Assembly (NCBI GenBank): GCA_029762535.1
Contig: JARVGK010000013.1
Coordinates: 1 to 38,948 of the forward strand
Reading direction: 5' to 3'
Length of the DNA: 38,948 nt
Source: Thermoplasmatota archaeon
GTDB lineage: Archaea > Thermoplasmatota > Penumbrarchaeia > Penumbrarchaeales > Penumbrarchaeaceae
In this document: piece by piece, positions 1 to 38,948 of the stretch
Numbering within the stretch: the stretch's first letter is position 1
Layout of the letters: each line of letters opens with the position of its first letter
Made by a program: the position numbers and the translations under genes
Notes under the pieces: model-generated
What the model was told of the DNA's origin: nothing
The model's database searches: none
Seen by the model: the letters and a program-made list of their open reading frames with translations, nothing else

Positions 1-97
1 TCCTTTCCATCGGCTCCCTGTAGGCTATGGCGATCATCAGCAATACTATCACGACGGATCCGATCCCTATAAACAGTACCGAATTCCTTCTGCTCAT
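1..97 (-). CDS. N-terminal fragment of a secreted or membrane-anchored protein (runs off the window start)
   Basis: Manual translation from the ATG at 97 gives MSRRNSVLFIGIGSVVIVLLMIAIAYREPMER (basic N-terminus plus hydrophobic helix). A GGTGG RBS-like motif lies upstream on the minus strand, followed by an AT-rich promoter region. Confidence 0.6.
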   Translation of the reverse strand, partial: MSRRNSVLFIGIGSVVIVLLMIAIAYREPMER

Positions 98-115
98 TTA
101 CCCACCAGGTGGATG

Positions 116-142
116 ATATAAATATAAATATAAATATAAATA
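116..142. repeat. (ATATAA)x4.5 microsatellite in the divergent promoter region; stacked TTTATA boxes on the minus strand
   Basis: Read directly: atataa at 116, 122, 128 and 134, then ata. Confidence 0.85.
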
Positions 143-220
143 CATTTCCTGGGACGAGGGGATCTCCTTATCATGGCCCAATTCCGAAGTTCTTAATATT
201 CAATGCGGCTTTTCCCCCGC

Positions 221-2041
221 ATGGGAAGGATCCGGGTCCTGGACGAATCCACCGTGAACAAGATCGCCGCCGGCGAGGTCGTTGAATCCCCCTCCTCCGT
301 TATCAAGGAGCTTCTGGAGAACTCCCTGGACGCGGGATCCGCCCGCATCGGCATCGACTTGGACGGCGGGGGGATCGATAGGATCCGGGTGCAGGACGAC
401 GGGTGCGGGATGTCCAGGGAGGATGCGATCCTTGCGTTCACCCGGCACTCCACCTCGAAGATCTCGGGAATAGACGATCTCTTATCGCTTCACACCCTTG
501 GTTTCAGGGGAGAGGCCCTCGCCTCCATCGCTGCCGTCTCCAGAGTGGAGATGGTGACGAGGGAGAGGGGATCGCCCTCGGGGACTCGAATCTCGATCCA
601 GGCCGGGAAGGTCCTTTCCATAGAGGAGGCGGGCTGCCCGGAAGGCACGTCCATAACCGTATCGGACCTCTTCGCCAACGTCCCGGCAAGGAAGAAATTC
701 CTGAAAGGCCCCCAGACAGAGAAGGCCAGATGCCTCGACGTCGCTACGAGGCTCGCCCTGATAAGGCCCGATATAGGTTTCAGGATAACCTCCGATGACG
801 AGCCCAAGCTCGAGGCCCCGCCCGGACAGGACCTGCGCTCCAGGGCCGGCGAGGTATTGGGATTGAAGACCGCCCGTTCCATGAAGGAGATCGGCCCCCT
901 TGACTGCGGCATGGCCAGGGTCGAGGGCCTCGCTTCCCTGCCCTGGGACACCAGGTCCAACTCCGGGGGGATCACGATCTGCGTATCGGGACGCCTCGTG
1001 AAGAACAGGCAGATCATCGACTCCGTCAGGAGGGGTTACGGATCTCGATTGATGAAGGGCAGATACCCCCTCTCCATCCTGATCATCGACATATCCTCCC
1101 AGAGGATGGACGTCAACATACATCCGACGAAGGACCTCGTGAAGTTCTCGGACGAGCGCTCGGTCCTTGAATGCGTGGAGAGGGCGGTCGGCAAGGCGGT
1201 CTTCGGAGGACCCATGTCGAAGCGCCCTTCCGGCAAGAGCCCCCCTCCGCAGGCGGAGCCCGTGGACAGGTCGATCTTCAACGGCAGCAGGGTCAGGGCC
1301 GTCAGGGAGAAGAGGCAGGTGCCCCTGCTCGAGGGAGAGGTCCGCCCCTCGGAGACCCCCATGGACCAGTGGGCGGACGTCCCCGTCATCGAAGGGATGT
1401 CGAGACTTCCCCCGGCCCTTCCGGAGAACCCTTCCCAGGCGCGGATAAGGGTCATAGGCCAGCTCGACCACAGCTACATCCTGTGTGAGCTGGGTTCGGA
1501 CCTGCTCCTGGTCGATCAGCATGCCGCCCACGAGAGGATACGCCTGGAGATGCTCTCCAAGAAGCATTCTGCCAGGACCTTTCCCGTCCAGGAGCTCATA
1601 GACCCGATACATCTGGAGATGGACCCGTCCTCGATGGAGAACATCGGATCACTTGAAGCGGACCTCAAGGGATTAGGGTTCGATTTCGAGAGGTTCGGAA
1701 GGGATGCCGTGGTCATCAGGGGGCTGCCCGTGTTCATGGGAAGGACCGAGGGCAGCGGGGTCCTACTGGACATAGCCATGGGAGCCCAGGTCCACGACGG
1801 GTGCGGGCCGCCGGACCCCTCCTTCGTCCCCAAGGAGATCCCCCTGAAGGATAAGGTCATCTCCCTTGCTGCCTGCAAGGGCGCCATAAAGGCGCATCAG
1901 CAGCTTTCGTTCAACGAGATGGAGGCCCTCATACGCGATCTCCTCGACTGCGAGATTCCCCTGCACTGCGCACACGGCAGGCCCACGATGATAAGGCTCC
2001 CCTTATCCTCCCTCGAGAGATGGTTCAGAAGGATAGTTTGA
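221..2041 (+). CDS. mutL: DNA mismatch repair endonuclease MutL
   Basis: N-terminal KIAAGEVVE...KELLENSLDA, GHKL motifs DDGCGM, TSKI and GFRGEAL, DVNIHPTK, and C-terminal endonuclease motifs DQHAAHER, ACK and CAHGRP. The ATG at 221 matches the family N-terminus better than 203. Confidence 0.97.
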   Translation: MGRIRVLDESTVNKIAAGEVVESPSSVIKELLENSLDAGSARIGIDLDGGGIDRIRVQDDGCGMSREDAILAFTRHSTSKISGIDDLLSLHTLGFRGEALASIAAVSRVEMVTRERGSPSGTRISIQAGKVLSIEEAGCPEGTSITVSDLFANVPARKKFLKGPQTEKARCLDVATRLALIRPDIGFRITSDDEPKLEAPPGQDLRSRAGEVLGLKTARSMKEIGPLDCGMARVEGLASLPWDTRSNSGGITICVSGRLVKNRQIIDSVRRGYGSRLMKGRYPLSILIIDISSQRMDVNIHPTKDLVKFSDERSVLECVERAVGKAVFGGPMSKRPSGKSPPPQAEPVDRSIFNGSRVRAVREKRQVPLLEGEVRPSETPMDQWADVPVIEGMSRLPPALPENPSQARIRVIGQLDHSYILCELGSDLLLVDQHAAHERIRLEMLSKKHSARTFPVQELIDPIHLEMDPSSMENIGSLEADLKGLGFDFERFGRDAVVIRGLPVFMGRTEGSGVLLDIAMGAQVHDGCGPPDPSFVPKEIPLKDKVISLAACKGAIKAHQQLSFNEMEALIRDLLDCEIPLHCAHGRPTMIRLPLSSLERWFRRIV

Positions 2042-2087
2042 AAGGATAAGGGGAAAAGGATTAATCCGCAGACCCCGATGGATCCTC

Positions 2088-2729
2088 ATGGGATCCTCAT
2101 ACCGGAAGAAGGCTTCAAGGAAGAGGGACGGGCCCAGGCCTGAAAAGAAAAAGGAAGAGACGAGAAGCGCTCCGGTGGCTCCCTTGGTCTTCCTGTCGCT
2201 AGTCCTGGTCCTGGCAGGGTCCGCACTGGGCGTATACCTATCCCAACGTTCCTCCGGAGGAGACGACGAGCCTGTTATGGATACACCAACATCAGGCAGC
2301 GCTCCTCCAGTATCCGATATCCCAGCATACCTCCGATACGATATCGAGAACATAGACGGAGGCACATTCCGGCTCGAGCAGTTCAAGGGAAAGATCATCC
2401 TCTTGGACATGTACGCGACCTGGTGCGGGCCCTGCGCCTACCAGATGGACGAGCTCAGGGAGCTGAAGACATACTACTCGCCATCGGACCTGGTCATAAT
2501 TTCCATAAATACGGATCCGCAGGAGACCGCCGCCATGTCCAGGGAGTTCAGGGACAAGCATTACGCTGATTGGCCCTTTGGTATGGCATCGCCTCAGATA
2601 AGGGAGACGTTCCCCGCTAGCTCGATCCCCACACTGTACTTCCTGGATCGAGAAGGGAAGATCGTGGACGATCACGTGGGTGCGGGATCCGCCCTGGACC
2701 TCCGGATCAGGATCGACCGCATGGTATAG
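2088..2729 (+). CDS. Membrane-anchored TlpA/ResA-like thioredoxin-fold disulfide reductase
   Basis: N-terminal TM helix, GKIILLDMYATWCGPC active site, and IPTLYFLDREGKI cis-Pro region. Confidence 0.9.
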   Translation: MGSSYRKKASRKRDGPRPEKKKEETRSAPVAPLVFLSLVLVLAGSALGVYLSQRSSGGDDEPVMDTPTSGSAPPVSDIPAYLRYDIENIDGGTFRLEQFKGKIILLDMYATWCGPCAYQMDELRELKTYYSPSDLVIISINTDPQETAAMSREFRDKHYADWPFGMASPQIRETFPASSIPTLYFLDREGKIVDDHVGAGSALDLRIRIDRMV

Positions 2730-2779
2730 TCCCCGCATACTCCTACAAAAAGGTATAATCGGACCAAGGTATTGACGTT

Positions 2780-3715
2780 GTGATGGATGAAGATCATGAA
2801 CCCAGGGGCCCTCTGGTCCTCGGAATAGGGGGCTTTGGGGCCTTAATCGTATCGAGCATGGGCCCGGAAGGTCCGGAGAGACTGGTCCTTGACACCGACG
2901 TTCGAACCAAAGAGAAGTATCCTATGGAGAATGTGATCCTCCTCGGTGAGAAAGCCCTTGACGGGGAGGGGGTAGGAAGGGACCTGAAGCTGGGGATGAT
3001 GGCGTTCCGATCCTCAATGAACGATATACTGCCATTGGTCCAGGACCATTTTCCGGTGCTAATGATCGCTGGATGCGAAGGGGGGACGGGATTGTCCGGG
3101 GCGGTAGAGATCGGCAGCGAGCTGAGGCGAAGGGGGATACCTTTCTTCAACTTCATATTCACGGACGATGCTTCCGCGCCGGGATCGAACAGGACCGCAT
3201 TGGCCCTGAACCTGCTTTCGGGTCCTCTATATCCAGGATGCCTGATCGGTTCGGGCCATACCACCGAGGATATGGCCCGGGCCATACAGGACCTTGCCAG
3301 AGCCTCCGCCCCTGGTCCGGGGATACGAATACCTCTGGAGGCCTGGACCAGGCTTTCGAGCAGTAAAGCGACCTACACCCTTGAACATCAGAGCATGGGG
3401 ATGGGGGAGATATCCTCTCTCAAAGAGGGCAGAGGTCCGGCCCTTAGAGGCGCCTGCATAGCCGCGTTGAGATCCCCCGAGCATCTCGGGGCGATGGACG
3501 TCAAGGGGATAATCGAGGCCCTTTTAGGTTTCTCCGAGAACATCGCCGTGGGGATACTGAAAAGCGAGGGGGAGAGGATAACATTATCATCTCTGTCTCA
3601 GTCCATCGATCCGGGCCCCCTGCCGTCGATGGGATCGGACCCGGACATGTCCGAACCCTCTCTGATGTACCAGGAGATGGATATGCCCCAGAGAGAATTA
3701 CACCAGCAATCTTAA
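2780..3715 (+). CDS. Divergent FtsZ/tubulin-superfamily protein
   Basis: LGIGGFG (T1-like), VLDTD, LLGEKALDGEGVGRDLKLG (T3-like) and AGCEGGTGLSGA (altered GGGTG[ST]G signature) occur in FtsZ order and spacing. The C-terminal half is divergent. Confidence 0.75.
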   Translation: MMDEDHEPRGPLVLGIGGFGALIVSSMGPEGPERLVLDTDVRTKEKYPMENVILLGEKALDGEGVGRDLKLGMMAFRSSMNDILPLVQDHFPVLMIAGCEGGTGLSGAVEIGSELRRRGIPFFNFIFTDDASAPGSNRTALALNLLSGPLYPGCLIGSGHTTEDMARAIQDLARASAPGPGIRIPLEAWTRLSSSKATYTLEHQSMGMGEISSLKEGRGPALRGACIAALRSPEHLGAMDVKGIIEALLGFSENIAVGILKSEGERITLSSLSQSIDPGPLPSMGSDPDMSEPSLMYQEMDMPQRELHQQS

Positions 3716-3744
3716 TATCCACTTTTTCTCTAATCGGCCCGAGG

Positions 3745-4221
3745 ATGCAAATGGACGAGCTCGGCATGGTGGATATGCCCATGAGGCTTCTGATGGCCGC
3801 AGTGCTGACCTCGCTTATGGTACCCGTCGTGCTGGGGGCTTATCAGGATATGTCCATGAGCGTCGCCGAGGATAGGGCTCTTCGTGACATGTCGAGGATA
3901 GCATGGGCCGCGAGGTCCGTTCTGGACGGGGACGCCGGCAGCACGGTCAGGATCCAGCTGGAGCTGGATGGATTCGGTTCCTCTGAGTTCATCGAGGGTA
4001 CGATCGGTGGCCCGCTCGATGGAGAGGAACGATGGAGGGCATATGTCATAGTCTTCGAGCTTGAGGGGGCGGGCCGGATCACGAGCGCGGGCGACCCCCC
4101 TTTACCCATGACGGACGATAACGGGGGATCGGGCCTGTATCTGCTTCCAGGAAGGACCGAACTCGAAGTGACCCATGTGATCGTCGATGGCATACACGCT
4201 GCATCCTTCAGGAAGCTGTGA
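3745..4221 (+). CDS. Putative archaeal pilin-like protein (class III signal peptide-like N-terminus)
   Basis: Short charged leader ending in G (MQMDELG), then a hydrophobic helix (MVDMPMRLLMAAVLTSLMVPVVLG), an amphipathic helix and a beta-rich tail. Confidence 0.5.
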   Translation: MQMDELGMVDMPMRLLMAAVLTSLMVPVVLGAYQDMSMSVAEDRALRDMSRIAWAARSVLDGDAGSTVRIQLELDGFGSSEFIEGTIGGPLDGEERWRAYVIVFELEGAGRITSAGDPPLPMTDDNGGSGLYLLPGRTELEVTHVIVDGIHAASFRKL

Positions 4222-4225
4222 GGCG

Positions 4226-5374
4226 TCATTTCATGACGTTGAGGGCCTCTCCCCTGCCCTCGCGGACCCTCTCCAGGTAATTGACCTCCACGACCCAGTG
4301 GTCGTGGAAGAATGGGTCGAGTATGCATTTTCCCTTGAGCTTTATAATGTCCTCTATTCTGAGGGTAATGTCCCGGGTCAGATCGTGATAGTCCTTGAGG
4401 TCGATGCGGACCCATATCTTCCTTGCATCCTTGACCTTCTCATCTCCCTGAACGTTGATCCTAAGGTCGTAGAGCAGGAGCTTGACGTGCTCCTTCCCCT
4501 TCTTGTACAGGGGCTTGAACGAGCTGATCTTGCCCAGGACCTCCACATCCCTGTCCCTGAATGGCCCGTACATCTCCTCGATGTTCCTGGACCATAGGTC
4601 CTCGAACCTCTTCAGGGGGGAGTCGATCCTCTCGTGGCCCTCGACCTTGCCGTGGACCACGCGCATCAGGTCCTCGAACTTGTATTTCTTCTTCTTGAAG
4701 GGGCATTCCTCCCGGAGACCCCTGCACCTGTTGTCCCACAGCTGCTTCTTGAGCTTCTTGATGAACTGCTCGGGCAGCTCCTTGTGGTAGGCGAACTTGA
4801 TGATCTGACCGTCATCGACGGCGCCTGCCTCGAGGGCCTCCTCCACAAGCGTCAAGAGGTCTTCGATCTTGCCCCATCGCTCCTCATAGGTCTTGATCTC
4901 GGCCTCCTCCTCATCGTCCGTACTTTCCTTCAGAGGGGGTTCGTCCTCATCATAGTCCTCTATATCGGGCTCCGCCTCTTTCCTCTCTTTTTTGGGATGG
5001 GGCTTTCCCTTCCAGGGATCGGCCACCGCATCGTCCGTTATGCCCTCCTTGATCTCCTTCTCGCTCCGGACGTTCCAGCCTTTTCTCAGTTTGTGCGTGT
5101 CCCCGTACCTTGGAGCCTGGACGGGATCCGTTTTGATCTCTTTGGGGATCTCCTTCTCCTCGATGAGACCGAGCTCCTTGAACAGCCTGATTCGGAACTG
5201 CTCGAGATATGCGTCGTCGGGATGGGATAGGAGATAGACGGACCCGTGCTTGGAGCTCTTGTGTATGACCTTGCCGCCCATCCTCTGGAACTCGGCGTTG
5301 AGATCCCGCACCGAGGACTTGGCGGCGTTCTTCAGCAGTATGTCTGCCGTGATCTTGAATGAGCTCTGTTCCAT
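4226..5374 (-). CDS. Hypothetical protein with charged/acidic linker and possible C-terminal OB-fold
   Basis: 382-aa ORF with natural charged composition, an acidic tract (EDYDEDEPPLKESTDDEEEAE) and a beta-rich C-terminus. An AT-rich divergent promoter lies upstream. Confidence 0.75.
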   Translation of the reverse strand: MEQSSFKITADILLKNAAKSSVRDLNAEFQRMGGKVIHKSSKHGSVYLLSHPDDAYLEQFRIRLFKELGLIEEKEIPKEIKTDPVQAPRYGDTHKLRKGWNVRSEKEIKEGITDDAVADPWKGKPHPKKERKEAEPDIEDYDEDEPPLKESTDDEEEAEIKTYEERWGKIEDLLTLVEEALEAGAVDDGQIIKFAYHKELPEQFIKKLKKQLWDNRCRGLREECPFKKKKYKFEDLMRVVHGKVEGHERIDSPLKRFEDLWSRNIEEMYGPFRDRDVEVLGKISSFKPLYKKGKEHVKLLLYDLRINVQGDEKVKDARKIWVRIDLKDYHDLTRDITLRIEDIIKLKGKCILDPFFHDHWVVEVNYLERVREGRGEALNVMK

Positions 5375-5429
5375 GATGATAGTCTCCCGTTACCGACCTC
5401 TAACCCTTGGGGGGGGACATGATACTCCC

Positions 5430-5488
5430 CGATTATAAATCATTTTTTATAGGATTTATTATTTTCCCATCTATTGTCGGTTTTTTAT
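5430..5488. promoter_or_regulatory. AT-rich divergent promoter region
   Basis: TTATAAAT, TTTTTTATA and TTTTTTATAT TATA-like motifs between divergently oriented genes. Confidence 0.5.
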
Positions 5489-5776
5489 ATGTACATCGCA
5501 TTCTTAACGGTGACTCCCATGGACGAGGGGCCGTCCCTATCCGAACATGTGAAAGCGGCCATTCAGGTCATTTCCTCCTCGGGATTGAAATATCAGGTCA
5601 CTGCAATGGGTACGATCATCGAATCTCCGGACCTCCCTTCGCTCTTCAGGGTCGTCCAGGAGGCGGTCCGAGCGGTTCGGGCGAAGGGATCCCAGCGTAT
5701 AAGCGTGTCACTGAGGATCGACTGCCGATACGATGAGGATGCCACCATCGATTCGAAGATGACCTCGGTCATGTGA
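5489..5776 (+). CDS. MTH1187/YkoF-like thiamine-binding protein (UPF0045)
   Basis: About 95 aa with family-typical AFLTVTP...SLSEHVKAAIQVI..SGLKYQVTAMGTIIE...RISVSLRIDCR...IDSKM. Confidence 0.88.
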   Translation: MYIAFLTVTPMDEGPSLSEHVKAAIQVISSSGLKYQVTAMGTIIESPDLPSLFRVVQEAVRAVRAKGSQRISVSLRIDCRYDEDATIDSKMTSVM

Positions 5777-5841
5777 GAAAGTAAGATCTGATCGGCAGGG
5801 CTCCGACAGATATTTGAACGCCCAAGGTCATCATAGCACCG

Positions 5842-6876
5842 ATGAATATGAGAGCGAAGGCGGTCCTTGCCGTTATCATAGTCGCCGCATCGATTTGTAC
5901 GGCGGCGCTCGTCAGCCGGACGGCGAACGGTGTCGGGGGTGCAGCGGTGACGATATACCTTGACCAATACGAGCAAAGCGTGAACGTCGAGCCTGGATCC
6001 TCGGGAGTGGTCCATTTCAGCGGGAACGTCAGCGCCCAGGTCCGATGGTCCCCAAGTATCCAATACCTCATAGTTAACCTCAACTACGAGGCGAACGACT
6101 GGGCGACGTCCGGGACATCCGTCCTGATATTCACCAGGGAAGACACCCTCATGCCCTTCACATGCACCGTCAAAGTCCCTCCGATGACCTCGAGGCACTC
6201 GATCGGCACCCTTATCGTCTCAGGAACTTGGACCTATCAGCCCGGCATAACCGGCGGCGATGTCAATCCCGTTCAAGCGATCATCAAGATAGAACAGTTC
6301 TACTCGCATTATCTCTCATACGGATCGGAATACATCGAGATGGAGAAAGAGGACCTATTCAACTGTACCGTAAACGTCCACAATCAGGGCAACGGGCGCG
6401 ACAGGATCGCCATCGAGATCGCCAACGAACCGGAGCTGTCCAGATACGGGATATATGTCGAGATACCCAAGAACATCACCTGAGTCGATGAGGGCGGGAC
6501 GGCCGTTGCGGGGATCCTCGTAGAGACCAGGTTCGCAGGGATCGGCAGCTATCAAATCACGGTCCACTCCTGGTCATATGCCGACGAGCAGATGCAGGTC
6601 GAGACCGGGCATTACAATCTGTCCATCGATCTCCGCATTGTCGATCAAATAACTACACGGGAGGGCCCACCGACCCAAGACGAGGATTCGCCTGAAGAGG
6701 AGGATGAGGACCTGCCACCTGATGGTCCCGGTCCGCAGAAGGAATACGAACCTTATGTTCCCGGCGAGGGCGGATCGTTCGGTCCGGTCCTGATCGTCGC
6801 CGTTGTTATAGTTGCCCTCATCGTCATCGCGATCCCCTTGACCATAGCGATCGTCTTATTCAGGAAGCGCAGATGA
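5842..6876 (+). pseudogene. Surface protein (signal peptide, Ig-like domains, acidic Pro linker, C-terminal TM anchor) interrupted by one in-frame TGA at 6481-6483
   Basis: ORFs 5842-6483 and 6592-6876 are in the same frame (111 nt apart, no further stops). The read-through NIT*VDEGGTAVAGILVET aligns with paralog DALYLEEGETKVVDIAIST. It resembles the Thermoplasmatota 'choice-of-anchor T' type from memory (unverified). Confidence 0.8.
6689..6876 (+). repeat. Direct repeat copy 1 (about 188 bp, near-identical to 7893-8080) encoding linker and membrane anchor
   Basis: Offset of 1204 nt with about 4 mismatches by manual comparison. Confidence 0.92.
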
Positions 6877-7009
6877 ACTGCGGAACCTTTGATCCTCGAC
6901 GCCCATCCGCTGTCATGGTGGAAGATTTCATTGGGGGTCATGATCAATAGCATACCCGCGTAATTTCGGATACCGGTAGAGGGAGGTTATATAATCCCTA
7001 AGACATAAT

Positions 7010-8080
7010 ATGGGATGGATGGACATGAGCAAAAGATCCCTTTTCCTGGCCCTATCGATCATATCGATGTCGATCTTGTCCATAATATCATGTTGGAACA
7101 TGGACGTTAACGCAGCGGGCCCTCCGGAGATAAGCATCCAACTTCACCAGGCATCACAGGTCGCCTCTGTAGCACCTGGAAATAACACTCCCCTTGTATT
7201 CACGGGGATCGTCCAGGCAACGGTAATTTGGTCCCCGAGCATACAGTACATAGAGGTCGTTCTAAGCTACGATGCCGGTGGTTGGACGATCTCCGGCACC
7301 ACCATTCTGTTGCTGACACAGGAGAACGAATCCATTCCCTTTTCATGCACTGTCATCGTCCCTTCCGGAACATCCTCTACCACTATAGGGGAATTCACGG
7401 TCTCCGGTACATGGAAAAATGAGCCCGGGGTATTGAGCGGGGATATCGATCCAGCGATCGCCATGATCCACATAGATCGATTCTTCTCCCATGAACTATA
7501 CTCCACCGAGGAATATTCAATGATCGGGAGGGAGGATGCAGGGATATGCCGCGTGAAGTTGCGAAACCTGGGGAACGGAAACGACAGTATCAGGATAGGG
7601 ATCGCCAACGAGGCCGAGCTTTCGCGCGCCAGGATAACATCCAGCATGTCCGGCGATGCTCTCTACCTTGAGGAGGGCGAGACGAAGGTCGTAGATATCG
7701 CAATTTCCACTTCAAGGGCCGCTGTCGGAACCTATGAGATCGAACTTGAGTCCTTCTCACAGGAGGCGGAAGCGTACGGGAAAGTATCGGAGCCGTCCAG
7801 CATTGTCATCGAATTCATGGTCGTCAGCGAGAGCCCCTCACAGGAAGAACCCCCGATAGAGGAAGAGGATCCCCCCATCGACGATGAGGATCCGCCTGAA
7901 GAGGAGGATGAGGACCTGCCACCTGATGGTCCCGGTCCGCAGAAGGAATACGAACCTTATGTTCCCGGCGAGGGCGGATCGTTAGGTCCGGTCCTGATCG
8001 TCGCCGTTGTTATAGTTGCCCTCATCGTCATCGCGATCCCCTTGACCATAGCGATCGTCGTATTCAGAAAGCGCAGCTGA
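7010..8080 (+). CDS. Cell-surface protein, intact paralog of 5842-6876
   Basis: Signal peptide, shared motifs (V.PG...V.F.G.V.A.V.WSPSIQY, PF.CTV.VP, VSGTW, N.GNG.D.I.I.IANE.ELSR), acidic linker, TM helix and RKRS tail. Confidence 0.85.
   Translation: MGWMDMSKRSLFLALSIISMSILSIISCWNMDVNAAGPPEISIQLHQASQVASVAPGNNTPLVFTGIVQATVIWSPSIQYIEVVLSYDAGGWTISGTTILLLTQENESIPFSCTVIVPSGTSSTTIGEFTVSGTWKNEPGVLSGDIDPAIAMIHIDRFFSHELYSTEEYSMIGREDAGICRVKLRNLGNGNDSIRIGIANEAELSRARITSSMSGDALYLEEGETKVVDIAISTSRAAVGTYEIELESFSQEAEAYGKVSEPSSIVIEFMVVSESPSQEEPPIEEEDPPIDDEDPPEEEDEDLPPDGPGPQKEYEPYVPGEGGSLGPVLIVAVVIVALIVIAIPLTIAIVVFRKRS
7893..8080 (+). repeat. Direct repeat copy 2
   Basis: Matches 6689-6876. Confidence 0.92.
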
Positions 8081-8119
8081 CCTGCGAAAAAGGGTTATAT
8101 TCCACTGCCATCCGCTGTC

Positions 8120-8557
8120 ATGGAAGAAGAGTCCATGGTGGTCACGGGGGGGATCATACCCCGTAACGGCAGGGTCCTGGTCGCGAAGAGACATATGACC
8201 TCCAGGTTCGAGCCGGGAAAATGGGAGTTCCCCGGCGGGAAGCTCCGCTTCGGCGAGGGTCCCGAGGAATGCCTCAGCAGGGAGTTGAAGGAGGAGCTGG
8301 GGATCGAAGCGGTCATCTCGTCCCTCTTCAGTGCCGGATCCCACGTCTATACCGATCGGAAGGGAAGAAGGCATGTCGTCCTGTTATACTATATATGTCG
8401 AATAGGGAGCGGGGATCCCGAATGCCTGGACTGTGCTGAGATACTCTGGGCGGACAGGGACATCCTCGATACACTGGACTTCGTCGAAGGGGACGCCGAT
8501 GTGCTCGATCGCCTTCTGAAAGATGAAGGTTTTTGGTCTATGAGAGGAACAGCCTGA
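8120..8557 (+). CDS. NUDIX hydrolase, MutT/NudG-like
   Basis: Nudix box WEFPGGKLRFGEGPEECLSRELKEELGI. Confidence 0.92.
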   Translation: MEEESMVVTGGIIPRNGRVLVAKRHMTSRFEPGKWEFPGGKLRFGEGPEECLSRELKEELGIEAVISSLFSAGSHVYTDRKGRRHVVLLYYICRIGSGDPECLDCAEILWADRDILDTLDFVEGDADVLDRLLKDEGFWSMRGTA

Positions 8558-9773
8558 GGAACACCTTGGCATCGCCCAGGTAATTGGAGAGCAGCGCGCT
8601 CTCGTCGGGCATGTGGGCCGTATCTTCCAACCTCCCCCAGACCACTGAGGGCAGACCGGCCCTCCTCAATATCGCGGCGCAGGTTCCCCCACCGATCCCG
8701 ACAGGTTTAGCCTCGGTCCCGTAAACCTCCATCACCGCGTCCTTGAGCATACCCACGAGCGGGTGGTCCGCGGGAGTGGGCGGAGCGGCCTTCTCCATCT
8801 GGACAGTGCAGAATTCGAAGGTGACCCCCGCGCTCTCGCCGAATTCGAGAGCCCTCATTCGAATGAATTCCAGGACCTCGGCGGGATCGTATGCGGGCAT
8901 GATCCTGCAGTCGATGTACTGAACGTCCTCGCCGGGGATCGTGTTCACGTTCGGGACGTTCGCTTCCTTCTTGGTCGGTTCGAAGGAGGATATCGGATGG
9001 TCGTACATGTCGTCCATGTCCGGATATCTCTCGTGCAGTTCATCGTAGAGAGAGACCAGGAACCTCATGGCCGCCAGATTCGCGTTCACGCCCTTCGAGG
9101 GAACGGATGCGTGTACCTGTTTTCCGAACGTCCTCATCTTCACCCACATTATAGACTTCTCCGCCACCTCTATCATCGCCCCATCCGGATCCCCCGCGTC
9201 CGGTACGACATAAAGGTCACCGTCCCCGAACAGTTCCCTGTGTTGCTTGATCAGATACACCATGCCCTTGGCGGACCCGACCTCCTCGTCCGCCACGAGG
9301 AACAATTTCACATCCCTGCGGGGCCGGGTGCCGCTTTCGAGCAGGGCCTTGGCCGCGAACATGGATGCGAAAAGGCCCTGTCCGTTGTCCTCCACTCCCC
9401 TTGCGATCATCCTGTCCCCTTCAACTCTGAGCTTCCAGGGATCGGCGCTCCACTTGTTTAGGTCCCCCGGAGGAACGACGTCGATATGGCTGAAGATCCA
9501 TATAGGGGGCCGTGCGGGATCGGACCCCTTCAAAGTTAGAAGGAGGTTTGGCCTCTCCTTGGCCGCAACCCTTGGGTCCGGGGAATTATAATATTCGATA
9601 CGATCGAATCCCCATGAGGAGGCGATCCTGGCAACGCATTTCGCCTTCTCCATCTCACCGTCCCCGTCCGATTCCGGGGCGATGGCCGGTATCGAAAGCA
9701 CCTCGGATGCCATCTCAATAATATCCTTTACGTATCCATCTATACTATCATCGAGTTCCTTGATTCCAGCCAT
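8538..9773 (-). CDS. M20 family metallopeptidase (DapE/ArgE-like)
   Basis: SHIDVVPPG, ARGVEDNG, ADEEVGS, GKQVHAS, NVNTIPG and AHMPDE motifs. GAGGTG RBS before the ATG at 9773. Confidence 0.93.
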   Translation of the reverse strand: MAGIKELDDSIDGYVKDIIEMASEVLSIPAIAPESDGDGEMEKAKCVARIASSWGFDRIEYYNSPDPRVAAKERPNLLLTLKGSDPARPPIWIFSHIDVVPPGDLNKWSADPWKLRVEGDRMIARGVEDNGQGLFASMFAAKALLESGTRPRRDVKLFLVADEEVGSAKGMVYLIKQHRELFGDGDLYVVPDAGDPDGAMIEVAEKSIMWVKMRTFGKQVHASVPSKGVNANLAAMRFLVSLYDELHERYPDMDDMYDHPISSFEPTKKEANVPNVNTIPGEDVQYIDCRIMPAYDPAEVLEFIRMRALEFGESAGVTFEFCTVQMEKAAPPTPADHPLVGMLKDAVMEVYGTEAKPVGIGGGTCAAILRRAGLPSVVWGRLEDTAHMPDESALLSNYLGDAKVFLRLFLS

Positions 9774-9809
9774 GCGTTCCACCTCTAGTGTATAGGCATT
9801 CATGAATGA

Positions 9810-12125
9810 TCACCGTTGCGTAAAGAGTGCCCTGACGTCCAATTCCACCGCTACCGGCCTGTGATCGGAGGCCTCCTTCCTGTCGTCAATGTGGCTTCTT
9901 ATGGGGTCAATGGGAGGTGACATCAGAACGTAGTCTATATGCACCCGCTCATCGTCGAGGTCCGATGCGGGCCATGTGTGAACCGTGAGGGGGAGGTTTC
10001 CCTCTCGGGAGCAGTGCCATCCGCTGACGAGGTCCAGGGTCGCGCTCCTGTTCCCGCCCCTTGAAAGCGTCCCGTTCGGGCCGAAGAGGGTGCTGTTGAA
10101 CTTCTCCATCAAGGGATCTCGCGGTTCTGAATTGAAGTCGCCCCCTACTATCAACGGGCCCTGGATCTCACTCAAAGCAGCGGCGAGCTCGTCGGTCTGC
10201 ACCGGACGGTCGATCTCGTCCTGGCCCAGATGGACGCATACGAGGGTGACCTCCACCCCGCCGATTTCAGTGGAGCATCTGAGGAAGTACTTCTTCTCGA
10301 CGTTGTAGCTGAGCATGACCACTCTGCCATCATCGACGGGGAACCTTGAGAGGATGGAGAGGCCGTAGGTACCCTCCCATGGGGGCGGCCCACGAACGTA
10401 ATGCATGTCCAGGTCGTATGCCAGGTAGCGGGTGAGGTCGTAGTTTCCGCCGGACGGCAGCAGGGCCTCGGTCTCCTGGAGGAAGACGATATCCGGGGCA
10501 TGCTCCTTTATGGTCTCAAGCATGCGGACGGGGTCCGCCCTACCGTCGTTGTTGAAACCCTGATGAACGTTGTACGTCATCACCGTGATCGTCCCGGGAG
10601 CGGACCCCGGTCCCGGGGGCTCATAGGAGACCTCTTTTAAGTATATGACCGCGGACCCTGCTATGATGAGTATGACGGTGAGGCTACCCGTAACCATCCA
10701 CTCGACTCCCAGCCTCTTCCCTTTATCCATCCTCCGGACGGGGTGTCCCGTTCCGGACCCGGCCGCAAGGGCAGGGGACCCCTTCTTGCTCGGATCCCTG
10801 CATCTCTCCCGTATGCATGGCTCGTAGATCCCCTTCTTGGAGCACATGAATCCGGATACCGAAAGGAGGACGGCGGGCAGGGCCATGAAGAGAGGGATAC
10901 GCCCCTCGAAGATGCCACCTCCGGGGATGAAGGCCGAGTTCAGGGACAGAACGATCAGGACAGGGAAGATGAGCATGATCGAGTTGGTCAGGACCATTCT
11001 CCTGGCGAAGATGCCGGGGGATCTTCCCACACCTCTCTTCCCCAGAATCCCGATCCTCTTACCGGTGCCGTCCCCCCGTTCTATCTCGACGGGCACCCCG
11101 GCGAAGGGATCGGTGTCCAGGATAGCATCTATTATCAACCACAGGTTCACCAATGACATCCATATGAACACGAGCGGGGATATGGGAAGAGCGAACCGGA
11201 ACACGAACATGTTGAGGGCAGCCCCGATAAGAGCCAGGTTGGCGATGATAGACCCCTTGGGAGGGGCAAAGGAGGTCCTCAGACCTATGAGTAGCCTGTA
11301 AGAGCTGAAGAGCGACAGTATGAACAGGGACACAGCCAGAAGGGACATAGAATGGACCATTGGATCCTCCCTTCCGAGCCAGACCATTCCGACCTGTGAA
11401 TATGGCAGGACAAGGGCCGAGATGGCCAGAAAACTCCCCAGGCCCACGAACGGTATCCTGGAATCCACCGCCCCGCCGCTTATCTCGTGCCCGACCCCTC
11501 CTCCCGGCCCTCTCTTGGGGTCGAGCAGGGGCGCGTTCACTATCAGGAAGAGCAGGAAGCCGATCGTCCCGGCTGTCAAGGTTGAGAACAGAGGCGAGAG
11601 TATTATCCCGGCCGCCTCGGGGACGATGGATATGTCCAAACCGTTGCCCGCGTAAAGGAGGACCATCTGGAGGAGCAGCGAAAGGGAAAGGGCTCCGGTA
11701 GCGCCCTGGGATGAGAAAACGTCCGGGTCCATCTCTTTCTCCCTTCTCTGTATGGATAGGGCGAGTATCAGAAAGGCAGAGGCCGAGCCGAAGGCCAGGG
11801 CGGAGAACACCAACTGGAAAGGCCTCAACAGCCCCAGGCCCAGAGGCAGTCGGGCCAGTGCTGTGAAGGCGCCCGTCAGTATTAATGCGGCCCTCCATCC
11901 AAAGAGCTTCGATGCGGGGATGATGATCAGAGGCGATGCCACGACCAATACCGCGGCGATCTCGGGAGAGGGGCCCATGTTGACCAGGCTGAAGTAGTAG
12001 ATGGACGTCACCAATTCCCTGAAGGACTGGACCAGTACCAGGCCCACCAGCGACATCAGTATGTACCAGGCGCTGGAGGCGATCCCAGTGCATTTCACCT
12101 CCATACGGCCATCCGGATCGGACAT
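9810..12125 (-). CDS. Polytopic membrane protein with C-terminal endonuclease/exonuclease/phosphatase (EEP) domain, Cwh43/PGAP2IP-like
   Basis: Many TM helices followed by MTYNVHQG, DIVFLQE, GLSILSRFP, VGGDFNS, HIDYV and SDHRPV. GGAGG RBS before the ATG at 12125 (the ORF track starts at 12164). Confidence 0.85.
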   Translation of the reverse strand: MSDPDGRMEVKCTGIASSAWYILMSLVGLVLVQSFRELVTSIYYFSLVNMGPSPEIAAVLVVASPLIIIPASKLFGWRAALILTGAFTALARLPLGLGLLRPFQLVFSALAFGSASAFLILALSIQRREKEMDPDVFSSQGATGALSLSLLLQMVLLYAGNGLDISIVPEAAGIILSPLFSTLTAGTIGFLLFLIVNAPLLDPKRGPGGGVGHEISGGAVDSRIPFVGLGSFLAISALVLPYSQVGMVWLGREDPMVHSMSLLAVSLFILSLFSSYRLLIGLRTSFAPPKGSIIANLALIGAALNMFVFRFALPISPLVFIWMSLVNLWLIIDAILDTDPFAGVPVEIERGDGTGKRIGILGKRGVGRSPGIFARRMVLTNSIMLIFPVLIVLSLNSAFIPGGGIFEGRIPLFMALPAVLLSVSGFMCSKKGIYEPCIRERCRDPSKKGSPALAAGSGTGHPVRRMDKGKRLGVEWMVTGSLTVILIIAGSAVIYLKEVSYEPPGPGSAPGTITVMTYNVHQGFNNDGRADPVRMLETIKEHAPDIVFLQETEALLPSGGNYDLTRYLAYDLDMHYVRGPPPWEGTYGLSILSRFPVDDGRVVMLSYNVEKKYFLRCSTEIGGVEVTLVCVHLGQDEIDRPVQTDELAAALSEIQGPLIVGGDFNSEPRDPLMEKFNSTLFGPNGTLSRGGNRSATLDLVSGWHCSREGNLPLTVHTWPASDLDDERVHIDYVLMSPPIDPIRSHIDDRKEASDHRPVAVELDVRALFTQR

Positions 12126-12219
12126 GTATCGGCCTCCGGGCTTTCTTCCCCTTGCCCGGCTCATGTCCCTATAGGTTTATCAGATTGTTGGTATCTTACC
12201 CGTAGCGAGGCCGTATCAA

Positions 12220-13341
12220 ATGCTCTCCTTCCCGCCCTTCAGGCACGTGAATTGGATACTGGACCTGCCCAGGCCGGAGTACGATCTCGCAACGAGCAAC
12301 ATGCTTCCGGACTGGTCCGCATTTTTAGAGCCACCCGATCCCCTGGACATGATGAGATGCGGCAACCCGAAAGGAGATCCGGGCCTGATAAGGTATCTGG
12401 AGGAAGATTACAGGGTTACCAAGGACAGGGTCCTCATCACCAACGGGACGAGCGAGGCCAATCATCTAGCTTATCTGAGCCTCCTGAAAAAAGGTGCAAC
12501 GGTGCTCATCGAAAAGCCGATATACACACCTCTGTTGGAGATACCAAAGGCGATGGGGTGCAGGATAAGTTTTGTCAACAGAAGGCCGGACGATTACAGG
12601 GTGGACTTAAGGGAGCTCAAGCAGAAGGCCGAGCTCGGAGCGGACCTGCTGGTGCTTCAGAACCACAACAATCCCTCCGGGAAGGCATTACAGGAGCACG
12701 AGCTGCGCGACATAGTCAAGGTCTGTTCCGATAACGACATCCCCATACTATGCGACGAGGTATACAGGGATTATGCGCTCTCCCCGGGCGAAGGCGAACG
12801 CCTCATGAACCCGATACCCTCCATCGTCAGCCTCTACGACAAAGGGATCGCCACGTCCTCGGTCACCAAGGTATACGGTGCCACGGGCCTGGTGACCGGA
12901 TGGATGATAGGTGCTAAAAGGGTCGTTCAAAGGGCCAGGTCCATCAAGATCATGACGGATCCGATGATATCGAACTACGGGAACAGGTTGGCGCTTCAGG
13001 CATTGAAGGCCAGGGACCATGTTCTACCGGAAGCGTTCTCCGCCCTCAGGGAGAAGCTTCGCCTCGTCAGCTCATGGGCGAGGGGGCGAAAGGACGTCCA
13101 CTGGTCCGCACCGGACGCCTGCGCTATCGGGTTCCTACGCTACGATCACAGGTTATCGTCCCTTGATTTCTGCAGGAGGCTTTACCACGATCACGGCACC
13201 AGGGCGGTCCCTGGGGCTTTCTTCCATGCGGAAAGGGGGCTGAGGATCGGATTGACAGCGCCCTACGAGGAGATCAGGGGCGGCCTGGAGAGGATCGACG
13301 CTCTCCTTGACGAGATCGCCCATGAAAGCGATCATATGTAG
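12220..13341 (+). CDS. PLP-dependent aminotransferase class I/II
   Basis: ITNGTSEA, NHNNPSG, DEVY, SSVTKVYGATGL..GW (PLP Lys) and LRIG motifs. Confidence 0.92.
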   Translation: MLSFPPFRHVNWILDLPRPEYDLATSNMLPDWSAFLEPPDPLDMMRCGNPKGDPGLIRYLEEDYRVTKDRVLITNGTSEANHLAYLSLLKKGATVLIEKPIYTPLLEIPKAMGCRISFVNRRPDDYRVDLRELKQKAELGADLLVLQNHNNPSGKALQEHELRDIVKVCSDNDIPILCDEVYRDYALSPGEGERLMNPIPSIVSLYDKGIATSSVTKVYGATGLVTGWMIGAKRVVQRARSIKIMTDPMISNYGNRLALQALKARDHVLPEAFSALREKLRLVSSWARGRKDVHWSAPDACAIGFLRYDHRLSSLDFCRRLYHDHGTRAVPGAFFHAERGLRIGLTAPYEEIRGGLERIDALLDEIAHESDHM

Positions 13342-14606
13342 CGGTCGAGGGTCATGTCCTCTAAAGGGCCCAAGAACCTTGTGGACCTTCTCCAGTTCCT
13401 GATCCCGCACGATGCATCGATGGCCTGGATGAGCGACGCCCGATCGTTGAAGAGCCTGGGCGGCGTGAGGAACGCCTTTCTCAGCGCCTCCCTTATTACC
13501 CATACCCCTAGAGGTGCCCAGTATTCGTCCGTTATCCATCTGATCACCGTAGCTCCGGCGTTCCTGCCTATGGAGAGGAGATGGTCCACGGTGGAGAGCC
13601 TCGCCGCGTAGTATGCGCCCGTGATGGCATCCGCATACCCGGTCCTACCCCTGGGCCCCTCCCAGTCGTGGATGACATCTCCCTCTCCCCAGAGCGATCC
13701 CTTCTGCCACTGCTCCGCCATCTCGAACCTGAAGGGCGGAGGGTAAAGGGCAATGAGGAAATGGTTCCCGAAAGATGAGCAGCTGTAAAGATGGTAGCAG
13801 TCGAGCGGGGTCAGGCCAAGGGCCCTCTCCTTGAGCTGTTTGGACAGGGTATCGTCCACCGCCGTGATCGACCATCTGGTCGGGACCAGCCTTCTCCTTC
13901 TACCCCCGCCGAGTAGCCCCACGGAGAAAAGTCGGGAGATATGCTCCTCCCGGATCCCCTCCCTGTATAGCTCGAGGACACCCTCGTTGGCTATCATATC
14001 CGTGTCCGATACGGCCCGATCAACGGGACGGGGGATTCGGGGGTTGTCGATCACCTTCAACGTCAGCATGTCTATCGAGGGCCCCATTGGCATCATTATC
14101 ATGTCGAGAGAAGGAATGGGAGCCATGACCTTAAGGTCCTTTCTCGATATCATCTCCGCGTCCATGGACCTGGACGACATCGACATCTCCTGGATGGAGG
14201 AGAGGATACGTCTTTTTCCTATCCCCAGCCGATCCTCCACCTCCATAAGTGGTTCGCTGCCTCCGAGGGGATCCGCCTTGGCGGTCCTGACATCGAGTCT
14301 GCTCCTGCCCCGGACCAGAGACGAGCGTATAGAATATACCTCCTCCAGGCCAAGGGCGTTGAGGAAGGACGGGTCCTCTAGCCTCTCTGCCATTGGTAGG
14401 GGGGCGGGGGAGGCGAGGGGCCCGATCGTTATCCTGGGGTAGCCGAACCTACCAACGAAGACCGAAGGAGGGGAGGGGCCCTGTAGGCTTCTGCCGGAGA
14501 GCTTCGGTAAGGACGCTCTGCCGCGTACATCCGCCAGGAGCGGGCAGTGGTCCTGGCCGCACATCGCCTTCGTGCCTTTGCACTCCGAGCAGTAGGGATA
14601 GGCCAT
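13332..14606 (-). CDS. nreA: Archaeal DNA repair protein NreA (DUF650/DUF651)
   Basis: N-terminal CxxC...C....C zinc finger, GPSPPSVFVGRFGYP, RRLVPTRWSITAVD, GAYYAARL, YWAPLGVWVIRE and a C-terminal PIP-like MTLDRYI. Confidence 0.93.
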   Translation of the reverse strand: MAYPYCSECKGTKAMCGQDHCPLLADVRGRASLPKLSGRSLQGPSPPSVFVGRFGYPRITIGPLASPAPLPMAERLEDPSFLNALGLEEVYSIRSSLVRGRSRLDVRTAKADPLGGSEPLMEVEDRLGIGKRRILSSIQEMSMSSRSMDAEMISRKDLKVMAPIPSLDMIMMPMGPSIDMLTLKVIDNPRIPRPVDRAVSDTDMIANEGVLELYREGIREEHISRLFSVGLLGGGRRRRLVPTRWSITAVDDTLSKQLKERALGLTPLDCYHLYSCSSFGNHFLIALYPPPFRFEMAEQWQKGSLWGEGDVIHDWEGPRGRTGYADAITGAYYAARLSTVDHLLSIGRNAGATVIRWITDEYWAPLGVWVIREALRKAFLTPPRLFNDRASLIQAIDASCGIRNWRRSTRFLGPLEDMTLDRYI

Positions 14607-14725
14607 TGTCCAGTAATCGCCTTGTTCGATTATATAGATGACCCGGCCCGACGAACTTCCATCTTGTCATCGACAAACCTAAAATAAGACCACTCTCTTA
14701 GGCCCTCCCGGAACAGGTGAAGGAT

Positions 14726-15634
14726 ATGGCAAAGGAGATAGTACTGGAGAAGCTCCGGCACGGGACGGAACTGCTGAAACGGGGATTCGCCAGCATGCAG
14801 AAGGGCGGCGTCGTTATGGACGTGACCGATGCAGCACAGGCAATGATAGCCGAGGAGGCCGGTGCCGTTGCGGTCATGGCCCTTGAGAGGGTGCCTGCGG
14901 ACATAAGGGCCCAGGGCGGGGTGGCCAGGATGGCCGACCCGGTGAAGATACTCGAGATAATCGATGCGGTCTCCATCCCGGTCATGGCAAAGGCGAGGAT
15001 AGGCCATTTCGCGGAAGCCCAGATACTCGAGGTACTGGGAGTGGACATGATCGATGAATCAGAGGTCCTGACCCCCGCGGACCCGCATTACCATATAGAC
15101 AAATCCAAGTTCACTGTGCCGTTCGTATGCGGGGCAAGGGACCTGGGAGAGGCCCTACGCAGGATATACGAGGGCGCCGCGATGATAAGGACCAAGGGCG
15201 AGGCCGGGACCGGAAACGTGATCGAAGCGGTGAGGCATCAGCACGCGATAATGGGCGCGATCCGCGCCCTTATGGGCCGCTCCGAGCAGGAGCTTTTCCA
15301 GGTGGCAAGGGATATCCAGGCCCCTAACGAGCTGGTCGTGGAGGTGGCGAAACTCCAGAGATTGCCGGTCGTCAATTTCGCCGCGGGCGGGATCGCGACC
15401 CCGGCCGATGCCTCCCTCATGATGCAGATGGGGGTGGACGGTGTGTTCGTGGGCTCGGGCATCTTCAAATCGAGCGACCCGGAGAGGATGGCGAGCGCAA
15501 TAGTCGAGGCCGTAAGAGGCTTCGATGACCCGAAGGTTCTGGCCGAGGTATCCAAAGGGCTCGGGGATGCGATGCCTGGCATCAACATCGATACTATCCC
15601 CAAGGAAATGCAGCTTCAGAACAGGGGCTGGTGA
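14726..15634 (+). CDS. pdxS: Pyridoxal 5'-phosphate synthase lyase subunit
   Basis: [53 protein letters not shown] and terminal RGW. AGGTGA RBS before the ATG at 14726. Confidence 0.98.
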
Positions 15635-15820
15635 GACAACCCCGCGACGATGAGCAAAATTTGATATAGTATCCGCTTCCTATAAAATGCGGGATGTATA
15701 GGGTGTAAGTCCCTATCTTTGCCGTACCTTATCCAGGTACCCCAAAAGTAACCTTTCGTTGGGCCTCCCGTCAGGCCTTCGCCTGTACATCCCACCCCTA
15801 TTAAGGAAGGGAGTGAAAGA

Positions 15821-16765
15821 ATGGATGTCGAGGAGAAGGCCAGGGCCACCCTGGTGAACAGCCTGGGTCTGAAAGGGAGCGAGAGGGCCCTCATACTCTG
15901 CGACATAGGCAGCATCGGGATAGGTGAGGTGTTCTACAAGGCGGCCGTCAGGATGACACGGGACGCCTACATGATGGTGATGCCGAAGGGGAAGCATCAC
16001 GGGGCCGAGCCGCCTCCTCCGGTCACGAGCATGATGATGGACAGCGACGTGATCATCGCACCCACGACCTTTTCACTGACCTATACGAATGCGGCCCGGG
16101 CCTCGCTTGCTGCGGGATCCCGGATCGCCACGATGCCCGGGATCACAAAAGAAATGCTTGAAAGAGGGGGTTTCGAGGCGGATTACTCGAAGATCGCCAG
16201 AAGCATACGAAGGTTCGGCAGGATGTTCTCAACCAGCAAGAGGATCAGGATAACGTCGAAAGAGGGAACGGACCTTCTGCTCCTCATCAAGGGAAGGGAG
16301 TGGATAATGGGAGATAACGGGCTTTGCCTCAAGAGGGGCTCGATAACGAACCTACCCGCAGGGGAGGTTTTCATAGCCCCTGTGGAGAACTCGGCCCGGG
16401 GAACGCTCGTCGTGGACGGGGTATTCTCTCAGGGGCTGGAAACGCCTTTGACGATCCACATCAAAGACGGGGTCATCCAGAGTGTGGACGGGATAAATGA
16501 CGTATCGCAGCTCTTCAGGGGTAAGAAGTGCTCTAGGGTACTTTCGGAGATAGGGATAGGAATGAACCCCCATTCCATGATAATCGGGAACATTCTCGAG
16601 GACCAGAAGGCCCTTGGAACGGTACATATAGGGTTCGGGGACAATTCCACCTTCGGGGGCCGGGTCATATGCGATATGCACAACGATGGGATGCTGCTCC
16701 ATCCCACCTTGGACATTGGCGGTGTCAAGGTCATAGAGGACGGTAAGTTCGTCCTTGATCTGTGA
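15821..16765 (+). CDS. M29-like (thermophilic metalloprotease/aminopeptidase) family protein
   Basis: HGAEPP, TMPGIT, GTDL, NLPAGEVFIAP, EIGIGMNP, KALGTVHIGFGDN and HNDG motifs. Confidence 0.85.
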   Translation: MDVEEKARATLVNSLGLKGSERALILCDIGSIGIGEVFYKAAVRMTRDAYMMVMPKGKHHGAEPPPPVTSMMMDSDVIIAPTTFSLTYTNAARASLAAGSRIATMPGITKEMLERGGFEADYSKIARSIRRFGRMFSTSKRIRITSKEGTDLLLLIKGREWIMGDNGLCLKRGSITNLPAGEVFIAPVENSARGTLVVDGVFSQGLETPLTIHIKDGVIQSVDGINDVSQLFRGKKCSRVLSEIGIGMNPHSMIIGNILEDQKALGTVHIGFGDNSTFGGRVICDMHNDGMLLHPTLDIGGVKVIEDGKFVLDL

Positions 16766-16838
16766 ATATATTCGGCAGGGGACATAAGTTATTAGTATCA
16801 AGATACTATCAAACCCGGTCCACCTCGGGGTGATTCAC

Positions 16839-17489
16839 ATGGTCGAGCTGACGAACGACGAGCAGATTATCATCAGAAAGGAGTTCGAATCCTTGGAGGA
16901 TCCTCTAACCATTCAGTTGAGGATGAATTCCGATGCCCAGCAGAACTCGCCTGATCTCAAGGACCTGATCAAGAAGATAGCGGATCATGACGAGCGATTG
17001 AAATTGGAGATCGACGAGGTAGGAAGCTCCGCAGATGAGGAGTCGCCTCATGAATTGATCCCAGAGATACGCCTGATCGATAAAGAAGGTACGAAGAGCA
17101 GGATATTTTTCCATGGGACGCCCTCCATCAACGCCTTCCCCTCCCTGGTCAGGGCGATAAGGATGGTCTCATCGGGGAAACACGACCTCGATGAAGCGAT
17201 CGTGGAGAGGGCCAAGGCGCTGGAAAGCACAGACCTCGAGGTCCTGATCACTCCGAACACGCCGGGGGCGGCCCAGATGCTCGACATCGCATACGCTCTC
17301 GCCTACGCCGCAGAGAACATAACCGCACACGGGATCGAATTGATAGAGTTCCCCGATGTCGCGGAAAAATACAGGGTCCTGGGTTTCCCCAAGACCGTAG
17401 CCAACGGATCCTTGAAGTTCACCGGCATCTATTCGCTCGAGGAGATCATGCAGATCCTCGAGAAGAAGATATCCGATGCAGACGATTGA
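16839..17489 (+). CDS. Protein disulfide oxidoreductase (PDO/AhpF-NTD)-like double thioredoxin fold with no cysteines
   Basis: RIFFHGTPS..AFPSLV.AI..VS, EVLITPNTPGA (where CPYC is expected) and EFPDVAEKYRVLGFPKTVAN match the PDO layout. GGGGTGA RBS before the ATG at 16839. Confidence 0.8.
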   Translation: MVELTNDEQIIIRKEFESLEDPLTIQLRMNSDAQQNSPDLKDLIKKIADHDERLKLEIDEVGSSADEESPHELIPEIRLIDKEGTKSRIFFHGTPSINAFPSLVRAIRMVSSGKHDLDEAIVERAKALESTDLEVLITPNTPGAAQMLDIAYALAYAAENITAHGIELIEFPDVAEKYRVLGFPKTVANGSLKFTGIYSLEEIMQILEKKISDADD

Positions 17490-17552
17490 CGCCCCTGTCA
17501 GATAATTTAAAATCCCTATCAAATCCATCAGCGCATCAACGGGGGAAAACAA

Positions 17553-20294
17553 TTGAGGCCGTCCGATAGCGTATTGCTGCTCGCATCGATCATGATCCTT
17601 TCGTTCATGTTCACATATTCGGGTGGAGGAGATGCGGGCTATGAGTTGGTCCCGCTCTCTGAACGGGCGGTTCCGAACTTCATGAACGTAACGGAGAGCT
17701 CGGGGCTGTCAGGGGTCAGGGGAGATTCGTTCGCGTGGGGAGACTGGAACAACGACGGCTATCAGGACCTCCTCGTCAAGGGATCCAGGCTTTTCAAGAA
17801 CAACGGTCCGCCCGATTACACGTTCACCGAGGTGACCCAGGAAGTGGGGCTCGTGAATTCTGGCTACAGCGTCTTCGTCGATCTGGACAACGACGGTTAT
17901 CTTGACATCTTCTCGGTCGGTCACCCATATGACCATCCCGATTCCGTCTGGTTGAACAGCGGCCCTCCGGATTTCAGGTTTCGGGACGTATCCCATCTCT
18001 CCGGTGCGAGAGGAGTTGATGATGGGATGCCGTCACTGGCCTGTGGAGCGGGCGACATCGACCAAGACGGTTATCTCGATATATACGTCGTCAACTGGAG
18101 GGACGATGAGAACGTGAAATATCCGGATGTTCTCTGGAAGAACGAGGGAGGAGGCAAGTTCATCGATATCACCGATGAGGCGGGGATCGTGGACTGGAAC
18201 CCGCACAGGCAGGAGCCGAATGCGGGCATGGGTGTGAATTTCGGGGATTACAACGACGACGGCTGGATAGACATATACGTCTCGAACTATCTGATAACCC
18301 CCAATTACCTCTTCGAGAATCAGGGTGATTCCACATTCGAGGAGGTTGCGCACGAAAGGGGCTGCGCCGGAGAGCCGACGCAGGGTCTGAACGATGTCTA
18401 TTACGGCCACACCGCTGGTTCGCAGTGGGCCGATCATGACAACGACGGCGATCTCGACCTATGGTGCTCCAACCTCGCCCACAAGGACCCCTACAGGACG
18501 CTGATCTGCGACGACTCCCAGCTTTGGAGGAACGACGGTGAGGCGTCCGGGTATTCCTTCACGAACATAAGGGACCAGACAGGGATCCCCACCAACGTCC
18601 TCGGCGATGAGGAGCTGTTCTTCGGCATCGCCTGGGGGGATGTCGACAACGACGGCAGGCTGGACATGTTCGTCCCACAGGTAAAGAATTACATAGATTA
18701 TGCCTACTCCTATCTCTTCCTTCAGAACGATGACGGGACCTTCACGGACGTTTCGGAGGAGGCGGGTTTGAGGATATGGGACTGCGTGGGTGGCGCCTGG
18801 TGCGATTACGACAACGACGGGGACCTAGATCTCGTCGTCGACGGCAAATATCCCTACGAGAACGGGACATATGGTTTAAGGCTGTATCAGAACCAGGGAG
18901 TCTCCGGGAACGGGTTCATTCATGTCGATCTCGAAGGGACGTTAGGCAACCCCTCAGCTGTCGGGGCGCGCGTGAAGCTCTTCGACAGCCGGACGAAAGA
19001 GCACCTCGGTATGCGCGAGGTGGAAGGGGGCACCGCAGGTCATTCCTTTGGTCCTTCCCTGACGGTCGAGTTCGGACTGGGAAGCAGAGAGGGCCCATTC
19101 GATCTTGAGATACGCTGGCCCACCAACAGGGTCCAGTACATACCCAGACTAGTAAGGAACAGCAGGATCGAAGTAAAGGAACCCTCGATCATGGACCTTG
19201 CGATATCCTGCTCTCCTTCGGCAGGATCACTCTACGAGGGGGAGGAACTGGTCTTGGATGTTAGGGTAGAGAACATCGGCGGATCGTATATGAGGGGCAT
19301 CTTCGTGGATGTTCTCGGAGAGTCTGAAAAGGGCCCTTCCGTCGATCATCGCCTGGATATCGGCGATATCCCTGCCGCTGCCGTCGCTGTCGGATCGCTG
19401 GCGGTCTCAACAAAAGGCATGGGCGGCGAGCTGCTGATCTCGGCGGAGCTCGTGGACCCGCACGGGACGGACGAGAAACATGAGAACGATCGATGGCTCG
19501 GAACGATCAGGATAGGGGCCGTCAATTCGCCGCCGAGCATCATCTCCTTCGATATCGATCCGGACATGGTGCTTCCCGGGGAATGGGTAAATATATCGGT
19601 CCATGCTGTGGATCCGGACGGTGATGCCCTGGAATACGTTTTCTCGTCGGAAATGGGGAATTTCCTCCATGAGGTTCCCACCTCTCCAAATGCATACTGG
19701 CTGTCACCCTCCGGCCCGGAAATCAAGGATGGGGCGATCGTATCCCTCCAGGTGAGCATAAGCGATGGACGTGGAGGTGCGGATACGGCATCAAGAAGGG
19801 TCACGGTCCAGAAAAGGTCATTATCCCCTGTTATTTCCGAACTGTTCATCTCCTCTGCGATGGTGAAAAACGATGGCTACTCCAGGATAAGGCTGGAGGC
19901 GCGCATTTCGCACGGATATGGTCCGGATATGATCTCAAGGGTCGAGGCTGACCTGTCCGCTGTAGGAGGCGGGCACAACGAAGCCATGTACGATACTGGC
20001 ACTGGCGGCGATCGCGTGGGGGGAGATGGTACGTACACGATCATGTTCTCCGTTCCCGGATCGGTCACCGGAGGTCTGGCCAGTATAGAAGTGAGGGTCC
20101 ACGATCAGGACATGAACAGCGCGGCCAGGGAGATAACGGTCACCGTCCTCGATATAGGCGATACGGGGGCCAGTGATAAAGAGCCGGATATGGCACTGCC
20201 AATTCTGGCCGCCGTTGCGATCGTACTTTTGATCCTTGCTCCTGTGGTAGGGGTCTCGGTATACTTCCTCGATCGAAATAAGCGCAAGGGATAA
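17553..20294 (+). CDS. Cell-surface FG-GAP/VCBS beta-propeller plus ASPIC/UnbV (CRTAC1-like) protein with Ig-like/CARDB domains and C-terminal TM anchor
   Basis: Signal peptide, seven DxDNDGxLD-type repeats, AVGARVKL...VEFGLG...IRWP (ASPIC/UnbV), MYDTGTGGDRVGGDGTYT motif, TM helix and RNKRKG tail. Confidence 0.9.
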   Translation: MRPSDSVLLLASIMILSFMFTYSGGGDAGYELVPLSERAVPNFMNVTESSGLSGVRGDSFAWGDWNNDGYQDLLVKGSRLFKNNGPPDYTFTEVTQEVGLVNSGYSVFVDLDNDGYLDIFSVGHPYDHPDSVWLNSGPPDFRFRDVSHLSGARGVDDGMPSLACGAGDIDQDGYLDIYVVNWRDDENVKYPDVLWKNEGGGKFIDITDEAGIVDWNPHRQEPNAGMGVNFGDYNDDGWIDIYVSNYLITPNYLFENQGDSTFEEVAHERGCAGEPTQGLNDVYYGHTAGSQWADHDNDGDLDLWCSNLAHKDPYRTLICDDSQLWRNDGEASGYSFTNIRDQTGIPTNVLGDEELFFGIAWGDVDNDGRLDMFVPQVKNYIDYAYSYLFLQNDDGTFTDVSEEAGLRIWDCVGGAWCDYDNDGDLDLVVDGKYPYENGTYGLRLYQNQGVSGNGFIHVDLEGTLGNPSAVGARVKLFDSRTKEHLGMREVEGGTAGHSFGPSLTVEFGLGSREGPFDLEIRWPTNRVQYIPRLVRNSRIEVKEPSIMDLAISCSPSAGSLYEGEELVLDVRVENIGGSYMRGIFVDVLGESEKGPSVDHRLDIGDIPAAAVAVGSLAVSTKGMGGELLISAELVDPHGTDEKHENDRWLGTIRIGAVNSPPSIISFDIDPDMVLPGEWVNISVHAVDPDGDALEYVFSSEMGNFLHEVPTSPNAYWLSPSGPEIKDGAIVSLQVSISDGRGGADTASRRVTVQKRSLSPVISELFISSAMVKNDGYSRIRLEARISHGYGPDMISRVEADLSAVGGGHNEAMYDTGTGGDRVGGDGTYTIMFSVPGSVTGGLASIEVRVHDQDMNSAAREITVTVLDIGDTGASDKEPDMALPILAAVAIVLLILAPVVGVSVYFLDRNKRKG

Positions 20295-20339
20295 GCTTTA
20301 AGAATAAACGACATCTCTTGCCTGTAGGGAAGTTCGAAG

Positions 20340-23300
20340 ATGAGCAGCGTTTCAGGGTCTGGCGATAAGTTGTTAGAGTTAATAACAGCTATTCTGGTAG
20401 GCGCGCTGTTGGTTCTCTCGATCCTATCGATATACGGCCCATCCTCCGTTCAGGGTCATGCGCGAGTATCCCTGCCTTTCGTTCTGATCGGGATCGCTAT
20501 ATGCTTCGCGGTCATGGCCCTGACCAGGAGGCTCCTTTTCAAGATGGGGTTGAGGAATCTCGTACGGCACAGAGGTGATTCGGCGATAGCCATCATCGGG
20601 TTCATGATCGGGACCGCGATCATATGCTCGTCCCTTGTTATCGGCGACACCCTCACTTCTCTCGTGGGGTCCTTGATCTACGAGAGATATCATCTGGTCG
20701 ACGAGGTGGTCTATCTTCAGGACCAGAGGGGGAACTCCACAATCTTCAACGGCAGCCAGGCGAACGAGATGCGAGCATCGATCCTATCATCCGAGGGTTC
20801 GAGAGGGCTCATCGATGGGATATCCTTCGAGTTCAGGAGAAGCGTTTCGGTAATAGATATGAACACACAGCTTCTTGAGCCTTCGATGAGCATGCGTGCG
20901 TTCTCACCGGATAGCGTACAAGCATTCGGCGCCCTATATGAGGGTGGATCCCGAATTCCTCTTCCTCTTGAGACGGGCACGGCTGCACTCAGCAAAGGTG
21001 CGGCGGACAAGCTCGGGGCGGAGCCAGGCCATACTATTATAGTCTCGACGGGGTACTCCGATGCCGAGCTGAAAGTAGCGCACGTCCTCGACAAGGGGGG
21101 AAGGTCCGATATATTCGGCGGTGAGAACATTTTCGTTTCCTTCGACACTGCTTGGTCGCTCTTCGAGATGGAGCACGATCCATCAGGCCCCCATGGGTCC
21201 CGAGAGGATTGGTCGGGTGGTGCCTACAATATATTGTTCATATCCAACAAAGGGGGGGTCGATGAGGGGGGGAGGCTTTCGAAAAAGATGGTGCCCATTA
21301 TCGATCTCGCACTATCCGGTTTCGAGCTTGAGGAAGGCGTTTTGAAAGTTCAGGAGGATAAAGGCAGCGGTTACGACTCGGCAATAGAGGGCGTATCCCT
21401 GTTCATCAAGGTGTTCGTATCCCTCAGCGCTTTCTCCGTCGTCGCTGGAATGACGCTTATTGTCAACATCTTCATCATGCTCTCCGAGGAGAGGATGGAG
21501 GAGATGGGGATATCGCGGGCCATAGGTATGAGGAGGAGCGGACTGAGACAAAGCTACATGTTCGAGGGTCTATTCTACTCTCTGATATCCTCCTTGATGG
21601 GGGTGATAGTTGGTATTGCGGCGGGCTACCTGATCATATTTCTGCTCGAGAAGGTTATAGCGAGTGCCGGGATCGAGAGGGAGATAAACATACTTTCGAA
21701 CTACACCATCCTGCCCGGTACGCTCCTGCTCTCGTTCATGGCCGGTTTCGGAATAACTCTTTTGACCACCTTTTTGGTGACGAACAGGATAGCAAGGCTC
21801 AACATCGTTTCCGCGATCAGGGGTATGGACCCTTCCCGGCCCCTGGGCAGGATCAGAACCTTCTTGTATTCGCTATTACTAAAATGCGAACCGGAGCATG
21901 TCAGGTCGCTCTCCTGTAATCTTCCCAGATGGATATCGATCGCTCTGGAACCGGACAAGGTATGGGGGGTAATTCTACTCATCTCTGGCATTGCGTCCGC
22001 CTCCGCAGGTGTATCGTTGGGGATTCTCTGGCCTTTACAGATAGGAGTTTCGGTCTCGATAGTGGGTGCCGCGCTCCTTGTCAGGAGGTCGCTCGGGGAC
22101 AGGGCCGTCTTCACGGGTGCCTCGATCCTGATACTGGTATGGTGGTTGGCACCTCTGCCTTTCACAAATGACCTGAGGTCCGACATAGAGATGTTCTTCT
22201 TCTCGGGAATATTCATGGTGACGTCCGGTGCGTTCATAATAGTATGGAACACCGAGCTGTTCCTGGTGCCTTTGAGGTTGCTGCTGAGGATCATCGGCAT
22301 ATCGCCCGCTCCAATAAAAATGGCGGTATCTTACCCTCTCAAGAAGAAGTTCAGGACCGGTGTTACCATCTTCATGTTCGCACTGGTGATATTCACCATT
22401 ACGGGTCTTACGATGGTGGTACACATCTTCAACGTCAACATAGACGAGTTCGAGCGCAGTACAGGGGGCGGTTACGATATAATTGGCATCTCGAACACGA
22501 GGGGGATCCCGGACCTCGCATCGGAGTTGAACCTTGCCTGGGGGGAAGAAAGAAGCCGAAATATAGACTGGGATAGTACTACGTCGCTCTCCATAGGGTT
22601 CGCGTCGATAAATATATCCATGGGTCCCAGAGAGAGCATCGAGATGCCCTATCTTTTATGCGGAATATCCGATGCTTTCATACACCACAACACCTACGGG
22701 TTCAACGATGTGGCGTGGGAGATACTGGGTTCGAGAGGCATATCATCCCGCTCCGATGAGGCGGTGTGGGGCGCGTTATCCTTCGATGATCTCGTGATAG
22801 TGGACGGAACGATCGGGGAGAACGATTTCGGACCTCCGGGCCTCGGTCTGTCGGCGGGGAGCGAGATCACTATCCTGCTCTCTAACGGAACAAGGGTGCA
22901 GAGGACGATCATAGCGATCACAGACCAGTTCGCGATCAGGGCGGTGTTCCTCGATGAGAGCAGGGCCGCATATGGTTTCAACGTGACCGAAAAGATCGTT
23001 CACATGATCAAGGTGGCCGAAGGGGAGGACCCGACCCCTATCTCGGATGAATTAAGGAAGGCCTTGCTACCTTACGGGTTCATAACGATAGTGGTTAGGG
23101 ATCTGGTCAGAGAGATATTGTCCTTCCAGAACAACATCTTCGACCTTTTCAATGCGTATCTGTCCCTCGGGCTTATAATTGGCATTGTCGGCCTAGGAAT
23201 AGTCACCCTTCGCTCGGTATATGAGAGGAGGCACGAGATCGGGATGTTGAGGGCGATAGGCTTCAGGAAAAGGGCGGTGGTCGCCACGTTCCTGGGCGAA

Positions 23301-23531
23301 TCGACGTTCATAGCAAGTTCGGGGCTAATACTCGGGAGCTCATTGGGCGTCCTCTTGGGTTGGAAACTATGGAGGGATGAGATATCGTCCGAGCTGCCCG
23401 AGTTCGGAATACCCTATACCAGGATATTGATCATTTTAAGCATCGCTTTCGCCTTTGCTCTAATGTCCTCGATACCGCCATCGAACATGGCGTCGAAAGT
23501 CGCACCCGCAGAGGCCTTGAGATATGAATGA
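20340..23531 (+). CDS. FtsX/MacB-type ABC transporter permease (duplicated)
   Basis: MGLRNLVRHR and two permease motifs, ERMEEMGISRAIGM and ERRHEIGMLRAIGF. Ends in PAEALRYE. Confidence 0.92.
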   Translation: MSSVSGSGDKLLELITAILVGALLVLSILSIYGPSSVQGHARVSLPFVLIGIAICFAVMALTRRLLFKMGLRNLVRHRGDSAIAIIGFMIGTAIICSSLVIGDTLTSLVGSLIYERYHLVDEVVYLQDQRGNSTIFNGSQANEMRASILSSEGSRGLIDGISFEFRRSVSVIDMNTQLLEPSMSMRAFSPDSVQAFGALYEGGSRIPLPLETGTAALSKGAADKLGAEPGHTIIVSTGYSDAELKVAHVLDKGGRSDIFGGENIFVSFDTAWSLFEMEHDPSGPHGSREDWSGGAYNILFISNKGGVDEGGRLSKKMVPIIDLALSGFELEEGVLKVQEDKGSGYDSAIEGVSLFIKVFVSLSAFSVVAGMTLIVNIFIMLSEERMEEMGISRAIGMRRSGLRQSYMFEGLFYSLISSLMGVIVGIAAGYLIIFLLEKVIASAGIEREINILSNYTILPGTLLLSFMAGFGITLLTTFLVTNRIARLNIVSAIRGMDPSRPLGRIRTFLYSLLLKCEPEHVRSLSCNLPRWISIALEPDKVWGVILLISGIASASAGVSLGILWPLQIGVSVSIVGAALLVRRSLGDRAVFTGASILILVWWLAPLPFTNDLRSDIEMFFFSGIFMVTSGAFIIVWNTELFLVPLRLLLRIIGISPAPIKMAVSYPLKKKFRTGVTIFMFALVIFTITGLTMVVHIFNVNIDEFERSTGGGYDIIGISNTRGIPDLASELNLAWGEERSRNIDWDSTTSLSIGFASINISMGPRESIEMPYLLCGISDAFIHHNTYGFNDVAWEILGSRGISSRSDEAVWGALSFDDLVIVDGTIGENDFGPPGLGLSAGSEITILLSNGTRVQRTIIAITDQFAIRAVFLDESRAAYGFNVTEKIVHMIKVAEGEDPTPISDELRKALLPYGFITIVVRDLVREILSFQNNIFDLFNAYLSLGLIIGIVGLGIVTLRSVYERRHEIGMLRAIGFRKRAVVATFLGESTFIASSGLILGSSLGVLLGWKLWRDEISSELPEFGIPYTRILIILSIAFAFALMSSIPPSNMASKVAPAEALRYE

Positions 23532-23549
23532 TCCCGAAACCGTAAGGGT

Positions 23550-26500
23550 TCAAAGCATCTTCAGCTCATCTGCGAGCTTCCTGATGCTCTTTGGGGCATC
23601 CTCCAACTTTCCGGACCTGTATTCCGCAGAAGCTCTGCTATATATGGCCTTTGCGTTGTTGATGTCCTTGCCCTTAGCGCTCTCCTCTTCCATCCTGAGC
23701 TTCAATCTCTGGAGGGCCTTGCCTATGTCCGCGTGCATCTTGCATACTTTAAGCGCGGATGATATCGCTATCTTGAACTCCCTCAGGGCCGGGGTGCTCT
23801 TTCCAGAAGCAATATGTCTCACTCCCTCGCTGTAATGGCCTTTTGATTCCTCCAACTGAGCTATCTGGGGCAATCTGGCGAATAGGGAGTCGAGCCGGTT
23901 CTTGATCCTCTGTATGTCCTCCATCGACGAGGTCATTTTGGCATCCACATCCAGGTCGACAAAATCATCAACGATGTTCGAGATCCCCTCAGACCTCGAT
24001 CGTCCTTCTATTTTACCATTGGGGCCTTGATCTACCTGGAATCCCGGGTCTATCGCCCCCGAATCCTCCCTTTTCAATACCTCGATCCTGTTTCCTGCGA
24101 TCAGCTTGGCTATGCCGGTTAGGTTCTTGTCGTCTCCGATCATGAGCGGAGTGGATTCGGTCGAGTCATCATCGGTCGAAATATCATCCCGTTGCGATGT
24201 TTCGTTCCCTGTGTCCATTTTCATGCTCTTCGAGAAGGCTTCGGACGCTATTCGGCCGATGCCGCCCAAAAGCGATCTCTGCTGCATTCTGGGGCCTCTC
24301 GACCTGAGGCTGGGGGGCTGGGGTAGAGGCTCGTAGGGGGCTTTTCGCCCATCCTCTGATACGGCAGGTTGAAGGCGTGCCGCCACGGAAGGCGGCGGAG
24401 TGACCTTCCAGTTCGCGGCCATGACCTTTTCCTCGAACCTTTCGTAGGCAGAGAAGAAAAGGGGCCATTCCCTGGAAGAGTATGCCTCCTCTATCTTTTT
24501 CATATCGGCCCTGAACGGTTTTTTCTGGGCTGGCTTGAGGGCTTCGATATCTTTAAGAAGCTCCATCTTCTTCTTTGCCCTCCATTCGCTATCCATGTCC
24601 ATTATGCTTGATTTGAGGTCAGCTACCCGTTTTAGGAGGTTATCGACATTATCGAGTTCAGAGTTCTCGTAGACCGTGGAAGTTGTGTCCATCAGATCGT
24701 TGATCTCCTTAGCTATGGTCTTTTTCCTAACCATGAAATCGCTATCGATTATATAGCCGAAGACCTCGACGGATAGATCGTCGATATCGCCTATCTGGCG
24801 AAGCAGATCCTCGATCTTGCTCATCTTCAGAATGGACCTAATCGAGCTGGATTCCTTCTCAATCTCCTTGAGCTCCTCCTCCACGTTCCGGAGATCACCT
24901 GACTGAACCCTTTCCGCAAGGCTCTGTGCTTTGGCCATCAGCTGCTGTGACCTCTCGTCCTTGATATCAAAACCGATCTCCAGTATCTGGGAGCATCTAT
25001 CCATCAGCTCCATTGACTTCTGTCTGTCACGTATCTCCTGAATAAGCTCTCCCGCCTTTTTGAACAGGGGAACTAGAGATTCAACATCGTGCTTGTTTAT
25101 CGCCTCCCTGATGCGTTTTAAGCCGTCGGCATGTTTCTCTTTCAAGTCGAGGGGTATCTTTTCCTTCCATGATCGCGCAAGATTATCATAGGATCCGATG
25201 ACGAGGGCATAAAGATTTTCGGAGCCGTCGAAGAGAAGATACCTCGTTCTATCGAGCAATGAGTCAATGTTACTACGGGCGGTCTCGAGGTTCTCCATGG
25301 TCAATGCAGGGAGCTCCTTGAACTCATCGTTCAATCCTTTCATGTCAAGGCCCAGGGTCCTTGCCGTGTCCAAATGGTGTTCTATCACCTTGAGCTTCTT
25401 CTGCAGATTGGACCTGTTAGTTTGAGAGTCTATGCGATCGAGCATCTGAGAGGCTTGTTTGGATATCTCAAAGGCCTGCCTGAACTGGCCGTTCTCCATC
25501 AATACCTCCGAGCGGTTTATCAGGCTCATCGTCTCCATGATCTTCTTCGGGTCGGCGCCTCTTGAGGAAAGTGAGTTCGCCCTTTTCTTCGTATCCTTGT
25601 TCGATGCCTTCACTTGTGACCTTAGAGATCCCTTCATGGTCTTTTCAAGGTCGCTCTCGAGCTTGAAGGCGTCTTCCAACTCCTCGAGACCATCGCGTGA
25701 ACCGACCGATCCAGCCAGCTTCTCAAGTGACTCCGCCTCCTTGATCACATCGATCCCATAATTCTCCGATTCGGATATCAACTTCCGGCATTCGTCCAAT
25801 TTCTTTGAGATCTCACCGGAAAGCGATTCCTCGATGAAGGATGCCACCTCTACAATGAGATCAGATATCGATCCAACCAACTTTAGCGTATTCTCCTCCG
25901 TGGTGTCCGAGCTACTATCTTTCGCCCTCCTTATAAGCTCCCAGAAAATGCTTCTTTCAACCCCCAGACCTTTGAGCCGGAGTACCTTCCCTTCGGTCTC
26001 CTGGATCAGGTTCTTTAAATGGTCCATGTATCCCTGGTGGATCGTCTTGCCAACGTTCGCTAAAAGCTCCTTACTGAGTATCTCGGCGAGCTGGACATTT
26101 CCAGACTCGGCGGACCTTCCTATGACCTTTCTAACGGGTTCGGCATATGGGCCTATCTCCGCCTCCAACCCGAGGATAGCGATTTCCTTCATCAGTTCGT
26201 CTATCTCATTTCTCATTTTATCGAGAAGACCCGCACGATGTTTGTTCTCCAGGTCCTCCATCCCCTCCATCAGACGGGCAACTTCATTGTAGAAGCTCAG
26301 CGAGCTCATTTCCTCCTTCCTATCCTTGACATCCCTTATTTTCGATGTCATCTCGGATGTGTTCAGGCCGTCCTTCTCCATGAGAAGGAGTTTGTATTTG
26401 ATCTCCTGAAGAAGTGTATCGGCCTCCCTGTCATAATAACTAGCAGCTGCCTTATTATACTCTCTCATGAAGTCATCGTGCGACCCGGTCATATGCTTGG

Positions 26501-28022
26501 GATCGGAATTTCCCATTTTCGAGAACTCATCAAGTTTGGCTATGAGGGTTGATGTGTCGAATAGACCTTTATGATCGTCGATTATCTTTCTCATCTGAGC
26601 GACCTTTTCGCTGTGGAAACGAGAGCCTATCTCCGCCCAATGCTCTAGAAGGGAGACGTCTATCTCCTTGAGAATGAACATGGCAGAGCGGAATTTCGAT
26701 TCAGATTCCAATTTCTCCACCTCTTCCATCCGCGTTAGTACGGCGGAGGGCTCGAATCCGAACTCGGAGATGTCATCTAGCTTATTGAGAACATCGTTCT
26801 TGAAGCGAAGTTCCTTCTCATGGTCCACTTCCCTCAGGTCGCTTATGAAAGGAAGGAGTTCCAGGGAGACCTCCTTTGCATCGAAGAAACGTCTTTGCTC
26901 TGTAAGCTTTCGAAGGTCCGATACCTTTGACAACAGGTGTTGGTGGAAAGAATCCTCGACGCTGGTGCTTTTAAGAAGTTCTTCGGATTGTTTTAACTGC
27001 TCCCTGAGATAGACCTTCTGATGGTCCACCATCTTCATGATGTCCTCCATTTCATCAATTAGGTCAGGGGTGGGACTGTTCTCGACCTTCTCCTCGATAT
27101 CTCTTATGAAGCTCATGGAGTTCTCATATTCCTTTCTCAAAGAGTCTCTGTAGGACGGGCAGTTGACGTTCCTGCCGATCATTTCCTTCAGATTGCTAAT
27201 TATGAACTTAAGAACGCCGGACCATGAGATATGTACGTCGATATCCTTTACAGCCTTGTAATATTTTATGGCCTTTGCGTATTCCCCTATCTTTAAACTG
27301 ATCTCACCCATGGCCAGTAGGGCTTCGAAGTCCCTTGGATGCTGGTCCAGGATCCTTTCGTACATATCCATTGCGGAGTCATAACGCTCCTCCTTGAGCA
27401 TGAGAAGCGCCATGGCCCTGAGCATCTCCTCATTGTGGGGATAGTGTTTTAGCCCAAGTTCAAGGGTGGATTCCGCCTCCTTGATCTCATCCATCTGCAT
27501 CTGCACCTTTCCTAAGGTGAGCAGGATCCGGTCATCATCGGGAACGAGATCTAAAGCCCTGTGCAGTATCTTTGATGCCAATCTAGGGTTCCCTGCTGCC
27601 TGGAGGGACGATCCCGCGTCGACCAGGTTCGTTGGGTCCATCAAAGGATATTTCAATCCTCTCTCGAAGTTCTCGAGCGCCTCTTTGTCTCGGTGCATGT
27701 CCGAGTATATCAGACCGAGTCTGATCCACGCATCTCCGAACTCTTCATTGTAGGATATGGATGTGTTTATGGACCTCAATGCCCTCTTCGTAGAACCCAG
27801 CTCGTGTTCCAAGTGCCCTTTCAGGTACCATAGGAAGAAATGGTCCGGGTTGTTGAATAGCAGGGAGTCGATGGCAATGAGATTCTCCTCCAGGTTGTCG
27901 GAGAAATATTCCCTGAAATTAACAGGCGGGATCCCTCCGGATTCAAGAATGCTCCAGCAGTCCTCACAGTATGGAAGCTCCTTGTCCAGGGCGTATCTCA
28001 GCTTGCAGAGCGAACAGACCAC
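23550..28022 (-). CDS. Large TPR/helical-repeat protein with N-terminal zinc-ribbon
   Basis: CSLC...CEDC at the N-terminus, several TPR-like repeats (about aa 55-260) and a long charged alpha-helical region. GTG start with GGTGA RBS. Confidence 0.8.
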   Translation of the reverse strand: MVCSLCKLRYALDKELPYCEDCWSILESGGIPPVNFREYFSDNLEENLIAIDSLLFNNPDHFFLWYLKGHLEHELGSTKRALRSINTSISYNEEFGDAWIRLGLIYSDMHRDKEALENFERGLKYPLMDPTNLVDAGSSLQAAGNPRLASKILHRALDLVPDDDRILLTLGKVQMQMDEIKEAESTLELGLKHYPHNEEMLRAMALLMLKEERYDSAMDMYERILDQHPRDFEALLAMGEISLKIGEYAKAIKYYKAVKDIDVHISWSGVLKFIISNLKEMIGRNVNCPSYRDSLRKEYENSMSFIRDIEEKVENSPTPDLIDEMEDIMKMVDHQKVYLREQLKQSEELLKSTSVEDSFHQHLLSKVSDLRKLTEQRRFFDAKEVSLELLPFISDLREVDHEKELRFKNDVLNKLDDISEFGFEPSAVLTRMEEVEKLESESKFRSAMFILKEIDVSLLEHWAEIGSRFHSEKVAQMRKIIDDHKGLFDTSTLIAKLDEFSKMGNSDPKHMTGSHDDFMREYNKAAASYYDREADTLLQEIKYKLLLMEKDGLNTSEMTSKIRDVKDRKEEMSSLSFYNEVARLMEGMEDLENKHRAGLLDKMRNEIDELMKEIAILGLEAEIGPYAEPVRKVIGRSAESGNVQLAEILSKELLANVGKTIHQGYMDHLKNLIQETEGKVLRLKGLGVERSIFWELIRRAKDSSSDTTEENTLKLVGSISDLIVEVASFIEESLSGEISKKLDECRKLISESENYGIDVIKEAESLEKLAGSVGSRDGLEELEDAFKLESDLEKTMKGSLRSQVKASNKDTKKRANSLSSRGADPKKIMETMSLINRSEVLMENGQFRQAFEISKQASQMLDRIDSQTNRSNLQKKLKVIEHHLDTARTLGLDMKGLNDEFKELPALTMENLETARSNIDSLLDRTRYLLFDGSENLYALVIGSYDNLARSWKEKIPLDLKEKHADGLKRIREAINKHDVESLVPLFKKAGELIQEIRDRQKSMELMDRCSQILEIGFDIKDERSQQLMAKAQSLAERVQSGDLRNVEEELKEIEKESSSIRSILKMSKIEDLLRQIGDIDDLSVEVFGYIIDSDFMVRKKTIAKEINDLMDTTSTVYENSELDNVDNLLKRVADLKSSIMDMDSEWRAKKKMELLKDIEALKPAQKKPFRADMKKIEEAYSSREWPLFFSAYERFEEKVMAANWKVTPPPSVAARLQPAVSEDGRKAPYEPLPQPPSLRSRGPRMQQRSLLGGIGRIASEAFSKSMKMDTGNETSQRDDISTDDDSTESTPLMIGDDKNLTGIAKLIAGNRIEVLKREDSGAIDPGFQVDQGPNGKIEGRSRSEGISNIVDDFVDLDVDAKMTSSMEDIQRIKNRLDSLFARLPQIAQLEESKGHYSEGVRHIASGKSTPALREFKIAISSALKVCKMHADIGKALQRLKLRMEEESAKGKDINNAKAIYSRASAEYRSGKLEDAPKSIRKLADELKML

Positions 28023-28160
28023 TTCTTCTCACCACGTTGTTCCCGAGCTGACCCGTCCCCTGTCCCGGATGAACTCCACGGCAGGGAAATCTGGAATTGA
28101 TATATCATATATTTAATGTACATGATGGGAGTTCGCATCGTGGATAGGATCGATCCTAGG

Positions 28161-29438
28161 TCATTGGTCGTGGAATACCCCCTCAAGTTTTGAAAGCCCC
28201 TTGAACGCGATGCGCCTTTGATCTCCGGTGACCAGGTCCTTCAGGGAAAACTCTCCTGATCCAACCTCTTCCTCACCTATGATAACTGCGTACCTCGCCC
28301 CCATGGAGGTCGCGATAGACAATGCCTTTTTAAGGCCTCTGCCCTGTGCCTCCATTATACATCTATGCCCCGCTGCCGTAAGGTCCCTTTGTACGTGTCT
28401 GGCCATGACGTTCGCGCTCTCGCCGAGGGGTATTATGTAAAAGCCGCCAGTTGGAAGTGCATCCCTTTCACTATCGGCTATTGCCATCATGACCCGGTCG
28501 AACCCTATGCCGAATCCGATGCCCTCTACTTCGGAACCAAGGATGTTTGAAAGGGAGTACTCTCCGCCTCCGCATACCTGCTTCTCCGCTCCAAGGGACG
28601 GAATGTCTATCTCGAAAACCATTCCCTCGTAATAATCCAGCCCTCTGGTTATCGACGGGTCGAAATGGACGCGCCCTTGTTGGTCATCCAAAAGATGCAA
28701 TATTGATCTTAAATGATCTATCGCATCTTTCAGATCCGGATGGTCGATCGACATATCGGACAGGGTCTTGGGGGCATGGTCCTTAGGGACCAATGTGGTT
28801 AGCAAGCTTGTTATCTCGTGCGCGTCCTCGACCTCATCGCACATGATCCTCTCCATTGCGATCTTATCCTTCTTGTCGATGGCAATCATGAGATCCCGGT
28901 AATTCTCCGTATCTATGCCGATCGTTCCAAGAAGGGACCTAACGATACCTATATGGCCGATCCGGACCCTATGATCATTGATCTTTGCCCTCTCCATCGC
29001 CTCCATGGATATAGAGATGACCTCCGAGCAGGCAAGAGGAGTTCTGCGGCCGATGTATTCGATCCCGAGCTGCCAGAATTCTCTGAACCTGCCCCTTTGC
29101 GGTCTTTCATATCTGAAGCAGTTGCCGAAGTAGAATACCCTTAGAGGTTTGGGCATGCTCTTTAGTTCGGTCGAATAGTACCTCATCACAGGGGCAGTAA
29201 GCTCAGGCCGCAAAGCCATATGTCTTCCCCCTTTGTCCTTGAAATCGTACAGTTGATCGATTACCTGGGGCCCGGACCTGGCAATAAAGAGGTCAGCGTG
29301 TTCGAATGCCGGCGTTTGGACCTCTCCATACCCATAGCTTGTCAGGAGCTTACGGAATTCCTCCTCTATCCTCCTTCGAGAGGCCATATCGTTCGGAGAG
29401 AAATCCCTTGTTCCTCTGGGCCTTGAAAGATCGAACAT
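28161..29438 (-). CDS. hisS: Histidine--tRNA ligase
   Basis: RPRGTRDF, LRPELTAP, FRYERPQRGRFREFWQ, RGLDYY, GGGEY, GFGIGFDR and an anticodon-binding domain. Confidence 0.98.
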   Translation of the reverse strand: MFDLSRPRGTRDFSPNDMASRRRIEEEFRKLLTSYGYGEVQTPAFEHADLFIARSGPQVIDQLYDFKDKGGRHMALRPELTAPVMRYYSTELKSMPKPLRVFYFGNCFRYERPQRGRFREFWQLGIEYIGRRTPLACSEVISISMEAMERAKINDHRVRIGHIGIVRSLLGTIGIDTENYRDLMIAIDKKDKIAMERIMCDEVEDAHEITSLLTTLVPKDHAPKTLSDMSIDHPDLKDAIDHLRSILHLLDDQQGRVHFDPSITRGLDYYEGMVFEIDIPSLGAEKQVCGGGEYSLSNILGSEVEGIGFGIGFDRVMMAIADSERDALPTGGFYIIPLGESANVMARHVQRDLTAAGHRCIMEAQGRGLKKALSIATSMGARYAVIIGEEEVGSGEFSLKDLVTGDQRRIAFKGLSKLEGVFHDQ

Positions 29439-29566
29439 GTGTACACCTTTTTGATCGTGAAAGCCTTAGGCATTCTCGATATAAATAGTTGAGACAGATA
29501 AAAGCAAAGGAGGGCATGTTTTCGAAAAGGGGAGATAGCCGATGCTCGAGGTAGAGTTGAGCAACC

Positions 29567-29574
29567 TATAAATA
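29567..29574 (+). promoter_or_regulatory. Candidate TATA box of the 23S-5S transcript
   Basis: TATAAATA about 190 nt upstream of the mature 23S start. Confidence 0.45.
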
Positions 29575-29714
29575 AGGGTTGTTGAATACACCCAACTCCG
29601 CAGGGTGTCATAGGCCTTTCTGGCTTATGATGGCTGCGTACCCATGCACCCCGTGAGTTGGAATTTGCGGGGGAAGGAGATAGATGGAGGCGTTCGCCTA
29701 TGATATCGATGAAT

Positions 29715-29754
29715 CTCGATCATACGTGAAATGGACGTTAGTTGAGCCAGTAGG
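29715..29754 (+). other. 5' arm of the 23S rRNA processing stem with bulge-helix-bulge
   Basis: ctcgatcatacgtgaaatg-GACG-tta-gttgagccagtagg pairs with 32656-32695. Confidence 0.88.
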
Positions 29755-29757
29755 ATA

Positions 29758-32648
<2,891 letters not shown>

Positions 32649-32655
32649 GTTTATG

Positions 32656-32695
32656 CCTATTGGCTCAACCGTTTAACGTTTCACGTATGATCGAG
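32656..32695 (+). other. 3' arm of the 23S rRNA processing stem with bulge-helix-bulge
   Basis: cctattggctcaac-CGTT-taa-cgtttcacgtatgatcgag. Confidence 0.88.
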
Positions 32696-32718
32696 AAAGA
32701 TACATTCCAGACAGGTGG

Positions 32719-32838
32719 CTGGACGGCCATGGCGGCGGGGATCACCCGGTCTCATTCCGAACCCGGCAGTTAAGCCCGCCCACGTTCCCGTTGGTACTAT
32801 GGTGCGCGAGCCCATGGGAAGGCAGGATCGCTGTCCGT
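32719..32838 (+). rRNA. rrf: 5S ribosomal RNA; ends approximate
   Basis: GGCCAT...CCCGGTCTCATTCCGAACCCGGCAGTTAAGCCC motif and terminal helix ggacggc/gctgtcc, extended by gacaggtggc/gtcacctgtc. Confidence 0.95.
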
Positions 32839-32848
32839 CACCTGTCCA

Positions 32849-32858
32849 CTCTTTTTTA
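32849..32858 (+). terminator. Oligo-T archaeal terminator after 5S
   Basis: ctctttttta immediately after the 5S stem. Confidence 0.55.
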
Positions 32859-32907
32859 TAGGCTTGATCGGAAAAAGCAATAATAATACCAAGTTCGATG
32901 TACCGAT

Positions 32908-33960
32908 ATGACACTCGGGCCTGACATGGGCTCCTTCAAGTTGGATATAGACCCTATTTTAGCCTTGATATTGCGTAATAGCTATGGATCGGTAATGCTC
33001 CAGGTGCCTGAAGGACTGAAAAGATATTTGCCACAGATAGCGAGGTTCATTGAACAGAGGACCGGAGTGGAGGTTATCCTGGACGGGGACGTATGTTACG
33101 GAGCATGCGATCATCCCGGCGATAATGCCTCGATGCTGGGATGTGATGCGATAATACACCTTGGCCATGAGGACATACCTACTATGGAAAGGGGCCATGT
33201 CCCCATACATTTTTTCAGAGTATCGATGAATGACACGGGCGGGGGCTTAGAAAAAGGGATCGAGCTTTTCTCCAGGCAGTTCAAGGGTAACAGAATCGGT
33301 TTGGTCACCACGACACAGCACCTGGGCCTTATAGATCGGGCCCGTGTGCTCCTCGAAGCATACGGATCGGAGGTCGTTATCGGAGAGCCGGGAAAAAGGG
33401 AAGCTTTTCCCGGACAGGTCCTTGGATGCTCGTTCCAATCTGCAAGGGAGGTATCTCCCGGATCCGATGCGGTACTCTACTTGGGAACCGGGAGGTTCCA
33501 TCCTCTGGGGATCGCCCTATCTCTTGGAAGGGAGGTCCACTGCATCGATCCCATGACCGGCGACCATACGAAAGTAGGTATGGACGAAGTGGAAGCATTC
33601 TTAAGGAAGAGGTTCGCCCGCATCGCAAGGGCCCAGAATCTGCTCCATGACGAGAAGGAAACAGTGGTCGTCCTGTCCGTGAAGCCCGGTCAGAGGAGGA
33701 TCCGATTAGCTAGAGAACTCGCCGCACTGGCAAAGGATAAGGGGATCGATGCATATCTCGTGTCGATGGACCTCCTCGATCCGATGAAGGTCCGGTCATT
33801 TGGGTTCAAGGTTGCGGTGTCCACCGCCTGCCCGAGGATCGTAGTGGACGAGGATGAGAGGTATGGGGAGGAGGGTGTGACGTTGCTTTCACCTATCGAA
33901 TTCAGGATCTCTGTGGGGATCCAAACGATGGAGGATTACCATCTGGACGAGGAATGGTGA
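32908..33960 (+). CDS. dph2: Diphthamide biosynthesis enzyme Dph2
   Basis: LQVPEGLK, CYGACD, H.GH, GQVLGC, GTGRFH, KPGQ and TACPRI, including the three Fe-S cysteines. Confidence 0.96.
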   Translation: MTLGPDMGSFKLDIDPILALILRNSYGSVMLQVPEGLKRYLPQIARFIEQRTGVEVILDGDVCYGACDHPGDNASMLGCDAIIHLGHEDIPTMERGHVPIHFFRVSMNDTGGGLEKGIELFSRQFKGNRIGLVTTTQHLGLIDRARVLLEAYGSEVVIGEPGKREAFPGQVLGCSFQSAREVSPGSDAVLYLGTGRFHPLGIALSLGREVHCIDPMTGDHTKVGMDEVEAFLRKRFARIARAQNLLHDEKETVVVLSVKPGQRRIRLARELAALAKDKGIDAYLVSMDLLDPMKVRSFGFKVAVSTACPRIVVDEDERYGEEGVTLLSPIEFRISVGIQTMEDYHLDEEW

Positions 33961-34225
33961 AGTGATATTGCAGGGGGCGGAGAGGATCGAGAACCGCCTT
34001 TCTGACGTTTTCGCAACCTCTTATCGTGGAAAGATGAGTAAGGGACAGATGGATGGTCATGTAGTTGAACCCATGATCAACAATTCCGAAATGGTCAGAG
34101 AGATACAGGGATATTGAAAAAGACACACGATAACCGTTCGATCCGGCCCTTCTCGAGATCTGAATGCAGATCAGAGGGGAAAATAATTTTCATACTATGT
34201 GATGAGCTTGGGGGTCATTGATCCT

Positions 34226-36130
34226 TCATTTGAGAATTGGATCTAAGGACGATCCATTTATTTCAGCTATAGAGTGGTTTATCACCACAACATCGGACGT
34301 TACGATGTAAACCACAACTATCTGCAGATCGTATGAGTTCGAGACATCATCGATCGACATTGCCCCGATCCCAAGTGCGGGATATTGATCTCCGCATTCT
34401 ATCAGTTGGATCTCCACATTGAAGTTTTGATCGGTATCGCTGTTGTTCTTATCGCTTTTGTATACGATCCTGATCTCGCCGGGTTGTTCGTGAGGGTTGG
34501 TTCCATATCCTTCCTCCACAACGATGTCATCTTTACATATCCTTGCGGCAAAAGTATCCCCCTCGTTCTCGTACCTCCTTAAACTCCGCCTCATGTCAGG
34601 TTCGTCAACCCAACTGAGGTTCACGTAAATTTGATCGATAAGGGCCCCCTCTGGCATTGAGATATCATGCTGGAATATCTCGCCCTCGTAGAGTTGACCG
34701 CTGAATTGAAAAATGCTTTCCTGATGCACAAGATCGTCACCTGCTTCTCCACCGGATAGGTCTTTTCGGTATAATGTATCCGTTCCAAGGGATATGCCGA
34801 CGATCAATACCACCGGGACCAAAGCCAGAGGTAATTTGGAGTATAATCCCGAGAATATTCGAGATCCTTTGATCCTATCCGCTCTCCTCTGTGGCGGGGG
34901 TCCAGACACCTCTTTTCTATTGAAATAACTATTATAATGCAGCAAACATGAGACTGATATCAGGCCCACACATGCTATTATGCCCCAGAACAGTCGACCC
35001 ATTGACAGGCGCTCTGCGACCAGATAGTACATCACCCCTCCGGTGATGGGAGCGAATGTGGATGCTATGGCCAGGGGTAGGAATGAATAACCCATGTATA
35101 TGGATACCTTCTCTTTCGGAGGGATCTTCGATACATAACTGAGAAAGCTTGGATATGCTATCAGCTCACCCAGGGACAGAACGACGATACCCAGAACGAG
35201 CAAGTAAGGGTTCATCGAAAAACCCGCGATAAGAAAACCCAAAGAGACGATCGAGACGCCGATCACAAGAAGCTTGAACGAATCGACCTTTTTATCCTTA
35301 ATAAAATGGGCCCATATCTGTCCGATAGTGATTATCGTACCAGGATTTATGGCGGCCAGTAGCGTCACCGTGAACCATGCTGGCATGATCCCGAAATCCG
35401 TCATGAACAGGGGCATGAAAGGTTGCCTCATGAATAGCATGAACCAGCAGCCGGAGAATATGATCAGTATCAAATAGAATTTCGGATCCTCGAATATGAT
35501 CTTCAGGTTCTTCACGGCTTTCAGCGCCGGTATGGACGGGTCGGGCTTTACCGGATTCGAATAGAATAATATTATAATCAAGAAACTGCAGAATATGAAG
35601 ATCGCCATCAGAAAGAAGACCCCTCCATATCTTGCCGGAATAAAGAGGAATGTGAGGCTGAAGGGTATGAAAAATGCGCCTATATTGATCACCCAATAGT
35701 AGATGTTGAAAGCATAATCCCTGTTCTTCCTGTCCGTGGAATGGGATATGGATGCCGCGATCAGAGCTTTTTCAAAGCCTGAACCCAGACCTATTACGAT
35801 AACGGCAAGTATGATAATTGCAATTGTGTGGCCGAGTCCTAGAACGATATAACCGATACAAAGTGTGACATATGAGAAAAGGAGAAGTTTCTTGAACCCG
35901 AATTTGCTGGCAAGTGCAGTAGAGATAAGCGGAAGGAAGTTGATCATCATCATCATGATCGCAAGAAGCACTCCTACTGTCCAGCTATCGATGCCAATAT
36001 TGTATACGAGATGGTATGATAGTACTGCCAGGACTCCGTAGTAGGCCCCCCTCTCGAAAAGATTGGAAGCGTTTACGGCCCAGAATTCCCTGGGCATATG
36101 GTCCTTCTTTTTTCCGATCATTCCTTTCAC
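34226..36130 (-). CDS. MFS (POT/DtpA-like) transporter with extra C-terminal TM helix and soluble domain
   Basis: FERGAYYG (ExxERxxYY-like), FNIYYWVINIGA, INP and LGEL motifs with 12 TMs, then a 13th TM and about 170 aa beta-rich domain. The start could be the ATG at 36121. Confidence 0.88.
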   Translation of the reverse strand: MKGMIGKKKDHMPREFWAVNASNLFERGAYYGVLAVLSYHLVYNIGIDSWTVGVLLAIMMMMINFLPLISTALASKFGFKKLLLFSYVTLCIGYIVLGLGHTIAIIILAVIVIGLGSGFEKALIAASISHSTDRKNRDYAFNIYYWVINIGAFFIPFSLTFLFIPARYGGVFFLMAIFIFCSFLIIILFYSNPVKPDPSIPALKAVKNLKIIFEDPKFYLILIIFSGCWFMLFMRQPFMPLFMTDFGIMPAWFTVTLLAAINPGTIITIGQIWAHFIKDKKVDSFKLLVIGVSIVSLGFLIAGFSMNPYLLVLGIVVLSLGELIAYPSFLSYVSKIPPKEKVSIYMGYSFLPLAIASTFAPITGGVMYYLVAERLSMGRLFWGIIACVGLISVSCLLHYNSYFNRKEVSGPPPQRRADRIKGSRIFSGLYSKLPLALVPVVLIVGISLGTDTLYRKDLSGGEAGDDLVHQESIFQFSGQLYEGEIFQHDISMPEGALIDQIYVNLSWVDEPDMRRSLRRYENEGDTFAARICKDDIVVEEGYGTNPHEQPGEIRIVYKSDKNNSDTDQNFNVEIQLIECGDQYPALGIGAMSIDDVSNSYDLQIVVVYIVTSDVVVINHSIAEINGSSLDPILK

Positions 36131-36336
36131 ATCAGCATAATGTCAAATTGGTCATGATCAATGGCTTTTCGTTTAAAAACATTTACAGTGGACTTATTAC
36201 TTATAAATTGGCCCGGGTATCGATCATGAAATATCGAATGCATGTCCATAGGTGATAATTACAGCGATCGTTGAGAGGAAGCGGAACGGTATTTCGATCC
36301 GAGCCCCATGCTGAATATGATCATGTACTTTGATAT

Positions 36337-37362
36337 TCAAACGTATTTGAGATCGATCCTGCCTTTCTTTATCATTCCTTTTTTGAAGCGCTTTCTGAGA
36401 TCGAAGAGGCCTACCATGTTCTCCTGTAGTTCGGGAAGGTTCTCGAATAAAACCCAGGTCAAGAACATCATCATCAAGAGCGAGAGGACCTTGGCGATGA
36501 TGCTATGCGCGGTATAGAAGTCCAATAGATCCCCATGGACGGCAAGTATCACCCCTACGTTCCTGAATATATTGACCACGAATATCAAAGGTACGACCAT
36601 GAGGAAAGCGCGGATCTTGCGCTCTCCATCGCTCAATCTGATCATATTCAGGAGCCCCCATCTCCTGGACCTCACCAGTAATGATGGGTCTCCCTTGGTC
36701 CTCAGAAGCTCCTTTCTCGCCCAAGGCATCCATTCGTCCCTGTCCGTTTCGGTGGCTATTATGGCCGCTGTGAAGAGGAATAGGGCTAAAGCCGCGGTGC
36801 ATTCGAAGACGATCATGATCATCGTATCGGTGGGATCGGGGGAAGTGATCATCAATCCCTCGCCGATCCTCGAGGGGAATCCCGATTGGAGGAACACTTC
36901 AAAGCCGAATAACCTCAGAACAAAGTATGTCAGGTGGGCCACGATGAATATCATGCCACCTTGGAATGCCGGGACATGCTCGGTGATAAAATAGAAGGCT
37001 CCGGTCAGGGCGCTCATCCTCAGAAGCCACTCGATAGACCTTGTGTTCTCTTCGAACCGATGATCGAGATAAAGCTGGAAGGCTATGAAAAGGAACAGGA
37101 AGCCCCCTAGAGCCGATATGACGCCATTGATGATGTCCGGGTCCCTGCCGAGCAGTATTTCCTGAGCGATGAAAAGCCAGTACAAGCCGAAAAGTATGGA
37201 TCCCGCTGCGCGGAACAAGGGGGTGGACCTGCCGTGCCTGGAGTAGAATATGAGCATGATGACGATCGACGGCAGGAACAGGAAGAGTTCCGGATAGGAG
37301 ACCCCTGTGAGCACATCGGAGCGGCCTATCACGTTCAATAGTGCTTTTATGATCGCCATCAT
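36337..37362 (-). CDS. Archaeosortase (ArtA-like, exosortase/archaeosortase family)
   Basis: Polytopic membrane protein with IVFECTA (catalytic Cys), VNIFRNVGVI (Arg) and FYTAHSIIAK motifs. Confidence 0.85.
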   Translation of the reverse strand: MMAIIKALLNVIGRSDVLTGVSYPELFLFLPSIVIMLIFYSRHGRSTPLFRAAGSILFGLYWLFIAQEILLGRDPDIINGVISALGGFLFLFIAFQLYLDHRFEENTRSIEWLLRMSALTGAFYFITEHVPAFQGGMIFIVAHLTYFVLRLFGFEVFLQSGFPSRIGEGLMITSPDPTDTMIMIVFECTAALALFLFTAAIIATETDRDEWMPWARKELLRTKGDPSLLVRSRRWGLLNMIRLSDGERKIRAFLMVVPLIFVVNIFRNVGVILAVHGDLLDFYTAHSIIAKVLSLLMMMFLTWVLFENLPELQENMVGLFDLRKRFKKGMIKKGRIDLKYV

Positions 37363-37422
37363 CAGCTCCAGGTATATGTCCGTATTTTATTTAATCCCCT
37401 TATAGAGTATTGAGACTCCCGT

Positions 37423-38421
37423 TCATACCTTTGGTGTAAGCGTGGTCTTCCAGAGCAGGCGGTTCATCGCAGCGAAGTAGAGCATCATAAGGACCATGAT
37501 AGCAAAGGCAGGGAGGATCCCTCCGATCGATGGGGCAATTGCGGCTATGAGCGCGAAAGTGGATGCGACCTCCATCAGCGCCATGGTTCGAAGGCATTTT
37601 CCATGGTCATATTCCCTGTCCTTCATCAAATTGAGATCGATCAAAAGCATTAGCCCCGCGAATATCAAAATTGGAATGAAATCCCACCATCGGGCATTCT
37701 GGAATATTAGGGCGGAGATCAGCGCCGCTATCGATATCAGTTTGATAAGGGCGGACATGGCCCTCGCAGGTATGGAGGCTTTGAATTTGGAACCTTTGAC
37801 ATGAACTCCAAGCCTGCCAAGTAGCGAAGCTTCGGACATACAGATATCCTTCAGGTCCCCTTCTATCATTATCTGGTAGATTATCTGCATGACAAGATAG
37901 AATGTCAAGGAGACAACGGTAAAGAGGAGGAGGGCAGGGTCGAATGCACCTCCGGATCCCAAATAGGAGAAAGGAAATAGCAGTGAGTGTGCAATGGCGA
38001 TCGGCAGGAATTTCGCCCCCATTCGCTTTCCGAATATGTTGTAGACGAAACCCATCGCGGTAAGGGTGAGGAGGATGCATAAAGCTAGCGGATCGAAATT
38101 CGAGATGAACGCTCCATACACGAAGGATAGAATGATCAGAGATAGAGTGACCCACCTTGCTGTTTTCGGATGGATGGATCCTATTTGAAGGGGGTGATGG
38201 GATTTATGGGGGTCATCCCTGTCGAATCCTTGAATGTAATCCTCAACGGAATTGTGGCCGTAACCCGCGTTGTGATACAGCCATCCGAAAATGAGAAAGA
38301 GTAATACATTCATATTTAGTATCCCGCCGCACGCGAGTGCGGATCCCGATACGCAAATGGACATCTCGAGTGGGCTGGTGTGGCTTCTAAAGAGTTGCAG
38401 CCAGTCACGGGGAGTTGCCAT
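37423..38421 (-). CDS. UbiA prenyltransferase family protein
   Basis: WLQLFR N-terminus, Asp-rich NSVEDYIQGFDRDDPHKSHHPL loop, YN...KR, second motif EGDLKD and about 8-9 TMs. Confidence 0.85.
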   Translation of the reverse strand: MATPRDWLQLFRSHTSPLEMSICVSGSALACGGILNMNVLLFLIFGWLYHNAGYGHNSVEDYIQGFDRDDPHKSHHPLQIGSIHPKTARWVTLSLIILSFVYGAFISNFDPLALCILLTLTAMGFVYNIFGKRMGAKFLPIAIAHSLLFPFSYLGSGGAFDPALLLFTVVSLTFYLVMQIIYQIMIEGDLKDICMSEASLLGRLGVHVKGSKFKASIPARAMSALIKLISIAALISALIFQNARWWDFIPILIFAGLMLLIDLNLMKDREYDHGKCLRTMALMEVASTFALIAAIAPSIGGILPAFAIMVLMMLYFAAMNRLLWKTTLTPKV

Positions 38422-38489
38422 ATGTTTCGGTTATCGGATGAATTATTATCTATATCCCATTTGCTGAAGGAACGAGATCGATATTGATC

Positions 38490-38948
38490 GAGTAGGCCCG
38501 CCCGGACCGATTAAAAATCCTTCGGATTTTCAAAGTCTATGTACTCTAATTAAATACTCGGGCGGATCCCACTCTATAAATTCACATTAATGATGATCGA
38601 GTGGGCCCGCCCGGATCCTTGAAAAATTGCTAAGGCAATTTTCCATACCAACAATGAGAATATGCTTGAAACGTGCGGGCTCACTCTTCTTAGTAAGGAA
38701 TAAATGTTACGAGTGGGCCCGCCCGGACCGATTAAAAATCCTTCGGATTTTCAAAGTCAACGTACTCTAATCAAATACTCGGGCGGATCCCACTCAATAA
38801 ATACACACGAATGATAATCGAGTGGGCCCGCCCGGATCCTTGAAAAATTGCTGACCCAATTTTCCATACCAACAATGAGAATATGCTTGAAACGTGCGGG
38901 CTCACTCTTCTTAGTAAGGAATAAATGTTACGAGTGGGCCCGCCCGGA
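38490..38948. repeat. Array of alternating palindromic units (A 85 nt, B 88 nt) with 24-nt linkers; 221-bp period; truncated by the window end
   Basis: Core GAGT(G/A)GGCCCGCCCGGA at 38490, 38599, 38711, 38820 and 38932 (spacing 109/112/109/112). Each complete unit ends in an imperfect inverted copy of the core. Confidence 0.95.

What the first reader, a model, noticed from the sequence alone, without database searches (positions are those of the whole stretch)
38490..38948. Non-coding array of alternating hairpin units with a fixed 24-nt linker: candidate undescribed ncRNA or recombination-site array
Seen: units are A1 38490-38574, B1 38599-38686, A2 38711-38795, B2 38820-38907, and a fifth core starts at 38932. 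Every unit begins GAGTGGGCCCGCCCGGA (A1 has one G>A). Each ends in an imperfect reverse complement (A: CGGGCGGATCCCACTC; B: CGTGCGGGCTCACTC), so it folds into a ~15-bp GC-rich closing stem around an AT-rich interior. A and B interiors differ in sequence but share one architecture, and all four linkers are exactly 24 nt although the A and B linkers differ in sequence. Inference: keeping structure and spacing while sequence differs suggests selection on a geometry read by a protein. Candidates are an RNA processed into unit-length pieces, or ssDNA hairpin recombination or nicking sites analogous to attC or REP/BIME. It is not CRISPR, and no associated enzyme is visible in the window; one may lie beyond the right edge.
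Basis: partly seen in the sequence, partly recalled or inferred. Interest (0 to 1): 0.85.

Follow-up and report, generated by a model that had tools for sequence, protein, structure and literature searches.

The report
Hairpin repeat array trailing a tRNA
The array is real, but it is the tail of a tRNA gene: gene-less fold-back DNA units, each ending in a copy of the tRNA's last 14 bases, of a kind found behind about half the tRNA genes of this archaeon and in its relatives; it resembles E. coli's unexplained 'tRNA-linked repeats'.

Summary
In detail: a 221-nt period (A 109 nt plus B 112 nt), 2.1 copies at 95% identity, 24-nt linkers, and closed hairpins.

The reading changes once the minus strand is read. 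The 17-nt 'core' is the reverse complement of a tRNA 3' end (positions 60-73 plus the trailer CTC). The same A/B array follows tRNA-Pro(CGG) on contig C44 and tRNA-Val(CAC) at the end of C58. The window stops at a 78-N scaffold gap, not at a contig end.

In tRNA sense, each unit is:
- a trailer;
- a 24-nt AT-rich loop;
- an antisense copy of the tRNA end (R');
- an interior with an A-run/hairpin/T-run module;
- a sense copy of the tRNA end (R).

R' is matched to whichever tRNA it sits beside. About 21 of 40 tRNA genes in this genome carry such 3' arrays. Related genera carry different units of the same build, and the 23-25-nt loop is kept.

I found no match in Rfam, no strand bias in folding genome-wide, and no linked enzyme.

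Best reading: DNA-level cassettes that recombine at the tRNA-end core. They are an archaeal analogue of E. coli tRNA-linked repeats, with an attC-like fold. The mechanism is inferred, not shown.

Earlier notes of this scan describe the same system on other pieces of this genome.

The parts
38931..38948 (-). R copy 5: an 18-nt direct repeat, made of the last 14 nt of a tRNA (positions 60-73) plus the trailer CTCG. [quoted passage not shown]
   Evidence: The sequence is identical to the 3' ends of tRNA-Val(CAC) at C58:115554 and tRNA-Pro(CGG) at C44:111.
38908..38930 (-). B-type AT-rich linker. It forms the loop between R plus CTC and GAG plus R'.
   Evidence: the loop is 24 nt after pairing.
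38820..38907 (-). Unit B2. In tRNA sense it reads R' arm (38893-38907), interior with an A-run/hairpin/T-run module (38842-38864), then R (38820-38836).
   Evidence: -32.0 kcal/mol in sense and -29.4 kcal/mol in antisense; covariance model R1 hit at E 1e-07.
38796..38819 (-). A-type linker/loop, 24 nt. In tRNA sense it ends in a TATA-like TTTATT.
38711..38795 (-). Unit A2: R' arm (38780-38795, with an AT bulge), two inner hairpins including the module at 38734-38751, and R (38711-38727).
   Evidence: -43.0 kcal/mol in tRNA sense (z -6.2) against -31.3 kcal/mol in antisense. It is 100% identical to C44:264-348.
38687..38710 (-). B-type linker/loop, 24 nt.
38599..38686 (-). Unit B1. The terminator-like hairpin lies at 38621-38643.
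   Evidence: It is 97.7% identical to the C44 B units, and its first 36 nt are identical to the end of C58.
38575..38598 (-). A-type linker/loop, 24 nt. In tRNA sense it ends in an exact TTTATA.
38490..38574 (-). Unit A1, the unit furthest from the tRNA. It is 95% identical to A2, and its R copy carries a substitution (CCTACTC).
38422..38489 (-). Spacer between the array and the start codon of the next gene. It holds the conserved promoter-like motif (GCAAATGG.ATATA) that relatives also have in front of this gene.
37423..38421 (-). UbiA-family prenyltransferase gene (332 aa), downstream of the array on the tRNA-sense strand. It is a neighbour, not part of the system.
   Evidence: PF01040, E 4e-17.

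Best explanation
What it is. The array is the 3' tail of a tRNA gene. It is a stack of gene-less, fold-back DNA cassettes: archaeal 'tRNA-linked repeats'.

Unit build, read on the minus strand (tRNA sense):
- a 3-nt trailer (CTC);
- a 24-nt AT-rich loop;
- an antisense copy (R') of tRNA positions 60-73 that also pairs with the trailer;
- about 50 nt of interior, holding a generic A-run/hairpin/T-run module;
- a sense copy (R) of the tRNA's last 14 nt.

Shown here:
- the link to tRNA genes;
- the exact boundaries of R;
- the matching of R' to the local tRNA;
- the conserved loop of about 24 nt;
- the spread of one unit family over several tRNA genes;
- fast turnover between genera.

Inferred mechanism. 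The units are DNA-level cassettes that are added, lost and copied between tRNA genes by recombination inside the 14-nt core R. The tRNA gene would act as the primary site, and the R'/R fold-back as an attC-like secondary site. In circular form, a unit would be a dumbbell with one stem and two loops. New units would enter next to the tRNA and push older ones outward. The A-B-A-B order would come from duplication of a two-unit block by recombination between R copies. The enzyme is not identified.
For: 1. tRNA link.
- The core is the reverse complement of a tRNA 3' end.
- The same array follows tRNA-Pro(CGG) on C44 (97% identity over 373 nt) and tRNA-Val(CAC) at the end of C58.

2. Genome-wide pattern.
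- 20-21 of 40 tRNA genes have 1-5 extra copies of their last 14 nt within 1.5 kb downstream, at regular spacing. Chance expectation is about 0.01 per gene.

3. Boundaries of R.
- The right edge of R is always the discriminator base.
- The left edge depends on unit class: position 60 or T55 in the T-loop. This is the pattern expected for recombination sites inside tRNA genes.

4. R' follows the local tRNA.
- The middle of R reads GCGG, GTCG, GTTG or AACG depending on the tRNA, and R' changes to match it.

5. Transfer between loci.
- The tRNA-proximal unit behind tRNA-Val(GAC) copies the tRNA-Val(UAC) unit.
- Its R' still matches tRNA-Val(UAC), but both flanking R copies are local.
- The older, locally adapted unit lies further from the tRNA.

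6. Decay away from the tRNA.
- Distal copies are degenerate or truncated: the R copy of A1, the last unit on C44, and the unit behind tRNA-Ile.

7. Relatives.
- Orthologous tRNA-Val loci in other genera and families carry unrelated units of the same build.
- A covariance model built from A-type units finds B units, and 104-nt units behind tRNAs in three more genera.

8. Pairing partner of R'.
- The extension of R' pairs with the trailer of the preceding R in 9 of 16 units, with the following R in 2, and ties in 5.
- The loop is 23-25 nt in 15 of 16 units.

9. No strand bias.
- 33 non-redundant units fold equally well on both strands, with mean z -4.6 on each. This fits DNA palindromes better than one-strand RNA selection.

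10. No match in Rfam.
Against: - No recombinase is linked to the arrays.
  - The genome shows only two tyrosine-recombinase hits: one full-length, and one fragment beside tRNA-Arg(TCT).
  - It has one IS110 transposase, no Y1 HUH transposase and no TnpB.
  - IS110 and Cas1 are patchy among relatives that carry arrays.
- More than 20 different tRNA ends are used, which would need an enzyme that reads shape rather than sequence.
- A 109-nt double-stranded circle is too small to bend, so a single-stranded or multimeric intermediate has to be assumed.
- A simple single crossover does not give two local R copies around a foreign R'. It needs heteroduplex repair or gene conversion.
- Unit A folds 12-16 kcal/mol better in tRNA sense, through G-U pairs. 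That hints at RNA-level selection for this one family.
- No excised circles, empty sites in the same species, or transcripts could be examined.
- For the window copy, the tRNA itself lies in the gap.
Confidence: 0.55

Rival explanations
1. Transcribed and processed RNA. The units are read through from the tRNA promoter, or from TATA-like boxes in the linkers. The R'/R stem copies the tRNA 'top half' (acceptor plus T stem). RNase P and tRNase Z would then cut out unit-length hairpin RNAs, or trailer RNAs carrying 15 nt antisense to the tRNA 3' end. These would act in tRNA maturation or as regulators. E. coli offers a partial precedent: three rRNA-operon TLRs (rrA/rrB/rrF) are transcribed and processed.
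For: - R' equals the acceptor 5' strand joined to the T-stem 5' strand, so the stem mimics a tRNA minihelix (sequence).
- Unit A and its four relatives all fold better in tRNA sense, by 2-16 kcal/mol, using G-U pairs.
- A-type linkers end in TTTATA or TTTATT, like the tRNA promoters of this genome.
- The window array has no T5 run directly after R, so read-through from the tRNA is plausible.
- Some E. coli TLRs are transcribed, processed and bound by Hfq and CsrA (PMC8144298).
Against: - There is no strand asymmetry across 33 unit types.
- The discriminator and trailer are paired in the stem, unlike a processing substrate.
- Most other tRNAs have T-runs at the start of the loop, which would stop transcription before R'.
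- Unit content is not conserved at orthologous tRNAs, even within a genus.
- Truncated and 'foreign-R'' units exist.
- No Rfam family matches.
Confidence: 0.25
2. Miniature transposon with target-site duplication. Each unit is inserted at the tRNA end by an integrase that makes staggered cuts. This duplicates the 14-nt core each time, next to the tRNA as 'leader', as casposases and Cas1-Cas2 do. The array would then be a CRISPR-like record that grows at the tRNA end.
For: - Class I units have a fixed 14-nt repeat in at least five genera.
- Both R copies around the transferred unit on C18 are local, while its R' is foreign. The new unit is proximal and the decayed units are distal.
- The Aciduliprofundum boonei casposase inserts at the 3' end of tRNA-Pro with a 15-bp duplication, using the T-loop region as leader (PMC5137440).
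Against: - Other unit classes have 19-nt cores, and the 5' arrays have longer ones.
- Terminal inverted repeats are at most 4-5 nt.
- The only Cas1 here is a Cas4-Cas1 fusion of CRISPR type.
- Cas1 is absent from most relatives that carry arrays, including genomes 94-97% complete.
- The last R is often followed by the same sequence as the tRNA, which fits block duplication better.
Confidence: 0.08
3. No mobility at all. Local tandem duplication and replication slippage at highly transcribed tRNA genes would make the arrays. The antisense arm would be made and corrected by template switching at quasi-palindromes.
For: - A-B-A-B arrays are plain block duplications.
- Partial units after the last R repeat the tRNA's own trailer for 17-49 nt.
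- No enzyme was found.
Against: - The same unit families sit behind different tRNA genes on different contigs, with only the core exchanged. Examples are the A/B units at Val(CAC) and Pro(CGG), the C34 unit at C18, and shared junction motifs at Gly, Glu, Leu and Ala.
- The loop length is conserved across genera.
Confidence: 0.08
4. One reading: integron attC sites or REP/BIME elements handled by IntI or a RAYT transposase.
For: The units are imperfect palindromes of 85-104 nt with a bulge and a variable loop, arranged in arrays, like attC sites.
Against: - The cores are tRNA-specific. There is no GTTRRRY or RYYYAAC motif.
- The '24-nt cassettes' hold no ORF.
- No integron integrase lies nearby.
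- No Y1 HUH gene is present.
- The copies lie only beside tRNA genes.
Confidence: 0.03
5. Assembly artefact at a gap.
For: The array abuts a run of N. Three contigs break inside it.
Against: Three independently assembled copies agree, and they differ by point changes between copies. The same architecture occurs in other genomes.
Confidence: 0.01

Closest known systems
E. coli tRNA-linked repeats (TLRs: tyrT/tyrV 178-bp repeats, RtT, rrA/rrB/rrF; Egan & Landy 1978, Rudd 1999, as cited in PMC8144298)
   Same: - Gene-less repeats lie directly behind tRNA (or rRNA) genes, with 1-5 per locus at many loci.
- Each ends in a copy of the last 18-19 bp of the upstream gene. Here the copy is 14 nt of tRNA plus 4 nt of trailer, 18 nt in all.
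- The function is unknown.
   Different: - There is no sequence or Rfam similarity.
- The archaeal units also carry an antisense copy matched to the local tRNA, a constant 24-nt loop and modular hairpins.
- They occupy about half of all tRNA genes and also occur on the 5' side.
- They turn over between genera.
Integron attC sites and cassette arrays
   Same: - The fold-back is an imperfect palindrome of similar length, with a bulged base and a variable terminal loop.
- The arrays share a short core at each junction.
- Growth would be polar, with new units entering next to a primary site.
   Different: - The core is the tRNA end, not GTTRRRY.
- There is no IntI gene and there are no cassette ORFs.
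- The primary site would be a tRNA gene.
Elements integrating into tRNA genes (tyrosine-integrase islands, tycheposons, archaeal SSV/pTN3-type elements; Williams 2002 sublocation classes)
   Same: - The direct repeat runs from the T-loop or T-stem to the exact 3' end of the tRNA.
- Tandem insertions are separated by partial tRNA copies.
- The newest element lies next to the tRNA (10.1101/2020.12.28.424599; PMC9897764).
   Different: - The units are about 95 bp, with no integrase or any other gene.
- They have a uniform folded build with an antisense arm.
- More than 20 tRNA species are used in one genome.
Casposon insertion at tRNA-Pro in Aciduliprofundum boonei (PMC5137440)
   Same: - The host is also in Thermoplasmatota.
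- The target is the 3' end of tRNA-Pro.
- The duplication is 14-15 bp.
- The T-loop region serves as 'leader'.
   Different: - The casposon duplication overlaps the tRNA by only 5 bp.
- Casposons are kilobase-sized, with long inverted ends and a casposase. None of these is seen here.
Palindrome about 10 bp behind half of the tRNA genes of Methanopyrus kandleri (PMC5217627)
   Same: It is an unexplained palindromic signal behind many archaeal tRNA genes.
   Different: It is a fixed 5+9+5 motif, not tRNA-derived, and it does not form arrays.

Membership tests
E. coli-type tRNA-linked repeats (TLR) | Lies immediately downstream of a tRNA/rRNA gene on the same strand | tested here: met
   The sister copies follow tRNA-Pro(CGG) on C44 and tRNA-Val(CAC) on C58. 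For the window copy, the tRNA lies in the 78-N gap.
E. coli-type tRNA-linked repeats (TLR) | Each repeat ends in about 18-19 bp identical to the 3' end of the upstream gene | tested here: met
   The 18-nt repeat is 14 nt of tRNA (positions 60-73) plus CTCG.
E. coli-type tRNA-linked repeats (TLR) | One to five tandem copies at several loci of a genome | tested here: met
   20-21 of 40 tRNA genes carry 1-5 copies each.
E. coli-type tRNA-linked repeats (TLR) | Homology to RtT (Rfam RF00391) or other E. coli TLR sequences | tested here: not met
   No Rfam match at E up to 10. This is an analogue, not a homologue.
Integron attC / cassette array | Imperfect palindrome that folds with extrahelical bases and a variable loop | tested here: met
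   a recurrent mismatch or bulge at position 8 of the 5' arm.
Integron attC / cassette array | Conserved core sites RYYYAAC ... GTTRRRY | tested here: not met
   The cores are tRNA-end sequences that differ from one tRNA to the next.
Integron attC / cassette array | Adjacent intI, attI and promoter; cassettes usually hold an ORF | tested here: not met
   No tyrosine recombinase lies in the window, and the genome has two hits elsewhere. The space between fold-backs is 24 nt.
REP/BIME with RAYT | Short palindromes dispersed through many intergenic regions | tested here: not met
   The core and the units occur only beside tRNA genes.
REP/BIME with RAYT | Y1 HUH (RAYT) transposase in the genome | tested here: not met
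   PF01797 was not found in a genome that is 93% complete.
CRISPR array | Identical repeats of 23-50 bp separated by unique spacers; cas genes or a leader nearby | tested here: not met
   The repeat is 18 nt, and the 'spacers' are two alternating sequences of 91 and 94 nt. The only Cas1, a Cas4-Cas1 fusion, lies on another contig.
tRNA-integrating genetic element (integrase island) | Direct repeats that end at the tRNA 3' end and start in the T-loop or 3' part | tested here: met
   the right edge is the discriminator, and the left edge is position 60 or T55.
tRNA-integrating genetic element (integrase island) | Integrase gene and cargo between the repeats | tested here: not met
   The units are 91-94 bp between cores, with no ORF.
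Casposon / casposon-derived mini-element | Target-site duplication of fixed 14-15 bp | tested here: inconclusive
   The core is 14 nt in class I units but 19 nt in another class.
Casposon / casposon-derived mini-element | Terminal inverted repeats and a casposase (Cas1-solo with PolB) | tested here: not met
   The unit ends share at most 4-5 nt. The Cas1 is a Cas4-Cas1 fusion, and Cas1 is patchy in relatives.
tRNA gene or tRNA pseudogene | Cloverleaf detectable by a tRNA finder | tested here: not met
   ARAGORN finds no tRNA in the window. The units hold only the 3' 14 nt and their complement.

The most novel reading that the evidence does not exclude
These may be protein-less, integron-like cassettes of a new kind. 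In this reading the tRNA 3' end serves as the primary site. Each unit's fold-back, matched to that tRNA and with a loop of fixed size, serves as a structure-read secondary site. A host-encoded or still unrecognised recombinase would insert single-stranded dumbbell circles next to the tRNA. That would be a new site-specific recombination system in archaea whose target choice is set by a short antisense arm carried by the element itself.
Probability: 0.15. Interest if true: 0.85.

Novelty: new variant of a known kind. Interest (0 to 1): 0.62.

Why it matters
- tRNA-linked repeats have been known in E. coli since 1978, and most still have no function or origin. This lineage-wide archaeal version is richer: an antisense arm re-tailored to each tRNA, a constant 24-nt loop and modular hairpins. 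It gives many independent examples for working out how such repeats arise.
- If a recombinase reads the fold-back, it would be a compact system that targets tRNA ends.
- If the units are transcribed, they are a new class of tRNA-trailer RNAs.
- In practice, these arrays break assemblies and hide tRNA genes in metagenome-assembled genomes. They can also mark synteny breakpoints.

Tried and rejected
- Rfam at E up to 10 over 37000-38948, and across the gap: only chance hits.
- ARAGORN on the window: no tRNA.
- BLAST-level search of the A/B sequence in 40 relatives: nothing convincing outside this genome.
- Exact-pattern scans of the metagenome and genome collections with a unit-A interior: no hit.
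- A loose R-N(22-26)-R' pattern over all genomes. Most hits were chance matches in GC-rich bacteria. One was useful: a Thermoplasmatota MAG with an intron-containing tRNA-Pro followed by the same R-24-R' structure.
- IS110 'bridge RNA' idea. The genome has one IS110 gene, but none was found in several array-bearing relatives at 90-96% completeness. Rejected.
- IS200/IS605 or RAYT and TnpB: not present.
- Casposase idea. The Cas1 is a Cas4-Cas1 fusion and is patchy in relatives. Kept only as a low-probability rival.
- Strand-asymmetry test for RNA selection: null overall.
- Wobble-pair count in R'/R stems: 16 sense-type against 9 antisense-type. The sample is too small and the units are not independent.
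- Split or permuted tRNA and BHB-motif readings: the stem has no bulge-helix-bulge, and the interiors have no D or anticodon arm (read from the sequence).
- Synteny, to identify the tRNA hidden in the gap: relatives have no tRNA in front of the UbiA gene, so this did not help.

Full report
**Observation.** The sequence is as described. The 18-nt core recurs five times at spacings of 109/112/109/112 nt, and the first copy carries the G>A change. TRF gives a 221-nt period, 2.1 copies, 94% matches and a score of 836. The four units lie at the stated coordinates, and all four linkers are 24 nt. Each unit folds into a closed hairpin with a 14-15-bp GC-rich stem, with z-scores from -2.8 to -7.3 against dinucleotide shuffles. 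Only ORFs of 58 aa or less overlap the array.

**What the core is.** A whole-genome search shows that the window is C7:1-38948 and that it ends at a run of 78 N inside a scaffold, not at a contig end. The core also occurs at the start of contig C44 and at the end of C58. There it is the reverse complement of the last 14 nt of tRNA-Pro(CGG) and tRNA-Val(CAC) (T60, T-stem 3' strand, acceptor 3' strand, discriminator) plus the trailer CTC.

- On C44 the tRNA is followed by B-A-B and a truncated A, 97% identical to the window array over 373 nt.
- On C58 the tRNA is followed by the B linker and the first 36 nt of unit B, and then the contig ends. Its linker variant matches the window's, not the C44 variant.

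The array should therefore be read on the minus strand, as the tail of a tRNA gene.

Beyond the gap, C7:39027-39136 (minus strand) is a promoter-plus-hairpin module. It resembles the modules stacked in front of tRNA-Pro(GGG) and the one at the end of C46. The gap therefore probably hides a tRNA, and no tRNA-Pro(UGG) is found in the assembly. A scaffold misjoin with C58 cannot be excluded.

**Anatomy in tRNA sense.** Each unit consists of:
- the trailer CTC;
- a 24-nt AT-rich stretch;
- GAG plus an antisense copy R' of the tRNA end;
- about 50 nt of interior;
- a sense copy R.

It can also pair with the R that precedes it, which gives a hairpin whose loop is the 24-nt 'linker'. The interiors hold an A-run/short-hairpin/T-run module. 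The same module occurs in units behind tRNA-Val(UAC), Val(GAC), Arg(GCG) and Arg(UCG), and in hairpin clusters away from tRNAs. I read it as a generic terminator-like element.

**Genome-wide.** Of the 40 tRNA genes that ARAGORN finds, 20-21 have 1-5 further copies of their last 14 nt (at most 2 mismatches) within 1.5 kb downstream, regularly spaced at 80-250 nt. Nine have copies of their first 14 nt upstream. Chance expectation is about 0.01 per gene.

- The right edge of the repeated segment is always the discriminator.
- The left edge is class-specific: position 60 (14 nt; the window's class) or T55 in the T-loop (19 nt).
- Alternation of two unit types, as in A-B-A-B here, is also seen behind tRNA-Glu. 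It is a duplicated two-unit block.
- Directly behind 11-12 of 37 tRNAs lies an inverted copy of the tRNA's own end, with a loop of 20-25 nt. Stems of 9 bp or more occur in 6 of 37 tRNAs, against 0.2% in mismatched controls.

**R' follows the local tRNA.** The centre of R reads GCGG in Val(CAC)/Pro, GTCG in Val(UAC), GTTG in Ile and AACG in Val(GAC), and R' changes to match. One case is telling. The tRNA-proximal unit behind Val(GAC) on C18 has the same interior and the same R' as the Val(UAC) unit on C34, and its linker differs at two positions. Its R' still matches Val(UAC), while both flanking R copies are local. The second, distal unit has an R' adapted to Val(GAC). This shows that units pass between tRNA genes. 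It also suggests that new units enter next to the tRNA. Distal copies are degenerate: the R of A1, the last unit on C44, and the truncated unit behind tRNA-Ile.

**Relatives.** G000 is the only genome of its genus that was searched, and BLAST does not find the A/B sequence elsewhere. Even so, orthologous tRNA-Val loci carry other units of the same build. These occur in at least four other genera of the family, in a second family of the order, and in two further families of the class. So does an intron-containing tRNA-Pro in a Thermoplasmatota MAG.

A covariance model built from five A-type units also scores the B units. It finds 85-105-nt units in three more genera, most of them directly behind tRNA genes.

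In 16 such units from 6 genomes, the 3-6-nt extension of R' pairs with the trailer of the preceding R in 9, with that of the following R in 2, and ties in 5. The remaining loop is 23-25 nt in 15 of 16. The natural unit is trailer + loop + R' + interior + R. As a circle this would be a dumbbell with one stem and two loops.

**RNA or DNA?** Unit A and its relatives fold 2-16 kcal/mol better in tRNA sense, through G-U pairs. Over 33 non-redundant units, however, the two strands fold equally well: mean z is -4.6 on each, and the sense strand is better in 15 of 33. Many loops in other arrays begin with T-runs that would stop transcription before R'. Unit content is not conserved at orthologous tRNAs. 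Rfam has no match. These points favour a DNA-level origin. Transcription and processing are not excluded. The R'/R stem copies the tRNA acceptor/T-stem stack, and A-type linkers end in TTTATA, like this genome's tRNA promoters.

**Enzymes.**
- The genome has one full-length tyrosine recombinase, and a fragment beside tRNA-Arg(TCT).
- It has one IS110 transposase, no Y1 HUH transposase and no TnpB.
- It has a Cas4-Cas1 fusion of CRISPR type.
- IS110 and Cas1 are missing from several array-bearing relatives that are 90-97% complete.

No agent is identified.

**Comparison with the known.**
- The closest described thing is the E. coli tRNA-linked repeat family. It has 22 repeats at ten loci, each ending in 18-19 bp of the upstream tRNA or rRNA, and most have no known function (PMC8144298). 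The defining layout is met and sequence homology is not, so this is an analogue.
- The boundaries of R are those expected for integrase sites in tRNA genes. The proximal-new, distal-old order recalls tandem integrations such as tycheposons. The units, however, are about 95 bp and gene-less.
- The fold-back resembles attC in shape but fails the attC core, IntI and ORF criteria.
- REP/RAYT and CRISPR fail outright.
- The casposon of A. boonei targets tRNA-Pro with a 15-bp duplication. This is a suggestive parallel, but inverted ends and a casposase are lacking.
- I found no paper describing this archaeal system.
- Earlier notes of this scan describe the same system on other pieces of this genome. 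My census, boundary analysis and relatives' loci reproduce their main claims independently.

**Verdict.** The feature is one array of a lineage-wide system of tRNA-linked fold-back cassettes. It most likely operates at the DNA level, and the enzyme is unknown.

Noticed in passing
L013:2038-2147 (= G000:C7:39027-39136, just beyond the gap, minus strand): This is a promoter-plus-hairpin module. It is 97% identical to the end of contig C46, and it shares 24 nt with two modules in front of tRNA-Pro(GGG) on C14. It looks like a 5'-side tRNA-linked repeat, so both flanks of the hidden tRNA would be repetitive, which would explain the gap.
   Followed up: partly
window 38422-38489 and 37423-38421: The UbiA-family gene next to the array has no tRNA or array in front of it in any of 13 relatives. 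They share only the promoter-like motif about 45 nt before the start codon. The array therefore marks a synteny breakpoint in this genome, or a scaffold misjoin.
   Followed up: partly
L011:1503-1577 and 1400-1500 (G000:C7:41707-41781 and its flank): tRNA-Ile(GAU) is followed by R, a 24-nt loop, a matched R' and a truncated interior, with no second R. A copy of its 3' end plus trailer (GGCCCACTCGA) also lies about 20 nt upstream of the gene.
   Followed up: partly
L011:295-1115 (G000:C7:40499-41319): The ORF has tandem lysine-rich repeats containing KRGRKP (AT-hook-like) and a C-terminal part that looks like a winged helix. It is interrupted by a second N gap. A protein that binds AT-rich DNA so close to tRNA arrays may be worth a look.
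   Followed up: no
G000 contigs C31 (about 5460-5740 and 15670-15950), C61:1-330, C4 (about 83650-83930), C25:48630-48910: These are clusters of short hairpins of the form GAAAAT-stem-loop-stem-ATTTTC, away from any predicted tRNA. The same module forms the inner hairpin of units A and B. It is probably a genome-wide terminator-like or protein-binding element.
   Followed up: no
G000:C53:7237-8068: tRNA-Arg(TCT) is followed within 500 nt by a tyrosine-recombinase fragment at the contig end. This is a conventional integrated element in a tRNA gene, in the same genome.
   Followed up: no
L053:820-2487 (G000:C5:61003-62670): This is a Cas4-Cas1 fusion gene (555 aa), about 14 kb from tRNA-Arg(GCG). 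Similar long Cas1 ORFs occur in two relatives.
   Followed up: partly
L099:2868-3330 (MAG Thermoplasmatota archaeon PL23a_bin.42): An intron-containing tRNA-Pro, missed by ARAGORN, is followed by two units with the same R-24-R' geometry. This shows that tRNA finders under-count the anchors of these arrays.
   Followed up: partly

Follow-up and report, generated by a model that had tools for sequence, protein, structure and literature searches.

Tandem tRNA-tail repeats with antisense arms at a contig end of a Thermoplasmatota archaeon: a genome-wide arrangement and a tentative model of gene-less DNA cassettes

The locus described here raises the question of why a short sequence that reads as the 3' end of a tRNA recurs at regular intervals at the edge of an archaeal contig, each time accompanied by an antisense copy of itself. 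The window, by which we mean the whole stretch of DNA that was analysed (positions 1 to 38,948; 38,948 nucleotides), has its right edge at an assembly gap, base 38948 being followed by 78 N, and no tRNA gene is visible within it or directly past that base. We therefore ask from which gene the repeats derive, how widespread the arrangement is, and by what process it may have arisen.

The window array and its likely anchor gene

On the minus strand, positions 38932-38948 spell T, CCGGG, CGGGCCC, A and CTC, as the initial annotation had read them, and these 17 bases correspond to T60, the 3' strand of the T-stem, the 3' strand of the acceptor stem, the discriminator A and three bases of trailer. 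The repeated core is 18 nt long and consists of the exact 14-nt 3' end (T60-A73) of both tRNA-Val(CAC) and tRNA-Pro(CGG) of this genome, followed by a 4-nt trailer. Copies are present at 38931, 38819, 38710 and 38598, with a further one at 38489 that carries one substitution, and the core-to-core spacing of 112, 109, 112 and 109 gives the unit order B-A-B-A. The proposal that the core is a tRNA 3' end and the array a reiteration of tRNA tails is thus borne out, and the objection that no tRNA of the genome might end in this way is answered by the two genes that do. The 14-nt tRNA part is found nine times in the 2.96-Mb genome, against 0.04 expected, and all nine copies belong to the window array, to tRNA-Pro(CGG) and its array (contig C44), or to tRNA-Val(CAC) (contig C58).

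Read along the minus strand, the array begins with core 1 (38931..38948), which is composed of the 14-nt end of the anchor tRNA (T60 to the discriminator A73, 38935-38948) and the 4-nt unit trailer. It opens unit B1 (112 bp, 38837..38948), in which core and trailer are followed by a 23-nt AT-rich loop, an antisense arm (38893..38907) complementary to tail and trailer with two mismatches, a small hairpin, and a hairpin of the GAAAAT type, H2 (38842..38865), which lies 5 nt ahead of the next core in the type 1 orientation. In the H2 of B1 the wobble, as scored in the copy of B on C44, is a G.T on the tRNA-sense strand, and there are 1-3 differences between B1 and the other B copies. Unit A1 (109 bp, 38728..38836) has the same sequence as the A unit behind tRNA-Pro(CGG) and 78% identity to the units behind Val(GAC) and Val(TAC); its antisense arm (38780..38795) has a bulge opposite tRNA position 69, and its H2 (38734..38752) has a C-GAA-G triloop. 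Units B2 (112 bp, 38616..38727; arm 38672-38686) and A2 (109 bp, 38507..38615; arm 38559-38574), both also on the minus strand, complete the set, so that every window unit contains an imperfect antisense copy beginning 23 nt past its core. The diverged units are the distal ones: A1 equals its C44 copy, whereas A2 differs from A1 at 8 sites and is read as an older, distal copy for that reason. The array closes with a displaced, decaying tail copy (38489..38506, minus strand), whose one substituted base is also present in an independent Logan contig. A gene for a UbiA-family prenyltransferase (37423..38421, minus strand) lies 3' of the array as ordinary flank; no recombinase ORF was found beside the array, and an Rfam search with it gave chance matches only. 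That the host is an archaeon is borne out by Dph2 and an archaeosortase among its genes.

Both genes that end in the core, tRNA-Pro(CGG) at C44:50-125 and tRNA-Val(CAC) at C58:115494-115568, have a B unit directly behind them. A tRNA is almost certainly located directly upstream of the window array on the minus strand, and this array would likewise, across the contig break, stand behind a tRNA gene. Although either gene ends in the core, the anchor is likely to be tRNA-Val(CAC), with core 1 probably the real 3' end of that tRNA and the gene body on contig C58. The end of C58 and the end of the window share an exact 77-nt overlap, no other overlap length being found between contig ends in the assembly; the variant of unit B on C58 is that of the window and differs from the one on C44; and an orthologue of the MFS gene of the window adjoins tRNA-Val(CAC) in two relatives of one genus, in opposite orientation in G012, while three further close MFS orthologues have no tRNA-Val(CAC) neighbour. 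These three observations favour Val(CAC) over tRNA-Pro(TGG), which might be held in the gap and anchor the array from there. The latter possibility, which is the less likely one, drew on the absence of tRNA-Pro(TGG) from the assembly and on a DUF362-like gene past the gap, next to whose orthologue a tRNA-Pro is found in 14 relatives (8 CGG, 6 TGG). No tRNA was found near the UbiA gene in relatives. The left flank of the gap overlaps C58, the tRNA-Val(CAC) contig, and the right flank is a tRNA-Pro locus by synteny; hence the scaffold join over the 78 N (C7:38949-39026 of this genome, G000) is probably a mis-join via the common repeat. Further along the same contig, at C7:40497-41320, an ORF with tandem Lys/Pro-rich repeats is interrupted by an assembly gap.

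Units behind tRNA genes, their antisense arms and their strand signals

The arrangement seen in the window recurs throughout the genome. About 31 of the 41 tRNA genes of this genome have their own 3' part in antisense within ~70 nt, a downstream direct copy, or both, and a strict test for the direct copy leaves 20 of the 41. Units were found at 36 of 69 sampled loci in genomes of the same family; five genomes further removed had direct copies at 2, 5, 1, 0 and 0 of 7 loci. No unit accompanies tRNA-Phe at any of ten loci in relatives (L186, L192, L201, L206, L211, L224, L228, L233, L239 and L240) or here (C33). The units are placed directly 3' of the tRNA gene and in the same orientation (at C44, C18, C34 and others), and the general unit of ~80-220 bp runs through the tail, a unit-specific trailer, an AT-rich loop, the antisense arm and one to three hairpins to the next tail. 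The duplicated part of the tRNA is 14 nt (18 with the trailer) and reaches up to ~20 nt in the T-loop class; its start falls at T60/59 in 68 of 107 cases and at T-loop positions 55/56 in 28 of 107, which gives two narrow classes.

Two further kinds of hairpin were observed in this genome. Clusters of H2-like hairpins are present at sites without a tRNA gene (C25:48540-48830, C31:5480-5700 and 15780-15880, C61:1-300 and C16:320-390), in regions of lower GC content with many accessory genes. In addition, a hairpin with a CCC loop, common to both tRNA-Pro loci here, is located upstream of tRNA-Pro (L001:2039-2135, the end of L357, and L162, L167, L171 and L174), and in relatives it comes after a duplicate of the tRNA 5' end through the D arm, which looks like a mirror case of the downstream units.

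The antisense arm is the feature that a plain att duplication leaves unexplained, as had been pointed out from the first reading of the locus. In a set of 14 relatives of the window units, 94.3% of the cells between the arm and tail plus trailer are paired and 7 of 14 pairs are compensatory, values that none of 500 shuffles reached and that compare with 29-43% in slid-register controls; it should be noted that the units are kin, so that the arm statistics and the counts overstate independence. The arm column opposite G69 is unpaired in most rows of this set; the unpaired position is a mismatch or a bulge in the window units and a ~20-nt insert in other families. The arm fits the trailer of its own unit better than that of the next unit by 60 to 9, with 22 ties. 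It follows that the unit begins at the tail, and this preference is expected if tail, trailer and arm form one site. Furthermore, the arm ranks its own tRNA in the top 5% at 12 of 40 loci here and 32 of 63 in relatives, compared with 2 of 37 and 5 of 59, respectively, for a control region. In genome G003, one unit family is found at the Pro, Val and Ile genes, its arm altered to suit each. Units are thus very probably common to different tRNA genes and re-tailored to them.

Whether the arm acts as RNA or as DNA bears on the suggestion, made in the initial annotation, that RNase Z or RNase P might release unit RNAs from a co-transcript. The units do fold on the tRNA strand (z -2.6 to -5.6), but the mismatches in the arm stem are strand-neutral (13 G.T and 14 A.C), and mismatch statistics do not favour the tRNA-sense strand as RNA. 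The H2 hairpin gives two patterns: in type 1 units it lies 5-10 nt ahead of the next tail and its wobbles are G.T (7 to 0), whereas in type 2 units it lies 30-48 nt ahead and its wobbles are A.C (G.T against A.C, 0 to 9). The interiors of type 2 units match those of type 1 on the opposite strand (80% over 46 nt), i.e., the module is inverted, and an inner module that occurs in both orientations relative to tRNA transcription would suit a role as DNA better. Of 60 triloop hairpins counted on both strands, 16 have C-GNA-G, a triloop of high stability in DNA (PMC13037366), versus 7% genome-wide; this excess is weak, as the copies are related, and GNRA/UNCG loops are almost absent from the unit hairpins. 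Passive co-transcription of the units with the tRNA is likely and would be secondary, and incidental RNA products would be compatible with all of these signals.

Signs of movement, candidate enzymes and known systems

Several loci carry signs that units may have moved. With 96% identity to the Val(TAC) unit, the first Val(GAC) unit retains an arm of the Val(TAC) type, although the unit has tails of the host type on both sides. In the Ser(TGA) and Trp arrays, one unit stands behind a hybrid tail made of five host bases and then a Leu/Gly-like end; the Leu/Gly-like portion suits that unit's own arm, and the following tail is again of the host type. No whole tRNA end resembling the hybrid tails was found in the 24 genomes searched. 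Judged from their sequence, the hybrid tails, which are two cases only, both mutated, would fit one in-register crossover near positions 60-64. At a tRNA-Met(CAT) locus on contig C29, probably an Ile2 gene, a segment that encodes a His-rich P-type ATPase and also has a small ORF (L356:1171-3597 and 572-808) lies between tail copies, an arrangement that is possibly a cargo-bearing cassette; a HicB-like gene is located past the last tail copy. Pattern scans of metagenome and viral sequence returned no free or viral unit copy, and a loose scan of a genome contig collection gave apparently unrelated bacterial matches.

The array had also been interpreted as a possible landing site for tRNA-targeting integrases. 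This part found no support: no such integrase is present at the window locus, and across relatives none of the candidate enzymes tracks the units. Searches of the genome, which is 93% complete, gave as candidates one protein of the XerA/IntI-like kind, one serine recombinase, one Cas1, one IS110 transposase and a fragment of an integrase, and they gave no match to a Y1 transposase or to a reverse transcriptase. The best integrase candidate falls short of the cut-offs for integron integrases and XerA (187/265 and 185/220 bits, respectively) and does not adjoin an array. The serine recombinase was rejected as the unit enzyme, being fixed behind tRNA-Cys in 10 of 10 loci and not found in the unit-rich genome G003. 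This protein of ~287 aa, with Resolvase and Recombinase domains, is encoded 3' of tRNA-Cys at all ten family loci (L158:1117-2152 and L281-L290); the small ORF before it looks AbrB-like, no distal tail copy was found in the stretch read, and the gene looks sedentary. A tyrosine recombinase of 242 aa was likewise rejected: it adjoins arrays in 2 of 7 genomes and was found in neither G000 nor G003. Tyrosine recombinases of ~240 aa, present in 7 of 23 relatives, are encoded directly after unit arrays in two of them (L297:5231-5956 and L298:2662-3378) and seem to be without the usual N-terminal domain. The 320-aa integrases behind tRNA-Thr were set aside as well, since the stretch read there has neither an arm nor a copy of the tail. 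Finally, an integrase fragment lies behind tRNA-Trp (C53:7706-8098), and contig C102 opens (1-830) with an ORF of HTH-like type, followed by one copy of the Trp tail and by three units; the assembly has probably divided one small integrated element between the two contigs.

Arrays of comparable layout have been described in Escherichia coli, where they are known as tRNA-linked repeats (TLRs; RtT/rttR, Rfam RF00391; Egan & Landy 1978 and Rudd 1999, via PMC8144298). One to five units of 100-180 bp stand behind a gene there, directly 3' of a tRNA or rRNA gene and in the same orientation; 22 units at ten loci end in 18-19 bp of the upstream gene, and they have no known function (PMC8144298). We checked the sequence of the tyrV and lys units of MG1655 and found an arm that is antisense to either the tail or the T arm, and a C-GAA-G or C-GTA-G hairpin shortly ahead of the tail copy. 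Thus, in both cases a unit behind a tRNA gene has a 3' end equal to that of the gene, an antisense arm and inner hairpins. In contrast to the E. coli units, the archaeal duplicate is mostly 14 nt, without encoded CCA, rather than 18-19, and the archaeal units comprise many families, accompany about three quarters of the tRNA genes and carry the inner module in both orientations. The RF00391 model matches the E. coli loci and none of five archaeal loci; the archaeal arrays are TLR-like in layout and outside the RtT sequence family. In a literature search that covered few subscription papers, TLRs were described only for E. coli, and no archaeal account was met.

Folded recombination sites offer a second comparison. 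As in the attP(+) of CTX phage with XerCD (PMC4246890) and in integron attC, two inverted target copies can fold with a central unpaired position and a variable loop, and tandem arrays build up at one target, with an enzyme that acts in trans there and is proposed to do so here. Unlike those systems, the target is a tRNA tail rather than dif or attI, replication or packaging genes are missing, and recombination of a folded single strand is suggested here indirectly, by signs in the sequence. The integron attC cores GTTRRRY and RYYYAAC were not found at the base of the hairpin, where the stem consists of the tRNA tail and its complement. Integrative elements that target tRNA genes, such as those of the SSV1 and pNOB8 types, leave attL and attR duplications that fall into T-loop and 3'-end classes. 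The units resemble them in that the boundaries are in or beside the T-loop, and would do so too in a restored tRNA 3' end and a displaced tail downstream, if they entered by a single crossover; they differ in being ~110 bp long, in having no integrase gene in the unit and an antisense arm instead, and in that most copies retain only T60 of the 7-nt T-loop. True integrase elements at the Trp, Thr and Lys genes of the family have no such antisense arm. The casposons of Aciduliprofundum boonei (PMC5137440) share with the units a tRNA-Pro 3' end as target, repeats of 14-15 bp and possible tandem arrays, whereas the units are without terminal inverted repeats and without a casposase or PolB gene, and their duplication is placed differently.

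Possible origins of the arrays and their significance

The best single model, which we put forward tentatively and rate at somewhat less than an even chance, is that gene-less DNA cassettes of ~110 bp, which recombine via a folded DNA site, have become stacked at the 3' end of a tRNA gene, probably tRNA-Val(CAC). The mobile form would be a small circle or single-stranded DNA, in which tail and trailer would pair with the arm to form a recombination site comparable to the folded attP of CTX phage or to integron attC. A single crossover in the T-loop or the 3' strand of the T-stem (~positions 55-64), performed by an enzyme supplied in trans, would leave the tail of the cassette on the tRNA and displace the old tail downstream. 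Repeated entry could then, along with unequal crossing-over and with conversion among loci whose tails are the same, produce B-A-B-A with the oldest copy outermost. The model is suggested by the strand-neutral stem mismatches, the two orientations of the inner module and the hybrid tails of two arrays. The covariation of the arm, its preference for the trailer of its own unit, the families found at different tRNA genes, the two start classes, the ATPase segment and, weakly, the triloops also count in its favour. It is weakened by the lack of an enzyme and of a free or viral copy, by the small number and mutated state of the hybrid tails, by the processing of the E. coli counterparts into RNAs (PMC8144298), and by the fact that homologous recombination via inner modules together with template switching could give sharing and covariation without an enzyme.

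This last point amounts to an explanation of its own, in which old integration scars were kept and spread by homologous recombination between tail copies and common interiors, and template switching during replication of the quasi-palindrome rewrote the arm to match the local tail. The near-identical B-A-B blocks at Val(CAC) and Pro(CGG), two genes with the same tail, are in its favour and strand-neutral mismatches fit it, as does the failure to find an enzyme, but it leaves unexplained the unpaired arm position kept as a mismatch in some families and as a ~20-nt insert in others, the fixed distance between H2 and core, the two sharp boundary classes and the same anatomy in E. coli; we consider it unlikely. 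We are equally doubtful that the units serve the host as small RNAs or as switches of maturation. In that case they would be made in one transcript with the tRNA and excised at the tail copies like RtT and RrB of E. coli, and the arm would close the unit RNA or, by competing with the acceptor stem and the T stem, adjust how the tRNA matures. The units do share the strand of the tRNA, downstream of its promoter, and fold well on it, in a model precursor the arm would be able to capture the tRNA tail, and TLR RNAs of E. coli have been detected and are processed near the repeat (PMC8144298). Against this, there is no G.U excess among the arm-stem mismatches, the H2 wobble of type 2 units is on the other strand, the interiors are many and unrelated, and the number of units varies per locus; moreover, the arm pairing extends beyond the discriminator and, judging from known RNase Z substrates, should mask the RNase Z site.

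The remaining explanations appear less probable still. Spread through RNA, with units released at the discriminators, circularised, reverse-transcribed by the enzyme of another element and reinserted behind a tRNA tail, would account for unit-specific sequence that begins directly after A73, for an arm that would join two RNA ends, and for the host-type tails on either side of the first Val(GAC) unit; we regard it as improbable, as no reverse transcriptase was matched, the hybrid tails imply that a cassette carries its own tail, and the inner module is invertible. A tRNA intron at 59/60 in the T-loop, spliced by the archaeal splicing endonuclease, is scarcely credible: with the arm holding the first tail, the 5' half of the tRNA could, in modelled pairings, pair with the second, but a strict bulge-helix-bulge at 59/60 is found in 2 of 55 first units and the tRNA is complete without splicing. 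The same anatomy is moreover found in E. coli, which is not known to have such an endonuclease. Nearly as improbable are miniature casposons or a proto-CRISPR array, in which a Cas1-like integrase would produce a 14-bp target duplication with each insertion. The 14-bp repeat recalls the casposase of A. boonei, which targets a tRNA-Pro 3' end with a 15-bp duplication; that duplication, however, overlaps the tRNA by just 5 bp (PMC5137440), and the hybrid tails contradict pure target duplication. This explanation is largely refuted by the absent terminal repeats (terminal inverted repeats of 0-1 bp in 90 of 106 units, with a maximum of 4), and the single Cas1 match of the genome is on a different contig.

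In summary, the present analysis adds to the description of such arrays a likely anchor gene for this one, a probable mis-join, hybrid junctions, an inverted module and a direct check of the E. coli TLRs. The TLRs have been without known function since 1978, and the archaeal set offers features absent from E. coli: a large number of families, covariation, a module that can be inverted, and hybrid junctions from which a crossover can be placed. That E. coli and an archaeal lineage, between which no sequence homology is detectable, have this anatomy in common down to the antisense arm speaks for a mechanism common to both and not for a peculiarity of enterobacteria. It is possible, although we hold this wider view with less confidence than the cassette model for the array itself, that the E. 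coli TLRs and the archaeal arrays are one class of gene-less mobile cassettes across both domains, which would enter tRNA genes via a folded tail-plus-antisense DNA site and a trans-acting recombinase, retarget by a change of the arm and at times bracket cargo genes. Should such a recombinase be identified, base pairing would determine its target.
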